From positions 1,536,001 through 1,600,000 of the forward strand of contig CBDBDQ010000005.1 in the NCBI GenBank assembly GCA_965203905.1: 64,000 nucleotides of DNA. Reading direction: 5' to 3'. The notes below the pieces were generated by a model. The model made no database searches, was not told the DNA's origin, and saw nothing but the letters and a program-made list of their open reading frames with translations. This stretch comes from Spirochaetia bacterium. Its GTDB lineage: Bacteria > Spirochaetota > Spirochaetia > SZUA-6 > Bin103. A program made the position numbers and the translations under genes. Position 1 is the first letter of the stretch. Every line of letters starts with the position of its first letter. Positions 1-64,000 of the stretch are shown piece after piece.

Positions 1-1173
1 GGGGCGGAACGTGGAAACGGCGCCTTCCCGCCACATGCGATCCGGATCCTGCAGCAGCGGCACCAGGTCATCGCCGTCGAGGCGCTCATCCTCCCCCAGC
101 GGTAGCCGGCACAGGGTCACCAGGGTCGGGTACACGTCCTGCAGCGACACCGGACGCCCGACGCGCTGCCCGCGCCGCCCCACGCCGGGTGCGGCGACGA
201 CGAACGGAACGTGGGTGGCGCGCTCCCACAGGGTGGACTTGTGCCAGTGGCGCTTTTCTCCGAGGTGAAACCCGTTGTCGGAGTAGAACACGATGACCGT
301 TCGCGGCGCGCGGCCGCTGGCGTCGAGGGCGTCGAGAATGCGCCCGATCTGGGCGTCGGCGAAGGAGATGGTCGCCAGGTAGGCCTGCACCGCGGCGGCC
401 CACTGGTCATGTTCCAGCACCTTCTCGAAGCAGTTGCGGCGCGCCGCAGCCAGCTCGGCGCCGACCGCCGGCAGGCGTTCCAGGTCGCTGTCCATCAGCG
501 CGGGCAGCCGCACGCGGTCGAGCGGGTACTGGTCGAAGTAGCGCCGCGGTGCGTAGCACGGCAGGTGTGGGCGGAACAGGCCGCAGGCCAGGAACAGGGG
601 CCGGTCGTGCGGCCGGCGCAGCTCCGCGATCGCCCAGTCCGCGGCCTGCGCGTCGCCGTAGTCGGCCTCGGCGCGGTCGAGCACGCCCCAATCGAACTCG
701 TGCTCGTAGGGCACGATGCCGTTCAGCGGATGCCGCGGCGGAGCCGGCGCCGCGGGCACGTTGTGGTGCAGCGCGCCGCGGTCCCAGGGATCGTCGAACA
801 CCTGGTCGAAGTAGGCGTCCCACTGGTCGGGCGGGTTGAAGCCGTCGGTGTGGTGGAAGATCTTGCCGGCGCCCGCCACCCGGTAACCGGCCTCCCGGAA
901 GCGCATGGGGAGGGTTACCAGGTCGGGATGCGCGGGGCGCCACCAGTGCTGGTTGTCGTAGACGCCGGAGCGGTGCGGCGCCAGCCCGGTGAGGATGGCG
1001 GTACGCGAAGGGTTGCACACGGGCGACGGACAGTGGGCGTTGCTGAACAGCGTGCCGCGCGCCGCCAGCCGATCGATGTTTGGCGTGTGAACGCCCGGGT
1101 AGCCGTCCAGGCAGCCCACCCAGTCGTTCATGTCGTCCACGCACAGCAGCAGGACATCCGGCCGTTGCTTCAT
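1..1173 (-). CDS. Sulfatase (partial, runs off left edge)
   Basis: Manual translation from ATG 1173: MKQRPDVLLLCVDDMNDWVG...HTPNIDRLAARG...CNPSRTAILTG (CxPxR formylglycine motif), later GKIFH; missing from ORF track because no stop in window. Confidence 0.9.
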   Translation of the reverse strand, partial: MKQRPDVLLLCVDDMNDWVGCLDGYPGVHTPNIDRLAARGTLFSNAHCPSPVCNPSRTAILTGLAPHRSGVYDNQHWWRPAHPDLVTLPMRFREAGYRVAGAGKIFHHTDGFNPPDQWDAYFDQVFDDPWDRGALHHNVPAAPAPPRHPLNGIVPYEHEFDWGVLDRAEADYGDAQAADWAIAELRRPHDRPLFLACGLFRPHLPCYAPRRYFDQYPLDRVRLPALMDSDLERLPAVGAELAAARRNCFEKVLEHDQWAAAVQAYLATISFADAQIGRILDALDASGRAPRTVIVFYSDNGFHLGEKRHWHKSTLWERATHVPFVVAAPGVGRRGQRVGRPVSLQDVYPTLVTLCRLPLGEDERLDGDDLVPLLQDPDRMWREGAVSTFRP

Positions 1174-1202
1174 CGTCTGGTCCACGCCATTATGGCGCAT
1201 CG

Positions 1203-2252
1203 ATGGAAGCATGGCTGGCCGGTGTGGTTCAGCAACTACCCCTCGTGGCCCTGTTCGCGGTGATCGCGGGGGCGATCCTGGTCCTGGTGAAGGGCGCGGA
1301 CCTGCTGGTCGACCAGGCGGTTGCGCTGTCGCTGCGCTGGGGGGTGCCGACGATGCTGATCGGGGCCACCATCGTCAGCATCGGCACCACGCTGCCGGAG
1401 GCGTCGGTGAGCGTGTTCGCCGCCCTGCAGGGGGCGCCGGGCCTGGCGCTCGGCAATGCGGTCGGCTCGATCATCGCCGATACCGGGCTGATCCTCGGTC
1501 TCGCCATCATCATCGGGAGGGTACCGGTCGAGAAGCGGCTGGTCAGCCGGCAGAGCTGGATCCAGGTGGCGAGCGCGGTGCTGCTGGTGGCGGTGTGCGT
1601 GCCCTACCTGGCGCTGCGCGGCATGTTCAGCGACGGAGGCAGGTTGCCGCAGTTGGTGGGGGTCGCCTTCCTGGTGCTGCTCGCACTCTACCTGTGGCGC
1701 TCCATCGCCTGGTCCAAGGATGCCCCCGCCCCGGACGGGGAGGAGGAGGTTCACGCCGACGCCGATGCGGGCACGCTGCTCACCCTGCTGAAGTTGGTGG
1801 CGGGACTGGCGATGGTGGTGATCGGATCGCGCCTGCTGATCCCCGCCGTCGAGGAGACCGCCCACCGGCTGCAGATTCCCGATGCGATCATCGCCGCCAC
1901 GCTGGTGGCGTTCGGCACCTCGCTCCCGGAGCTGGTCACCTCGGTGACGGCGGTGCGCAAGGGACACGGGGCGCTGGCGATCGGCAACGTACTGGGCGCC
2001 GACGTGCTGAACGTGCTGTTCGTGAGCGGCGCGGCGGCCGCCGTGACCCGTGGCGGCCTCGAGGTTCCGCCGCAGTTCTTCTTCCTGTTTTTCCCCTCGA
2101 TGCTGTTCGTGGTGCTGGTGCTGCGGGTCGGCGTGAGCCGTGCGGAGGGCCAGTTCAGCAAGGGGTTCGGCTTCGTGTTGCTGGTCGCCTACCTGATCAC
2201 CGTGGTGCTCGGCTACGTGGTGCCGGACGCTCCCGGCGACCCGCACGGCTGA
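1203..2252 (+). CDS. Ca2+/Na+ antiporter (YrbG-like, CaCA family)
   Basis: Two alpha-repeats GTTLPE / GTSLPE each followed by GN(A/V)(V/L)G; multi-TM. Confidence 0.9.
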   Translation: MEAWLAGVVQQLPLVALFAVIAGAILVLVKGADLLVDQAVALSLRWGVPTMLIGATIVSIGTTLPEASVSVFAALQGAPGLALGNAVGSIIADTGLILGLAIIIGRVPVEKRLVSRQSWIQVASAVLLVAVCVPYLALRGMFSDGGRLPQLVGVAFLVLLALYLWRSIAWSKDAPAPDGEEEVHADADAGTLLTLLKLVAGLAMVVIGSRLLIPAVEETAHRLQIPDAIIAATLVAFGTSLPELVTSVTAVRKGHGALAIGNVLGADVLNVLFVSGAAAAVTRGGLEVPPQFFFLFFPSMLFVVLVLRVGVSRAEGQFSKGFGFVLLVAYLITVVLGYVVPDAPGDPHG

Positions 2253-2273
2253 GCGAGCGACCGCCGGCCGGCG

Positions 2274-2777
2274 GTGGTGATGCTGATTGCCCTGGGCGGT
2301 CTTCCCGGCGTAGGAAAGTCGGCCCTCGCCAGGTCGCTGGCCCGGCGCATCGGGGCGGTGCATCTGCGAATCGACACGATCGAGCAGGCGCTGCGGAACG
2401 CGGGCCTCAATGTGTTCGGGCCGGAGGGGTATCTCGTAGCTCGCGATCTTGCCGAGGACAATCTGCGCCTCGGCCACACGGTCATCGTCGACTCGGTCAA
2501 TCCAGTGGGGGCGACTCGCGACTACTGGCGTGAGACCGCGGCGCGACTGGCGGTGGAACTGGTGGAGATCGAGGTGGTGTGCAGCGACAAGCACCAGCAT
2601 CGCAGGCGCGTCGAGTCGCGCAGCACCGACATCCCCGGTCTCGTACTCCCGACCTGGCAGCAGGTCCTGGATCGACACTACGAACCGTGGACGACGGCGC
2701 ATGTCGTCGACACCGCGGGGCGCACGTTGCAAGACACCCTGTCGCAGGTCGAGGCGATCGTGGCGCGAACAAAGTAG
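2274..2777 (+). CDS. Small P-loop kinase (AAA_33-like)
   Basis: N-terminal GLPGVGKS Walker A, VIVDSVN; 167 aa. Confidence 0.8.
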   Translation: MVMLIALGGLPGVGKSALARSLARRIGAVHLRIDTIEQALRNAGLNVFGPEGYLVARDLAEDNLRLGHTVIVDSVNPVGATRDYWRETAARLAVELVEIEVVCSDKHQHRRRVESRSTDIPGLVLPTWQQVLDRHYEPWTTAHVVDTAGRTLQDTLSQVEAIVARTK

Positions 2778-3146
2778 CGGCCGGCGGCACGAAGAGCTGC
2801 ACGTCACGCGCGCCATCCCGGCCAACAAGCACCAACAAGCGCACGGTCTTGCTTCAGTCGCGACCGGCGCGCTACCGTAACCGGCGAAGTACTCCCCACC
2901 GGCCCGTGTGCCCCAGTGCAGCGTGACGATCTGAACGCCTCCGCCGTTGTGGACGATCATGCGCAGACGCCCAGGCGGGGCACCAACGCCGTATCCCGAA
3001 TTCAGTAGTTGTCCCTACCGAGTTGCGCCCGCGCTACACCTATAGCGGGCGACGTGTCCGCAATGGATTGGAGGTGAACCATAACATCGAAGAGAGCCCA
3101 AGCTCCGAGTGAGTGGCCAAGCGTTCTCAGAACGATTCCCCGGGCG

Positions 3147-4946
3147 GTGCTGCTGTTCTTCCGGGCAGCACCGGGCCTGTCGTCGTTGCAGGGTGCCCTG
3201 ACCTTGATCCGCGCCGTGCTGCCGCTGGTTGTCCTGGGCGTCGCGAAGCTGTTCGTGGACGTGGCGACGGAACTCATCACCGGAACACCCGTCGTGCTGC
3301 CGCTGGTGGGTGTGCCGGCCGATCCGGTGCGCGCGCTGTACCTGCTGGGCGCCTTGCTGCTGGCCGTCTGGCTGCTGGACAAGGCGGCGTGGGGCGTCGA
3401 GGAGGTGGTGCGGACGTACTCCACGAACCGGGTCGAGGGCTACGTTCATGCGCTCATCATGCGCAAGTGCAGCACACTCGATGCTGCGTTCTACGAGAAT
3501 CCGAAGTATCTCGACATGCTCGAGCGGGCCGTGCGGGGCGCCCTGATGAACTCGCTGAGCTTCATGTGGGGGTTCTACTTCCTGTTGAGCGCGGCGACGG
3601 CGCTGGTTGCCACCCTGGCGATCCTGTCGACCATACACTGGGCGATCCCCGTGGCGATGGTCGTCTCGGCGTTGCCGCAACTGATCGCGACCAGCCACTT
3701 CTCCAGACGGGGTTGGGCCCTGGAGAACAGCCTGGCGCCCCACTACCGGCTGCTGAAGTATCTCACCGGACTGATGAGCGAGCGGCAGGCCGCGAACGAG
3801 GTGCGGCTGTTCGGGCTGTCCGCCTATTTCGTTCCCAGGTTCCGGGAAGTAAACGCGCAACGGCTGCGGCGCGAGCGGTCCTTTACGCGTACGAGCACGC
3901 TGTGGCGCGCAACCCTGGGCTTCATCGCGGACGCGGCGGTAGCCGGGGTGTGGGTGTTCATAGCGCTGCGGGCGCTGGCGCGGGCCATTTCCGTAGGAGA
4001 CGTGGTCCTCGGTACGCAGGCAGCGTGGCGCTGCAAGCAAGCGCTGGAGGCTACGTTCAACTATGGTGGGCAGTTCTTCGAGCAGAGTCTGACGCTGGTC
4101 AACCTGTTCGCCTTTCTGGACCTCGATCCGGCGAGCGTGCCGGGAGCGCTGCGACGCGTCGCACGAAGCGCGGGCCGGCCCTTGCCGGCGACCATCGACC
4201 GCGTCGAGTTCAGGCACGTGAGCTTCGCGTACCCGGCGGCAGAGCGGAACGTGTTGCACGATGTCAGCTTCACCATGGTGCGCGGCCAGACGGTTGCAGT
4301 AGTCGGCCGCAACGGCTCCGGCAAGACCACCATCGTCAAGCTTCTCACGCGCCTGTACGATCCGACTCGGGGGCTGATCCTCATCAACGGCAACGACATC
4401 CGGGAGTTCGATCGCGCCGAATTGCAACAGCGATTCGCGGTGGTATTCCAGGACTGTGTGCGGTATGCGCTGACCGCGCGCGAGAACGTCGGATTCGGCG
4501 ACCTCCGGCACGTCGACGACCTGTGGCGGATCGCCGATGCCGCCGCCGCCGCGGGCGTGGCCCAGGATCTGGCGACCCTTCCCGACGGCTACGAAACATT
4601 CCTCGGCGGACAGTTCGGCATCGGGCGCGACATGTCAGGCGGGCAATGGCAGAAGATCGGGCTGGCACGGGGATTCATGCGGCGCGGTTCACTGTTCGTT
4701 CTCGACGAGCCGACGGCGCACCTGGACGCCCTCGCGGAACGGGAAGTGTTTCGTTCGTTCTTGGCGCGCACGGCGGGAATGACCTCCCTGCTGATCTCCC
4801 ACCGCTTCTCCAATGTGCGTCTTGCCGACCGCATCGTGGTACTGGAGACCGGGCGCGTCGTCCAGGAAGGAACCCACGCCGAGCTGGTCGGGGCCGACGG
4901 ACTCTACTCGCGAATGTTCGAGGCGCAGGCGGGCGGCTATCGCTAG
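3147..4946 (+). CDS. ABC exporter, fused permease/ATPase (start may be upstream at 3081)
   Basis: N-terminal TMs, GRNGSGKT, SGGQWQK signature, LDEPT, ISHR. Confidence 0.9.
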   Translation: MLLFFRAAPGLSSLQGALTLIRAVLPLVVLGVAKLFVDVATELITGTPVVLPLVGVPADPVRALYLLGALLLAVWLLDKAAWGVEEVVRTYSTNRVEGYVHALIMRKCSTLDAAFYENPKYLDMLERAVRGALMNSLSFMWGFYFLLSAATALVATLAILSTIHWAIPVAMVVSALPQLIATSHFSRRGWALENSLAPHYRLLKYLTGLMSERQAANEVRLFGLSAYFVPRFREVNAQRLRRERSFTRTSTLWRATLGFIADAAVAGVWVFIALRALARAISVGDVVLGTQAAWRCKQALEATFNYGGQFFEQSLTLVNLFAFLDLDPASVPGALRRVARSAGRPLPATIDRVEFRHVSFAYPAAERNVLHDVSFTMVRGQTVAVVGRNGSGKTTIVKLLTRLYDPTRGLILINGNDIREFDRAELQQRFAVVFQDCVRYALTARENVGFGDLRHVDDLWRIADAAAAAGVAQDLATLPDGYETFLGGQFGIGRDMSGGQWQKIGLARGFMRRGSLFVLDEPTAHLDALAEREVFRSFLARTAGMTSLLISHRFSNVRLADRIVVLETGRVVQEGTHAELVGADGLYSRMFEAQAGGYR

Positions 4947-4954
4947 CGAGAGGG

Positions 4955-4976
4955 GCCGCTCTTCGGAGCGGCTGTT
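4955..4976 (+). terminator. Hairpin, possible intrinsic terminator
   Basis: GCCGCTC-TTCG-GAGCGGC right after ABC stop; weak U-tract (TGTT). Confidence 0.45.
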
Positions 4977-5083
4977 GCATTGCAGAGTTGACCCAACAGC
5001 AGGATCCGTGGAGGCCATTCTGAGGTCGCTCGCCTCTCGACAGCCACCGGGCAGGTGACGTAAATTGCACCTACCGAACCACA

Positions 5084-6628
5084 GTGATGACCTCAGTCGA
5101 ACAGCTTCATCCGCTTGAAGTACGTACCCTGCGCGCGGTCGCCGAGGAGGCGCCGTTCACCGCGGCCGACCTGATGGCCGCTGCGGAGATGAACCTGGGC
5201 CAGTGCAACCAGGCGTTCAGCTGGCTGCTGGACAAGGGGCTGATCGCAGAGCGCGAGCGGGTGCAGGAGACGCGCTACGAGCTGACCGAGCTGGGCGAGC
5301 AGTACCGGCGCGACGGGATGCCGGAGGAGCGCATCGTGGGCCTGCTGCGCGACGCGGGGCCGTTGCCGATGCCGGAGATCGCCTCCCGGCTGGAGCTGCA
5401 GCAGCGCGACGTGGGCTCCGCGTACGGTTCCCTGGCGCGCGAGGGCGTGCTGGCGATGGACGGTGGCAAGCAGGTGAGCGTGGGCGGGGGCGAGAGCGAG
5501 CGGGTGGCCACGGTGCGCGGGCTGCTGGAGCGGCTGGCCGGCGGCGGCACCCTGGCGGCGGAGGCGTTGAGCGCTGCCGAGCGGGCGCAGGCGGCGGCGC
5601 TGAGCCGCAAGCGGGGCGCCGCGCGCGGCGTGTTCCGCGCCACCGAGACCGAGACGGTCAGCTACGTTCTTACCACCGCGGGACACGAGGCGCGGGACGC
5701 GGCCGCAGCCGCCGGTCTCAGCGGTGTGGAGGTGGGGGCGCTGACCCCCGACATGCTGGCCGACGGGTCCTGGCGCGAGGTGCAGTTCCGCCGCTACAAC
5801 GTCAACTCGCCGCCGGGGCGGGTGCTGTTGGGCCGGCGCAACCCCTACACCGCCTACCTGGACCGGGTGCGCGACCAGCTCACGGCCCTCGGCTTCGAGG
5901 AGTTCGACGGGCCGCTGGTAGAGACCAACTTCTGGTGCCTGGATGCCCTGTTCATGCCGCAGTTCCACGCCGCCCGCGAGGAGCACGACGTCTACTTCAT
6001 CAAGCAGCCGCGCCACGCCAGCCACCTGCCGGAGCCCTACCTGGAGCGCGTCGCGGCCACCCACGCCGACGGCTGGCAGACCGGCAGCCGCGGCTGGGGC
6101 TACCGCTTCGACCCCGACTTCGCGCGCCGCACCATCCTGCGCAGCCACGGCACCGTGGTATCGGCCAGGACGCTGACCCGCGCCAAGGTGCCGGGCAAGT
6201 ACTTCGGCATCATGCGCTGCTTCCGGCCCGACGACGTGGACGCCTCGCACCTGGCCGACTTCTACCAGACCGAGGGCATCGTGCTCGGCGAGCACGTCAA
6301 CCTGAAGACCCTGCTCGGGCTGCTGAAGCTGTTCGCGGAGGAGGTGGCGGGGGCGGCGAGCGCCGACGTGCGCTACGAACCCGCCTACTTCCCGTTCACC
6401 GAACCGTCGGTGGAGGTGTTCATCCGCCATCCCACGGTGGGCTGGATCGAGCTCGGCGGATCGGGGATCTTCCGCCCCGAGGTGACCCGCCCGCTCGGGG
6501 TCGACGTGCCGGTGCTGGCCTGGGGCCTGGGAATCGACCGCATGGCGATGATGTCGTTGGGCATCGACGACATCCGCGACCTGTTCTCGCCCGACCTGGA
6601 CCAGGTGCGGCGCCGCGTGGCGCACTGA
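5084..6628 (+). CDS. pheS: Phenylalanine--tRNA ligase alpha subunit (long archaeal/eukaryotic type)
   Basis: Long N-terminal extension, DALFMPQFHAAR, YFPFTEPS, ELGGSGIFRPE, AWGLGIDR. Confidence 0.95.
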   Translation: MMTSVEQLHPLEVRTLRAVAEEAPFTAADLMAAAEMNLGQCNQAFSWLLDKGLIAERERVQETRYELTELGEQYRRDGMPEERIVGLLRDAGPLPMPEIASRLELQQRDVGSAYGSLAREGVLAMDGGKQVSVGGGESERVATVRGLLERLAGGGTLAAEALSAAERAQAAALSRKRGAARGVFRATETETVSYVLTTAGHEARDAAAAAGLSGVEVGALTPDMLADGSWREVQFRRYNVNSPPGRVLLGRRNPYTAYLDRVRDQLTALGFEEFDGPLVETNFWCLDALFMPQFHAAREEHDVYFIKQPRHASHLPEPYLERVAATHADGWQTGSRGWGYRFDPDFARRTILRSHGTVVSARTLTRAKVPGKYFGIMRCFRPDDVDASHLADFYQTEGIVLGEHVNLKTLLGLLKLFAEEVAGAASADVRYEPAYFPFTEPSVEVFIRHPTVGWIELGGSGIFRPEVTRPLGVDVPVLAWGLGIDRMAMMSLGIDDIRDLFSPDLDQVRRRVAH

Positions 6629-6649
6629 GCGGGGCGAGCGAGAGGACCG

Positions 6650-8389
6650 ATGCCCACGATTGACGTACGTGACGAGCTGCTTGCCGACCTGCTGGGGGAG
6701 ATTCCCGCACCTGACGAGCTGGAACGGCTGGTGTCCACCGCCAAGGCGGAGGTGGAAGACTACGATGCCGCCACCGGCGTGCGCCGGGTGGAGCTCAAGG
6801 ACACCAGCCGTCCCGACCTGTGGTCCACCCCCGGGCTGGCGCGCCACCTGCGCTGCTACCGCGGCGACGGGCTGCCCGACTACCCGTTCGCGGCCCCTGG
6901 CGCGGCTCCGGTCGACACCGGCGAGCGGGTGGTGGAAGTGGACCCTGCATTGGAGCGGATCCGGCCCTGCATCGCCGCCTTCGTGGCAGTCGGGCCAGCG
7001 GTCAGCGAGGCGCTGCTGCTGGAATTGATCCAGTCGCAGGAGAAGCTGTCCGACAGCTACGGCCAGCGCCGCCGCGCCATCGCCATGGGCCTGTACCGCG
7101 CCGACGCCATCGAGTGGCCGGTGCGCTACCGCGCCGCGCCGCCGGACACCCGCTTCGTGCCGCTCGGCTTCGAGCACGAGCTGTCGCTGACCGAAATTCT
7201 CGACCAGCACCCCAAGGGCAAGGAATACGGCCACATCGTGCGCGGGCAGCCGGCGTTCCCCTACCTGGAGGATGCCGCCGGCGCCACGCTGTCGTTCCCG
7301 CCGGTGATCAACAGCGCCGGCCTGGGCAGCGTGGAGGTGGGCGACGACCACTTCTTCGTGGAGCTCACCGGCCCGCACCTGGAGACGCTGCTGCTGACGG
7401 CGTCGATCGCGGCGTGCGACCTGGCCGATGCCGGCTACGCCATTCACCCCGTGCTGATCCGCTACCCCTACGACACCGCCCACGGCCGCGACGTGGTGAC
7501 TCCGCGCTACTTCCAGGCCGAGACCACCGTCGAGCTGGCCAGCGCCGAACGCCTGCTGGGCGAGCCGATCGCTCCCGAGGAGGGACGCCGGCTGGTGCAG
7601 CGCATGGGCAGCCGCGCCCGCGTCGAGGGGGCATCCCTGGTGGTGACCCCGCCGCCCTACCGCAATGACTTCCTGCACGCCGTCGACGTGGTGGAGGAGA
7701 TCGCCATCGGCCGTGGACTGGACAGCTTCGAGCCGGAGCTTCCGGACGAGTTCACCCCCGGTCACCTGGGCGCGGCGACCCGGTTCAGCCGCTCCGCCCG
7801 CGACGTGCTGGTGGGCCTGGGCTACCAGGAGATGATCTTCAACTACCTGGGTGCCCACCGCGACTACACCGAGCGCATGAACGCCCCGGACCGGGTGCTG
7901 GTCGAGGTGGCCAATCCGATGACCGAGAACTACGCCGTGGTGCGCGACTCGATCATGCCCTGCCTGCTGGCCGCCGAGATGAGCTCCCAGAACGCCGCCT
8001 ACCCGCACCGTATGTTCGAGGTAGGCAAGGTAGCGCTCCCCGACGCCTCCAACCCTACCGGCTCGCGCACCGTGGACGCCTGCACCCTGCTGCTGGCAGA
8101 CCGCGGCGCCGGCTTCAACGACGCCAGCGCCCACCTCGCCGCGCTGCTGTTCTACCTCGGCGCCGAGCACCGCCTGGTCGAGCTGGACGACCCCCGCTTC
8201 ATCCCCGGCCGCGCCGCGCAGGTGAAGGCGGCCGTGGCGGCCGACGGGGAGCGCACCTGGACCGCCATCGGCGTCGTCGGCGAGCTACACCCCGCCGTAC
8301 TGGAGCAGTGGTCGATCGGCATGCCCTGCGCCACCGCCGAGCTCGACCTCGACGCCCTCCGCAGCACGCTGCAGAACGCCGGCGCCTGA
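6650..8389 (+). CDS. pheT: Phenylalanine--tRNA ligase beta subunit (short archaeal type)
   Basis: MPTID start, RPDLWS, LSFPPVINS, PPYRNDFLHAVDVVEEIAIG; 579 aa; follows pheS. Confidence 0.95.
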   Translation: MPTIDVRDELLADLLGEIPAPDELERLVSTAKAEVEDYDAATGVRRVELKDTSRPDLWSTPGLARHLRCYRGDGLPDYPFAAPGAAPVDTGERVVEVDPALERIRPCIAAFVAVGPAVSEALLLELIQSQEKLSDSYGQRRRAIAMGLYRADAIEWPVRYRAAPPDTRFVPLGFEHELSLTEILDQHPKGKEYGHIVRGQPAFPYLEDAAGATLSFPPVINSAGLGSVEVGDDHFFVELTGPHLETLLLTASIAACDLADAGYAIHPVLIRYPYDTAHGRDVVTPRYFQAETTVELASAERLLGEPIAPEEGRRLVQRMGSRARVEGASLVVTPPPYRNDFLHAVDVVEEIAIGRGLDSFEPELPDEFTPGHLGAATRFSRSARDVLVGLGYQEMIFNYLGAHRDYTERMNAPDRVLVEVANPMTENYAVVRDSIMPCLLAAEMSSQNAAYPHRMFEVGKVALPDASNPTGSRTVDACTLLLADRGAGFNDASAHLAALLFYLGAEHRLVELDDPRFIPGRAAQVKAAVAADGERTWTAIGVVGELHPAVLEQWSIGMPCATAELDLDALRSTLQNAGA

Positions 8390-8442
8390 CAAAGCGACAA
8401 AGGCTCGCTGCGACATGCCATTGTGGTGGTATATCCCATGCT

Positions 8443-8688
8443 ATGATGGCCAGTTATCGAGGTGTCGCAAAAGTGTTCTGGAGTGGCAGAAATCAGGCGG
8501 TCCGGCTGCCGGCGGCGTGCCGGTTCGAGACCTCCGAGGTCGAGGTGATCAAGCAGGGAGACCAAGCCAGCCTGCGTCCGCGTGGGAAGAACTGGCGCGC
8601 CTACTTCGACCGCGAGACGCGAGGTTCACTGCCGGCGAGGCAGCAGCCACCGCTTGAAGAGCGGGACCAGCTCCGTGGAGGAGTCTGA
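8443..8688 (+). CDS. VapB/VagC-type AbrB-fold antitoxin (no adjacent toxin)
   Basis: AKVFWSGRNQAVRLPAACRF motif typical of VapB. Confidence 0.85.
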   Translation: MMASYRGVAKVFWSGRNQAVRLPAACRFETSEVEVIKQGDQASLRPRGKNWRAYFDRETRGSLPARQQPPLEERDQLRGGV

Positions 8689-8708
8689 CAACCCGCAAGG
8701 GAGGCGTA

Positions 8709-10238
8709 ATGCTGACCCGCATAGAAGTAGATGGCTTCAAGAATCTGGTTGATTTCACGCTGGATTTTGGGCCCTACAACTGCATCGCGGGCGTGAACGG
8801 GGTAGGCAAGTCGAACATCTTCGACGCGATTCGCTTTCTGTCGTTGTTGACCGACCACACGATCAATCAAGCCGCTCTGCAAATTCGGAGTCCAGAGCAG
8901 GACACCGGCGAAGTCGGCGATCTGTTCTTTTCCGCGAGTGGCGAGACCAGGAAACGCATCATCATGGCGGTCGAGATGATCGTCGACAGTGACGTGGTTG
9001 ATGATTTCGGCCGGCCAGGAGTCGCTTCATCTACCTTTCTTCGTTATGAAGTTGCCTTTCGCCACGAGCCTCCGTCGCGCTCCGCTGGTCCGCTCGGCGG
9101 CCTGGTCCTGGAACGCGAGGAGTTGCGTCACATTCCATCGGGGGAGGCCGCCGAGCGCCTGAGATTCTCACACAACAAGCGTCAGTTTCGAAACAGCGTA
9201 ATCTACAACAAACGGCGCGGGTCTGGATTTATCTCTACGCGGCATGACAAGACCATCGTCATTCACCAGGATGGCGGTTCGTCCGGACGGGCGCGTCCAG
9301 CAGCGCCCGCGGAGCGCGCGCCACGCACCATCGTTGGGACCGAGAATACCGCGGCGACCCCCACAATCCTGTCCGCACGGCGAGAGATGCAGCGCTGGCG
9401 TATCCTGGCGCTGGAGCCGTCGGCGATGCGGCGGCCAGACAGGTTCACCGACGAACCCGGAATCACCACCGACGGAGGACACATACCGGTTACGCTGCAT
9501 CATCTGGATACGCAGAGTCCGTGCTCCGATGCTGCCAATGGTCCTGACGATGACATCATGAGCAGGATTGCGAGCAGGCTGTCGAGTCTTGTCCCGGTGC
9601 AGGCAGTGCGCGCGGTGCGCGACGATATACGGCAGCTCTACACGCTGGAGCTGGAAGAGCACACCGGTGTGCGGTTGCGCGCCAATGCGATTTCCGACGG
9701 CACGCTGAGGTTCCTGGCGCTGACGGCGATCGCCGAGGCCACGGACGCCACCGGCGTCTATTGCATGGAAGAACCGGAGAATGGCATCCACCCTGAAAAA
9801 CTTGGGGCCATGAACCAGTTACTGCACGACATCGCCGTCGACCTCGATGAGCGCGTCGATTCCGACAACCCGCTGCGGCAGGTGATCGTCGCGACCCACT
9901 CGCCCTATTTCGTGCAGCTCCAGAGTCCGGAGGAGTTGGTGATCGCCAAGAACCCCGCCGTGAGAGCATCCGCCAGCGAAGCGATCTGGCCGCTGAGGTG
10001 CTACCCGCTTGCCGGTACGTGGCGGGTTCCGAAGCAGCAAGCGGAGAAGCCTGCGGTGATCGGGTTGGGCAAGTTGGAGCTGCAGTCCTATCTGCTGCCG
10101 CCGGACGATGCCCAACTCAGATTCCCGGACGAATTCTGGCCGGAACAGCATCAGGAAAACGATGACAGTGCGAACCGGCTGCTGGCGGCGCGCCGGTTCG
10201 AGACCTCCGAGGTCGACGTGATCAAGGAGGGAGACTAG
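8709..10238 (+). CDS. ABC-like ATPase (AAA_21 type)
   Basis: MLTRIEVDGFKNL, GVNGVGKSN, ISDGTLR, MEEPENGIHP, ATHSP; lower GC. Confidence 0.88.
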   Translation: MLTRIEVDGFKNLVDFTLDFGPYNCIAGVNGVGKSNIFDAIRFLSLLTDHTINQAALQIRSPEQDTGEVGDLFFSASGETRKRIIMAVEMIVDSDVVDDFGRPGVASSTFLRYEVAFRHEPPSRSAGPLGGLVLEREELRHIPSGEAAERLRFSHNKRQFRNSVIYNKRRGSGFISTRHDKTIVIHQDGGSSGRARPAAPAERAPRTIVGTENTAATPTILSARREMQRWRILALEPSAMRRPDRFTDEPGITTDGGHIPVTLHHLDTQSPCSDAANGPDDDIMSRIASRLSSLVPVQAVRAVRDDIRQLYTLELEEHTGVRLRANAISDGTLRFLALTAIAEATDATGVYCMEEPENGIHPEKLGAMNQLLHDIAVDLDERVDSDNPLRQVIVATHSPYFVQLQSPEELVIAKNPAVRASASEAIWPLRCYPLAGTWRVPKQQAEKPAVIGLGKLELQSYLLPPDDAQLRFPDEFWPEQHQENDDSANRLLAARRFETSEVDVIKEGD

Positions 10239-10341
10239 GTCACCCTGAGTCCGCGCAGAATGAACTGGCGCGCCTACTTCGACAGGGGCACGTGAGTCTA
10301 CTGCCCCCGAGCCAGCACACACCTCTCGAAGAGCGGGACCA
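10175..10341 (+). pseudogene. Degenerate second copy of the vapB 3' part (direct repeat of 8502-8669)
   Basis: Shared CCGGTTCGAGACCTCCGAGGTCGA, AACTGGCGCGCCTACTTCGAC, GAAGAGCGGGACCA; internal TAG. Confidence 0.85.
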
Positions 10342-10379
10342 TGAACACGTCGCTTTGGATGGCGCGCACGGTTGTGCAG

Positions 10380-10600
10380 AAGCCAGCTCCTACGACTACT
10401 TTGCTGACGAGGAGGCGCATTCCGCGATTGGTCATTCAGAAGTGATCCTACGGTTCTGCGACGGTTTCTGGCTGGAGCGCGGAACCTGCTGAAGAGCCGG
10501 ATCAGGCGGGCGACGAGGAACATGAGCCGCGACCATGAGGCGGTAGTCCGAATCGTCCTGTTCGGTTCGGTGGCTTCCGACCGCGTGCTTCAAGCTAGCT
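10380..10600 (+). pseudogene. Remnant of HEPN + minimal nucleotidyltransferase (MNT) pair
   Basis: YDYFADEEAHSAIGHSEVILRFC resembles a HEPN C-terminus; FWLER...VVRIVLFGSVA resembles an MNT N-terminus; both broken. Confidence 0.5.
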
Positions 10601-10659
10601 GCTGCTCGACAACCGGGAGTGCAGAAATAAAGACCATGGCCATCGGGGTCGACCACAGA

Positions 10660-11169
10660 CTATCTCGCGGCCATTTTCAGCTCAAGCTCGCTAAGCAGAC
10701 GAAAAGCTCTATTGAGGAGATCCTGGTTCCTCGTTGTACGCGGCTTACGGATTTTCAGTTCGTCAATTGCTCGGGCATCGTATTCCTCTTTCAGGAATAC
10801 GAATGCGGATGCTAGCTCCAGAACGAGGTCACTAGCTTCGGCCATCTTCTCGAGTCGGAGACGGACCTCATGCGACGCGAGACCATCAACATATCCCGGC
10901 TCTTTATCGTGGTCCCTCCGGCAGGAAACCCAATATGGGGTCCCGTGCCGAGTCTTCGATTCCTCTACAGCAATCCGCTCGTCGTAGCGTGCGTTCTCCC
11001 ACCCTGACGCCAGATCATGGGAGTACGGTCCGCCGTGGTAATAGATGAACTTCACATTAAAGTTCGCACCACAGCGATGCAGCAGATATGCTTCCCACTG
11101 CAGACGTTCGCAGTCTATCTGTCTGCCGTTTAATCTAATAAGGTTAACCACAATGTCATCGGGACTCAT
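10660..11169 (-). CDS. YwgA/SocA(DUF4065)-like protein
   Basis: LQWEAYLL...FIYYHGGPYSHDL and LELAS motifs; overlaps HD gene stop (ATGA). Confidence 0.6.
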   Translation of the reverse strand: MSPDDIVVNLIRLNGRQIDCERLQWEAYLLHRCGANFNVKFIYYHGGPYSHDLASGWENARYDERIAVEESKTRHGTPYWVSCRRDHDKEPGYVDGLASHEVRLRLEKMAEASDLVLELASAFVFLKEEYDARAIDELKIRKPRTTRNQDLLNRAFRLLSELELKMAAR

Positions 11170-12512
11170 TCCAGGCTCCTTGCAATTTCAAAAAGTTTAT
11201 CGATCTCTGTCTGGTCGTGAGCATAGACGCGACGGATGCGTTGCTCATCTCGAAACGCCTGAATCATCGCCGACACACCAACGATATCCGTTGGATCGCT
11301 CTCTGACACTTCGGTCTTCACCAGGACCTTGTTGAGCGCCGACTTACTGTCAAAGTCGTACTCCTTGTAAAGTTCTACCTTGTCATCATCGAACAATAGG
11401 TCGGGCCGTTCTCCTAATCTATGTCGAAAGCTTCCGTACACATTGCGTCCTGGTTTTTCGAAACGACCGACGTCAAGACACTTGTAAAGATCTCGGTGGC
11501 GCAGACGGCGCGCGAGGGTCGAGATTTCTAAGTTCGATGATGTCGCGAGAGCAGCCAATGTGGCCCAAATTGAGGCGTCGTCAATGTCCATATATTCGCG
11601 TACAATTGGGCCGTCTGACTTGAAGTACCGCACGACCGGATCCGAAGAGAATTCGTCAGCGAACCTGCTGTCTACGGCGACCGCCCGTAGCAAAAAAGTA
11701 AGCATTTTCTCGGCAGCCCTAGTAGTCTTATGAAGAAAGACCATCGTATAGAGCCTAAAGCGTGCCACAAGGTACTCTTCAGCGACCGGAATACCCTTAC
11801 GATTGAGGTAAAGGCACGGCGACCTGATCGGATCATCTTCGCCTCGTGTGACTTCTCCAACCTCAAGGCAGTCAAATAGCCAGTCAAGATCGAGATGTGC
11901 AGACTCGACTCCCGTCATCAGCCGGTCACGTTGCACATAATCGAGCCTATCGGCATCGAATTGGCTAGCAACGACGGTGGCGTATATGTCTTCCGGCTCA
12001 TCTTTGTCTTTCAACACTTTGCTGATACTTACGGGCAGATTAGGGTCGTATTTCTTCAGCACCTCGTTGATCTCGGTCTCGCCGGCGACGATCTCGGCAC
12101 TCCATTCTTCATGGCGTTTGGGCAGGCCTACAGCCTTAGCGACATCCTCGAATGCGTGGCTGAAGGGGCCATGACCGACATCATGCAGAAGTGCTGCCAG
12201 CAGGACTTCGCGCGCGCGGCCGTCGTTGAGTGATCCTTGCCTGCGCCGAATGACCTCGATGAGCTGGCGCGCGGTGTGGTAGACTCCGATGCTGTGAACG
12301 AATCGGCTATGGGTGGCTCCCGGAAAGACAAAATCCGAGAATCCCAACTGACGGATGCGACGTAGTCGCTGGAACTCGCGGGTGTTGAGCAAATCCCACG
12401 CGATGCGGTCAGTCTCGTCCTGAAATTTGCTTTTTCGTTCGCAGAAGACGATCAGTCCGTGTACCGGGTCACGGATGCGTCTGGGCTTCTGGGGCTCGTG
12501 GGGTTTCTTCAT
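11166..12512 (-). CDS. HD-domain phosphohydrolase, SAMHD1/YwfO-like (putative dNTP triphosphohydrolase)
   Basis: IRDPVHG, FQRLRRIRQLG, HSRFVHSIG, LLHDVGHGPFSH, DADRLDY. Confidence 0.9.
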   Translation of the reverse strand: MKKPHEPQKPRRIRDPVHGLIVFCERKSKFQDETDRIAWDLLNTREFQRLRRIRQLGFSDFVFPGATHSRFVHSIGVYHTARQLIEVIRRRQGSLNDGRAREVLLAALLHDVGHGPFSHAFEDVAKAVGLPKRHEEWSAEIVAGETEINEVLKKYDPNLPVSISKVLKDKDEPEDIYATVVASQFDADRLDYVQRDRLMTGVESAHLDLDWLFDCLEVGEVTRGEDDPIRSPCLYLNRKGIPVAEEYLVARFRLYTMVFLHKTTRAAEKMLTFLLRAVAVDSRFADEFSSDPVVRYFKSDGPIVREYMDIDDASIWATLAALATSSNLEISTLARRLRHRDLYKCLDVGRFEKPGRNVYGSFRHRLGERPDLLFDDDKVELYKEYDFDSKSALNKVLVKTEVSESDPTDIVGVSAMIQAFRDEQRIRRVYAHDQTEIDKLFEIARSLE

Positions 12513-12999
12513 TCGCTCTTCCCTGTAAAGGAGACGTCATAAGCTTCCGGGAACGAATGGCCGACTTTCGGCGCGTAAATCGTTGGGAATGGTCGTCCTG
12601 CGTATTGTAACAGTCCCTATCGCCGCTTGTCGGGAGGCATTTCACCCTTACGTACGCCGCCGCATGCTCGGGAAGAGCAAACCGATGGCCCGATTTCATC
12701 GTTCGTAAGGCGCGGGAGTACGTGGCCAGCGGCAAACTCCTGAGCCACTCGATGATCGGATACCAAGTATCGAGCCGGTCACCGCTGCCTGCGAGGGTGG
12801 CCCTGGTGCCGTCCGCCCGGTCCCCATGGGCACGCAACCTCTCGAATCGCCCGTGCGGTGGCGGAGACCATCAATCGGGGCACCCGCGAGTCGACATTAT
12901 TAAGCACGAACTCACTCTGCCCCCATTGTCCGCCCTGGGGCAAGACCGGCGTTCGATCCCGGTTGATCTCCCGGAGCGGCACAGCGCCGCCTCCACGCG

Positions 13000-13345
13000 C
13001 GAGTCGCCGATCCGGCAGCGAAAGCCGAACTGCCGCTCCACCTCGGGTTGGACGCCGGGAACACCTCGACGTGCAACTTGCCGCCGCACACGATGTCGTA
13101 GCCCGCGGACCGTAGACACTGTCTGCTCTGGTGGTTCGTCTCCAGGCCGCCGAGACGATGCGGCGGGTGACCGGTGAGCAGGCTGTAACGCGTCGGTACG
13201 CACACCGGATTCGCCACATAGGTCAGCTTGACCGGGCGAGCTCGCGCGCCAGCCGGCCCAGCGCCAGCGTCCGCACGTATCGGTCTCGGGTTATACCGGG
13301 CCAGCCGGTACTGCTGGTCGGAGGTGATCAGCAGGAGGTCGGCCC
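13000..13345 (-). pseudogene. Sulfatase N-terminal remnant
   Basis: LLLITSDQQ...ANPVCVPTRYSLLTG...AGYDIVCGGKLH with frameshifted segments; limits approximate. Confidence 0.65.
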
Positions 13346-13372
13346 GCCCGTCAGCTGGCTTCGGGGGCCGTC

Positions 13373-14077
13373 TCAGGTGCGGGCGAACAGGTAGGCGCGG
13401 TTGCGGCGGCCTACCAGCTCGATGGCGCCGATGCGGCGCAGCGTGTAGGTCATCATGCCGGCCAGCGACGCGGGCATGTTGCCGGCGGAGGCCAGGGAGC
13501 GGTTGGTGAACGGTTCTTCCAGATCGGGGGGCAGCAGCCGGGCGAAGTCGGCGGGCGTACGGAAGCGGCGCTGGTCGCAAACCTTCAGCAGTTTGGTGTC
13601 GACGACGCTGACGCCGCCGCGCCGCCAACTGCCGTGGCCGTCGGCGCAGCGCAGCTCCTCCACCTCGACCAGGAGCGCCTCGAGGGTGAAGTTGGGGTTG
13701 CCGACCAGGTGCGGAATGCGCATCAGCTCGGCGAACAGGTCGCGGTAGGCGCCTCGCTTCGGCGATGCGCGCCGACGCAGCACGCGGCCGTCCGCGTCAG
13801 CGGTCACGATCCACTTGCGCTGCGCGATGGGGAATACCAGCCGTACCCGGTGGTCGCCGACCAGGCGCGGCAGCTTGCGTGCCAGCTTCGCGAAGTTGCG
13901 AGTCTGGATCTCTATCAGGGTCCCGCAGCGCACCAGGTCGATCACGTAGCCGCCCAGCGCCACTTCGGTGCGGTCCCGCGGCAGCGCGTACCAGCGCTTG
14001 AGCGCCGCATGCAGCGACCGCTCCCGCAACTCGCCGATGGAGTGCTCGGGAGGCGCCGCCGCGACCTGATCAGCCAT
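13373..14077 (-). CDS. Conserved hypothetical protein, possible PD-(D/E)XK fold
   Basis: ERSLHAALK, YVIDL...LIEIQT; GGGAG RBS before ATG. Confidence 0.65.
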   Translation of the reverse strand: MADQVAAAPPEHSIGELRERSLHAALKRWYALPRDRTEVALGGYVIDLVRCGTLIEIQTRNFAKLARKLPRLVGDHRVRLVFPIAQRKWIVTADADGRVLRRRASPKRGAYRDLFAELMRIPHLVGNPNFTLEALLVEVEELRCADGHGSWRRGGVSVVDTKLLKVCDQRRFRTPADFARLLPPDLEEPFTNRSLASAGNMPASLAGMMTYTLRRIGAIELVGRRNRAYLFART

Positions 14078-14129
14078 GCTCCCTCACCCTTCCATTATCG
14101 GCGGCACGCGCGGCGCAACAGCACGGCAG

Positions 14130-15810
14130 CTACTCCGTAACCTCCAGGGAGGCGAGAAGACGCCCTGAACGCAAAAGGTAACCTTCGTCTTCCGGGTTGT
14201 CGTTGCCGGATTTCGACGGGTCCGGACCACCGCCTGGCGATCCCGGGATCGGGATGGAGTGGCGAATGGTGATTTTCTCCTCGCTGACCAGCACCTCCTT
14301 CACGAGCAGGCGGACGATGCGCTGGCGCTCTGGGATGTCCAGGGTTGCGGCGGATGTGCGCAGGCGCGCCAGAAAGCCTGTCAGGGTCTCGGCGATCCGC
14401 AGATAGGTCTCCCGGTCCTTGGCTTGATCGACAACGGATTGCAGTTCGCGATGCAGAGCCTGCTCCTGACGGCGCAGCTCGGGCATTCTGGCGCGCAGCT
14501 CGTCGATGGTGATCAACTCTTCCTGATAAGCGTTGACCAGACGCTCGATGCTCTTGCGGATCCTGACCAGGCGCTGCCGCAGGTCGATCTCGCGCTGCTG
14601 GTTGGGATCGGAGGCACGGGCCGCCTCCAGTCGGCGGTCGATCTCGGCGCCAATCAGTGCCGGGTCCTCAAGCAGGCGGACGACTTCGTTCCATACGATC
14701 TCATCAAGCAGATCCTGGCGCACCGGCCGGCTGTCGCACAGCGGCCCGGTGAGATGGCGCCAGGAATCGGAACCCAGGCAGCGGTAGTAGGAGATCTTGC
14801 GGGCACTCGTCCGAGCGAAGGTACGAGACAGCGCATAGCCGCATCTGCCGCACGAGACCAGTCCTTGCACCACGCTCGGCGTCTTGGTGCGTCGCGGTGA
14901 ACGGGCCTTGTTCTGCTCAAGCCGCTCTTCGGCCAGGGCGAAGGTATCTTCGCTGACGATCGCCGGGACCGGGATCTCGATCCACTCCGCGCGCGGTTTT
15001 TCGTGACCGCCGGTGGTCGCGCTGGCCACTCCGCCGCGCAGGCGCACCGGACGCGTCACACACTTACGCGGCATTTGGCGGGTCTTGCCGAAACAGGCTT
15101 TCCCCTTATACGCCGGGTTGCGCAGCATCGCCCACACCGTCGATCGTTCCCAGCGCGAGTCCCCGATGGACGTGGGCACCGCGCGCTCATTGAGTTTGCG
15201 GGTGATCGCGCCGATGCTCAGGTGCTCACCGGTGTAGTAGCGGTAGACTTCGCGAACCACCGAGGCCTGTGGCTCCACGATTTCGTAGAAGGCATCGCTG
15301 TCCGAGGTTTTCTTGTGGTAGCGGTAGCCATAGGGCGCGCCGCCCAGCACGGCGACTTCGCCGCGGCGCGCCCGGTGGCGTTTGCCACGCCGGGAACGTT
15401 CGAGAATCTGCGCGCGTTCGTACTCTGCGATCATGCCCTGGAATTGGACGAGAAGATGGTCTTCCGGGGTTTCCATCGACGGCGCGTTCAAGAACACGAT
15501 TTCCACGCCCTGGCGGGCCAGCTCCTCGATGATCAGAACCTGGTACGTATAGCGGCGGCTCAAAACGGTCCGGGGAATGGACCAGAACCGTGTCGATGCG
15601 TCCTTCCGCGGCGAGGTCCCTGACCCGCTCCAGCCCCGGGCGTTCGAGAACGGCGCCCGTGTAGCCATCATCCTCGATGACCATGTCCGGCGCGACACGG
15701 TAACCATGCTGGTCCGCATAGGCGATCAGGGCCTCGGTCTGGCTGGCGATCGTATTGCTATCTCTCTGCTGGTCGCCCGATACCCGCGCGTAGAGGGCTG
15801 CGATCTTCAT
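14130..15810 (-). CDS. Large serine recombinase, split by a +1 frameshift at about 15562-15565
   Basis: MKIAALYARVS resolvase start (ORF 15226-15810) joins LSRRY...GGAPYGY...LRNPAYKG...CGRCG...YYRC zinc ribbon and coiled coil (ORF 14130-15719). Confidence 0.9.
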
Positions 15811-15964
15811 GGTCGTCTCCTATATCCTGCGCCCGTGCCGGGATCTTGTGAACCCGATCGGGCACCAGAATCGCGTAGGCGTTCTGGAGTTTGGCGTCGA
15901 GCAGGCGATCGAAGGCAGCAACGAGGTGCACCGTGGGTTGCTGCCACCGGCGGCGTTCAGCCAA
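15758..15964 (-). CDS. Small accessory protein of the recombinase element
   Basis: 68 aa, FDRLLDAKLQNAYAILVP; overlaps both neighbours. Confidence 0.6.
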   Translation of the reverse strand: MAERRRWQQPTVHLVAAFDRLLDAKLQNAYAILVPDRVHKIPARAQDIGDDHEDRSPLRAGIGRPAER

Positions 15965-16286
15965 AGCGATCCGCCTCCGAGAAAAACCGTCTCAGAGCCC
16001 GCGCAACGATCTCCCCGATTGAGAGGCCACTGTTCCTGGCATGCGCACGCAAGGTCTGCGCTACCGTGTCTGGAATCTTGATGGTGATGGGAATCAGGGC
16101 TTCGGTCGGCGCGGCCGGCTGGCCCATGGCGCGCGCGTCCTGGACGTAGCGATAGGACTGCCGCGGCGACAGCCCGAAACGCTGCGACAGCCGCAGCACG
16201 ACATCGCTCGCCGTCATGCCCTGGGCAAGCAGCGTATAGGCGGCGTTGAGGCGCTCGACCTTCTGGGCGCGTGTCGACCGGGCCAC
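15957..16286 (-). CDS. Small putative DNA-binding protein (HTH plus RHH-like) of the element
   Basis: LSQRFGLSPRQSYRYV (HTH-like); ITIKIPDTVAQTLRAHA...SIGEIVARALRRF (RHH-like). Confidence 0.7.
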   Translation of the reverse strand: MARSTRAQKVERLNAAYTLLAQGMTASDVVLRLSQRFGLSPRQSYRYVQDARAMGQPAAPTEALIPITIKIPDTVAQTLRAHARNSGLSIGEIVARALRRFFSEADRFG

Positions 16287-16545
16287 TTGCCATAAGCATA
16301 TTACCTCTTGCGTCTCAAATCAATCATGGGACGCTCTCGCCATGCCACGATCTGACGTTCAAAGCGGAAGTTACCTTTTGTGTTTAGGGTGTCATAACGC
16401 TTCCGTGCGGCGCCGAGTGGCGCATGAACCAGCCGTGCGTCTTCGAGCACTATGCGCAAGCTGCTGGTATCGAGTTCGCGGGCATAGCCTTCGGACAACT
16501 ACCGGCTGCAAGGCCGGCATTGGTAGCGTGTTAGTTGAAGCTCGC

Positions 16546-17604
16546 TCACCGGTACAGTCCCCGCCGTTCAAGGTCCCGGTAGTCGTAGCACCCATTCGCC
16601 GCTACCGCGAGCTCGACAGCATATCGCGAAACCAATGCCAGCCGCGCTTGCGCTCTCAACTCCGCGGATAGCCCGTTATGCTCGGTGATCCAAGAGTAAC
16701 ACGTTCTGCCGAGGCGAAAGTCCTCTCCGGTGGCGAATTTTCTTCGTTGGTAGAGGGTCTTGATCGCCCTTTCCAGAGCCTCGTCGTTGTTCAGGACCAT
16801 GTGCCGTATCTCGGTCACCGTCCACTTGCGATTGCCGGGTTCGCCACGGTCGGGCGGTGACGGCTCACGGCCTGATAAGGCGGACGTTCTCGCCCGAGGG
16901 TTCGGCGCGGCGCCGCTGCCGACCTGCTTGGAGCGTGGCTCCGCCGATGGCTTCGCGCTTGCTTCGGCCTGAAGCCGCTGCAGTTTGTGTTCAATCTCGA
17001 TGCGCTGGCGCTCCGCCTCGATGGCTCGGCGTTCCCATAGGGCCCGTTGCCGAGTTTCCCACGCGGCACGTTCCTCGGCGGATTTTCTTTTGCGGCTTTC
17101 GTCGAGAACACGCTGCGTTACACGCGCCATATCCTTGGGGAGAGCCGCCGGATCAGGTGGCACGACGAAGGGCTCCGGCAGAAAATCCGGATCCTCGCCG
17201 AAGGTGCGATGGAACCAGATACCGAGCTCCCGGGCGTCTTCAAGAGCCCTGCGACTCTGGAGGATGTCCTCTCTGCCGTCGTGGGAATGGCTCGCAGTGT
17301 TGCCTGCCTTGCGCAGTGACTGGAAGATCATCGCCTCACGCGGCGGCAGCACGCGGTTTTCGAACAGACGATTCAGAAGACGAGCGAACGATTCGTCCAA
17401 CTCAAAGCATCCGGTTCGTGCGGCAGTGAGTTGGGCCAGCAGCTCGGCAAACTGACGTAGTTTGAGCAGGCAGGTGTTGGCGGAGCTTCTTACGTAGCGT
17501 TCGGCTTCCTCTCCGTAGCGTACGAGCTGCTCGTCGTGAACCTCCAGGAATCCAAAATTCGACGACGGCCCGACGGGGGTGCGCGTTTCAAGGCTGTCAG
17601 TCAT
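16546..17604 (-). CDS. DUF4145/HsdR-N-terminal-like domain + coiled coil + unknown C-terminal domain
   Basis: SNFGFL...AERY...CLLKLRQFAELL...LRKAGNTASH resembles the N-terminus of EcoKI-type HsdR; no helicase follows. Confidence 0.7.
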   Translation of the reverse strand: MTDSLETRTPVGPSSNFGFLEVHDEQLVRYGEEAERYVRSSANTCLLKLRQFAELLAQLTAARTGCFELDESFARLLNRLFENRVLPPREAMIFQSLRKAGNTASHSHDGREDILQSRRALEDARELGIWFHRTFGEDPDFLPEPFVVPPDPAALPKDMARVTQRVLDESRKRKSAEERAAWETRQRALWERRAIEAERQRIEIEHKLQRLQAEASAKPSAEPRSKQVGSGAAPNPRARTSALSGREPSPPDRGEPGNRKWTVTEIRHMVLNNDEALERAIKTLYQRRKFATGEDFRLGRTCYSWITEHNGLSAELRAQARLALVSRYAVELAVAANGCYDYRDLERRGLYR

Positions 17605-17644
17605 GGCAGGTCGTGGGCACCGACTGCGGGACGCATTTCGGCGC

Positions 17645-19288
17645 TCAGGAGACCTCGTGGATTTCGCGGGCGATGGGGAAGCGGCGGCCGGTGCCGAAGG
17701 CGCGGGGGGAGACCTTGAGGATGGTGGGGGCCTGGCGGCGCTTGTACTCGGCGCGGCCCACGCGGCGCAGCACGTCGGCGACGGTGGCGTCGTCGAAGTC
17801 GCGGGCGACGATCTCGGCGCGGGTGAGGTTGTCGATCACGTAGAGCTGCAGGATCTTGTCGAGCACCTCGTAGTCGGGCAGGGAGTCCTGGTCGGTCTGG
17901 CCGGGGCGCAGCTCGGCCGAGGGCGGCTTGGTGAGCGTCGCCTCGGGGATAATCTCGCGGTCCCGGTTGATGGCGCGGGAGAGGGCGTACACCTCGGTCT
18001 TGAGCAGGTCGCCGATCGGCGCCAGCCCGCCGCACAGGTCGCCGTAGAGGGTGGAGTAGCCGGTGGCCAGCTCCGACTTGTTGCCGGTGGCCAGCAGGAT
18101 GGAGCCGGTCTTGTTGGAGAACGCCATCATCAGCATGCCGCGGATGCGCGCCTGCAGGTTTTCTTCGGTAATGTCGGGCTCCGCTCCCGCGAACACCGGT
18201 GCCAGTGCGCGCTCGTAGCCGGCGTAGAGCTCCTCGATGGCGATGGTGTGCAGCGGCACGCCGAGCCGCCCGCACAGCAGCGCCGCGTCGGTCTTGCTGC
18301 CGTCGGAGGAGTACATCGAGGGCAGTGAAAACGCCGTGACCCGGTCGGGACCGAGGGCACGCGCCGCCAGCGCGGCTACCAGCGCCGAGTCGATGCCGCC
18401 CGAGACGGACACGTGCACGCGTTCGTGATGCGTCTTGCGCAGGTAGTCGGCGATGCCCATACCCAGGGCGCACTCCAGCTCGGCCCAGCCGTCGGCGTTG
18501 GCGGCCACCGGAGCGCCCGGTGCCGCGCTGTCCCACAGCGCCAGCTCCTCCCGGAAGCCGGCGCACTGCAGCAGCAGCTCGCCGCCCGCGCCGGTGACGA
18601 ACGACTGGCCGTCGAACAGCAGGCCGTCGTTGCCGCCCACCATGTTGACGTACACCACCGGTACGCCGGAGGCGGCGCCGATGCCCTGCAGCAGCCGCCC
18701 GCGCAGCTCCGGCTTGCCGCGGTGGTAGGGGGAGGCGGAGGGCGCCAGCAGCAGCGTGGCGCCGGCGTCGAGGCAGTCGCGCACCGGGTCCACCGCGTAG
18801 CGCCCGCCGGGGTCGGGGTCGGTCTCCCACCAGATGTCCTCGCAGATGGTGAGACCGATGCGTTCGCCGCCGAACTCCACCGTGCGCCGCTGCGCCGCCG
18901 GCTCGAAGTAGCGCGCCTCGTCGAACACGTCGTAGGTGGGCAGCAGGGTCTTGGCCTGGGTGTGCAGGAGGCGCCCGTCGGCGAGCAGGCTGGCGGCGTT
19001 GACCAGGCGCTTGCCGGTGCCGCTGCGGTTGCGGTCGACGTAGCCGATCACGGCCCCCAGGCCCGCCGGCATGGCGCGCTGGATGCGGCGCAGCGCCTTG
19101 AGGTTCTCCTCCACGAAGGAGGCGTGGTCGAGCAGGTCCATCGGCGGGTAGCCGCACAGGCACAGCTCCGGGAACACCACCAGCTCGGCCTTGCGCGTGC
19201 GCGCCTGCGCCAGCCGCGCGAGGATCAGCTCACTGTTGCCGGCGAAGTCGCCGACGGTGGTGTTGACCTGGGCGAGGGCGATGCGCAT
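17645..19288 (-). CDS. nadE: Glutamine-dependent NAD+ synthetase
   Basis: Nitrilase domain (FPEL, TICEDIW) + SGGIDS, ENLQARIRG, TGNKSE, KPPSAELRPGQ. Confidence 0.95.
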   Translation of the reverse strand: MRIALAQVNTTVGDFAGNSELILARLAQARTRKAELVVFPELCLCGYPPMDLLDHASFVEENLKALRRIQRAMPAGLGAVIGYVDRNRSGTGKRLVNAASLLADGRLLHTQAKTLLPTYDVFDEARYFEPAAQRRTVEFGGERIGLTICEDIWWETDPDPGGRYAVDPVRDCLDAGATLLLAPSASPYHRGKPELRGRLLQGIGAASGVPVVYVNMVGGNDGLLFDGQSFVTGAGGELLLQCAGFREELALWDSAAPGAPVAANADGWAELECALGMGIADYLRKTHHERVHVSVSGGIDSALVAALAARALGPDRVTAFSLPSMYSSDGSKTDAALLCGRLGVPLHTIAIEELYAGYERALAPVFAGAEPDITEENLQARIRGMLMMAFSNKTGSILLATGNKSELATGYSTLYGDLCGGLAPIGDLLKTEVYALSRAINRDREIIPEATLTKPPSAELRPGQTDQDSLPDYEVLDKILQLYVIDNLTRAEIVARDFDDATVADVLRRVGRAEYKRRQAPTILKVSPRAFGTGRRFPIAREIHEVS

Positions 19289-19289
19289 T

Positions 19290-19363
19290 TGCCCCAGAGA
19301 CGACTCGAACGTCCGACCTGCGGTTTAGGAAACCGATGCTCTATCCAACTGAGCTACTGGGGC
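19290..19363 (-). tRNA. tRNA-Arg(CCT), CCA not encoded
   Basis: GCCCCAG/CTGGGGC acceptor stem, TAGCTCAGTTGGATAGAGC D-arm, loop TT-CCT-AA, GTTCGAGTC T-loop. Confidence 0.95.
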
Positions 19364-19632
19364 GTATGAGGCGGCGGCCATCCGCCTTCATGCATAGCAG
19401 GATTCCCGGCGGGTACTCAAGCGCGTTGTCACGGGTCCCAACGAGCCACACCAACGAGCACACGATGAACGGTCCGCCACCCTCGCCGCGCCAACCGTCT
19501 TCCTCGTCGTTGCTCTCGCCCACACGGTACACCTATACTCCTGGCTCAGAGTCCCATCGCCGACCCTAAGGATCCGAGGTTGTCGCTCACAGAAGCCGCT
19601 CAGAGGATCGACGACGTTTTGGGAGAGGATAG

Positions 19633-20871
19633 TTGACCCCGCTCGCGGTCTCGGTGCAGACCGTCCGGCGGTTCATCCTCGGCTGCCAAGGACTCTGGCC
19701 CGGACGGCGGTCGGCCGGCCGTCCCGGTGCCCGTAGGGCTCTGCACCAGTCAGGCCTGGTCCAAATCGACCCGTTGAACGTGGTCGGCCGGAGCCACGAT
19801 CTCGCGCTGCACGCCCGGGTGTGGGACTATCGCCCTGAGCATCTCGACCACCTGCTGTACACGAGCCGCGAGTTCTTCGACTACGGCGGGACGCTGTTCG
19901 TGCTGCCCATGGGCGAGCTCCCGTTTTGGCGGGTCCATATGGCGCGTCGTGCGGCCGAAGAGAAGTCGCGCGCGTTCGCGGCAGAGCATAAGCAGCTTCT
20001 GGAGGCGCTCCGGGAGGACGTCTCGTCACGAGGGCCGGTAGCGAACCGGGACTATGCCGGGCGGGGGCGTCGGGGGACGTTCCGCTCGGGCAAGGATACG
20101 GCCCGCGCTCTCCGACATCTCTGGTTGACCGGTGAGCTGATGACCTACGGGCGCCAGGGATTCGAGCGGCTCTACGCCTTGCGCCGTGACGTCGCACCGG
20201 TCGAGGTGCAGCACGCGGCGACGGCAGACGAGGCCGACGACTTCTTCGCCCGCAAAGCGCTCGCGCTGCTGGGCCTGGCAACAGCCCGCGACTGGGCCCA
20301 TCGGTTCCGGCACCTCGCCCGCCGCCGTTCGGACCCTGACGGGGAGCGTCGCAGACTGGACGAGCTCCTGACTTCAGGCGCGGCGGTACAGACGCAGATC
20401 GGCGATGGGCCCGCGCACTACCTGCTGAGGGAGCGGACCATGCAGCTGGAAGCCGTGCAGAGTGGATCGGTACCTGGAGCCTGGCGCACCTCACGGGCGG
20501 ACACGCTGACCGAGGCCACGTTCCTGCCGCCGCTGGAGTTCGTCACGGCACGCGGTCGGGCCGCGAAGTGGTTCGAGTTCGACTACGTCTGGGAGGTGTA
20601 CAAACCCGCCGCCAAACGGCGATGGGGCTACTACGTGATGCCCATCTTGCATGGCGATCGGCTCGTCGGGCGGGCGGACCTGCGGATCGATCGGGCTGCC
20701 CGCACGCTGATCGTCCCGCACTTGTGGCTGGAGCGCTCCGCTCACGCGCGAGACGCTGATCTCGTGCGAGCGATCGGCCTCGGGTTGCGCCGGTTGGCAG
20801 AATGGGCTGGTGGAGACTACGTGCATATCGACGCCACATCTCCCGCCCGGCTCCGGGTGCCACTCGCCTGA
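19633..20871 (+). CDS. YcaQ-family winged-helix DNA glycosylase-like protein
   Basis: VQIDPLNVVGRSHDL, FDYVWEVYKPAAKRRWGYYVMPILHGDRLVGR. Confidence 0.85.
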   Translation: MTPLAVSVQTVRRFILGCQGLWPGRRSAGRPGARRALHQSGLVQIDPLNVVGRSHDLALHARVWDYRPEHLDHLLYTSREFFDYGGTLFVLPMGELPFWRVHMARRAAEEKSRAFAAEHKQLLEALREDVSSRGPVANRDYAGRGRRGTFRSGKDTARALRHLWLTGELMTYGRQGFERLYALRRDVAPVEVQHAATADEADDFFARKALALLGLATARDWAHRFRHLARRRSDPDGERRRLDELLTSGAAVQTQIGDGPAHYLLRERTMQLEAVQSGSVPGAWRTSRADTLTEATFLPPLEFVTARGRAAKWFEFDYVWEVYKPAAKRRWGYYVMPILHGDRLVGRADLRIDRAARTLIVPHLWLERSAHARDADLVRAIGLGLRRLAEWAGGDYVHIDATSPARLRVPLA

Positions 20872-20872
20872 T

Positions 20873-21523
20873 TCAGCGGTTGGAGACGCGCAGCAGGCCC
20901 TCCGGGAAGCCACGCGCGCGCAGGTTCTGCTGCACCTGGGCCGCGGTGGCGGCGTCCAGATCGGGGATCACCACCCGGGTCAGGCTGTCGCCCTGCTGCA
21001 GCTCCGCTCCGAAGCCGGCATGGCGCAGCCGGTCCAGCAGGTTGCGGGCGTTGGCATACTCCCGGTACGAGCCGATCTGGATCAGGTAGATCGGCGGCGG
21101 GTCGCCCGGGCGCACCACCTGGATGCGGACCGGCGCGATGCCGGTGCGTACCATGTCGAGGTCGCGCGCGGCGGCCATCGACAGGTCGATGATGCGATTT
21201 CCCACGAACGGGCCGCGGTCGTTGATGCGCACCTCGGTAAAGGCACCGGTGGTGAGATGGGTGACCCGTACCAGGGTGTTGAACGGCAGCGTCTTGTGCG
21301 CCGCGGTATGCGTGTACATGTTGTACAGCTCGCCGTTGGACGTGGGGCGGCCGTGGAAGTCGGCGCCGTACCAGGAGGCGGTGCCCTCCTGCGGCTGCCA
21401 GGTGCCGGCGGCCACGGCCGTGGCCGCGGCCAGCTGGTCGGCGGCGGAGATCTGGGGCCGGGTCATGCAGCCCATGGTGCCGCCGGCGAAGATCGCCAGT
21501 GTCAGTGCCAGTATTCTTCTCAC
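20873..21523 (-). CDS. rlpA: Septal ring lytic transglycosylase RlpA with SPOR domain
   Basis: ASWYG, TAAHKTLPF, VRINDRGPF, IIDLS; lipoprotein-like N-terminus; GTG start after GGGAGG. Confidence 0.9.
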   Translation of the reverse strand: MRRILALTLAIFAGGTMGCMTRPQISAADQLAAATAVAAGTWQPQEGTASWYGADFHGRPTSNGELYNMYTHTAAHKTLPFNTLVRVTHLTTGAFTEVRINDRGPFVGNRIIDLSMAAARDLDMVRTGIAPVRIQVVRPGDPPPIYLIQIGSYREYANARNLLDRLRHAGFGAELQQGDSLTRVVIPDLDAATAAQVQQNLRARGFPEGLLRVSNR

Positions 21524-21651
21524 AATGTTCCTCCCCCGACGCAGGTCGGGGTCGCGGCGGTTCGGCGGCGGTACCGCCGGCGCGCCGCAGGCGCTGCGAT
21601 ATGCAGGCAGCGATTGCCCGCGGCGCGGCGCATTTCTATACTCGGCGCGAG

Positions 21652-23313
21652 ATGACCCGGGCTGTACCTGCCACACCGCCGTCCAGCGCCGCCGCGCCCG
21701 CCATTCAGGCCGGGCACTGGGCGGACGTGACCGCCGAACGCATCATCCGCCAGCGCGGCGACCGCGAATGCTACGTGGTGGCTTCCGGGGTGGCGCCGTC
21801 CGGGGCGGTGCACTTCGGCCACCTGCGCGAGGTGATGTCCACCGAGCTGGTGGCGCGGGCGTTGCGCGACCGCGGGAAGCGGGCGCGCTTCATCTACTCG
21901 TGGGACGACTACGACGTGTTCCGCAAGGTGCCCGCCAACCTGCCGCGGCAGGAGGAGCTGGCGCGCCACCTGCGCAAGCCGGTGGTGGACGTGCCGGATC
22001 CGTTCGGCGTTGCCGCCAACTACGCGGTCGGGTTCGAGCAGGGGCTGGAGCAGGTGCTTCCCCGCCTGGGCATTCGGCCGGAGTACCTGTACCAGGCGGA
22101 ACGCTACCGCGCGGCCCGCTACGCCGACGGCATCCGCACCGCCCTGGCGCGCCGCGCCGGCATACGCGCAATCCTCGACCGCCACCGGGACACCCCGCTG
22201 CCCGAGGATTATTGGCCGATCACGATATACTCAGGATTGGACGGCACCGACAACACCACGGTGCTGGACTGGGACGGCGCCGATACCGTCACCTACCGCG
22301 ACGTCGACGGCACCGAGAAGCGACTGGACCTGACCAGCTCCGGCGCCGCCAAGCTGCTGTGGCGCATCGACTGGCCGATGCGCTGGGCCTACGAGGGGGT
22401 CGACTGCGAGCCGGCCGGCAAGGATCACCACACCGCCGGCGGCTCGTTCGACACCGGCGGGCCGATCGCACGCGAGGTGTACGACTACGACCCGCCGGTG
22501 ACCTTCCTGTTCGGCGACGTGGGCGTCAAGGGCGGCGCCGGCCGCATCTCCTCCTCGGCCGGAAACGCGGTCACCATCGAGCAGGTGCTTGCCGTCTATC
22601 AGCCCGAGGTGGTGCGCTTTCTCTACGCCGGAACCCGGCCCAACGCCGAGTTCGTGGTGTCGTTCGATCTCGACGTGCTCAAGATCCACGAGGACTACGA
22701 CCGCGCCGAACGGGTGTACTTCGGCCACGAGCAGCTAGGGGCCAAGCGGCGCGACCGGGAGCGGCGCGTCTACGAGCTGTCGCAGATCGCGGAGGTGCCG
22801 GCGCGGATGCCACCCCAGGTGCCGTTCCGCCACCTGTGCAACCTGCTCCAGATCCGTGACGGCGACGTGGCTGCGACCCTGGCGGCGCTGGTGCAGGAGC
22901 TGCAGTTGACGGCGCCGGATGCCGCGGACGCCCGCCGCCGCCTGCAGGCGCGGGCGCAGGGCGCCGCTACCTGGCTGGAGAGCTACGCCCCGCCCTCCAT
23001 GCGCTTTCGCCTGCGGCGCGCCGACGAGCCGGCCCCGGCGCTGGCGCCGCGGGAGGCCGCCGCGCTCGGCCTCCTGTACCAGGAGCTGGCCGGGTTGGAG
23101 CGGCACGACGGCGCCTCCCTCTCGGACCGCATCTACGCCATCGCCGGTGAGCAGGAGCTGGCCCCGCGCGCCCTGTTCGCGGCCGCCTACCGGGCGCTGA
23201 TCGGCGCCGAGCGCGGGCCGCGGCTGGCGGACTTCATCCTGCTCAGCGGGCGCGCGCGCATCGCACCGCTGCTGGAGCCCTACGCTGCGGCGGCAGAGGA
23301 TGGGCCGGCATGA
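21652..23313 (+). CDS. lysS: Class I lysine--tRNA ligase
   Basis: HWAD, SGVAPSGAVHFGHLRE, WRIDWPMRW, EPAGKDH, ISSSAGN, GPRL. Confidence 0.93.
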   Translation: MTRAVPATPPSSAAAPAIQAGHWADVTAERIIRQRGDRECYVVASGVAPSGAVHFGHLREVMSTELVARALRDRGKRARFIYSWDDYDVFRKVPANLPRQEELARHLRKPVVDVPDPFGVAANYAVGFEQGLEQVLPRLGIRPEYLYQAERYRAARYADGIRTALARRAGIRAILDRHRDTPLPEDYWPITIYSGLDGTDNTTVLDWDGADTVTYRDVDGTEKRLDLTSSGAAKLLWRIDWPMRWAYEGVDCEPAGKDHHTAGGSFDTGGPIAREVYDYDPPVTFLFGDVGVKGGAGRISSSAGNAVTIEQVLAVYQPEVVRFLYAGTRPNAEFVVSFDLDVLKIHEDYDRAERVYFGHEQLGAKRRDRERRVYELSQIAEVPARMPPQVPFRHLCNLLQIRDGDVAATLAALVQELQLTAPDAADARRRLQARAQGAATWLESYAPPSMRFRLRRADEPAPALAPREAAALGLLYQELAGLERHDGASLSDRIYAIAGEQELAPRALFAAAYRALIGAERGPRLADFILLSGRARIAPLLEPYAAAAEDGPA

Positions 23314-24017
23314 GTGACGCGGACGCGGCCAAGGCGGCCGCGGGGCGTGCCGCCGCCGCCCTGGTGGAATCGGGGATGAGGGTCGGGCTCGGCACCGGCT
23401 CCACGGCGGTGCACGCGGTGCGCGCCATCGCCGAACGGGTGCGCGGCGGCGCGTTGCGCGACCTCGCGCTGGTCCCCACCAGCACCCAGACCCAGACCGA
23501 GTGCTGGGAGCTGGGCCTGAACCTGCTGACGCTCAGCGACCCGGTGGTGGACGGCACCCTCGACCTGAGCATCGACGGTGCCGACGAGGTGGACCCCGCC
23601 TGGGACCTGATCAAGGGCGGCGGCGGCGCCCTGCTCACCGAGAAGGTGGTGGCCGCGGTGAGCCGGCGCTACGTCATAGTGGTGGATGAGTCGAAGCTGG
23701 TGCCGTGCCTCGGCACCCGCTTTCCGGTGCCGGTGGAGGTGGTGCCGCTGGCGCTGGCGCCGGTGCGCGCCGCGCTGCAGGAGCGTGGTTACCGCGGCGC
23801 GGTGCGCATCGCGGTACGCAAGCAGGGACCGGTGATCACCGACCACGGCAACCTGATCGTCGACGCCTGGCCTCCGGAAGGGTTCGATGCCCCGCGCAGC
23901 GAGGCGGAGCTCGCCGCCATTCCCGGGGTGGTGGAGAACGGGCTGTTCACGCGCTGCGTCACCGACCTGCTGGTGGGCGCCGCCGGCGGCGTACGGCACC
24001 GCCGCCGCGAGCGCTGA
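23310..24017 (+). CDS. rpiA: Ribose-5-phosphate isomerase A
   Basis: GLGTGST, IDGADEV, IKGGGGALLTEK. Confidence 0.95.
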   Translation: MSDADAAKAAAGRAAAALVESGMRVGLGTGSTAVHAVRAIAERVRGGALRDLALVPTSTQTQTECWELGLNLLTLSDPVVDGTLDLSIDGADEVDPAWDLIKGGGGALLTEKVVAAVSRRYVIVVDESKLVPCLGTRFPVPVEVVPLALAPVRAALQERGYRGAVRIAVRKQGPVITDHGNLIVDAWPPEGFDAPRSEAELAAIPGVVENGLFTRCVTDLLVGAAGGVRHRRRER

Positions 24018-24072
24018 TGGTCGCCGCGACCGCAGTCGCGGCAGCCGTGGCCAGATGGCGCCGGGGCGTGCC

Positions 24073-25182
24073 ATGAGCGCGCCGCGCGAGCGCATCGCGG
24101 TGCTGCTGTCGGGCGGGGTGGACAGCGCCCTGGCCCTGGCCCTGCTGCGCGAGGCGGGACACCGGCTCACCGCCTTCTACCTGAAGGTATGGCTGGAGGA
24201 GGAGCTGGCGTTCCTGGGCGACTGCCCCTGGGAGGAGGACCTGCGCTACGCGCGCGCCGTGTGCGACCAGTTGCAGGTCCCACTCGAGGTGGTGCCGTTC
24301 CAGGCCGAGTACCAGCAGGCGGTGGTGCAGTACGTGCTGGGCGCGCTGCGCGCCGGCCACACGCCGAGTCCCGACGTGCTGTGCAACCGTGCCATCAAGT
24401 TCGGCGCCTTCGTGGACCGCATCGGCGGTGACTACGACGCGGTGGCCAGCGGCCACTACGCGCGGCTGGCACCGGCCGCGGACGGGCACACCCGGCTGCT
24501 GCGTGGGGTGGATCGGGCCAAGGACCAGAGCTATTTCCTGGCCTACCTGCGGCGCGAGCAACTCGGCCGGCTGCGCTTCCCGCTCGGCGCCCTGTGCAAG
24601 CACCAGGTGCGGGTGATGGCTCGGGAGCGGAGGCTGGCGCCGAGCGGACGCAAGGACAGCCAGGGCATCTGCTTCCTCGGCAAGCTCAGTTACCCGGCCT
24701 TCGTGCGCGCCCACCTCGGCGAGACGCCCGGAACGATTCGCGAGTTCCCCGGCGGCGCCCGGCTGGGCACCCACCGCGGGCACTGGTTCCATACCATCGG
24801 CCAGCGCCAGGGCCTGGGTCTCGGCGACGGTCCCTGGTACGTGGTGGCCAAGGACACGGCCGCCAACACGGTGTACGTGGCGCACGACCCCGGCGCCGCG
24901 GCCCCCGCCGCGGTGGCGCTGGTCGACGGCAACTGGATCGAGCCGGCGGCACCGGACGCCCTGTATGAGCGGCCCCTGCTGGTCCGCGTGCGCCACGGCG
25001 ACGCCCCGCGTCCGTGCCGGCTCGGCGCCGCGGCAGGCGGCAACGGGGCTGCGCCGACGCTCCGCTTCGAGCAACCGCTGCCCGGCATCGCCAGCGGCCA
25101 GTTCGCGGTGTTGTACGAGGCCGGCGGTGAGCTGTGCCACGGCGCCGGCATGATGCAGCGCAGCGAAGTCGCATATTCCTGA
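24073..25182 (+). CDS. mnmA: tRNA 2-thiouridylase
   Basis: SGGVDS, PSPDVLCN, GHYA, KDQSYFL, DSQGICF, TIGQRQG. Confidence 0.95.
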   Translation: MSAPRERIAVLLSGGVDSALALALLREAGHRLTAFYLKVWLEEELAFLGDCPWEEDLRYARAVCDQLQVPLEVVPFQAEYQQAVVQYVLGALRAGHTPSPDVLCNRAIKFGAFVDRIGGDYDAVASGHYARLAPAADGHTRLLRGVDRAKDQSYFLAYLRREQLGRLRFPLGALCKHQVRVMARERRLAPSGRKDSQGICFLGKLSYPAFVRAHLGETPGTIREFPGGARLGTHRGHWFHTIGQRQGLGLGDGPWYVVAKDTAANTVYVAHDPGAAAPAAVALVDGNWIEPAAPDALYERPLLVRVRHGDAPRPCRLGAAAGGNGAAPTLRFEQPLPGIASGQFAVLYEAGGELCHGAGMMQRSEVAYS

Positions 25183-25261
25183 AGCAGCGGCTGAGGCGCT
25201 TGGCGCCTGGCCACGCGGAGCCCCGCGAGCCTCGCACATGGCCACGACAAGTGTGCAATGA

Positions 25262-25705
<444 letters not shown>

Positions 25706-25747
25706 GCACCCGGGGGCCGGCGACCGAGGTCCGCCACGAGTCGGTGG

Positions 25748-25776
25748 TTGACCATTCGGCGCGGAAGCCGTAGCTT
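25748..25776 (+). promoter_or_regulatory. Sigma70-like promoter of Rrf2-cys operon
   Basis: TTGACC-N17-TAGCTT. Confidence 0.6.
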
Positions 25777-25788
25777 AGCGGCCCGCCA

Positions 25789-25811
25789 ATCTTGACCATG
25801 TAGATCAAGAT
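25789..25811. promoter_or_regulatory. Rrf2-type operator palindrome
   Basis: ATCTTGA-N9-TCAAGAT between promoter and Rrf2 gene; resembles IscR-family sites. Confidence 0.7.
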
Positions 25812-25833
25812 AGGCGACAAAGGGAGCACCGAT

Positions 25834-26247
25834 ATGTGGGCGCTATCCGCAAAAGCACGCTACGGCCTCCAGGCGGCCTACGACCTGGCCCTGCACGCCG
25901 GCAACGGACCACGCCAGATCCGGGAGGTGGCCGCCGATCAGGAGATTCCCCAGCACTTCCTGGAGCAGGTGCTGGTGCAACTCAAGCGCGCCTCGCTGGT
26001 GCGCAGCTACCGCGGCTGCCACGGTGGCTATGCGCTGGCCCGGGAACCAGCGCAGATCTCGGTGCTGGAGGTCCTGACCTGTCTGGAGGGGCCTTTGGAA
26101 TTTGGCGCCGGGCCGTGGAGCGACGAGGTGCTGGCGCTGCCGCTGCAACGCGCCGCCGAGGGCGTCAGCCGGGCGCTGCAGGTGACGCTGGCCGACCTGG
26201 TGTGGGACAAGCAGCGCTCCCAGCCGCACCTCACCTACCAGATATGA
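25834..26247 (+). CDS. Rrf2-family transcriptional regulator (CymR/IscR-like)
   Basis: [30 protein letters not shown]. Confidence 0.9.
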
Positions 26248-26995
26248 GCGTCTCGGATATGAACGCCTCGACGGAGCTGTCCGCACCGGTCGCGGTCCTG
26301 CAGGAACTCGCCGCCAGCGCGGAGCGCGGTCCCGAGACCCTGCTGCGGGCCCTGGTGGAGCGCTACGGACGCGGCCTGAAGCTGGCCTCGTCGTTGGGTA
26401 CCGAGGATCAGGTGCTGACCCACATGCTGCTGCAGATCGATCCGCAGGCGCGCATCTTCGTGCTCGATACCGGGCGCCTGCACCAGGAGACCTACGACCT
26501 GATGGCGCGCACCATGAGCCGTTACGACATGCGCTACGAGGTGCTGTTTCCCGCCGCGGAGGCGGTCCAGGAGATGGTCGCCGGCGAGGGCCCCAACCTG
26601 TTCTACGCCAGCGTCGAGGGGCGCCAGCGCTGCTGCGCGGTGCGCAAGGTGGAGCCGCTGGGGCGGGCGCTGGCCGACGCCGCCGCCTGGGTGACCGGGC
26701 TGCGCCGCGAGCAAAGCCCGGAGCGCGGCGCGACTCCGGCGGTGGAGTGGGACACCGCCCACAGCGCGGTGAAGGCCAACCCGCTCGCCGAGTGGAGCGA
26801 GGCGCAGGTGTGGGACTACCTGCGCAGCCATGGGGTTCCCTACAACGTGCTGCACGACCGGGGCTTCCTCAGCATCGGCTGTGCCCCGTGCACCCGCGCC
26901 GTGGAGCCGGGCGAACCGGCGCGCGCCGGGCGCTGGTGGTGGGAGCAGGGCACCGCCAAGGAGTGCGGCCTGCACCCCGCCGGGGAAGAGCGCTC

Positions 26996-26999
<4 letters not shown>
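26244..26999 (+). CDS. cysH: APS/PAPS reductase (Fe-S APS-reductase type)
   Basis: [29 protein letters not shown]...KECGLH. Confidence 0.92.
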
Positions 27000-27876
<877 letters not shown>

Positions 27877-27877
<1 letters not shown>

Positions 27878-29802
27878 TGGCCGCGGTGACGGATACCCCC
27901 GCCAAGCCGGCGCCGGCTGCGGCCGCGGCGTCCAGGCCCGAGGTGGCGGTGATGAACGTGGTGGTGATCGGCCACGTCGACCATGGCAAGAGCACGGTGG
28001 TGGGACGGCTGCTGCACGACACCGACGTGCTGCCGCACGGCAAGATCGAACAGGTGCGCCGCAACTGCGAGCGCAGCGGCAAGCCGTTCGAGTACGCGTT
28101 CCTGATCGACGCCCTGCAGGACGAACAGGCGCAGGGCATCACCATCGACGCGGCGCGGGTCTTCTTCCGCTCCGACCGCCGCCGCTACATCATCATCGAC
28201 GCTCCCGGACACATCGAGTTCCTGAAGAACATGATCTCCGGCGCCGCCCGTGCCGAAGCCGCCATCCTGGTGATCGACGCCCAGGAGGGGGTGCGCGAGA
28301 ACTCGCGCCGGCACGGCTACATGGCGGCCATGCTCGGCATCCGCCAGCTGGTGGTCGCGGTCAACAAGATGGACCTGGTGGACTACGACCAGGCCACGTT
28401 CGCCGCCATCCACGAGGAGTACGCGGCCTTCCTGCGCGAGATCGAGGTGCAGCCGCGCGCCTTCATCCCGGTGAGTGGCCGCCACGGCGACAACCTGGCG
28501 GCGCCGTCGCCGCGCACGCCGTGGTACGACGGCGCCCCGCTGCTGCAGCAGATGGATGCGCTCGACAGTGCCGGACCCGCCACCTCGCAGGCGCTGCGGC
28601 TGCCGGTGCAGGACGTCTACAAGTTCCCGGTGCGCGGTGACGACGCGCGCATCGTCGCCGGCACCGTCGCCAGCGGCAGCGTGCGGGTGGGAGACGCGGT
28701 CGAGTTCCTGCCCTCGCGCAAGCGCGCCCGCGTGCGCAGCATCGAGGGCTTCAACCTGCCCCCGCAGCGGGAGGCGGCCGCGGGCGGCGCCACCGGCATC
28801 ACCCTCAGCGAGGAGCTCTACGTCCGTCCCGGCGAAGTGATGTACCGGGTGGGCGAACCGGCCCCGCGGGTCGGCACCACGTTCCGCTGCAACCTGTTCT
28901 GGCTCGGCCGCAACCCGCTGGTGCGGGGCAAGCGCTACCGGCTCAAGCTGGCCACCAACCGGGTCGCCGTGCACGTCAAGGAGATCGTGCAGGTGCTGGA
29001 CGCAGCCAGCCTGGAGAGCCGCGGGTCGGGGCCGGGGCGGAGTGCCGGAGGCGCCCGCGAGGTGCCGGCCCACGTGGGACGCCACGACGTCGCCGAGTGC
29101 GTGCTGGAGACCCACAAGCCGATCGCCTTCGACCTCGGCCTGGGCGCGGACCTGGCGGCGACCGGGCGCTTCGTGCTGGTTGACGAATACGAGATCGCCG
29201 GCGGCGGCATCATTACCGAGTACCTGTCCGGCCTCAGGGACTCCCTGCGCGAGCACGTCAAGCAGCGTGAGTACGCCTGGGTACGCGGCTCCATCACCCA
29301 GCAGGAGCGTATCGAACGCTTCGGCCAGCGGGCGCGGCTGGTGGTGCTGACTGGCCCAGAGCGGCGGCCGCTGCAGGAGATGGCGCGGGGGCTGGAGGCG
29401 GAGCTGTTCCGCGCCGGGCGCAGCGCCTACTACCTGGGACTCACCAACCTGGCCCGCGGCCTGGACGCGGACATGACCGAGGCTGCGGATGGAGACGCCG
29501 CGATCACAACGGCCGGAGACGACCGCGGGGAGCACGTACGGCGTCTCGGCGAGGTGGCCCACATCCTCTGTGAAGCGGGGCAGATCGTCATCACCACGGT
29601 GGCCGATCTCGACACCTACGAAGCGGAGACGTTGCGTATTCTCGGCCAGCCTCACGACATGCTGGTGATCCGCACCGGCGCCGACCGGCACGGCGTGAAC
29701 GCGGACCTCGCGCTTCCGTCCGAGACGCCGGTGGCGGAAGCGGTGGCCGCGGTGTGCCGCCTGCTGCGTGAGCGCGAGGTGCTGCTCGAGTACTACCTGT
29801 GA
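27877..29802 (+). CDS. cysN: Sulfate adenylyltransferase subunit 1 with degenerate C-terminal APS-kinase-like domain
   Basis: [24 protein letters not shown]; C-terminal CysC-like region lacks Walker A. Confidence 0.9.
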
Positions 29803-29830
29803 CGGACGCGGCGCCGCCGCGGAGCGATTG

Positions 29831-31297
29831 ATGGCGGCTTTCGTGAGCCTGATCGGGGCCGGACCGGGCGACCCCGAGCTGATCACCCTGCGCGGCCAGC
29901 GTGCCCTGGCGGCGGCCGACGTAATCATCTACGACGACCTGGTGGATCGGCGCCTGCTGATCCCGTTTGACGGGCGGCCGGTGTATGGCCTCGGTGACCG
30001 CCGGGCACCGGCGCCGGAACGGCAGCAGCGCCTGTATCGGCTGCTGGCGGAACAGGCGGCGGCCGGGCGCCGGGTGGCGCATCTCAAGGGTGGCGACCCG
30101 CTGCTGTTCGCGCGCGGCACGGAGGAGATACTGTTCCTGCGTGGCGCCGGCATCCCCTACGAGGTGATTCCCGGCATTACCGCCGCGGTGGCGGCGGCCG
30201 CCTACGCGGAGCTGCCCCTGACGCGGCGCCGGCAGGCCTCGTCGGTGGCCTTCTGCACCGGGCACACCGAGCAGGTGGCGGTGCCCGAGGCCGATACTCT
30301 GGTCTACTACATGGCGGCCGCGCGGCTGGCGGTGATAGCCGAGCAGCTCCTGGCCCGAGGCTGGCGCCCGGCGACGCCGGTGACCCTGATCCGCAACGCC
30401 AGCCGCCCCGACCAGTCGGTGACCACCCTGACGCTGCGCGGCGCTGCCCGCCATGACGCGCCGGCGCCCCCGCTGGTGGCGGTGATCGGACCGGGTGGCG
30501 CTCCGGTGGGCGCCGAACCCCGAAGTGACCGGCGGCCACCGCTGGCCGGCGGCGCGGCCGAGAGCGGCCCGCCGGCCCACGCCGGGAGTTCCTGGTTCAG
30601 CAGCGCGCGCAAGGTGCTGGTGACCGGGACCAGTGCCGAGCCCTACCGCCGTCTCGGGGAAGTGGTGCACACGCCGCTGATCCGGATTGCGGAGCCGGCC
30701 GACTGGGGACCCCTGGATGCGGCTCTGGAACGGCTTGCGGACTACTCGATCGTGGCGCTGACCAGTCGTTACGCCGTAACGGCGCTGATGCGGCGGCTGC
30801 TGGCGCGCGGTGGCGACGGACGGCGCCTGGCCCAGGCGCGGCTGGCAGTGGTGGGGGCCGCAACCGCGGCCGCGCTGCGCGGGCACGGCCTGATGGCGGA
30901 CCTGGTGGCGCAGCCGGAGACCGGCGCGGGTCTGCTGGCGGCGCTGCGCGGCGCCGGGCCGCTGGCAGGCGGGCGGGTGCTGCTGCCGCGCTCGCAGCTC
31001 GCCGATGCCGTCCTGCCGCAGGGGCTGTGCGCGGCGGGCGCGGAGGTGACGGCGGTCACCGCCTACCGCACCCTGCCGGTGACCGCGCCGGTGCAGGTGG
31101 ACCTGGCCGCCTGCGACGCCGTGGTGTTCACCTCGCCCTCCACGGTCGAGGCGTTTCGCCAGCTCTACGGAACGGCGGTGCCGGAACGGGTAGAGCTCTG
31201 GTGTCGCGGTCCGCGTACCCGGACGGCGGCGCAGGCCGCGTTCGGACGCGGCGCTGCGCTGCCGGGTGACGCGGCCCGCAGGGCTGCCGCGCGCTGA
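29831..31297 (+). CDS. cobA: Uroporphyrinogen-III C-methyltransferase/synthase fusion (CobA-HemD)
   Basis: GAGPGDPELIT, LKGGDP, IPGITA; HemD half with LTS, VGAAT, FTSPSTV. Confidence 0.88.
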   Translation: MAAFVSLIGAGPGDPELITLRGQRALAAADVIIYDDLVDRRLLIPFDGRPVYGLGDRRAPAPERQQRLYRLLAEQAAAGRRVAHLKGGDPLLFARGTEEILFLRGAGIPYEVIPGITAAVAAAAYAELPLTRRRQASSVAFCTGHTEQVAVPEADTLVYYMAAARLAVIAEQLLARGWRPATPVTLIRNASRPDQSVTTLTLRGAARHDAPAPPLVAVIGPGGAPVGAEPRSDRRPPLAGGAAESGPPAHAGSSWFSSARKVLVTGTSAEPYRRLGEVVHTPLIRIAEPADWGPLDAALERLADYSIVALTSRYAVTALMRRLLARGGDGRRLAQARLAVVGAATAAALRGHGLMADLVAQPETGAGLLAALRGAGPLAGGRVLLPRSQLADAVLPQGLCAAGAEVTAVTAYRTLPVTAPVQVDLAACDAVVFTSPSTVEAFRQLYGTAVPERVELWCRGPRTRTAAQAAFGRGAALPGDAARRAAAR

Positions 31298-31322
31298 GGC
31301 CGGCCCGGCTTGGGGTGCGCGC

Positions 31323-32222
31323 TCAGCCGCGGGCGCGCAGGGCCTGCAGCACGCTGTCGTCGTGGCGCCACTTCTTGCGCACCTTGACCCTCAGGTCGAC
31401 AGTCACCCGGCGGCCGAAGATGGCGCGCAGCTGGGCCTCCGCGCCACGGCGGATTTCGGCGATGCCGGCACCGCGCCGGCCCACCACGATTCCGACCTGG
31501 CTCGGGCGCTCCACCCAGATGGTGGCGCGCGCCCACAGGCCGCCGGGGCGCGGCTCCAGGTCCAGCACCTCGACGTACAGTGCGTGCGGGACCTCGGCGC
31601 GGGTACGCCGGAACACCAGCTCGCGGACGATTTCGGCGACCCGGAAGTCGGGACTCTGATCGGTATAGACGTCCGCAGGGTAGTGCAGGTCGCCGCGCGG
31701 GCTCAGTTCCAGCAGCCGCGCCACCAGCCGTCCGACTCCGGCGCCGGTGAGTGCCGAAACCGGGTGCAGCTCATCGATGCCGGCCGCGTGAACTGCCTGT
31801 GCCATGGCGCGGGCAGCGTCGCGGGGCGCTTTCAGATCCACCTTGTTGCGCGCCGCCACGCATGGACCTGAAAAACCGCGCGCCGCGGTCAGCACGGCAT
31901 GGTCCTCGGGCCCGAACGGGCGCCCGGAATCGAACACCAGCAACAGCAGGTCGACCTCGCCGGCAACCGACAGCGCCACGTCGCGCAGCACGAGGTTCAT
32001 CTTGCGTTCGCTCAGATGCAGCCCCGGGGTGTCGAGGAAGATGAGCTGGCCTTCCTGCCTGGTGACGATACCCCGCACCCGGCTGCGCGTGGTCTGCGGT
32101 ACCGGCGACACGATCGACACCTTGTGACCGCAGATACGGTTGACCAGGGACGACTTACCCGTCGACGGACGGCCGATTACGCCGACGCTGCCGACGTGCG
32201 GTTGCGCTGCGGCACCTGCCAT
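31323..32222 (-). CDS. era: GTPase Era
   Basis: GRPSTGKSS, PQTTR, DTPG, NKVD, KH-like VGRRG. Confidence 0.93.
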   Translation of the reverse strand: MAGAAAQPHVGSVGVIGRPSTGKSSLVNRICGHKVSIVSPVPQTTRSRVRGIVTRQEGQLIFLDTPGLHLSERKMNLVLRDVALSVAGEVDLLLLVFDSGRPFGPEDHAVLTAARGFSGPCVAARNKVDLKAPRDAARAMAQAVHAAGIDELHPVSALTGAGVGRLVARLLELSPRGDLHYPADVYTDQSPDFRVAEIVRELVFRRTRAEVPHALYVEVLDLEPRPGGLWARATIWVERPSQVGIVVGRRGAGIAEIRRGAEAQLRAIFGRRVTVDLRVKVRKKWRHDDSVLQALRARG

Positions 32223-32243
32223 CAGCGGACGCCGCGGCGGCCG

Positions 32244-32930
32244 TCACTCATCAGCCGGAGGCCGGGTGCGGCCGCGGGCCCGGCGCCGGTCGACGCGCTC
32301 GGCGCGATTGCGCAGGGTCAGGCGGCGCCGCAGGCCGCGTTCCACCAGGGTCAGCGTGTCCTCGATCAACTCGTCGTTGCCCTCGCTGCCGAAGTCCGTC
32401 AGCAGCGAGGTGTAGAGCGCGATCAGCATGCGCCGCGCGTTGCGGAAACGGCCGATGCGGAACGGTCCGCCGGCGGGCGCCGGCGCGCAGTATGTCGTCG
32501 ATCATGTCACCGATGTTCCTGAGCACCCACTCCGAGCGCTGCACGGGTACCGTTCCCGGGCAGGTGAAACGGCGGTCTCCGGTCAGCATGCCGCGCAGTA
32601 TGGGGCTGTGACGCAGCCCCAGGGTAATGAACCGGTACAGCGCCTTGAGTTGGTTCATGGGCGACTCGAAACGGCTGACCACGCGCCGCGCCTCGCTGAT
32701 GGCGCGCCGTTCGATCAGCTCGAGGATGTGGCCGTAGAACGCCTCCTTGCTCGGGAAGTAGTTGTAGAAGCTCCCGGTGGCGAGCCCGGAGGCGTGCGTG
32801 ATCTGCTCTACGCTGACGTCGCGGTAACCCTGTTCCGCGAACAGCCGCTCGCCGTTGGCCAGCAGCGCTGCCCGGCGGCGGGTGCGCTGGGAATGCCCCT
32901 GCGGCGAACGAATGAATGTTGCGTTCAGAT
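32244..32930 (-). CDS. TetR-family regulator, frameshifted near 32463 (start approximate)
   Basis: LFAEQGYRDVSVEQIT...GLATGSFYNYFPSKE; C-terminus continues in another frame (FRIGRFRNARRMLIALY). Confidence 0.75.
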
Positions 32931-33065
32931 ATTCATCCCCCGTTGCGGACGCCAGACCCGATTCCGTGGCCTGTGGGCCGTTTCCCGGGCAGCGTACCAC
33001 CTTTGTCGGTCACAACGGAACACCCCGTCCGCGGCTTCGCGTACATTGGGGAACGAGATTGCAGA

Positions 33066-34475
33066 ATGGAAGCGAGCCACTACGTGCTGCGGTGCATGTC
33101 CTGCGGGCGACAACGGAACGAAAGTCGCCACGGGTTTGCCCTGTACTGCAGTTGTGCCGACCCGGCAGCGGGACTCCTGCGTGCCGAATACACCGAGCCA
33201 CGTTTCGTCGTCAATGCCGGCAGCGGTCTGTTCCGGTACGGACACTGGTTGCCGATCCGGTCGCCGCACGGGCCCCGCTCCGCCGCGAGCGGCGCCCGCT
33301 GCGGGCCGGTGGCCTACCGCAGTTCCGCGCTGGCGCACCACCTGGGCCTGGAACGGCTGGTGGTGCTGTACAACGGCTACTGGCCGGAACGCGGCGCCGG
33401 CCTGGAGAGCTGCTCCTTCAAGGAGCTCGAAGCGCTCGCGGTCACCGCCCGGCTGGCCGCGGACGAGCCGCGGACGCTGGTCGTGGCATCGGCCGGAAAC
33501 ACCGGGCGCGCCTTCCACGCGGTCTGCTCGCGACGCGGGCTGCCGGTGGTGGTGGTCGTGCCGCAAGCGGCCCTGCCCCTGCTCTGGACCACCGCCCCGG
33601 TATCGTCCGCGGTGACCCTGGTGGCCGTCAGCGGCGGCGCCGACTATGCCGACGTCATCCGCGTCGCCGCCATGGTGTCGGAGTTGCCCGGCTACCTGGC
33701 GGAGGGCGGCGCCCACAACGTGGCGCGCCGCGACGGCATGGGCTCGGTGATGCTGGCGGGCGTGGAGTGTGCCGGCGAGCTGCCGGACCACTACTTCCAG
33801 GCGGTGGGCAGCGGCACCGGCGCCATCGCCGCGTGGGAGATGGCGCAGCGCCTGGTGGCCGACGGGCGCTTCGGCGACCGCGTGCCGCGCCTGCACCTGG
33901 CCCAGAACGCGCCGTTCACGATCATGGCGGACGCCTGGCAGGCAGGCAGCCGTACGCTGCCGCCGCTGGACGAATCGCTGGCCAAGCGGCGCATCGCGGC
34001 CATGCAGGCCGCGGTCCTCAGCAACCGCCGGCCCCCCTACTCGCTGGCGGGAGGCGTGTTCGATGCCCTGGCGGCGAGCGCCGGCAGCATGTACCGGGTG
34101 CCGAACGGCGCCGCCGCGCGGGCCGCGGCGCTGTTCGCGGAAACGGAGGGCAGCGATCTCGATCCGGCCGCCGCCGTGGCGCTGGCGGCCCTGCAGCAGG
34201 CGCGGGCCGAGGGCGCGATAGGGAGCCGCGACACGGTGTTCCTCAACGTCACCGGCGGCGGGTTCCAGCGCCTGCGCGCCGAGGGACGGGTGCGCAAGCT
34301 GTTGCCCGATCTGGTGCTGGATCACCGCCGCGCAACTCCCGCAACTCTCGCCCAACTGCTCGACGGAAGTGGCGCAGCCAGCGCGGCCGCCACCGGCTCA
34401 TCGTCGCGCGCTGGCTTGACCCGCCGGCAGCCGCTTCGGCTTCCGGCCGGCCGCGCGCCGAGGGGGAACGCATGA
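33066..34475 (+). CDS. Cysteate synthase (PLP, threonine-synthase-like)
   Basis: NGYWPERGA...SCSFKELEA, VASAGNTGRAF, EGGAHNVARRDGMG, YFQAVGSGTGAIA, LSNRRPPY. Confidence 0.88.
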   Translation: MEASHYVLRCMSCGRQRNESRHGFALYCSCADPAAGLLRAEYTEPRFVVNAGSGLFRYGHWLPIRSPHGPRSAASGARCGPVAYRSSALAHHLGLERLVVLYNGYWPERGAGLESCSFKELEALAVTARLAADEPRTLVVASAGNTGRAFHAVCSRRGLPVVVVVPQAALPLLWTTAPVSSAVTLVAVSGGADYADVIRVAAMVSELPGYLAEGGAHNVARRDGMGSVMLAGVECAGELPDHYFQAVGSGTGAIAAWEMAQRLVADGRFGDRVPRLHLAQNAPFTIMADAWQAGSRTLPPLDESLAKRRIAAMQAAVLSNRRPPYSLAGGVFDALAASAGSMYRVPNGAAARAAALFAETEGSDLDPAAAVALAALQQARAEGAIGSRDTVFLNVTGGGFQRLRAEGRVRKLLPDLVLDHRRATPATLAQLLDGSGAASAAATGSSSRAGLTRRQPLRLPAGRAPRGNA

Positions 34476-35713
34476 CTGACCTGTTCGAAAAGTGCCACGG
34501 AGACGGCGGCTACTTCGGCCGCTACCGTGCCGCCGGCGACAAGTACGTAGTGCAGCCGATTCTCGATTCGCTGCCCGGGCCGCACATGGAGTCGGGGGGC
34601 CGGCACGTGATCATGTGGGGGATCAACAGCTACCTCGGCCTGACCGGCAACCCGCGGATCAAGGCCGCGGCATTGGCCGCGGTGAAGCGTTATTCCACCT
34701 CCACTCCCATGGGCTCACGCCTGCTCACGGGCAACACCTCCAAGCACGAGGCGCTGGAGCGGCGCCTCGCGAGCTATTGCGGCAAGCCCGCGGCGGTGCT
34801 GTTCAACTACGGCTACCTCGGCGTGATGGGCACCATTTCGGCTCTGATCGGGCCCAAGGACGAGGTGATCATCGACAAGCTGTCGCACGCATCGATGATC
34901 GACGGCACCATCCTGGCGATGGCCGGGCGTCGCTTTCGGCCCTTCCGCCACAACGACATGGAGAGCCTGGAGCAGCAGCTTCGCGCGGCGCGCAAGCGTG
35001 GCAGCGGCGGCATCCTGATCGTCATAGAAGGGGTCTACGGGATGCGCGGCGACCTGGCCAATCTGCCCGAGATCACCGCCCTGGCACGGCGCTACGAGGC
35101 GCGCATCTTCATTGACGACGCCCACGGCTTCGGGGTGATGGGGACCAACGGCCGCGGTACCGGCGAGCATTTCGGGGTGCAGGACGAGCTCGACCTCTAC
35201 TTCGGCACCTTCGCCAAGGCGTTCGCGGCGATCGGCGGGGTCACCACCGGCGCCCCCGACGTGATCGAGTACATCCGCTTCAACGCCCGCACCAACGTGT
35301 TCGCCAAGGCGCTGCCGATGGTCTACGTCGACGTGCTGGAGGCCACCCTGGACGAGATTCTCGCGCACCCGGAGTACCGCGAGCGGATGTGGTACAACGC
35401 GCGCACCCTGCAACGCGGGCTGGTGGAACTCGGCTACAGCATCGGTGACACGCAGTCGCCCGTTACTCCCGTGTACATCCCCTCGGGGCAGGAGACCGCA
35501 CGCGCCATCATGGTGATGCTGCGGGAGGACTACGGGGTGTTTCTTTCGGGCGTGACCTATCCGGTGGTGCCACGCGGGATCAACCTGTTTCGCATGATCC
35601 CCACGGCGCTGCACAGCGACGAGGACATCGCGATCACGCTCAACGCGTTCGCGGAGATCCGCGAGCGGCTCGCGCTCGACCTTGCCAGTCTCGAGCACCT
35701 CGCCACGGCCTGA
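34472..35713 (+). CDS. PLP alpha-oxoamine synthase (CapB/SPT/BioF family), putative cysteate acyltransferase
   Basis: INSYLGL, GSRLLTGN, EGVYGMRGD, DDAHGFG, GTFAKAFA; ATGA overlap with cysteate synthase. Confidence 0.85.
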   Translation: MTDLFEKCHGDGGYFGRYRAAGDKYVVQPILDSLPGPHMESGGRHVIMWGINSYLGLTGNPRIKAAALAAVKRYSTSTPMGSRLLTGNTSKHEALERRLASYCGKPAAVLFNYGYLGVMGTISALIGPKDEVIIDKLSHASMIDGTILAMAGRRFRPFRHNDMESLEQQLRAARKRGSGGILIVIEGVYGMRGDLANLPEITALARRYEARIFIDDAHGFGVMGTNGRGTGEHFGVQDELDLYFGTFAKAFAAIGGVTTGAPDVIEYIRFNARTNVFAKALPMVYVDVLEATLDEILAHPEYRERMWYNARTLQRGLVELGYSIGDTQSPVTPVYIPSGQETARAIMVMLREDYGVFLSGVTYPVVPRGINLFRMIPTALHSDEDIAITLNAFAEIRERLALDLASLEHLATA

Positions 35714-35718
35714 TTCCG

Positions 35719-36757
35719 GTGGCCGGCACTCGGCGCGCAGCGTCCCGGCGCCGCCCGGCCGCGCTCCGCCGCGCGCTGCCGGCGTGGCTTGCCGCCGGCA
35801 TGGCGCTGACCACCCTGGCAGGCTGCGGGGAGCGCGTGCGCCAGCACGAGTTCGCGGCCATGTCCACCGTCGTGCGCGCCACCGTGTACCACCGCCGCAG
35901 TCCCGACTGGGACGCGGTAGAGCGCGCCGCCCGCGAGTTTGCCGCACAGTACGATCACCGCGACCCCGCCAGTCCGCTGGCCCGGCTCAACCGCGACGGC
36001 AACGCGCAGCTCGAGCGGCCGCTGGCGGACACTCTGCGCGCCGCTCTGCGCCTGGCCGCGGCCACCGGGGGCGCCTTCGATCCGACGCTGCTGCCGGTCA
36101 CGCGGCTGTGGGACTTCGATCACGGCGGCACCCTGCCGGATGCGGCTGCGCTGGCCGCCGCCCTGGAGGCGCGTCGACTACCGCCGCCTGCAGGTGGACG
36201 CCGGCGGCCGCGCCACGCTGCAGGACGCCGAGCTCGACCTCGGCGCCATCGGCAAGGGCGCGGTGGTGGATCACCTGGCCGACTGGCTTGCCGAGCGCGG
36301 CTACGAGCGCTTTCTGCTGGAGGCCGGCGGCGACGTGCTGGTGTCCGGGCTCAAGCCGGAGGCCGCGCCGTGGCGCATCTGGGTGCGGCATCCGCGCCAG
36401 GCCGACGTGCCGCTTGCCATCGCCGCCATCGGCGTTGCCGGCGGCCGCGTGGCGCTGGCCACTTCCGGCGACTACGAACGGTTCTTCGAGCAGGACGGGG
36501 TGCGCTACCACCACATCCTCAACCCGGCCACGGGCCGCCCCGACAGCGACGCCGTGGCGGTGACGGTAATTGCCGGCAGCGCGATAGAAGCGGACGCGCT
36601 CGCCACCGCGTTATTTGTTATGGGAAGCGCCGGCGGCGAGCTGCTGGCAAGCTCCCCGGATATCGAAGGCGTGCTCATCTACCGCGCGGGCGGAGAACTG
36701 GCGGCCGTCGTGAGCGACGGCTTCCCGGCACAGCAGGGCCGGGTCAACGTCAACTGA
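35719..36757 (+). CDS. apbE: FAD:protein FMN transferase ApbE, frameshifted near 36168
   Basis: Lipobox LAGC and GGAFDPT in one frame; DLGAIGKG, ATSGDYER, YHHILNP, ADALATA in the next. Confidence 0.85.
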
Positions 36758-36865
36758 GCACGGCAGGAGGTGGCATGCTCATTGGCATAGCAGGACACGG
36801 CGAGTATATTCCGGCGCGAGGGGGGACCGGGCCCGCAGGGCCCGTGCCGCCGCCATGGAGGCAAC

Positions 36866-37471
36866 GTGCGACCAGACTGGGACGCGGAAGAGCAGGACGA
36901 GGAAGAAGGGGAAGAGCGGGAACAGGGGGAAGAATCACCCCTGCTGCGGCAGTTCCTCAAGACGCGGACGGTCCTGCTGACCGGCGAAATCAACAAGACC
37001 CTGGCAGAGCGGGTGGTGCGCCAGGTGCTGCTGCTGGAGCAGGAGAGCGACGAGCCGATCAAGGTGTTCATCGACAGTCCGGGCGGGGATGCCGATGCCG
37101 GCTTCGCGATCCTCGACATGATGCGCTTCGTGCGGCCGCCGATCAAGATGATAGGGATGGGCCTGGTGGCGAGCGCGGGCGCCATCGTGCTGCTGGCGGC
37201 GCCGCGCGAGCAGCGCTTCGCCCTGCCCAACTCGCGCTATCTCATCCACCAGCCGATGGCCGGGTTCCGGGGCGTCGGCACGGAGATCGAGATCCACGCC
37301 AAGGAGATCGATCTGATGCGCCGCAAGATGAACGATCTGATCTCACAGGAGACCGGCAAACCGGTCGCCGAGGTGGAGCAGGACACCGACCGCGACTACT
37401 GGATGGGTGCGGAGGAGGCTCTCGCCTACGGCCTGGTAGGCAGCATCATCCACTCCCAGAACGACCTCTAG
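36866..37471 (+). CDS. clpP: ATP-dependent Clp protease proteolytic subunit
   Basis: IDSPGG, GLVASAG, IHQP, DTDRDYWM. Confidence 0.93.
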   Translation: MRPDWDAEEQDEEEGEEREQGEESPLLRQFLKTRTVLLTGEINKTLAERVVRQVLLLEQESDEPIKVFIDSPGGDADAGFAILDMMRFVRPPIKMIGMGLVASAGAIVLLAAPREQRFALPNSRYLIHQPMAGFRGVGTEIEIHAKEIDLMRRKMNDLISQETGKPVAEVEQDTDRDYWMGAEEALAYGLVGSIIHSQNDL

Positions 37472-37479
37472 CCCCTGGG

Positions 37480-38469
37480 ATGGTGGTGCCGGACACCACG
37501 CCCGGGGAGTTCGAACGCCTGCGCCGGGAGCAGCTCCAGCGGCGTTTGGGGGGAGACGGCACGCCAGCGCCGGAGGTGATCTCCAGCAAGGTGCGTGACA
37601 GTGTCGATCTCGGGAACCGGCTGCTCATCGTCACCAGTGACCGGGTATCGGCCTTCGACCGCGTCCTCGCCACCATTCCGTTGAAAGGCCAGGTGCTGAA
37701 CCAGCTCTCGGTGTTCTGGTTCCAGCACACCGCCGACATCGTCGCCAACCACCTGCTGCGCGAGGTGACGCCGCGCAGTATGCTGGTGCGCCGCTGTGAG
37801 GTGCTGCCGGTGGAGGTGGTGGTGCGCGGGTATCTGACCGGGTCGGCGTGGCGCGACTACCAGCGCGACGGCGCAGTGTCGGGCATCCCGCTGCCGCCGG
37901 GCATGCGTGCCGAGGAGCGTTTTCCGCGTCCGTTGTTGACTCCGTCGACCAAGGCCGGCCCCGGGGAGCACGACCGCCCGGTGTCGCGCGCCGAGCTGCT
38001 GGCCGGCGGCACGGTGCCCGCGGAGCTGTGGCGGCGGATCGAGACGGTGGCGCTGCAGCTCTACGCACGGGGCGTGGAGCACGCCGCGCGCCGGGGCCTG
38101 ATCCTGGTCGACACCAAGTACGAGTTCGGCACCATCGGCGGCGAACTGGTGCTGGCGGACGAGGTGCACACGCCCGACAGCAGCCGCTACTGGTATCGCG
38201 ACGGCTACGCGCAACGGTTCGCCCGCGGTGAGCCGCAGCGCAAGCTGGACAAGGAGTTTCTGCGCGCGTGGCTGATGCAGCGCGGCTTCATGGGCGACGG
38301 CGCGGCGCCGGAGATCCCGGACGCGGTACGCCACGAGCTGTCGCAGCGCTACCGGGAGACCTACCGGATCCTTACCGGGCGCGACTTGGCGCCGAGCGCG
38401 CTGACGCTCGAGGAGGAGTTGGAACGTTACGCCGCGGTCGTGCGCGAGGCAGGCCACGGTGGCCGCTAG
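37480..38469 (+). CDS. purC: SAICAR synthase
   Basis: KVRD, SDRVSAFD, VEVVVRGYLTGS, TPSTK, DTKYEFG, DEVHTPDSSRYW. Confidence 0.93.
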   Translation: MVVPDTTPGEFERLRREQLQRRLGGDGTPAPEVISSKVRDSVDLGNRLLIVTSDRVSAFDRVLATIPLKGQVLNQLSVFWFQHTADIVANHLLREVTPRSMLVRRCEVLPVEVVVRGYLTGSAWRDYQRDGAVSGIPLPPGMRAEERFPRPLLTPSTKAGPGEHDRPVSRAELLAGGTVPAELWRRIETVALQLYARGVEHAARRGLILVDTKYEFGTIGGELVLADEVHTPDSSRYWYRDGYAQRFARGEPQRKLDKEFLRAWLMQRGFMGDGAAPEIPDAVRHELSQRYRETYRILTGRDLAPSALTLEEELERYAAVVREAGHGGR

Positions 38470-39550
38470 CAGCCCGCTGCCTGCGGGGCGCCGCAGGACC
38501 GCGGCGGCTGGGGTGCCGTTGCTGCTGCTCGGGCTACTGCTGCTGGGTGCCTGTGGCAACTCCGGAGCTACGCTCACGGTGGTCAGCTACAACGTCCAGA
38601 ACCTGTACGACGCCACCGACGACGGCGGCGAATACCGCGAGTTTACCGCCGCCGGCGGCTGGCATGAGGCCCTCTACACCGCCAAGCTGCGCGCCATCGC
38701 GAGCGCGCTGCGCCGCGCCGTCCCGGCGGGGGCGGACCTGGTGGCGCTGCAGGAGGTGGAGCACGCCGGTGCCGCGCGGCGGCTGGTGAACCTGGAGCTG
38801 TCGCGGCAGGGGTACCGGCACGTGGCGTGGCTGCCGGACCCGCGCTCCGCCACCGGCCCGGTGGTGCTCTCCAAGCTGCCCGTGCGCAGGGTCGGGGCCC
38901 TCTGGGTGGAGGGATCGCCGGAGCAGCCGCTGCGGCCCATCCTGGAGGTGGAAGTGGCCCTCGGCGAGGCGGCCGATGCGCGCTCACTGTTCCTGTTCAA
39001 CAACCACTGGAAATCGCGCCACGGCGGAGCCGCCGAGACCGAGCGCTACCGGCGCCGGGCGGCGGCGACGCTGGCGGCGCGCCTGCGGGAGATCCACGCT
39101 GCCGACCCGGAGGCCGACGTGATCGTGGCCGGCGACCTGAACGTCTCGGTGGACGAGTACGAGCGTCGCCGCGGGCGCTACCTGACGGCCCTTATGCCCG
39201 CGGAGGCCGCGGCCGAAGGAGCGCTGGCGGTGACCGCGGCGGTGCCAACTCCGGCAACGCCGCTGGCGCTGTTCAGCCCGTGGTACGATTACCGTAACGC
39301 CGGCCGGGCTCCGGAGGGCAGCTACCGCTATCGGGGCACCTGGGAGACCATCGACCACCTGCTGTTGGGCCCCGGCCTGTTCGACGGCCTTGGCGTGAGC
39401 TATGCCGGCAGCGACCGCTTCACGGTGATCAGTGACGGCCTGCTCGATGCCGAGGGCAGCCCGCGCCGCTTTCTGCGCGGCCCCCCACCGGGCGGCTACT
39501 CCGATCATCTGCCACTGCGCCTGGACCTGGAACTCCATCCAGCAAGATAA
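38459..39550 (+). CDS. Endonuclease/exonuclease/phosphatase (EEP) lipoprotein
   Basis: LGAC lipobox, SYNVQNL, LQEVE, NHWKS, GDLN, IDH, SDHLP. Confidence 0.9.
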   Translation: MAASSPLPAGRRRTAAAGVPLLLLGLLLLGACGNSGATLTVVSYNVQNLYDATDDGGEYREFTAAGGWHEALYTAKLRAIASALRRAVPAGADLVALQEVEHAGAARRLVNLELSRQGYRHVAWLPDPRSATGPVVLSKLPVRRVGALWVEGSPEQPLRPILEVEVALGEAADARSLFLFNNHWKSRHGGAAETERYRRRAAATLAARLREIHAADPEADVIVAGDLNVSVDEYERRRGRYLTALMPAEAAAEGALAVTAAVPTPATPLALFSPWYDYRNAGRAPEGSYRYRGTWETIDHLLLGPGLFDGLGVSYAGSDRFTVISDGLLDAEGSPRRFLRGPPPGGYSDHLPLRLDLELHPAR

Positions 39551-39760
39551 GGCTGAGTGAGAAGCGTGCAATCGCCTTCGCCTATCAGAATTTGACGTGA
39601 CTGGACTGCCCTGATTCGCGCCCTACATGCTGAATCTTTGAATCTTGCACAAACTATTGAACAGCACGGATTTGTGTTCCCAAGCGTTCTATAGCCGCGT
39701 CGGGAATCGGCAACACCCGACCCTGCGCAGCGTGGTCCTGAGGGCGCGGGAGGCGATGTC

Positions 39761-39824
39761 TGTCACTCATGTCATCTCATGTCACCAGGCAGGTTGACAT
39801 GGGCTCCATTCCGATATGTATACT
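39761..39824 (+). promoter_or_regulatory. Putative promoter with TGTCA repeats
   Basis: TGTCA at 39761, 39770, 39780; TTGACA 39794 and TATACT 39819 (19-nt spacer). Confidence 0.4.
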
Positions 39825-39838
39825 CCTTTATTGCAGCT

Positions 39839-40453
39839 ATGGGCACTGCCACTAAACCGAGGCATGGTGTCGTACAATACCTCCCATTCCACGGAGACGA
39901 CCTAGCGCCAGATTGGCTCTATCCAAATGGCACGAACCGCCGTGGGCGATGGTGAGGATCAGGTTAAGCGGGTAACCAAGAATGGCCAGGTTACGATTTC
40001 AGGTTCAAGGACAACTCGGAAGTATCACCCTGTCTGGGTTTCTGGGTCAAATCCAAGATCACCTGCATATGTTAAAAGAATACGAAGGTCTTGCTTCCAG
40101 AGCAAGATGAATCACTCGGCTCTGCGGAGGGTACTCTGGAGACGATATCGATCCATCGCGGCCGGCGATTCGTCATCTATCACAGCAGAACGAAGAAAGC
40201 GATCCACTGCGATATTCCAAGCGAATCTAATCTTCTTGACCAAGCTATGGACGCACTCGGTAATCGGGTGGTAGTGGGTGGCCGACTGCATACGAACGCA
40301 CGCGGTGAACCAGTACGAATTTTGGTCGAAGAGCTGCGAACTTTGAGAGAGCAGTCGAAGTTGCCAAGTATAGCCTCGTTGGGCGGCAGTTACCCCGACA
40401 TCACTGGCGACCTTACGACAGAGGAGTACATCAGGGGTCTTCGTGAGTGCTGA
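39839..40453 (+). pseudogene. Fragmented hypothetical gene preceding the PIN gene
   Basis: Low GC; overlapping partial ORFs 39927-40274 and 40091-40453, the last overlapping the PIN start; start approximate. Confidence 0.45.
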
Positions 40454-40780
40454 ACGATATGAGAAGCCGTACTTGGACTCATCCGTCTTCATTGCCTGGC
40501 TGAAAGGAGAAATCTCTAAAGGGGTAGATCGTAAACAGGTTGCAGGACAGATTCTACGAAACGCCGAGCTTGGAGGATTCCGCATTTGCATCTCCGCATT
40601 GACGCTTGCGGAGGTTCACAAGAAGCGAGGGCATGCACAAATCACGGACGATGAACACACCGAGATACTAAGATTCTTCGAGCATGACTACTTTGATGTA
40701 GTCTCCGTGGACCGAATGATCGGCGAGGAAGCACACAGGTTCTGTCGTAAGTACGGGTTATCACCCGCGGATGCAATTCA
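40443..40780 (+). pseudogene. PIN/VapC ribonuclease, truncated
   Basis: YLDSSVFIAWL, ISALTLAEV, LSPADAIH then abrupt switch to unrelated high-GC sequence. Confidence 0.75.
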
Positions 40781-40891
40781 CCGGCTCGTAGCCGTTGTCG
40801 AACACGTAGTCGCCGAGCTCGTCGGCGCCGGCGGCAAGGCCGTCCTCGATCATGCGCAGCGCCGGGCCGACCGCGACGACGCTTCCGTAAG

Positions 40892-41066
40892 TCCTGGGCA
40901 ACGATTCCAGTCCTCCACCACGTCGGCGGCGACGGTTGCCGCAGGCCCAGCCTCAGCGGTCGCGGCGTTTCTCGGAGGACTGGAAGGCGATACACAGCAA
41001 CGCGTAGGGATCGCCTCCAACCGCTCGCTGGGAATGAGCGAGCCGCACATCATATATACGCCGTAG
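40892..41066 (-). repeat. Degenerate copy of dksA 3' end plus downstream 54-bp motif (copy of 45740-45917)
   Basis: Manual alignment; 1-nt deletion and Cys codons mutated. Confidence 0.85.
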
Positions 41067-41358
41067 CCACAGCGGCGGCGTGGACTGGGTCGTTGCAACC
41101 TGCGACGCCTGTCGCGAACTGCGACAGTTCCTGCAAAGTGTTGCAGCCCAATTACTTGAGTCGGGATAGGCAGGCTCAGGCGTTTGCATCTTGGACACTT
41201 CGTCACGATTGTCCGCAACCGCAGGCTCTGCCAGTGGCTGATCCCTACCGATCGAATTCTTTATCAGGATAAGAATTAACAGGCAGACCCAGGCACCTCC
41301 CGGAGCTGGCACGGTTCCTGCTTGTCACTGTGTTGAACGACAACGACAAGGAGGATCC

Positions 41359-43077
41359 GTGCTTACGATTGTCGGCGGCATAGCGGGTGGATTAGGGCTT
41401 TTTTTCATGGGCATGAAGCTGCTCTCGGAGCATCTCAGGTTGTTGTCCAATCGTCGCCTGCGACAGAGTGCCGCCCGTTGGACCAGGAATCGGTGGACGG
41501 GGTTAGCCTGGGGCGCAATTGCCGGCGCGGTCACGCAGACCATGCCCGCGTTGACGTTCATCATGGTAGGCATGTTGAGGTCGGGACTCCTGTCCGTGCG
41601 CCGGGCGTTCCCCATCCTGCTCGGCGGAAACATCGGGGCGGTGCTGCTGCTGCTGGTCGTGATGCTCGATATCAAAATGGCCGTGCTGTACGTCCTGGGC
41701 GTTTCGCAGATGACAGCCATGATCTCAACGAGAAATAACCGAGCGGCCAGATACCAGACCATGGCCGCAGCGCTGTTCGGGATGGGCATGATGATTCTCG
41801 GGTTTCTCCTGCTCAAGGACTCCGTGTCACCGCTGGCGGACTATCCCTGGTTCAGAGCGATCGTGGCATGGGCCGACCGCTCGCTGTTCCTGTGCCTGTT
41901 GGGCGGCACGTTGCTGTCCGTCGCGATGCAATCGGCGGGCGTGGTGAAGGTTACCAGCATCAGCATGGCCGCGGCTGGACTCCTCGGTATCGAACAGGTC
42001 CTGATGCTCAATCTGGGCGCCTGCCTTGGGTCGAGCGCGGCCCTCTGGCTGTTGACGTTGAACCTGACCGGTTGTTCCCGGCAGGTGGCCATGTACCAGG
42101 TGCTGTTCAACTGCGTGTCGTGCGCCGTATTCGTTCCGCTGCTCATTGTGGAAGCGTACTTCGACGTGCCGCTGTTCAAGGCCGCGATCGTCTCCATCGA
42201 TCTCCCTCTGGCGCAGCGATTGGCGTTGTTCGCCGTCTTCGTTGAGCTGACCACCTGCACGTTCCAGCTCACGGTCCTGGGGCCGGCCGCGCGGCTGATC
42301 GCACGCTGGTGGCCGGCTACGGAAGCGGAGACCCTGTCGAAACCGTGGTACGTTCACGACCAAGCCCTGGAAGACGCCGCCAGCTCGCTGCGGCTGGCCG
42401 ATCGCGAACAGCGGCGTCTGCTGGAGATACTGTCGCGCTGTCTCGACACGGTACGGCAGGGCACCGAGCTGGGCGCGCTGCGCGAGGCGGCAAAGGCGGT
42501 GCTGACCCGCATCGAGGAATTCCTGGACGACCTGGCGGAGCATTACCCGGACCAGAGTATCGATGACCACGTTTCGATGCTCACGCGCCAGCGGTTGCTG
42601 TTCTGGCTCGATGAACGGGTGCTGGAGCTGTGCGAAGTGCTGCATACCATGCCCCGGCGAGCGGAGCTGGAGGATTGGCGCATGGGTCTGGTCGAGGGCA
42701 TCGACGCCGTGCTGCTGGTGCTGCAAGACATGCTGAGTGCCGGCGACGAGGAGTCCTGGCCGCTTACCATGCAATTGATGAACAGCCGCGGCGAGCTGAT
42801 GCGCAGGACGAGAAGCACGTACCTGGGGGACGGATCGTCCCTGAGCGCCGCACAACGAACGAGTGTGCTGCGGCTCACCAGTATCACGGAGCACATCTTC
42901 CTGCTGTTGTCGCGACTGGCGCACGAATATCAACGGTACGCCGCTGAGAATGCCGACGGGCAAACTCCCGACGGCAGAGAGCCGGCGGCCGAGACGATGG
43001 CGTCGCCAAGTGGCCGCGATCTCCGGGAGGACGCCGCACTGAGAGCACTGTCAGCCGGCTCGGCTGCGCGAATGTAA
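41359..43077 (+). CDS. Na/Pi cotransporter family protein (copy 1)
   Basis: GGLGLFFMGM, LGGNIG, AMQS, GACLGSS; helical PhoU-like C-terminus. Confidence 0.85.
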   Translation: MLTIVGGIAGGLGLFFMGMKLLSEHLRLLSNRRLRQSAARWTRNRWTGLAWGAIAGAVTQTMPALTFIMVGMLRSGLLSVRRAFPILLGGNIGAVLLLLVVMLDIKMAVLYVLGVSQMTAMISTRNNRAARYQTMAAALFGMGMMILGFLLLKDSVSPLADYPWFRAIVAWADRSLFLCLLGGTLLSVAMQSAGVVKVTSISMAAAGLLGIEQVLMLNLGACLGSSAALWLLTLNLTGCSRQVAMYQVLFNCVSCAVFVPLLIVEAYFDVPLFKAAIVSIDLPLAQRLALFAVFVELTTCTFQLTVLGPAARLIARWWPATEAETLSKPWYVHDQALEDAASSLRLADREQRRLLEILSRCLDTVRQGTELGALREAAKAVLTRIEEFLDDLAEHYPDQSIDDHVSMLTRQRLLFWLDERVLELCEVLHTMPRRAELEDWRMGLVEGIDAVLLVLQDMLSAGDEESWPLTMQLMNSRGELMRRTRSTYLGDGSSLSAAQRTSVLRLTSITEHIFLLLSRLAHEYQRYAAENADGQTPDGREPAAETMASPSGRDLREDAALRALSAGSAARM

Positions 43078-43157
43078 CCCTCGCCCCCCGCCGTCACGCG
43101 CCGGCCGACGAGCCGCGCCCCCGGGCTCGTCACCGCCGGTCGTGCCGTCGTCGTCGG

Positions 43158-43436
43158 CGCCGCTGGCTCTGTTCAGCCCGTGGTACGACTACCGTGACGC
43201 CGGCCGGGCTCCGGAGGGGAGCTACCGCTATCGGGGCACCTGGGAGACCATCGACCACCTGCTGTTGGGCCCCGGGCTGTTCGACGCCGCCGGCGTGAGC
43301 TATGCCGGCAGCGACCGCTTCACGGTGATCAGTGACGGCCTGCTCGATGCCGAGGGCAGCCCGCGCCGCTTTCTGCGCGGCCCCCCGCCGGGCGGCTACT
43401 CCGACCATCTGCCGCTACGCCTGGACCTGGAACTCC
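43158..43436 (+). repeat. Duplicated 3' end of EEP gene (copy of 39258-39536)
   Basis: About 95% identical by eye, PLALFSPWY...SDHLPLRLDLEL. Confidence 0.9.
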
Positions 43437-43752
43437 GCGATCCGCCGCGCAAAGATGGCCACCCGCTCCGCCGGCGTGGACTGGGTCGTTGCAACCTGCG
43501 ACGCCTGTCGCGAACTGCGACAGTCTCTGCAAAGCGTTGCAGCTCAATTACTTGGGTCGGGATAAGCAGGCTCGATGGTTGCATCTTGGACACTTCGTCA
43601 CGATTGCCCGCAACCGCAGCTTCTGCCGTGACTGATCCCCTCCAATTCAATTCTTTATCAGGATAAGAATTAACAGGCAGACCCAGGCACCTCCCGGAGC
43701 TGGCACGGTTCCTGCTTGTCACTGTGTTGAACGACAACGACAAGGAGGATCC

Positions 43753-45471
43753 GTGCTTACGATTGTCGGCGGCATAGCGGGTGGATTAGGGCTTTTTTTC
43801 ATGGGCATGAAGCTGCTCTCGGAGCATCTCAGGTTGTTGTCCAATCGTCGCCTGCGACAGAGTGCCGCCCGTTGGACCAGGAATCGGTGGACGGGGTTAG
43901 CCTGGGGCGCAATTGCCGGCGCGGTCACGCAGACCATGCCCGCGTTGACGTTCATCATGGTAGGCATGTTGAGGTCGGGACTCCTGTCCGTGCGCCGGGC
44001 GTTCCCCATCCTGCTCGGCGGAAACATCGGGGCGGTGCTGCTGCTGCTGGTCGTGATGCTCGATATCAAAATGGCCGTGCTGTACGTCCTGGGCGTTTCG
44101 CAGATGACAGCCATGATCTCAACGAGAAATAACCGAGCGGCCAGATACCAGACCATGGCCGCAGCGCTGTTCGGGATGGGCATGATGATTCTCGGGTTTC
44201 TCCTGCTCAAGGACTCCGTGTCACCGCTGGCGGACTATCCCTGGTTCAGAGCGATCGTGGCATGGGCCGACCGCTCGCTGTTCCTGTGCCTGTTGGGCGG
44301 CACGTTGCTGTCCGTCGCGATGCAATCGGCGGGCGTGGTGAAGGTTACCAGCATCAGCATGGCCGCGGCTGGACTCCTCGGTATCGAACAGGTCCTGATG
44401 CTCAATCTGGGCGCCTGCCTTGGGTCGAGCGCGGCCCTCTGGCTGTTGACGTTGAACCTGACCGGTTGTTCCCGGCAGGTGGCCATGTACCAGGTGCTGT
44501 TCAACTGCGTGTCGTGCGCCGTATTCGTTCCGCTGCTCATTGTGGAAGCGTACTTCGACGTGCCGCTGTTCAAGGCCGCGATCGTCTCCATCGATCTCCC
44601 TCTGGCGCAGCGATTGGCGTTGTTCGCCGTCTTCGTTGAGCTGACCACCTGCACGTTCCAGCTCACGGTCCTGGGGCCGGCCGCGCGGCTGATCGCACGC
44701 TGGTGGCCGGCTACGGAAGCGGAGACCCTGTCGAAACCGTGGTACGTTCACGACCAAGCCCTGGAAGACGCCGCCAGCTCGCTGCGGCTGGCCGATCGCG
44801 AACAGCGGCGTCTGCTGGAGATACTGTCGCGCTGTCTCGACACGGTACGGCAGGGCACCGAGCTGGGCGCGCTGCGCGAGGCGGCAAAGGCGGTGCTGAC
44901 CCGCATCGAGGAATTCCTGGACGACCTGGCGGAGCATTACCCGGACCAGAGTATCGATGACCACGTTTCGATGCTCACGCGCCAGCGGTTGCTGTTCTGG
45001 CTCGATGAACGGGTGCTGGAGCTGTGCGAAGTGCTGCATACCATGCCCCGGCGAGCGGAGCTGGAGGATTGGCGCATGGGTCTGGTCGAGGGCATCGACG
45101 CCGTGCTGCTGGTGCTGCAAGACATGCTGAGTGCCGGCGACGAGGAGTCCTGGCCGCTTACCATGCAATTGATGAACAGCCGCGGCGAGCTGATGCGCAG
45201 GACGAGAAGCACGTACCTGGGGGACGGATCGTCCCTGAGCGCCGCACAACGAACGAGTGTGCTGCGGCTCACCAGTATCACGGAGCACATCTTCCTGCTG
45301 TTGTCGCGACTGGCGCACGAATATCAACGGTACGCCGCTGAGAATGCCGACGGGCAAACTCCCGACGGCAGAGAGCCGGCGGCCGAGACGATGGCGTCGC
45401 CAAGTGGCCGCGATCTCCGGGAGGACGCCGCACTGAGAGCACTGTCAGCCGGCTCGGCTGCGCGAATGTAA
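43753..45471 (+). CDS. Na/Pi cotransporter family protein (copy 2, identical protein)
   Basis: Same 572-aa translation and same shadow ORFs as copy 1, offset 2394. Confidence 0.85.
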   Translation: MLTIVGGIAGGLGLFFMGMKLLSEHLRLLSNRRLRQSAARWTRNRWTGLAWGAIAGAVTQTMPALTFIMVGMLRSGLLSVRRAFPILLGGNIGAVLLLLVVMLDIKMAVLYVLGVSQMTAMISTRNNRAARYQTMAAALFGMGMMILGFLLLKDSVSPLADYPWFRAIVAWADRSLFLCLLGGTLLSVAMQSAGVVKVTSISMAAAGLLGIEQVLMLNLGACLGSSAALWLLTLNLTGCSRQVAMYQVLFNCVSCAVFVPLLIVEAYFDVPLFKAAIVSIDLPLAQRLALFAVFVELTTCTFQLTVLGPAARLIARWWPATEAETLSKPWYVHDQALEDAASSLRLADREQRRLLEILSRCLDTVRQGTELGALREAAKAVLTRIEEFLDDLAEHYPDQSIDDHVSMLTRQRLLFWLDERVLELCEVLHTMPRRAELEDWRMGLVEGIDAVLLVLQDMLSAGDEESWPLTMQLMNSRGELMRRTRSTYLGDGSSLSAAQRTSVLRLTSITEHIFLLLSRLAHEYQRYAAENADGQTPDGREPAAETMASPSGRDLREDAALRALSAGSAARM

Positions 45472-45485
45472 CCCTCGTCCTCCGC

Positions 45486-45795
45486 CGACGGGTCCGACGT
45501 GATTCTCATGCGCCTCGCGGACGCCGTCGATGCGCTCGGTGGTCTGGGGATGCAGATTCACCGCTCCTACTGGGCTGCGTACACCCACATGAACCGCCTG
45601 GTGCGGCGTGAGGGACGGGTCCTACTGCACCTTTCCGGTGATCGCGAGATTCCGGTGAGCCGCCCCTACCTCAAGGCCGTACGCGCGGCCCTGCCGGACA
45701 GATCCGCGCCTCTGCCGAGCCGGGAGCAACGGCCATCCATCCTGGGCAACGGTTCCAGTCCTCTGCCACGTCGGCGGCGCCGGTCGCCGCAGGGC
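45486..45795 (+). repeat. LytTR 3' fragment plus 54-bp motif; inverted repeat of 58745-59053
   Basis: ILMRLADAVDALGGLGMQIHRSYWA...VSRPYLKAVRA in both; stop TAA changed to CAA here. Confidence 0.9.
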
Positions 45796-45802
45796 CTCAA
45801 GC

Positions 45803-46159
45803 TCAGCGGTTGCGGCGTTCCTCGGACGACTGGCAGGCGATACACAGCAGCGCGTAGGGAATCGCCTCCAGCCGCTCTCTGGGAATGCGCGAGCCGCACA
45901 TCATGCATACCCCGTAGTGACCGTTGGGGATACGTGCCAGCGCCGACTCGATCAGGTTCAGCCGGCGCATCTCGCGTGCGCCGAGCGTCTCCAGGGTCTT
46001 GCGGTCGATGTCCTCGGCCGCGATGTCCACCAGATCCTTGGGATCCATATCTTCCCACAGCTCACGGAACTCCGCGTCCTCCTGCGCCAGATGCGCGAGG
46101 ATCTCCTCTTTCAGGGCGTTCAACCGCTGCTGCATCAACTCGGTGAACTGGTTACTCAC
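45803..46159 (-). CDS. dksA: DksA/TraR C4 zinc finger protein
   Basis: DLVDIA coiled-coil tip, ALARI...YGVCMMCG...RLEAIPYALLCIACQ; GTG start chosen after GGGAG (TTG at 46183 possible). Confidence 0.88.
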   Translation of the reverse strand: MSNQFTELMQQRLNALKEEILAHLAQEDAEFRELWEDMDPKDLVDIAAEDIDRKTLETLGAREMRRLNLIESALARIPNGHYGVCMMCGSRIPRERLEAIPYALLCIACQSSEERRNR

Positions 46160-46294
46160 GGTATCGGACTCCCAGATGGCCAATCAGCCGCACGGACCCG
46201 GAGAGCGGCGCCCGCACGGATGCGCCTGTATGGGTGAATTGCTACGCCTTGTCAAGATCTTCGCTGCGGTCCCAGACCGGTGCCGGACCTTCGG

Positions 46295-46323
46295 TTGACA
46301 AAACCAGCCGTGGCGCATGTACT
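46295..46323 (+). promoter_or_regulatory. Putative infA promoter
   Basis: TTGACA-N17-TGTACT. Confidence 0.55.
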
Positions 46324-46357
46324 ACCACGGTACTATCCCCTGTTGAAAGGATTGTTC

Positions 46358-46576
46358 TTGGCAAAGGAAGAGGCGATCGAGATCGAAGGAACGGTCCGGG
46401 AATCGCTACCCAACACCATGTTTCGCGTCGAGCTGCAGAATGGCCACCGGGTGTTGGCGCACCTGTCCGGGAAGATGCGGCGCCACTACATTCGCATCGT
46501 TCCCGGAGATCGTGTTCGCGTGGCCCTGTCACCGTACGATCTGAACCGCGGCCGCATCATCTATCGCGAACGTTAG
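46358..46576 (+). CDS. infA: Translation initiation factor IF-1
   Basis: [11 protein letters not shown]...[10 protein letters not shown]...HLSGKMR...[13 protein letters not shown]; TTG start. Confidence 0.95.
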
Positions 46577-46647
46577 GGGTCTGTCGGATTGGCGCGGCAG
46601 CGGCTGATCCGACAGGACTCCGTACGGTAGGCGACGGTTTCGGGGCG

Positions 46648-48939
46648 TCAGGGGCCTGAGCCCAGGTCCCGCACCGCCCCCCGGCTGACCCAGGCGTCGA
46701 GACCGTAGCCGGTACGCACCAGGAGATGCTCACCGTGCTCACCGCGCACCTCCAGGGTGGTGCCCGCGGGCAGCGCCATCCATGGTGCCGCGTCGCGGCG
46801 CGGGATCCTGCGCAGCTCGGTGTCACCGACCACCACGATGGTGCGGGCCTGGTCGACCAGCGCCAGGCCGAATACTGCCGCGACCAGAACCGCGGCAGCC
46901 AGCAGCACGGCCAGCAGCGCCCCCGTGCGGCCGGGCAGGGAAGCAGGCGGCGGCGCCTCGCGACGCTCCGCGCCCTGCATCCGAGCTGGCAAGCGGCGCC
47001 GCAGCCGCCGTAGCAGCCGCTTCCCGACGGGGTGGTGCCCAGCGACGGCAACGACGCAGCCGGCCACCAGCAACAGCGCATGGAACGGCACCGCCGGCGG
47101 CGCGAACGGCGCCGGGCGATGTTGCGTTTCGAGCCCGGCGCCGCGCTCCACCTGCCCCAGCAGCACTCGGTAGCGCCGGTCCAGCGGCGCCCGCCGCAGC
47201 GCCTCCCGCAGCCAGCCGACGGCGCCGGCAGCATCGCCCCGCCCCAACTCCGCAAGCGCCAGGTTGTAACTGATGAGCGCCGGGTGGCAGCCGAGCTGGT
47301 CCCGTGCGGCCCGGTAGCCGGCTTCAGCGGCGGCGTAATCGTGCCGCAAGTAGGCACGCTCGGCCGCGGCAGCCGCCCGCAGCGCCGCCTCCGGTGGGGC
47401 CCCGGTCGCCGGTGCCACGGCGGCCGCGGTCGCCGCCGCGGCAGCAATGGACGCAGCCGCGAGAGCCGCCGGGCGCCGCTTCCGGGCCAGCGCCAGGCAG
47501 CCGCCGACGAGCGGCCCCGGCAGCAGCAGCAGATAGCTCCGCGCGGCGTGCCAGGGCGGCCCGCAACGCAGCCAGCCCATGCGGTCGAGCGCCAGCGGTG
47601 GCGGTGCGGGTGCGGTGGCCGCCGCACCCGGCGCTGCCAGCTCGATCACCCGCGTGAGCCCCGGGTCACGGCGCACCGTGCCGGCGCGCGAGTCGAAGGA
47701 GACGAATTCCGGCACCTCGATCCGATAGCGGCCGGGAGCGGTTGCGAGGTAGCGATGGAGGGCCACGACCTGCCCCGTGTATCCCGAGTCCTGTGCCACC
47801 AGTTCGTCCCTCAGCTCGTGATCCAGCGGCGTCATGCCGTCGGCCCGGGGTACCGGCAGCGTGACGAAACGGTGGTTGCCCGACCCCTCCACGGAGATCG
47901 CGACCGTGACCTCCACCCCGTCCGGATGCGGCCGCCGCTCGATTCGCGCCTGCGCGCTCAGGGAGCCGATCGCACCGCTGGCGGCGATCTCCGGCGGCGG
48001 CTCGCGTACCGCTACCCGAACCGCCTCGGACTCCAGCGTCGTGCTCCCGGCAGCGGTTGCCAGGGTCACCCTGGCCGGCGCCACGATGATGCGGCCGGCG
48101 CGAGTCGGAGTCAGCAGATAGGATGCCAGCGGAATGCGGTACCCGCGGCCCGCGGAACCGACCTGTTCGCCGATCGCCTCCGCTCCCGGGTAGCGCTCGA
48201 ACCTGGTTGCCGGCGGCGGCTCCACCTCGATGCGCTCCGGTAGCCGAAGCTCATCCCACCGCACCAGTACCAGGTGCAGGCTGATCGTTTCCCCCACCAG
48301 AGCTTCGCGCCGGGTCAACTCCCAACTCACGACGGGCGTGTTGGCCTCCTCGGGCAGCGGCTCCAGGACCTGGATCGGCGTCTCGCGCGTGGAGACCACC
48401 TTGCCCGCCAGGCCGACCAGGAAGCCGTCCAGCAGATAGCGCCCGGGACGCCGTGCCCGCATCGTGTAGGAGACCACACGCCGTTGCATCAGCGGCGCGC
48501 CCGGGGTGCCGTCCGCGTCAGCCGCGCCGCCGGCGCCGGCGGCGCCCGCCACCATGCCGTCCGCGGCGACTTCCCGTTGGACCGGCGCCGGAGGCGTCGT
48601 CGCCGCGGGCGGCAACAACCGCGGGCCGCTTACGAATTCCAGGTTCGGCGGCGGCGCCGGCGCGGTCACCCGCAACGAGTCCTGGAGCATGCCGCTCACG
48701 TGGACGTCGAGGCGGAACTCGGCGCCGGCCATGGGGCGCGCCGGCGCCACCTCCACCCAGGCGCGGGGGTCCACCTGCGCCGGCGCCGGCGCGCTCCAGG
48801 GCAGCAGCCCCGCGACCAGCAGCCAGGTGCACGGCCAGGCGACCCGAGCTCGCCGCTTCCGCGACCGGCCGGCACGCCGCGCACGCCCGCCGTGCGCCAC
48901 GGCCTCCGGCGCCGCGGCGCCGAGGTCAGTAACCGTCAC
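46648..48939 (-). CDS. BatD-like protein with C-terminal TPR and SH3-like domains
   Basis: Beta-rich repeats, TM, YNLALA TPR, LPAGTTL...GLDAWV SH3b-like tail; last gene of Bat operon. Confidence 0.7.
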   Translation of the reverse strand: MTVTDLGAAAPEAVAHGGRARRAGRSRKRRARVAWPCTWLLVAGLLPWSAPAPAQVDPRAWVEVAPARPMAGAEFRLDVHVSGMLQDSLRVTAPAPPPNLEFVSGPRLLPPAATTPPAPVQREVAADGMVAGAAGAGGAADADGTPGAPLMQRRVVSYTMRARRPGRYLLDGFLVGLAGKVVSTRETPIQVLEPLPEEANTPVVSWELTRREALVGETISLHLVLVRWDELRLPERIEVEPPPATRFERYPGAEAIGEQVGSAGRGYRIPLASYLLTPTRAGRIIVAPARVTLATAAGSTTLESEAVRVAVREPPPEIAASGAIGSLSAQARIERRPHPDGVEVTVAISVEGSGNHRFVTLPVPRADGMTPLDHELRDELVAQDSGYTGQVVALHRYLATAPGRYRIEVPEFVSFDSRAGTVRRDPGLTRVIELAAPGAAATAPAPPPLALDRMGWLRCGPPWHAARSYLLLLPGPLVGGCLALARKRRPAALAAASIAAAAATAAAVAPATGAPPEAALRAAAAAERAYLRHDYAAAEAGYRAARDQLGCHPALISYNLALAELGRGDAAGAVGWLREALRRAPLDRRYRVLLGQVERGAGLETQHRPAPFAPPAVPFHALLLVAGCVVAVAGHHPVGKRLLRRLRRRLPARMQGAERREAPPPASLPGRTGALLAVLLAAAVLVAAVFGLALVDQARTIVVVGDTELRRIPRRDAAPWMALPAGTTLEVRGEHGEHLLVRTGYGLDAWVSRGAVRDLGSGP

Positions 48940-49498
48940 CGTGGTCCGCCGGCGGCAGCGCGGGGCGCCGCTTCGCCTCCAGCCGGCGCACGAAGTCGAG
49001 AATGCGCGCCGTCTCGGCCGCGGCGCCCGGGCCTGCCGCTTCCCGCTCGCCGCGCGGCGGCGTGGCACGGGCCTTGCCCAGTGCGAGTTCCAGGTTGACC
49101 TTGGCGTCCACAGACGCCGGGGCCAGCAGCAATGCGTCGCGGAAGTGGTGCGCCGCTTGCAGGTATTGGCCCGCCTGGTAGCGCGCGTGGCCGAGGTTGA
49201 ACGCCGTACGCCACAGCAGCTCCCGGTCATGCTCGTGGGCAACGGTCAGCAGCCGTTCCACTCCGGCGTCGACCTCACCCAGGGCCAGGTAGGTGTTGCC
49301 GAGATTGTAGGCCAGGTGGGATCGTGCGCGGGCGGCGCCGGCATGCAGATAGTTGATGGTGGCGTGCACGTAATCGCCGCGGACGTAGGCGTAGTTGCCC
49401 GCCAGCGTCGCCAGCCGCGGCTGCCGGCCCCCACCGAGCGCCAGGATCAGCAGCAGCGCCACCACGGCCGGCGCGGTGCTCAGAAGGTATCGCGCCAT
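48926..49498 (-). CDS. TPR protein (BatC-like)
   Basis: GNYAY, YNLGNTY, FNLGHARY, DAKVNLELA. Confidence 0.8.
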   Translation of the reverse strand: MARYLLSTAPAVVALLLILALGGGRQPRLATLAGNYAYVRGDYVHATINYLHAGAARARSHLAYNLGNTYLALGEVDAGVERLLTVAHEHDRELLWRTAFNLGHARYQAGQYLQAAHHFRDALLLAPASVDAKVNLELALGKARATPPRGEREAAGPGAAAETARILDFVRRLEAKRRPALPPADHGDGY

Positions 49499-50502
49499 CG
49501 TAACCCCCGGCTGGCGGCGCACGCGGCCAGCGCCAGCAGCGCCACCAGGGTCAGCAGCGCGTGGCGCGGGCGGCGCCGCACCCGGAACGGCCGCTCGCCG
49601 GGAGCCGTGGCGTCCCCCTGCCGGTGCGCCCGCAACCAGGTCACCGCCGCGGCCATGGTGTCGGGCTGCAACGGGTCTGCCACCACACCACCGCTCAGTC
49701 GTGCAATCCCTTCCATCGCCTGATCGTCGCGCGCGGATCGTACCGCGCCGGCGGGTCCCCGCAGCGGCTCGCCGCGCCGATCCAGCACCGCGGCGCCGGC
49801 GGCGCTGCCGACCGGAACGGTGACGATCGCCACCCCGGCGCGACCGGCACGCAGAGCCACCTCCAGCGGATCGCCGGAGCTGCCCTCGCCGTCGGACACG
49901 AGCACCACCGTGCGCCGGGCGCCGGCCCGACCCGGCAGCTCTTCGCTGGCGTAACGCAGCGCTGCCGCGATACCCGAGGCCCCCAGCGCCGGCGCCGTCT
50001 CGCGCAGCGCCGCGAGTTGCTGGCGCAAGGCGTGGCGGTCGTCGGTGAAGGGCACCAGCAGATGGGCGGCGTCGCTGAACCCGACCACCGCGAAACGGGT
50101 GCCCGGCAGCTGCTCCAGCAGCGTGTCGAGGACTGCAAGTCCCTGTCCCAGGCGGCTCGGCACCGCGTCCTGCGCGGTCATGCTGCGCGACAGGTCGAGC
50201 AGGGCCACCACCTCGTGACCGCTGGTGGTATCCTCCACCATACCCTCTCCCCAGCGCATGCCCGCTGCCGCGAATATCACGCTCGCAATCGCGATCACCG
50301 TGAGCACCCCGTCGGCGCACCGTTTGAGCCGCAGTACCGCGCCGGCGCGCTTCGCGGCGGCCGCTGGCGTGTGCAGCAGACGCTGCAGGGCGGCGAGATC
50401 GCGCTGCGAACGCCGATAGGAGAACACCAGCGTCACCAGCAACGGCACCAGCAGCAGAAACAGCAACAGGGCTGTCGGGTCGTCTGCGGAAGCGGCAAGC
50501 AT
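49480..50502 (-). CDS. VWA domain protein (BatB-like)
   Basis: DLSRSM MIDAS, PSRL, PFTDD, VSDGE. Confidence 0.85.
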   Translation of the reverse strand: MLAASADDPTALLLFLLLVPLLVTLVFSYRRSQRDLAALQRLLHTPAAAAKRAGAVLRLKRCADGVLTVIAIASVIFAAAGMRWGEGMVEDTTSGHEVVALLDLSRSMTAQDAVPSRLGQGLAVLDTLLEQLPGTRFAVVGFSDAAHLLVPFTDDRHALRQQLAALRETAPALGASGIAAALRYASEELPGRAGARRTVVLVSDGEGSSGDPLEVALRAGRAGVAIVTVPVGSAAGAAVLDRRGEPLRGPAGAVRSARDDQAMEGIARLSGGVVADPLQPDTMAAAVTWLRAHRQGDATAPGERPFRVRRRPRHALLTLVALLALAACAASRGLRWRDTF

Positions 50503-50521
50503 CGTCCGGCCGGCGCCTCTC

Positions 50522-51529
50522 CTAAAACAGCTCGGCAGCGATGACGCGGCGCAGGAGCACCTCCAGCAGCAGCAGCGCCAGCGCCGCCAGCAGCAGCTCC
50601 ACGTGGAGCGGCTCGCGCAACACGCGCACCCGGGTACGCGCCTCGACCCGTTCCAGGGAGTCGATCTCCCGGAACACCGCGGCCAGGGCGCCGGGTTCGG
50701 CGGCGGCGAAGTAGCGCCCGCCGGTGGTCTCCGCGACGTGCTGCAACAACGCCTCGTCGAAGCGTCCGTGATAGATCCCGCGGTGGGTCAGACCGCTCCG
50801 CGTATCGGTCAGTTCCAACGCGGTCGCGCCGGTTCGACCGACGCCGATGGTGTAGATGCGCACCCCCGTCTCGGCCGCGATGTCGGCGGCGGTCCGGGGC
50901 GATATCTCTCCGGCGTTGTTCTCGCCGTCGGTGAGCAGGATGATCACGCGCCCGGCGGCGGAACTGTCCTGCAGGTGCACCAGCGCAACGGCAATCCCCA
51001 TGCCGATGGCGGTAGCGTCTCCCAAGGTCATCACCCGCAGCCGATCCAGTGCGCCATGCAGCGCCGCACGGTCCAGCGTCTTCGGCACCTGCAGTGCGGC
51101 CCGGCCGCTAAAGCTGACCATGCCGATGGCGTCGTTCTCGCGCCCGGACACGAAGTCGCGAATCACCTCGATGGCGGTCGCGAAACGGCTGGCGTCGCCC
51201 AGGTCGCGGGCCGCCATGCTCGGAGACTCGTCGAGCACGATCATCAGGTCGAGTCCCGGGGTCAGGAACACCCGTTCGCGGTGCAGGCGCACCGGTCCCG
51301 CGGCAGCGACGATCAGGGTGGCGACTGCCAGCCAGAACAGCCAGCGGGCGAGGCGGGCGACCAGACCGCGCGCGCCGTTGGACGGCGCCAGGGGGGCAGC
51401 GCCCCACAGGTGGCAACTGACGGAGAGGACGCCGCCGCGGCCGCGCCGGTAGTGGGCCCAGTAGATGGCGGGAGGAAGCAGGAGCAGAGCGGCCAGCGCC
51501 AACGGCTGTTCAACGCTCCACACGAGCAT
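50522..51529 (-). CDS. VWA domain protein (BatA-like)
   Basis: DESPSM, TAIGMGI, LLTDGENNAG, IYTIGVG, TGGRYF. Confidence 0.88.
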   Translation of the reverse strand: MLVWSVEQPLALAALLLLPPAIYWAHYRRGRGGVLSVSCHLWGAAPLAPSNGARGLVARLARWLFWLAVATLIVAAAGPVRLHRERVFLTPGLDLMIVLDESPSMAARDLGDASRFATAIEVIRDFVSGRENDAIGMVSFSGRAALQVPKTLDRAALHGALDRLRVMTLGDATAIGMGIAVALVHLQDSSAAGRVIILLTDGENNAGEISPRTAADIAAETGVRIYTIGVGRTGATALELTDTRSGLTHRGIYHGRFDEALLQHVAETTGGRYFAAAEPGALAAVFREIDSLERVEARTRVRVLREPLHVELLLAALALLLLEVLLRRVIAAELF

Positions 51530-52481
51530 CCTCCCCCGCTCCTTCCAGGGCCGCGTCGATTTCCCGCACCAGGGCGATGAGCTGCTCGGACAGGGCCTGC
51601 ATTTCGGCCGCGCTGGAGTGGCGGCCGGCGAACTTCACGCGATCGGCGGTATCCAGGATCGCCGTCAGCTCCGCTCCCAGCGTGGCGTGCAGTCCGTGGC
51701 CGGGCAGCGCGGTCCGCAACTCGCGGGTAGTGCAGGCGTGCGCGGGTATCCGCATGCGCGCCGCCAGATAGTCGCGGCTCAGATGGGCGAGCTGCGCGTA
51801 GAAGGTGACGGTCTCGGCATCCGCGCCGATCGAGCGGGGGGAACTCGCCTGCAGGCGCCGTACCGCGCGCTCCAACCGCGCCCGCGGCAGCCCGCGCTCC
51901 CGTTCCCGGCGCCAGCGGCGCACGCGCCCGGCAAGCAGCAGGCCGCCGCTTACCAGCAGGTAAGGTACTGTGAGCACCGCGGCGGCCGCCCCCAGCAGGA
52001 CGCCTCCGGTCCCAGGAAGGAGGAGCTGCGGACGCGGCGGCCGCAAGACGGGCGCCGCCGCCCGCTCCCCGGACAGCAGCGATGCCGCCTGTACCGGGAT
52101 GTTCTCCAGGCGAAACGCGCCCACGTCTATCGGTGGCAGGGTAAGCACCCCCGGACGGTAGCTGCTGAACCCCACCCGCACCTCCCAGCGGCCGTCCGAA
52201 CGCGGAACGGTGTCCACGCCGTGGACCACCACCCACTCGTCCGGCGCCACCGCCGCCGGCGCGGTGAGTTGCCGGCTGCTGCGCACCACGACGCGTGCGG
52301 TAACACGATCTCCCACGTAGAACCGGGGCGGCTCGAAGGTGAGCTCTTCCACCGTCGCCGGCACCGCTGCACCGCGCCCCGGCGCCTCCGCGCCCTGGGC
52401 ACCGGCGACTCCGATGCCGGCGACCAGCAGCCAGAGGGCGACCGGCAAGCGCCCGCGCGCGGCGTCGCGCTGCGCCGTCAT
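51510..52481 (-). CDS. Membrane-anchored Bat-operon accessory protein
   Basis: Signal, TM, LSRDYL...TTREL...ADRVKFA; lies between DUF58 and BatA. Confidence 0.7.
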   Translation of the reverse strand: MTAQRDAARGRLPVALWLLVAGIGVAGAQGAEAPGRGAAVPATVEELTFEPPRFYVGDRVTARVVVRSSRQLTAPAAVAPDEWVVVHGVDTVPRSDGRWEVRVGFSSYRPGVLTLPPIDVGAFRLENIPVQAASLLSGERAAAPVLRPPRPQLLLPGTGGVLLGAAAAVLTVPYLLVSGGLLLAGRVRRWRRERERGLPRARLERAVRRLQASSPRSIGADAETVTFYAQLAHLSRDYLAARMRIPAHACTTRELRTALPGHGLHATLGAELTAILDTADRVKFAGRHSSAAEMQALSEQLIALVREIDAALEGAGEDARVER

Positions 52482-53308
52482 GCGCGGTGCGGCGCCGGGC
52501 GGTGCGCGCGGCGGCGGCGAAAGAACGCGGCGAGGGCGGCTCCGGGGTCATCACCGTCGGCGATTTCCAACAGCTCCACCTGGGACCGGCGGCAGCCGTC
52601 GCGGAGCCTGCGGAAGTGGTTCTCCCAGTATTCGCGGTAGCCGCGGCGAAAGCGCCGCGAGGCTCCGGCCGCGTAGATCACGCGACCGCTCTCGGGGTCC
52701 TGCAGCTCGATACCGCCGGTACGCGGGAAGCCGCCGTCCTGCGCTCCGCCCACGCGGATCGCGAGCACCTCGTGACGGCGCCGCAGGGTGATCAACTGGG
52801 GCCAGAATCCGGCGCTCTTGAAATCCGAGATCAACACGCAGGTAGCGCGCCGGTGCAGCAGCTCGAACACCGTGCGCAGCGCCAGCCCCAGGTCGGAGCC
52901 GCGCCCGTGCGGCGCGATCTCCACCACGTCGTTGATCAGCCGCAGCACGTGTCCTCTGCCGCGCCGGGCGGGCAGCCAGCGTTCCTGCCGATCGCTGAAC
53001 AGATACGCGCTTACCGAGTCGCCGGCCTGCTCTACCGCAAGCGCAAGAATGGCCACGATCCAGGCCACCATCAGGTGCTGGCCCGCCGCGCCCTGCACCA
53101 CGGAGGCGGAGACGTCCACCAGCAGCACCAGGTTCAGCTCGCGCTCCTCGCGAAACACCTTGGTGAAGGCGCTGCCCATGCGCGAGGTGACATTCCAGTC
53201 GATCATCCGCACGTCATCGCCGGCGCTGTACTCCCGCACCTCGTCGAACTCCATGCCTTGGCCGCGATACACGCTGCGCTGGCCGCCCGCCAGCAGGCTG
53301 CTGACCAA
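52478..53308 (-). CDS. DUF58 protein (true start probably further upstream)
   Basis: GMEFDEVREY..GDDVRMIDWNVTSR, DVSAS, ISDF. Confidence 0.9.
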   Translation of the reverse strand: MVSSLLAGGQRSVYRGQGMEFDEVREYSAGDDVRMIDWNVTSRMGSAFTKVFREERELNLVLLVDVSASVVQGAAGQHLMVAWIVAILALAVEQAGDSVSAYLFSDRQERWLPARRGRGHVLRLINDVVEIAPHGRGSDLGLALRTVFELLHRRATCVLISDFKSAGFWPQLITLRRRHEVLAIRVGGAQDGGFPRTGGIELQDPESGRVIYAAGASRRFRRGYREYWENHFRRLRDGCRRSQVELLEIADGDDPGAALAAFFRRRRAHRPAPHRA

Positions 53309-53425
53309 CTGCCCGGCGAACAGCTCCAGGCGCTGCGCCTGGCGCGCGAGTGGGCGGTCGATCAGGCTGTGATGGGCGTCGGATTCGCGGCTCGGTGACG
53401 CCTGCCGCCGCCGCCGGATACGCGT

Positions 53426-54437
<1,012 letters not shown>

Positions 54438-54457
<20 letters not shown>

Positions 54458-55766
54458 TCTCGCGGACGTACTCGTAGCCCAGGTCGGAGGCCAGGACGCG
54501 CACCGTCTGCTGCTCCTGCGCCGGATACGCGGCGCCGCCGATCTCGATCCCGATCCGTACCACCCGGTCGTGAGGTGGGAACCCGCCGCCGGAGTCGCAG
54601 CGGCACTCCTGCAGGTAGGCGCTCAGGTCGCGTTCCAGGGCCGGATCGATGGTGAAGACGCCGTCGGCGAACACCCGCCGCTGCCCCAGGGTGATGGCGA
54701 GGTTGCGGGCGCCGATGTGGCGCAGGTCGTGACGGCTGCCGAGGTAGTCGCCGGTGGCACTGGCGATGCGGCCCACGTTGGGGTCATTGCCGTATACCGC
54801 GGTCTTCACCAGTGGCGAATTGGCCACCGCCTTGGCCACCGCCACCGCATCCTGCTCCTGCAGGCGCGAGGTCACGGCTACCTCGATCACGTGGCGGGTA
54901 CCCTCGCCGTTGCGGACGATGTCGCCTGCCAGCTCGGAGCAGACCTGCTGCAGGGCAGCGCGCAACCCGGACGCGGCGGCGCTGCCGGGGGCCCGCTCGC
55001 GGGAACTGAGCAGCACCACCATGTCGCTGGTGCTCTGGTCGCCGTCCACGGAAATGCGGTTGAAGGAGCGGTGTGCCGCGCGCCGGAGTTCGCGCTGCAA
55101 CTCCGCGGCGCTGGCCGGAGCATCGGTGACGATGAACGCCAGCATGGTGGCGAGGTTGGGCTCGATCATCCCCGCTCCCTTGGCGATCCCGAGCACGCGG
55201 TGGCCGGACCGGGTCTGTGCGCTGCGCAGCTTGGGGTAGGCGTCGGTGGTCATGATCGCGCGCGCCACCGCCAGCGGGGTCGCCGAGTCGAGGCTGGAGG
55301 CCAGGTCGGTGGCGGCGGCTCCCAGCGCGGCAACCGGAAGCTGCCAGCCGATCACGCCGGTAGAGGCGGGCAGCAGTTCCCCCGGCGGCACCCCGAGGGC
55401 GGCTCCTGCCTGGTCCAGCAAGGCGCGCGCGGCGGCCACGCCGTCGGGAGCGCACACGTTGGCCACCTTGTTGTTGATCAGGATGCCGCGTACCGGCCGC
55501 CCGCGATGGCTGCGCACGATCTCCACCGGTGCGCCGGTGACGCGATTGCGGGTCAGCACCGCGGCCCAGGCACGGCTCGCGGCCGGGGCCAGGATCGCCG
55601 CCAGATTGATCGGCAGCGCACTGCCGGCGGTGCCCAGCTCGACGGGGGTGAAGTGGGTGGCGGCAACCGCAAAGCGGAATCCCCGTGGGACCAGGGCACG
55701 CTCCTCAAGGGCCTGGTGATAACCGTCCGCCGTACTGTAGATCTCCCGCGTATCTGCCACCGTCAC
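54438..55766 (-). CDS. argJ: Bifunctional ornithine acetyltransferase ArgJ
   Basis: STGVIGW, IMTTD, AKGAGMIEPNLATML, DGDQSTSD, SPLVKTA, YVRENADYRS. Confidence 0.93.
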
Positions 55767-55949
55767 CTTATAGTACGGCGCGGCGTGGAAACACAACTCT
55801 ACGCAACGCTATTTGCTTCGTACCAATGGCGCCGTGTCGGTCACGGCACTTCCCATCGCGCAGGGGCCCGGACTCCCCAGCGCCCCGCTTGACGCGTCAT
55901 ACAGACGCGGAGACACTACCACGGTACCTGCAAGACGGGACAACTCGTT

Positions 55950-57059
55950 ATGCTCAAGAGATTCTACGCCGACAATTTTCGCTGTCTCATCAATTTCGAA
56001 CTCAAGCTCGACGCAGCGAACGTGTTCCTCGGCGTCAACGGCACCGGCAAGACGTCAGTGCTGACAGTGCTGCGGAAGCTCCAACATCTGATTGTGCGCG
56101 GTGGTAGAAGCGACGACGTGTTTCCGACACGCGATCTGACATTGGGCCAGAGTCGTAAAGAACAACGTTTCGAACTCGAAACCAGTGTCGACGAGCACAC
56201 GTTTGCTTACGGTTTAACCGTCGACCAAGATCCGGCCACAAAGCGAATGCGCATCATTGAAGAGACCCTTGAGCACGACGGTCGACCGATCTTCGAATTC
56301 CAAAACGGCTCAGCACAATTCTATGATGACGCCTATGAAAAGGGTCCCAAGTATCCGTCCGATTGGAATCTGTCTGGAGTTGGTGCGTTGAACGAGCGGC
56401 CAGACAACAAGAAACTCACCAAGTTTAAGAACGACATTGGAAACTATATCATCGTCGGCATTTGCCCTCCGCTGATCAGAGCAGAAACGAGAGAAGAGGA
56501 TGAATTTCTGGATCCATTAATGGAGAATTTTGTTGGTTGGTATCGTCATTATTCTCAGGAAAACATGGGTTCAGTCGGAAGACTGTTCGACTCACTCCGC
56601 GTGTCTCTTCCGAACTTCGATTCAATACGGCTCAGGGAATCGGGAGAGAACTCACGCGCTCTCAAAGCCGTGTTTCGCAGTACATCCAAGAACCCGGTCG
56701 AGTACGGACTACATCAGCTCTCAGACGGTCAGCGCGCGTTGATCGCCCTGTACAGTCTGATCGTGCTTACCGACGACCGCCGCGTGTCGCTGTTCATCGA
56801 CGAACCTGACAACTATGTCGCTTTGCGGGAAATACAACCGTGGCTCTCGCGGGCCATTGAGGGAGAGGATTCCGACACCCGATTGGAACAGATCGTAGTC
56901 GTATCCCATCATCCAATTACTTTAGACTATATGGCAGGCGCTCACGGACGGTGGTTCTTTCGTGATGGCGACGGGCCAGTGCGCGTAACTGAAGAAGCCA
57001 AGGTTGCCAGCGGCGGACTGAAGGTTTCCGATATCTTGGCTCGCGGTTGGGAGCAGTGA
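55950..57059 (+). CDS. ABC-like ATPase (AAA_21 type)
   Basis: NFRCL, GVNGTGKT, LSDGQR, IDEPDN, VSHHP; low GC. Confidence 0.88.
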   Translation: MLKRFYADNFRCLINFELKLDAANVFLGVNGTGKTSVLTVLRKLQHLIVRGGRSDDVFPTRDLTLGQSRKEQRFELETSVDEHTFAYGLTVDQDPATKRMRIIEETLEHDGRPIFEFQNGSAQFYDDAYEKGPKYPSDWNLSGVGALNERPDNKKLTKFKNDIGNYIIVGICPPLIRAETREEDEFLDPLMENFVGWYRHYSQENMGSVGRLFDSLRVSLPNFDSIRLRESGENSRALKAVFRSTSKNPVEYGLHQLSDGQRALIALYSLIVLTDDRRVSLFIDEPDNYVALREIQPWLSRAIEGEDSDTRLEQIVVVSHHPITLDYMAGAHGRWFFRDGDGPVRVTEEAKVASGGLKVSDILARGWEQ

Positions 57060-57607
57060 GCGCCCGCGTCGTACTGCTCTGCGAGGACGCGCGAACCAGC
57101 ACTTTCGTAAGAAGGTTTCTGTGGCACCGGAACCTTCGAGGCCGGGATATTCTCACACTTCCACTTCCTTCCGACAGGGGATCTGGTGAACAGTGGGTTC
57201 GAGAGCAGTTTCCTGTCCAGTTGCAGGCTATTCGTAACAGACGGCGTGCAGTTCTCGTCGTAGTCACGGATGCGGATATGAATAGAACAGCCGGACGACG
57301 AACACAGTTGGACCGGCAGTGTGTCCACGCCAGCGTCACGCGTAGACGACCGAACGACCCGGTAGCCGTCGTGGTCCCACGGCGGAATATCGAAACCTGG
57401 TTTCACTTTCTGGAAACTGCCGAAGCTGTAGACGAGACTCATGACTACAAACCCGGGGCTCGCCGGCTAAGAACCCCTGATATTCGTCGACTTGCAGACA
57501 AATTATACGGCATGTGTCACGACGCACAACGACTGATCGGCACCGCGCCACCGTCGCTTACAGAATCGTGTAGCGAGTACCCTACAATCACTCAATTCAT
57601 TCGTTGA
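57056..57607 (+). CDS. TOPRIM-like partner protein (DUF4276/RloB-like)
   Basis: VVLLCED, VVVTDAD, RNIETWF; GTGA overlap with ATPase stop. Confidence 0.65.
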   Translation: MSARVVLLCEDARTSTFVRRFLWHRNLRGRDILTLPLPSDRGSGEQWVREQFPVQLQAIRNRRRAVLVVVTDADMNRTAGRRTQLDRQCVHASVTRRRPNDPVAVVVPRRNIETWFHFLETAEAVDETHDYKPGARRLRTPDIRRLADKLYGMCHDAQRLIGTAPPSLTESCSEYPTITQFIR

Positions 57608-57679
57608 GTTGAGTGCCGCGTTCAGCGTGCTCGTTACTACAGGAATCTGCCGCGGCGCCGACCCTAATAGCAGACAGCG

Positions 57680-58507
57680 ATGATGAGCCCGGAATTCGCC
57701 GCCGCCGTGGCTGCGACGGCCGGCGTGCTGGTGACGCTGATCGTCATGGTGGCGGTGCGCGGCCGCGGCGGCGGCGCCACGTTGCGCCGGCGCGTGGAGC
57801 AGCTCGACGAGCTGTCTCGGCGTCTGATGCGTTTCGAGCAGGCGCTCACCGTCCCGCGCCAGCGCGGCACGTACGGCGAGCGGTTGCTGGAGGAACTGCT
57901 GGGAACCTGGCTTCCCCGATCCAGCTATGCCACCCAGGTCACCCTGCCGGACGGCGCGCGGGTCGACGCCATGGTCAGGCTCGGCCAGCGGTCGGTAGCG
58001 ATCGACGCCAAGTTCCCGTTCGAGACGATAGAGAAACTGGACCCCGAGGAGCCGCTGACGAAAGCCGCCGAACGCGCCATCGCCCGCCACGTGGCGGCGG
58101 TGGGAGACAAGTACGTGGTACCGGACGCCGGCACCTACAACTTCGCGCTGTTGTACGTGCCCAGCGATGCCCTCTATCTGCGCTGCTTTGCCGGCTCCTC
58201 GGACCTGCTGGGGAAAGCTCTGCAGCGGCGCGTCGTGCCGGTCGGCCCCTCCGGGCTGTACCTGTACCTGCACACCGTCGGCCACGCGCTGCGCGGGGTG
58301 CGCCTGGCCGCGGCCGGCCTGGAGCTGGCCGACACGCTGCAGCGGGCGCGCGACGAGGTCGCCGCATTGCTGGAGGCGACCCAGCGCTCGGAGAGCCAGC
58401 TACTGCAGCTCGGCCGCGGCCACGCTGCCCTCCGTACCGGGCTGCGCAGCCTCGACGCCGCCCTGGAACGGCTCGCCGGCGGCACCGGCGGCGAGGACCA
58501 CTACTAA
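57680..58507 (+). CDS. rmuC: DNA recombination protein RmuC
   Basis: N-terminal TM, RGTYGE..LEELL, IDAKFP, KY...T.NFALLYVPS. Confidence 0.85.
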   Translation: MMSPEFAAAVAATAGVLVTLIVMVAVRGRGGGATLRRRVEQLDELSRRLMRFEQALTVPRQRGTYGERLLEELLGTWLPRSSYATQVTLPDGARVDAMVRLGQRSVAIDAKFPFETIEKLDPEEPLTKAAERAIARHVAAVGDKYVVPDAGTYNFALLYVPSDALYLRCFAGSSDLLGKALQRRVVPVGPSGLYLYLHTVGHALRGVRLAAAGLELADTLQRARDEVAALLEATQRSESQLLQLGRGHAALRTGLRSLDAALERLAGGTGGEDHY

Positions 58508-58544
58508 AGGCGAAGGAGCGGTATCGGGGCACTGGCGCTGCGGA

Positions 58545-58584
58545 GGATGGAGATCCAGCTCCAGGCGCAGCGGCCGATGATCCG
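58545..58584 (-). repeat. Third, short remnant of the EEP 3' end
   Basis: 35/40 nt identical to 39501-39540 (DHRPLRLELDLHP vs DHLPLRLDLELHP). Confidence 0.65.
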
Positions 58585-58809
58585 CATGCTCATCCGCATG
58601 TGGAAGAGTGGCTGCGGCGGCAGGCACGTGCGCAGCGGCCAGTGCATGAGGCTGGGACGTAGCGAAGCGACCGGAGACGCGGCCGGCTCTATCGGCAGAG
58701 GAGGCGGCCGCGAACCGGAGACGACTGACCGGGAACTGACTGCCGCCCTGCGGCAACCGTCGCCGCCGACGTGGCGGAGGACTGGAACCGCTGCCCAGGA
58801 TGGAGGCCG

Positions 58810-59937
58810 TTACTCCCGGGCTGGCGGCCGCCCGGACTTGTTGGGCAGAACCGCGCGTACGGCCTTGAGGTAGGGACGGCTCACCGGGACCTCGCGATCG
58901 CCGGTAAGGTGCAGTCGGACCCGTCCCTCACGCCGCACCAGGCGGTTCATGTGGGTGTACGAAGCCCAGTAGGAGCGGTGAATCTGCATCCCCAGACCAC
59001 CGAGCGCATCGACCGCGTCCGCGAGGCGCATGAGAATCACGTCGGAACCGTCGCTGGTGATCACGTCCAAATAGTGGCCGGAGACCTTGAGATATACGAT
59101 GTCCCGGCCTACCTCCGCGGACAGGCGCTTGAAGAACTGCGAGTGCTGATGGGAGACGGCCTGGCGCCTGGTATCCGGCGCCGCGGTGCCGGTGCCTTTC
59201 GCATGGCGCGCGGTGGCTGGCGGCTCCGTGGGAACTGGCGCCGGATTCTCCGCTGCGGCAGGATCTGGCGCGCGGTCTGACGGGTGGCTGGCCGGGTCGG
59301 GTTGGGCGCCTCCCTGTTCCGCGATCTCGTTCGCGGCAGTGGATGACTGAAGAGAGCGCGCGCCGGTAGTGGCACCGGCGACCTGATCGGGAGCAACATC
59401 GGCGGCAGCATGGCCGGCAGTGGCCGCCATGGCGCCGTCTTCCATAGTCCGTGGCAGCATCCGTCTGAGGCGCAGGCACAGCACGTAGTAACCGAGAGCC
59501 GTTGCAATCCACAAGTCCAGAGCGCACACGAGGTATATCGATGGCAAACTCTCGTCAGGGGGCCGGCCCGCGTGGAACAGCCCGTACACGGTGTAAGCGA
59601 TAGCTGCGCAGGGAGCGGCCACAACCAGCGATGTGGCGCTGAGTGCCAGCGCAATCTGCCGTGGCCGGAGGTTGCGGGCGACGTAGAGGGTCAACACCGC
59701 GGCGGCATAGCAGATGGGTATCTGCACGGCGCCACACAAGCCGAAGTAGCCCAGGCGTTGGATCGGGGTGAGCGAGTCTCTGGTGGCAAGCGGTCCGTGC
59801 AACGTGAACAACACAGAGAGGACGGCGAAGATCGCGATCACCAGCCGGACCATGGCCGGCGCGACCGACTCTCGATACGCGAGTTGCATATCGAGTTCGT
59901 TTACGATCGTCGATTCGTTTCGAGGGAGATAGGCCAT
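58810..59937 (-). CDS. Membrane-anchored LytTR-domain regulator
   Basis: About four N-terminal TMs, long linker, YLKVSGHYL...IHRSYW...VPVSRPY. Confidence 0.85.
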   Translation of the reverse strand: MAYLPRNESTIVNELDMQLAYRESVAPAMVRLVIAIFAVLSVLFTLHGPLATRDSLTPIQRLGYFGLCGAVQIPICYAAAVLTLYVARNLRPRQIALALSATSLVVAAPCAAIAYTVYGLFHAGRPPDESLPSIYLVCALDLWIATALGYYVLCLRLRRMLPRTMEDGAMAATAGHAAADVAPDQVAGATTGARSLQSSTAANEIAEQGGAQPDPASHPSDRAPDPAAAENPAPVPTEPPATARHAKGTGTAAPDTRRQAVSHQHSQFFKRLSAEVGRDIVYLKVSGHYLDVITSDGSDVILMRLADAVDALGGLGMQIHRSYWASYTHMNRLVRREGRVRLHLTGDREVPVSRPYLKAVRAVLPNKSGRPPARE

Positions 59938-60249
59938 TCGGGAAGCTGCCAATTCAGGATCCGAGTTACCCGGGAAACTGATACGTCGTCCAGGAAGAAC
60001 GATGCAATCCGCGCACAATCTGGGTCATTCGTGCCCTCCTTCGTTCGTAACAGCTACAGTTTTTATTGTACTTTGGAACAGAGAGTCAAGTGCTTCATGA
60101 AGGCCGCGAGACGGTGATTCTCCCTTGCTTCGTGACACCCGTAAACATGAGTGATATTGAAGGGCCACGCATGCCCTTGTGGCCGATCGCGAGGATACCG
60201 CCTACGCTACCCATGAGCGCAGTACAACGCCGGTGCGCTGATTCCCACG

Positions 60250-60894
60250 CTACGCGCGTCGGCGGGCGGTGGCGTAGTGGATGCTCTTGCCGAGGGCGGT
60301 GAGGCGGGGGCCGTAGCGTGACAGCTCGGCGTCGGCGTAGGCCGGGACCCGCTGCGGGTCGCGATCCAGCTCCAGGTCCGGCTGCAACAACAGCAGGACG
60401 ACGACCTGCAGGTAATAGTCGAAGAAATCGGTCGCCAGATAGAGACTGCCACCCGGCCGCAGCAGGCGCACCAGGTCCTCTATCACCCCCTTGCGCAGCA
60501 GCCTGCGCCGCCGGTGGCGCCGCTTCGGCCACGGGTCCGGAAAGTAGACGTGCACGGCGCTCAGCGAGGACGGGGCCAGCCGCGCCAGCACTGCCTCGGC
60601 CCGGGCGCGCATGATGACCCCGTTGCCGGTCCCCGCTCGGCCCAGCTTGCGGGCCGCCTTGCGACAGCGCTCAAGCTTGATCTCGGTACCGATCACCAGG
60701 GTGTCGCGGTGCGCTGCGCAGTAGGCGGCCAGGAAGGTGCCGCTGCCGCTGCCGATCTCCAACTCCACCCGCGGCGCCCGCGCCGCCAGCGGCAGCAGGC
60801 GCGGCAGATCGGCTTCCGACCACACCTCAGCGGCGACGGGGCCAGGCGACCATTCCGCCCCCGGGCGGCCACCGGCGCAGTCCGGGCAGGTCAT
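60250..60894 (-). CDS. trmB: tRNA (guanine-N7)-methyltransferase
   Basis: [28 protein letters not shown]. Confidence 0.92.
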
Positions 60895-60951
60895 GCTAAG
60901 GACGTCCGGCGGCCCGTGCGCGGCGCCGGACCGCCCGCCGCAGATCGCGGC

Positions 60952-61563
60952 TCAGCTCTTGCTGCGGGCGAAGTCCACCGTGATTCGGCGGCCCTTGAAG
61001 CTGGTGCCGGAGAGTGCGGCGATCGTCTCCTCCGCCACGCCTTCCGGCACCTCGATGAACGAGTAGCTGTCGAGTATCCGGATGGCGCCGAACTCTGATC
61101 GCTCGACCGGCACCGAGGCGCTGATCAGGGAGGTGAGATCCTCGGGCCGCACCCGGCGGTTGCGCCCCACGCTCACGAACAGGCGGCGCAGTCCATTGGC
61201 GGCGGGTGCGGGCTCAGCTTCGCGGCGCCGGCGCCGCGGTGCCTCGGCGCGCCGCTCTTGAGGGCGCGGCCCGGGAGTGGGCGGCGCAGCGGTGCGCGGC
61301 GCAGGGGTGCGTGGCACAGAGGTGCGCGGCGCAGAGGTGCGCGGCGCAGGAGCGCGCGCCGCCGGGGAGGTGCTCTCACGTGCGACGAGGGCCTTGATCA
61401 TGTACGCCACCAGGTAGCCGCGCAAGTTGAATGGGACGTGTTTCTTGAACAGTGCGCGGTAGACCTTCAGTTCGTCGGGGTCCTCATCCTCGCGAACCGC
61501 GTGCACCATGCGCTCCAGGGCGGAGCCGATATCCTCGGACGGAATTTCAGTGACTTTCAACAT
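60952..61563 (-). CDS. Stand-alone DbpA RNA-binding-domain protein
   Basis: FKKHVPFNLRGYL N-domain; LFVSVGRNRRV...IRILDSYSFIEV...FKGRRITVDFAR. Confidence 0.8.
   Translation of the reverse strand: MLKVTEIPSEDIGSALERMVHAVREDEDPDELKVYRALFKKHVPFNLRGYLVAYMIKALVARESTSPAARAPAPRTSAPRTSVPRTPAPRTAAPPTPGPRPQERRAEAPRRRRREAEPAPAANGLRRLFVSVGRNRRVRPEDLTSLISASVPVERSEFGAIRILDSYSFIEVPEGVAEETIAALSGTSFKGRRITVDFARSKS
61291..61350. repeat. 15-bp tandem repeat x4 in coding linker
   Basis: GGTGCG(C/T)GGC(G/A)CAG(G/A) units encoding (P/S)(A/V)PRT. Confidence 0.85.
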
Positions 61564-61635
61564 GCGTTCCGGCCCCGAGTATAGCACGCTGCGGGCGTTC
61601 CCGGTATGCTCTGCGTTCGACAGAGGGGAGGCAGC

Positions 61636-62652
61636 ATGAAAGTCTACTACGAAGATGACATAGAGCGCCAGTGGATCGCAGACAAGAAGGTGGCGGTGAT
61701 CGGCTACGGCAGCCAGGGGTTCGCGCATGCGAACAATCTGCGTGACTCGGGCGTGGAGGTCGCCGTTGGGCTGCGTCCGGACAGCGCCAGTGCCGCCAAG
61801 GTACGGGAGACCGGGATCCCGGTGCTGGAGACCGCCGCTGCGGCGGCCTGGGCCGACGCCATCATGGTGCTGGTGCCCGATCATCTCCAGGCGGAGATCT
61901 ACGAGCGCGATCTCAGGCCGGGACTGGCGGCCGGCAACAACCTGATGTTCGCCCACGGCTTCAACATCCACTTCGGATTGATCGAGCCGGATCCGGAGGT
62001 CGACGTGACCATGGTCGCTCCCAAGGGCCCCGGCCACACCGTGCGCCGCCAGTACGAACTGGGATATGGCGTGCCGTGCCTGGTGGCGGTGGCCAACGAC
62101 GCCTCCGGAAACGGCAAGAACCTCGCTCTCGCCTACGCCGCCGCCATCGGCGGGGCGCGCGCCGGCGTGATCGAGACCAACTTCCGCGAGGAGACCGAGA
62201 CCGACCTGTTCGGCGAGCAGTCGGTGCTGTGCGGCGGCCTGACCCACCTGATGCAGGCAGGGTACGAAACCCTCGTGGAGGCCGGCTACGCGCCGGAGAT
62301 GGCCTACTTCGAGACCATCCACGAGGTGAAGCTGATCGTCGACCTGATTTACGAGGGCGGCATGTCGCTGATGCGCTACTCCGTGTCCGACACCGCCGAG
62401 TTCGGCGACTACGTGTCCGGTGCGCGGCTCATCGACGACCGCATCAAGGCGGAGATGAAGAAGATCCTGGCGGAAGTCCAGGATGGCAGCTTCGCGCGCC
62501 GCTGGATGGAGGAAAACCGCGCCGGCCGCGAGGGGTTCCTCAAGATGCGGTCGCAGCACGCCGGCCACCAGCTCGAGGAGATCGGCGCCGAGCTGCGCGC
62601 CATGATGCCGTGGATCGCCAAGGAGCGTCTGGTCGACAAGTCCAGGAACTGA
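61636..62652 (+). CDS. ilvC: Ketol-acid reductoisomerase
   Basis: [40 protein letters not shown]. Confidence 0.96.
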
Positions 62653-62703
62653 GCGCATTGGGGGAGCAACGCCCGGCGCTGTTCAGCGCCGCCCGCCGCG
62701 CCT

Positions 62704-63819
62704 TCAGAAGCGATAGACGCGCGGTACGCGGGCGGCAACCCGGCTGGTAATCTCGTACGGAATCGTGGTCGCCGCGGCGGCCAGTTCGGCGGCGTCGGGG
62801 CCGGCGCGATCGGGTCCGAACAGCACCGCCCGGTCGTAGCGGGCGACCTCGGGACGTGGTCCCAGGTCCACCAGGCACTGGTCCATGCAGATCCGCCCCA
62901 CTACCGGGTAGCGGCGGCCGCGAATCAGCACCTCGGCGCGTCCCGAGAGGATCCGCGGATAGCCGTCCGCGTAGCCCACCGGCAGGGTGGCGATCAGCGT
63001 GGCGGCGGAAGTGCGGTAGGTCAGTCCGTAGGACAGGCCGGTACCGGCGGGGACTCGCTTCAGGAATACCACGCGGGTGGCCAGTTCCATCACCGGCCGC
63101 ACCGGGACGGTACGCCGCTGGTGCTCGCCGGGGTAGTAGCCATAGGCGATGATACCGGGTCGTACCAGGTCCAGGTGCGCCGCGGGCAGACCGACGACCG
63201 CCCCCGAATTGGCGGCATGACGTACCAGTCGCTGGTGGTCCGGGATCGCCGCGACGGCCCGGTTGAAGGCCGCAAGTTGAGTGCGGGTGAATTCCTGGTC
63301 CGCCTGGTCGGCGAGTGCAAAGTGGGTGCACACCCCGGTCAGCCGCAGCGCCGGGTGCCGGCGCAACTCCTGCGCCAGCTCCGCCGCGGCGTCCGGCGTA
63401 CAGCCGATGCGCCCCATGCCGGTGTCGAGTTTCAGGTGTACCGCCACGGTGCGTCCGGCGCCGGCCGCGGCGCGTGCCAGATCGCGGCCCAGGGCGGCAT
63501 CCGCGCACAGGGCCGTGAGGCGCGCACGGACGATCTCGGCCGCTTCCTCCGGCAGCGGCAGGCTGAACAGCAGGATCGGTGCGCTTATGCCCGCGTCGCG
63601 CAACTCCACCCCCTCCGCCACGGTGGCCACGCCGAAGGCGCTCACGCCGGCCTGCAGCGCCGCCCGCGCCACGGGCACCGCACCGTGGCCGTAGGCCGCC
63701 GCCTTGACCGCGAGACAGATACGCACCCGGCGCCCGTCCTCCGCGGTCAGGGAGCGCCGCACGGCGTGCAGGTTGGCGCGCAGCTGGCCCAGGTCGATGG
63801 TGGCGCGGGTCGCCCGCAT
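62704..63819 (-). CDS. alr: Alanine racemase
   Basis: AVKAAAYGHG, HLKLDTGMGRIG, HAANS, VRPGI, GYADG, GRICMDQ, TIPYE. Confidence 0.95.
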   Translation of the reverse strand: MRATRATIDLGQLRANLHAVRRSLTAEDGRRVRICLAVKAAAYGHGAVPVARAALQAGVSAFGVATVAEGVELRDAGISAPILLFSLPLPEEAAEIVRARLTALCADAALGRDLARAAAGAGRTVAVHLKLDTGMGRIGCTPDAAAELAQELRRHPALRLTGVCTHFALADQADQEFTRTQLAAFNRAVAAIPDHQRLVRHAANSGAVVGLPAAHLDLVRPGIIAYGYYPGEHQRRTVPVRPVMELATRVVFLKRVPAGTGLSYGLTYRTSAATLIATLPVGYADGYPRILSGRAEVLIRGRRYPVVGRICMDQCLVDLGPRPEVARYDRAVLFGPDRAGPDAAELAAAATTIPYEITSRVAARVPRVYRF

Positions 63820-64000
63820 GGCGCCTCCTACCCGGCTCGGCGAGGGCTCGCGGCCCTGCGTCCGGGCGGCGCCGCGGCCAGCAACGCCGCGGGAAGTTGC
63901 GGCAACTCCGTGAGCACCAGCTCGGGCTGCAGCCCGGCGCAGGCGGGGTCATCGCGGCGCAGGCGCAGCGAGCGCGCGTCGCCGGCGAACAGGGCGCCAC

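Follow-up and report, generated by a model that had tools for sequence, protein, structure and literature searches.

The window, a stretch of 64,000 nucleotides from the high-GC genome of a Spirochaetia bacterium, carries two neighbouring genes on the forward strand whose predicted products are a cysteate synthase and a cysteate fatty acyltransferase (CFAT) (Table 1). The layout given in the original prediction was recovered throughout: the stop codon of the synthase gene overlaps the start codon of the acyltransferase gene in an ATGA, the GTFAKAFA motif occupies residues 245-252 of the second protein, a TetR-family gene runs divergently upstream of the synthase, and the cluster Rrf2-cysH-cysD-cysN/C, which had been placed about 3 kb away, ends 3.26 kb before the synthase; next come a gene for a uroporphyrinogen methyltransferase/synthase fusion, then era. 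A promoter and terminator scan of positions 32200-36200 gave one promoter-like site, inside the acyltransferase gene, and no terminator, which is no better than in shuffled sequence. One RNA-library run yielded contigs that match most of the stretch at 90-95% likeness; these are contigs only, and may reflect DNA carry-over.

Table 1. Features in and around the gene pair, numbered from the first letter of the window (scores in bits).
Feature	Position	Strand	Evidence
Rrf2-family (CymR-like) regulator, heads cysHDN	25834..26247	+	TIGR00738 92.4 (cut-off 73.3)
cysH (APS/PAPS reductase), presumed sulfite source	26244..26999	+	NF002537 268.6 (cut-off 154), TIGR02055 253.6 (cut-off 235.3)
cysD (sulfate adenylyltransferase small subunit)	26996..27877	+	NF003587 343 (cut-off 195)
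cysN with C-terminal APS-kinase-like part	27877..29802	+	NF004035 418.9 (cut-off 715), TIGR02034 328.7 (cut-off 336.1), both below cut-off
TetR-family regulator, divergent	32244..33000 (maximal ORF 32251-33000)	-	TetR_N 47.9; start codon uncertain
Inverted repeat ATGAAT-N13-ATTCAT, candidate TetR operator	32912..32936	.	TetR/synthase intergenic region
Predicted cysteate synthase (CapA/Cys type)	33066..34475	+	469 aa ORF, no internal stop
ATGA stop/start overlap, synthase/acyltransferase	34472..34475	+	read from sequence
Predicted cysteate fatty acyltransferase (CapB/SulA/CFAT type)	34472..35713	+	413 aa ORF, no internal stop

The TetR gene of the window contains one extra base near position 32463/4 that shifts the frame. 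The base is absent from the contigs of all three covering runs, and a real inactivation of the regulator is thus the less likely reading. A TetR homologue adjoins the acyltransferase gene in 18 of 20 loci of the same order, and all eight intergenic regions aligned within the genus keep the block holding the inverted repeat, whether the synthase is present or absent. The regulator probably controls the gene pair through this conserved palindrome.

That the first gene is of the cysteate synthase type, as had been proposed from its motif, is borne out by a score above the equivalog cut-off of TIGR03844 (484.3 vs 324.9 bits; residues 6-416 on model positions 1-396), while threonine synthase models reach at most 76 bits, far under their own cut-offs. 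Its best solved relative is the cysteate synthase 9K3C (358 bits over residues 5-417); the best of the solved threonine synthases is 2ZSJ, with 43.8 bits. Database relatives carry the source name “cysteate synthase [Spirochaetia bacterium],” and as a control for the search, among 14 reference genomes only Methanosarcina acetivorans gave a match. The PALP match opens with S-F-K at residues 117-119, whose lysine may be the one that forms the Schiff base with PLP. The product is predicted to be a cysteate synthase, in which sulfite would replace the phosphate of O-phospho-L-serine to give L-cysteate. It resembles both CapA/Cys of Bacteroidota and the coenzyme M enzyme of Methanosarcina; however, it has an extra Ala/Gly/Arg-rich C-terminal tail of about 50 residues beyond the TIGR03844 model, its gene is coupled to that of a lipid enzyme, whereas the Methanosarcina type belongs to coenzyme M synthesis, and in several spirochaete families it stands directly after cysD-cysN.

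For the second protein, the best solved relatives are CapB (28EH, 388 bits) and SulA (7U7H, 359 bits), both aligned over its full length (residues 1-401), and the third best is the serine palmitoyltransferase (SPT) 3A2B with 265 bits. Public names of its relatives, “glycine C-acetyltransferase” and “aminotransferase family protein,” hide the link to sulfonolipids. The residues compared here are those named in the available text of two CFAT studies (PMC13692747, PMC9304779). The catalytic set Asn52, His139, Asp216, His219, Thr247, Lys250 and Arg376 is kept in all 21 spirochaete rows, and Gly114 and Tyr115, also named in these papers, are present in the window protein. A lysine at SulA position 281 (280 in CO-CFAT, the CapB of Capnocytophaga ochracea) is described there as a usable marker that separates sulfonolipid from sphingolipid condensing enzymes (PMC13692747, PMC9304779). 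It corresponds to Lys279 of the window protein, and lysine occupies this position in 21/21 rows of the order, 20/20 distant Spirochaetia and 20/20 Bacteroidota CFATs, in contrast to alanine in 10/10 SPT-like rows. Glu187, Phe245, Ala249 and an aromatic residue (Tyr/Phe) at 113 follow the same split, and in each case the window protein is of CFAT type, with Tyr at 113 as in 14 of the 20 Bacteroidota rows.

Against BioF, Kbl and SPT, the second protein groups with the CFATs with SH-aLRT support of 99-100, in two trees that are both quick searches with SH-aLRT as their only support measure and whose Bacteroidota rows were fetched by search patterns taken from the spirochaete protein itself. The joint clade of spirochaete and Bacteroidota CFAT-type enzymes has support of 100 in a tree of 58 rows, where it excludes BioF and Kbl of E. 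coli, and 99 in a tree of 70 rows. A branch of length 1.2-1.35 (support 99-100) separates the acyltransferase from the SPT-like, Kbl and BioF rows. In the larger tree a single clade (support 97) unites 46 Spirochaetota rows of two classes with two separately named database proteins. It is sister to the Bacteroidota clade and not nested in it; members of the Bacteroidota clade score 575-606 bits to solved CFATs. All six characterised CFATs fall within a clade that does not include the spirochaete enzymes.

The comparison with CapB/CO-CFAT (28EH, 28FA) and SulA of Alistipes finegoldii, from which the same reaction is expected, shows likeness in the PLP lysine, the catalytic residues and the five discriminating positions, and difference in a separate sister clade and in two substitutions found in 21/21 spirochaete rows, Ser for Cys at CO-CFAT position 141 and Ser for Ala at 82; position 277 is Val or Leu. 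Identity to the retrieved Bacteroidota proteins is only 43-49%. The arrangement differs as well: the spirochaete gene sits in an operon with the synthase gene, whereas a synthase was nearby in none of 75 Bacteroidota loci, and PMC11211663 reports no linkage between cfat and Cys in either C. gleum or A. finegoldii. We predict that the product of the second gene is a cysteate fatty acyltransferase, in which the external aldimine of cysteate with PLP would be condensed with a long-chain acyl-ACP or acyl-CoA to 3-ketocapnine with loss of CO2. The CFAT assay described in PMC13692747 gives a product of m/z 364 from palmitoyl-CoA.

The family membership of both enzymes, their diagnostic residues, the coupling of the genes, their co-inheritance and their synteny are shown here, and on this basis we consider it likely that the products of the coupled genes catalyse the committed steps towards capnine-type sulfonolipids. 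The original reading of a capnine- or sulfonolipid-like module is strengthened by the CFAT clade and by Lys280 with the four other residues that set CFAT apart from SPT. The substrates, the later steps and the lipid itself are given as we infer them. The sulfite for the synthase would come from sulfate through CysD, CysN and CysH, whose genes lie 3-7 kb upstream; the 3-ketocapnine formed by the acyltransferase would be reduced to capnine by an unlinked short-chain dehydrogenase (SDR), and an N-acyltransferase could then yield a sulfobacin-like lipid for the outer membrane. A CapC-like reductase had been reported missing from the window, and indeed none of the 85 adh_short (PF00106) matches of the genome falls inside contig positions 1536001-1600000, nor can any single one of them be assigned as the 3-ketocapnine reductase. 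There is no dedicated model for these reductases, which in Bacteroidota are described as several ordinary, dissimilar SDRs that are scattered and unlinked to cfat and Cys (PMC11211663). Given such unlinked reductases and the 85 matches here, the missing gene is not counter-evidence.

The sulfate activation genes accompany the pair in part of its range. cysD was found in all 23 other genomes of the family and in none of the seven searched genomes of three further families (f2, f7 and f8); five of these seven have the complete pair, and cysHDN as an obligatory partner was accordingly rejected. Likewise set aside was the idea that a sulfite reductase is absent and sulfite thereby reserved for cysteate, since NIR_SIR matches occur in the present genome and in all 23 family genomes.

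The gene pair is common across spirochaetes and is not peculiar to the present genome. Within the order, 59 of 92 genomes have the acyltransferase, as do all 23 other family genomes. Of 301 genomes sampled across the class, 61 had both genes, 11 the acyltransferase only (72 with an acyltransferase in all), 2 the synthase only and 227 neither, and in a phylum sample of 401 genomes the counts were 23 with both, 2 with the synthase only and 376 with neither; co-occurrence holds also in one family in which the genes are not adjacent. Among 20 distant Spirochaetia loci the synthase adjoins the acyltransferase in 15, the order cysD-cysN-synthase-acyltransferase is seen in five, and cysH directly follows the acyltransferase in three, so that some other families show the full order cysD-cysN-synthase-acyltransferase-cysH. 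In other families the acyltransferase has a VOC-fold gene as a neighbour, and a tblastn search of the present genome gave no homologue of that gene. The enzymology is known; the phylum and the operon layout are new. Our literature search turned up no paper that describes sulfonolipids in spirochaetes, although the CFAT tree in Figure S1 of PMC13692747 might include sequences from outside Bacteroidota.

In some close relatives exactly the synthase gene is missing while the acyltransferase is retained. No synthase was found in 13/13 genomes of the sister genus and in three genomes of the same genus that carry the acyltransferase, and in the acyltransferases of these synthase-less genomes every tested residue is intact. 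Repeated loss has thus struck the synthase and spared the acyltransferase. This weighs against the proposed pathway: either another source of cysteate exists in these lineages or the enzyme can use another substrate.

This patchy synthase bears on a reading in which the enzymology is as proposed and the product, free capnine or a sulfobacin-like lipid, is a low-abundance signal or secondary metabolite acting on neighbours or a host. The pair stands under a TetR-type regulator and not among core lipid genes, the presence of the synthase varies between strains of one genus, relatives of 90-95% likeness occur in a run labelled as sponge metagenome, and bioactive sulfonolipids are described (PMC11525784, PMC11211663). 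Yet the occurrence of the acyltransferase throughout the family and in most of the order fits a housekeeping role, and we regard the signal reading as unlikely.

More improbable still is that the second enzyme is an SPT or another alpha-oxoamine synthase of BioF or Kbl type making a sphingoid or other keto-amine, with the synthase serving a sulfonate osmolyte or cofactor. Its best NCBIfam model is indeed the Bacteroidota SPT model NF047600, it shares the Ser at position 141 with half of the SPT-like rows, and it survives where no synthase is found. However, while Pfam Aminotran_1_2 and several alpha-oxoamine synthase models match, none of the latter reaches its cut-off: NF047600 gives 317 bits, half of the required 640, and the other SPT models (NF047599 293/500, NF047603 224/670), bioF (290.5/426), Kbl (294.5/460 and 251.9/493) and ALAS fall short likewise. 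Bacteroidota homologues of the CFAT clade themselves score in the same range against NF047600 (298-320 bits). With bacterial SPT (Sphingobacterium multivorum 3A2B; NF047600) the enzyme has the fold family in common and the catalytic cycle, as the latter is described in PMC9304779, but it differs from SPT in Lys not Ala at 280, Glu not Asp at 187 and Ala not Ser at 249, and a long, supported branch sets it in another clade. The genome also has a separate SPT-like paralogue, with Ala at position 280.

Least credible, and already largely refuted, is the idea that the module was recently acquired from Bacteroidota by horizontal transfer or is a contaminant from wrong binning, for although sulfonolipids are described as Bacteroidota lipids (PMC9304779), the contamination estimate of the genome is 7.9% and one record labelled Dehalococcoidia has both genes on a 6.9-kb contig, the window lies within a contig of 7.79 Mb, the flanking genes (lysS, rpiA, mnmA, era, TetR, ApbE, clpP, purC) keep their synteny throughout the genus and in the sister genus, the spirochaete enzymes form their own clade outside Bacteroidota, and none of the 75 Bacteroidota loci showed the two genes side by side. 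The spirochaetal origin of the contig is supported by its nearest records, which are Spirochaetales, Spirochaetia and Spirochaetaceae MAGs by their depositors' names (87-95% identity), with 17 kb of synteny around the genes. The profile of the flagellar sheath protein FlaA (PF04620), taken as a marker of spirochaetes, had no match in the genome, but it matched none of the control genomes either and is thus uninformative here.

Capnine-type sulfonolipids have so far been reported mainly from Bacteroidota. Sulfonolipids have a role in gliding motility and induce rosettes in choanoflagellates. They have also been tied to TLR4 signalling and inflammatory bowel disease, as described in PMC11525784. 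If the sulfonolipid pathway proposed here operates in spirochaetes, bioactive sulfonolipids in animal-associated communities, sediments and mats would come from a second phylum too, a sulfonolipid biomarker would cease to be diagnostic of Bacteroidota, and a component would be added to the already unusual outer membrane of spirochaetes. In the spirochaete operons there is a clean genetic link from assimilatory sulfate activation to lipid synthesis, and the natural synthase-minus strains are a ready-made system for cysteate scavenging.

Only tentatively do we put forward a broader claim that joins these points: that capnine-type sulfonolipids may be old and vertically inherited in Spirochaetota, since before at least two of its classes diverged; that an ancestral operon cysD-cysN-synthase-acyltransferase-cysH may have led from sulfate through sulfite and cysteate to 3-ketocapnine; and that lineages without the synthase, in which promoter and TetR operator are kept, might be fed cysteate by an animal host or by neighbours, in which case the lipid would record a sulfonate cross-feeding relationship. 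The same claim possibly extends to Salinispira pacifica. No synthase match under that name appeared among the best 120 of the protein search; strain DSM 27196 of the species has an acyltransferase homologue of 65% identity, and its reported iso-C15:0 and “unidentified aminolipid” as a major polar lipid (PMC4511686) come with the suggestion, as part of this tentative claim, that the aminolipid could be capnine.

The original prediction read two overlapping genes as a cysteate synthase and an alpha-oxoamine synthase that would begin a sulfonolipid-type pathway. Its elements (the pair, the four-base ATGA overlap, the divergent TetR gene and cysHDN) are all in place, cysHDN lying 3.3 kb from the pair. 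The region has about 70% G+C. Its contig measures 7.79 Mb, within a genome of 7.99 Mb for which completeness is put at 98.7% and contamination at 7.9%.

Features of the window discussed in the text
Feature	Position	Strand	Remark
Lysyl-tRNA synthetase, class I (archaeal-type)	21601-23313		TIGR00467, 463 bits
Rrf2/CymR-like regulator, cysH, cysD, cysN with APS-kinase-like tail	25834-29802		upstream of the pair
Uroporphyrinogen-III methyltransferase/synthase fusion	29828-31297		upstream of the pair
era			upstream of the pair
TetR-family gene			upstream of synthase, divergent
Cysteate synthase (synthase)	33066-34475	+	469 aa, open frame
Cysteate acyltransferase-type enzyme (acyltransferase)	34472-35713	+	413 aa, open frame
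ApbE, clpP, purC, endonuclease/exonuclease/phosphatase-family gene			downstream of the pair
Tandem duplication	41073-45471		period about 2394 bases
Na/Pi-cotransporter-like gene, one per copy	41359-43077; 43753-45471		572 aa

The class I lysyl-tRNA synthetase is typical of spirochaetes. FlaA (PF04620, flagellar sheath) had no match in this genome, nor in any control genome. The duplication, whose copies are 98% identical over the 300 bases compared, lies within a stretch of lower G+C (57-65%).

The synthase scores 484.3 bits against the NCBIfam cysteate synthase model TIGR03844 (cut-off 324.9) and at most 76 bits against threonine synthase models; in a control of 14 reference genomes (E <= 1e-80), the sole match to TIGR03844 was in Methanosarcina acetivorans. 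Its top solved relative is 9K3C, entitled 'Cysteate synthase' (358 bits, residues 5-417), followed by threonine synthases at no more than 44 bits, and relatives are already titled in databases 'cysteate synthase [Spirochaetia bacterium]'.

The acyltransferase passes no NCBIfam cut-off, the top model being that for Bacteroidota serine palmitoyltransferase (SPT), at 317 bits against 640. Since Bacteroidota homologues of the cysteate fatty acyltransferase (CFAT) clade score 298-320 bits on the same model, NCBIfam seems to be without a CFAT model. Among solved structures, the protein is closest to the cysteate-C-fatty acyltransferase of Capnocytophaga ochracea (28EH, 388 bits) and SulA of Alistipes finegoldii (7U7H, 359 bits), ahead of SPT (3A2B, 265 bits), Kbl (1FC4, 211 bits) and the best BioF entry (at most 164 bits). 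Residues around the PLP-cysteate adduct are named in the available portions of two studies (PMC13692747; PMC9304779). Position 280 is Lys in all 21 spirochaete and all 20 Bacteroidota CFAT-type sequences, Ala in 10/10 SPT-like and Asn in 4/4 Kbl sequences. CFAT and SPT also split at Glu187 (Asp in SPT-like), Phe245, Ala249 (Ser in SPT-like) and position 113, which is aromatic in CFAT-type and spirochaete sequences and Thr in SPT-like ones, and the shared catalytic residues are complete. The spirochaete enzymes differ from that of C. ochracea at two pocket positions, with Ser in place of Cys141 and Ala82 (21/21); the former need not be disqualifying, because a Cys141Ala variant is described as keeping roughly 19-48% of activity (PMC13692747). 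A second, SPT-like alpha-oxoamine synthase lies on the same contig outside the window (5441045-5442220, locus L122), with 468 bits to NF047600 (cut-off 640) and Ala at the Lys280 position; it is also present in most relatives, and through it the organism may also make a sphingolipid-like base.

The phylogeny proposed as a check, against CapB, SPT, BioF and Kbl, places the acyltransferase with the CFAT-type enzymes (joint support 99-100). Trees were quick IQ-TREE searches with SH-aLRT support and no bootstraps, the 58-row tree under LG+C20. They were labelled with BioF and Kbl of E. coli K-12, with Bacteroidota proteins that exceed or approach the cut-offs of the SPT and Kbl models, and with Bacteroidota relatives of the acyltransferase from named records, two of which score 575-606 bits to solved CFATs and no more than 260 bits to SPT; the Bacteroidota rows were retrieved by peptide patterns from the spirochaete protein. 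The 58-row tree recovers a clade of the 21 spirochaete rows (98) and a clade of the 20 Bacteroidota CFAT-type rows (99). A branch of length 1.23 (support 100) unites these two and sets them apart from the SPT-like, Kbl and BioF rows. A 70-row tree, adding 20 distant Spirochaetia, 12 rows of other classes and two named proteins, unites all 46 Spirochaetota rows and both named proteins (97), with the Bacteroidota clade (99) as sister (joint support 99). Two proteins group among the rows of the order to which the window belongs: one labelled Salinispira pacifica and one from a record labelled Dehalococcoidia MAG, a 6941-base contig carrying both acyltransferase and synthase (P0108, P0211). Such nesting suggests that the latter is probably a mis-binned spirochaete contig.

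The trait is widespread in the phylum. Among the 40 nearest genomes and the window's own (41), 31 carry the acyltransferase at >=60% identity and 11 a synthase over the cut-off. In the whole order, 59 of 92 genomes have the acyltransferase, including 23/23 of the window's own family (f1) in addition to its own genome, and 17/25, 13/21, 3/5, 1/2, 1/2, 0/5 and 0/8 in families f2, f7, f8, f4, f5, f3 and f6, respectively. A class sample of 301 genomes contained 72 with acyltransferase and 63 with synthase (59 over the cut-off): 61 with both, 11 with acyltransferase only, 2 with synthase only and 227 with neither, the 11 being an upper bound because tblastn found an adjacent synthase in at least two of them. 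In a phylum sample of 401, with 23 acyltransferases and 25 synthases, the corresponding numbers were 23, 0, 2 and 376. Here all 22 foreign matches lie outside the window's class, 15 of them in one family (15 of its 17 members), where the two genes are not adjacent (2.7 Mb apart in one single-contig genome), and thus their co-occurrence there is independent of linkage. Given the kinship among genomes, these counts describe the pattern rather than test it.

Gene order varies between families. In the window's order, the TetR gene adjoins the acyltransferase in 18/20 loci, and the synthase is present in 10/20, with a remnant in one more. Twenty loci from other Spirochaetia families all have Lys280; the synthase adjoins in 15, cysD-cysN-synthase-acyltransferase run on one strand in five, and cysH directly follows the acyltransferase in three. 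Sulfite supply and a sulfite consumer thus apparently share one operon in these loci, which puts the earlier remark on cysHDN on firmer footing. The link is not universal among carriers: cysD is present in 23/23 other genomes of the window's family; in families f2, f7 and f8 it was not found in any of the 7 genomes searched, of which five carry both genes. No synthase, TetR homologue or cys gene was within reach in 75 Bacteroidota loci (49 of them >=12 kb long), in agreement with the scattered cfat, Cys and reductase genes reported for C. gleum and A. finegoldii in the available part of PMC11211663. A glyoxalase/VOC-superfamily protein of about 355 aa is encoded near the acyltransferase, mostly convergent and just downstream, in 16/29 spirochaete loci (L127-L132, L135, L137-L142, L144, L096, L101; for example L130:5271-6335, minus strand), and a tblastn search of the genome that holds the window gave no homologue.

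The synthase has been lost repeatedly from sampled loci. Within the window's genus, three genomes (two single-contig, 95% complete) have an acyltransferase at 70-91% identity and no synthase match; in the sister genus the synthase is likewise without a match in 13/13 genomes, all with acyltransferase. Synthase-less loci consist of the TetR gene, about 250 bases and then the acyltransferase, in which the tested residues are all intact; one genome retains a 75-codon synthase remnant. A clean deletion of precisely the synthase ORF (window 33062-34461) is seen in close relatives (loci L012, L013, L089, L090-L094). It is also seen in X21, a public RNA-library run labelled sponge metagenome, one contig of which joins window 33061 to 34462, skipping 1400 bases that correspond to the ORF almost to the base; other X21 contigs span the synthase, and the run thus contains both forms. 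The deletion contig retains the intergenic region upstream, as well as the G-rich stretch that precedes the start of the acyltransferase, and an intergenic palindrome (ATGAAT-N13-ATTCAT, 32912-32936) is kept in 8/8 aligned genus loci with or without synthase, which argues that control of the acyltransferase is unchanged by the deletion. Carriers lacking the synthase would either obtain cysteate from elsewhere or use a second substrate for the acyltransferase. In the window's own TetR gene, the reading frame is displaced by a single base near 32463/4 (32440-32490, minus strand), so that the conserved C-terminal half is read in a different frame, which ends with a stop at 32244-32246. At this site, contigs of three public runs (X1, X3, X21) are all one base shorter than the window, so the most likely cause of the shift is an error in the window's assembly and not a broken regulator.

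As to later steps, the statement that no CapC-like reductase lies in the window holds, as none of the genome's 85 short-chain dehydrogenase (SDR) matches falls inside it. In the available text of PMC11211663, 3-ketocapnine reductase activity was found in 3/12 and 3/7 candidate SDRs of two species; the active enzymes are spread over separate branches of the SDR tree, and each is only 21-27% similar to yeast Tsc10p. With active enzymes so dissimilar, no reductase can be named here and none is expected near the pair.

Taken by sequence, both proteins belong with the sulfonolipid enzymes, and the reading as cysteate synthase plus acyltransferase is supported; the lipid itself would follow by inference. 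The enzymology is of an already known kind. Among the matches listed for cysteate synthase, the papers deal with methanogens, with Bacteroidota and with a small number of further bacteria, and two surveys, as far as their available text goes, cover human-associated genomes with emphasis on Bacteroidota (PMC11525784; PMC11211663). Our search of the open-access literature gave, among the matches listed, no paper on spirochaete sulfonolipids by title or abstract and none on capnine in spirochaetes, and within this scope sulfonolipid genes in spirochaetes appear undescribed. Novelty lies in the phylum, in how widespread and apparently how old the trait is among Spirochaetota, in its operon arrangement together with sulfate-activation genes and a TetR regulator, and in naturally occurring deletions of the synthase. 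A lead, not evidence, comes from Salinispira pacifica, for which 'an unidentified aminolipid' is listed among the major polar lipids in the accessible part of PMC4511686; the protein labelled with this species shares 65% identity with the acyltransferase described here.
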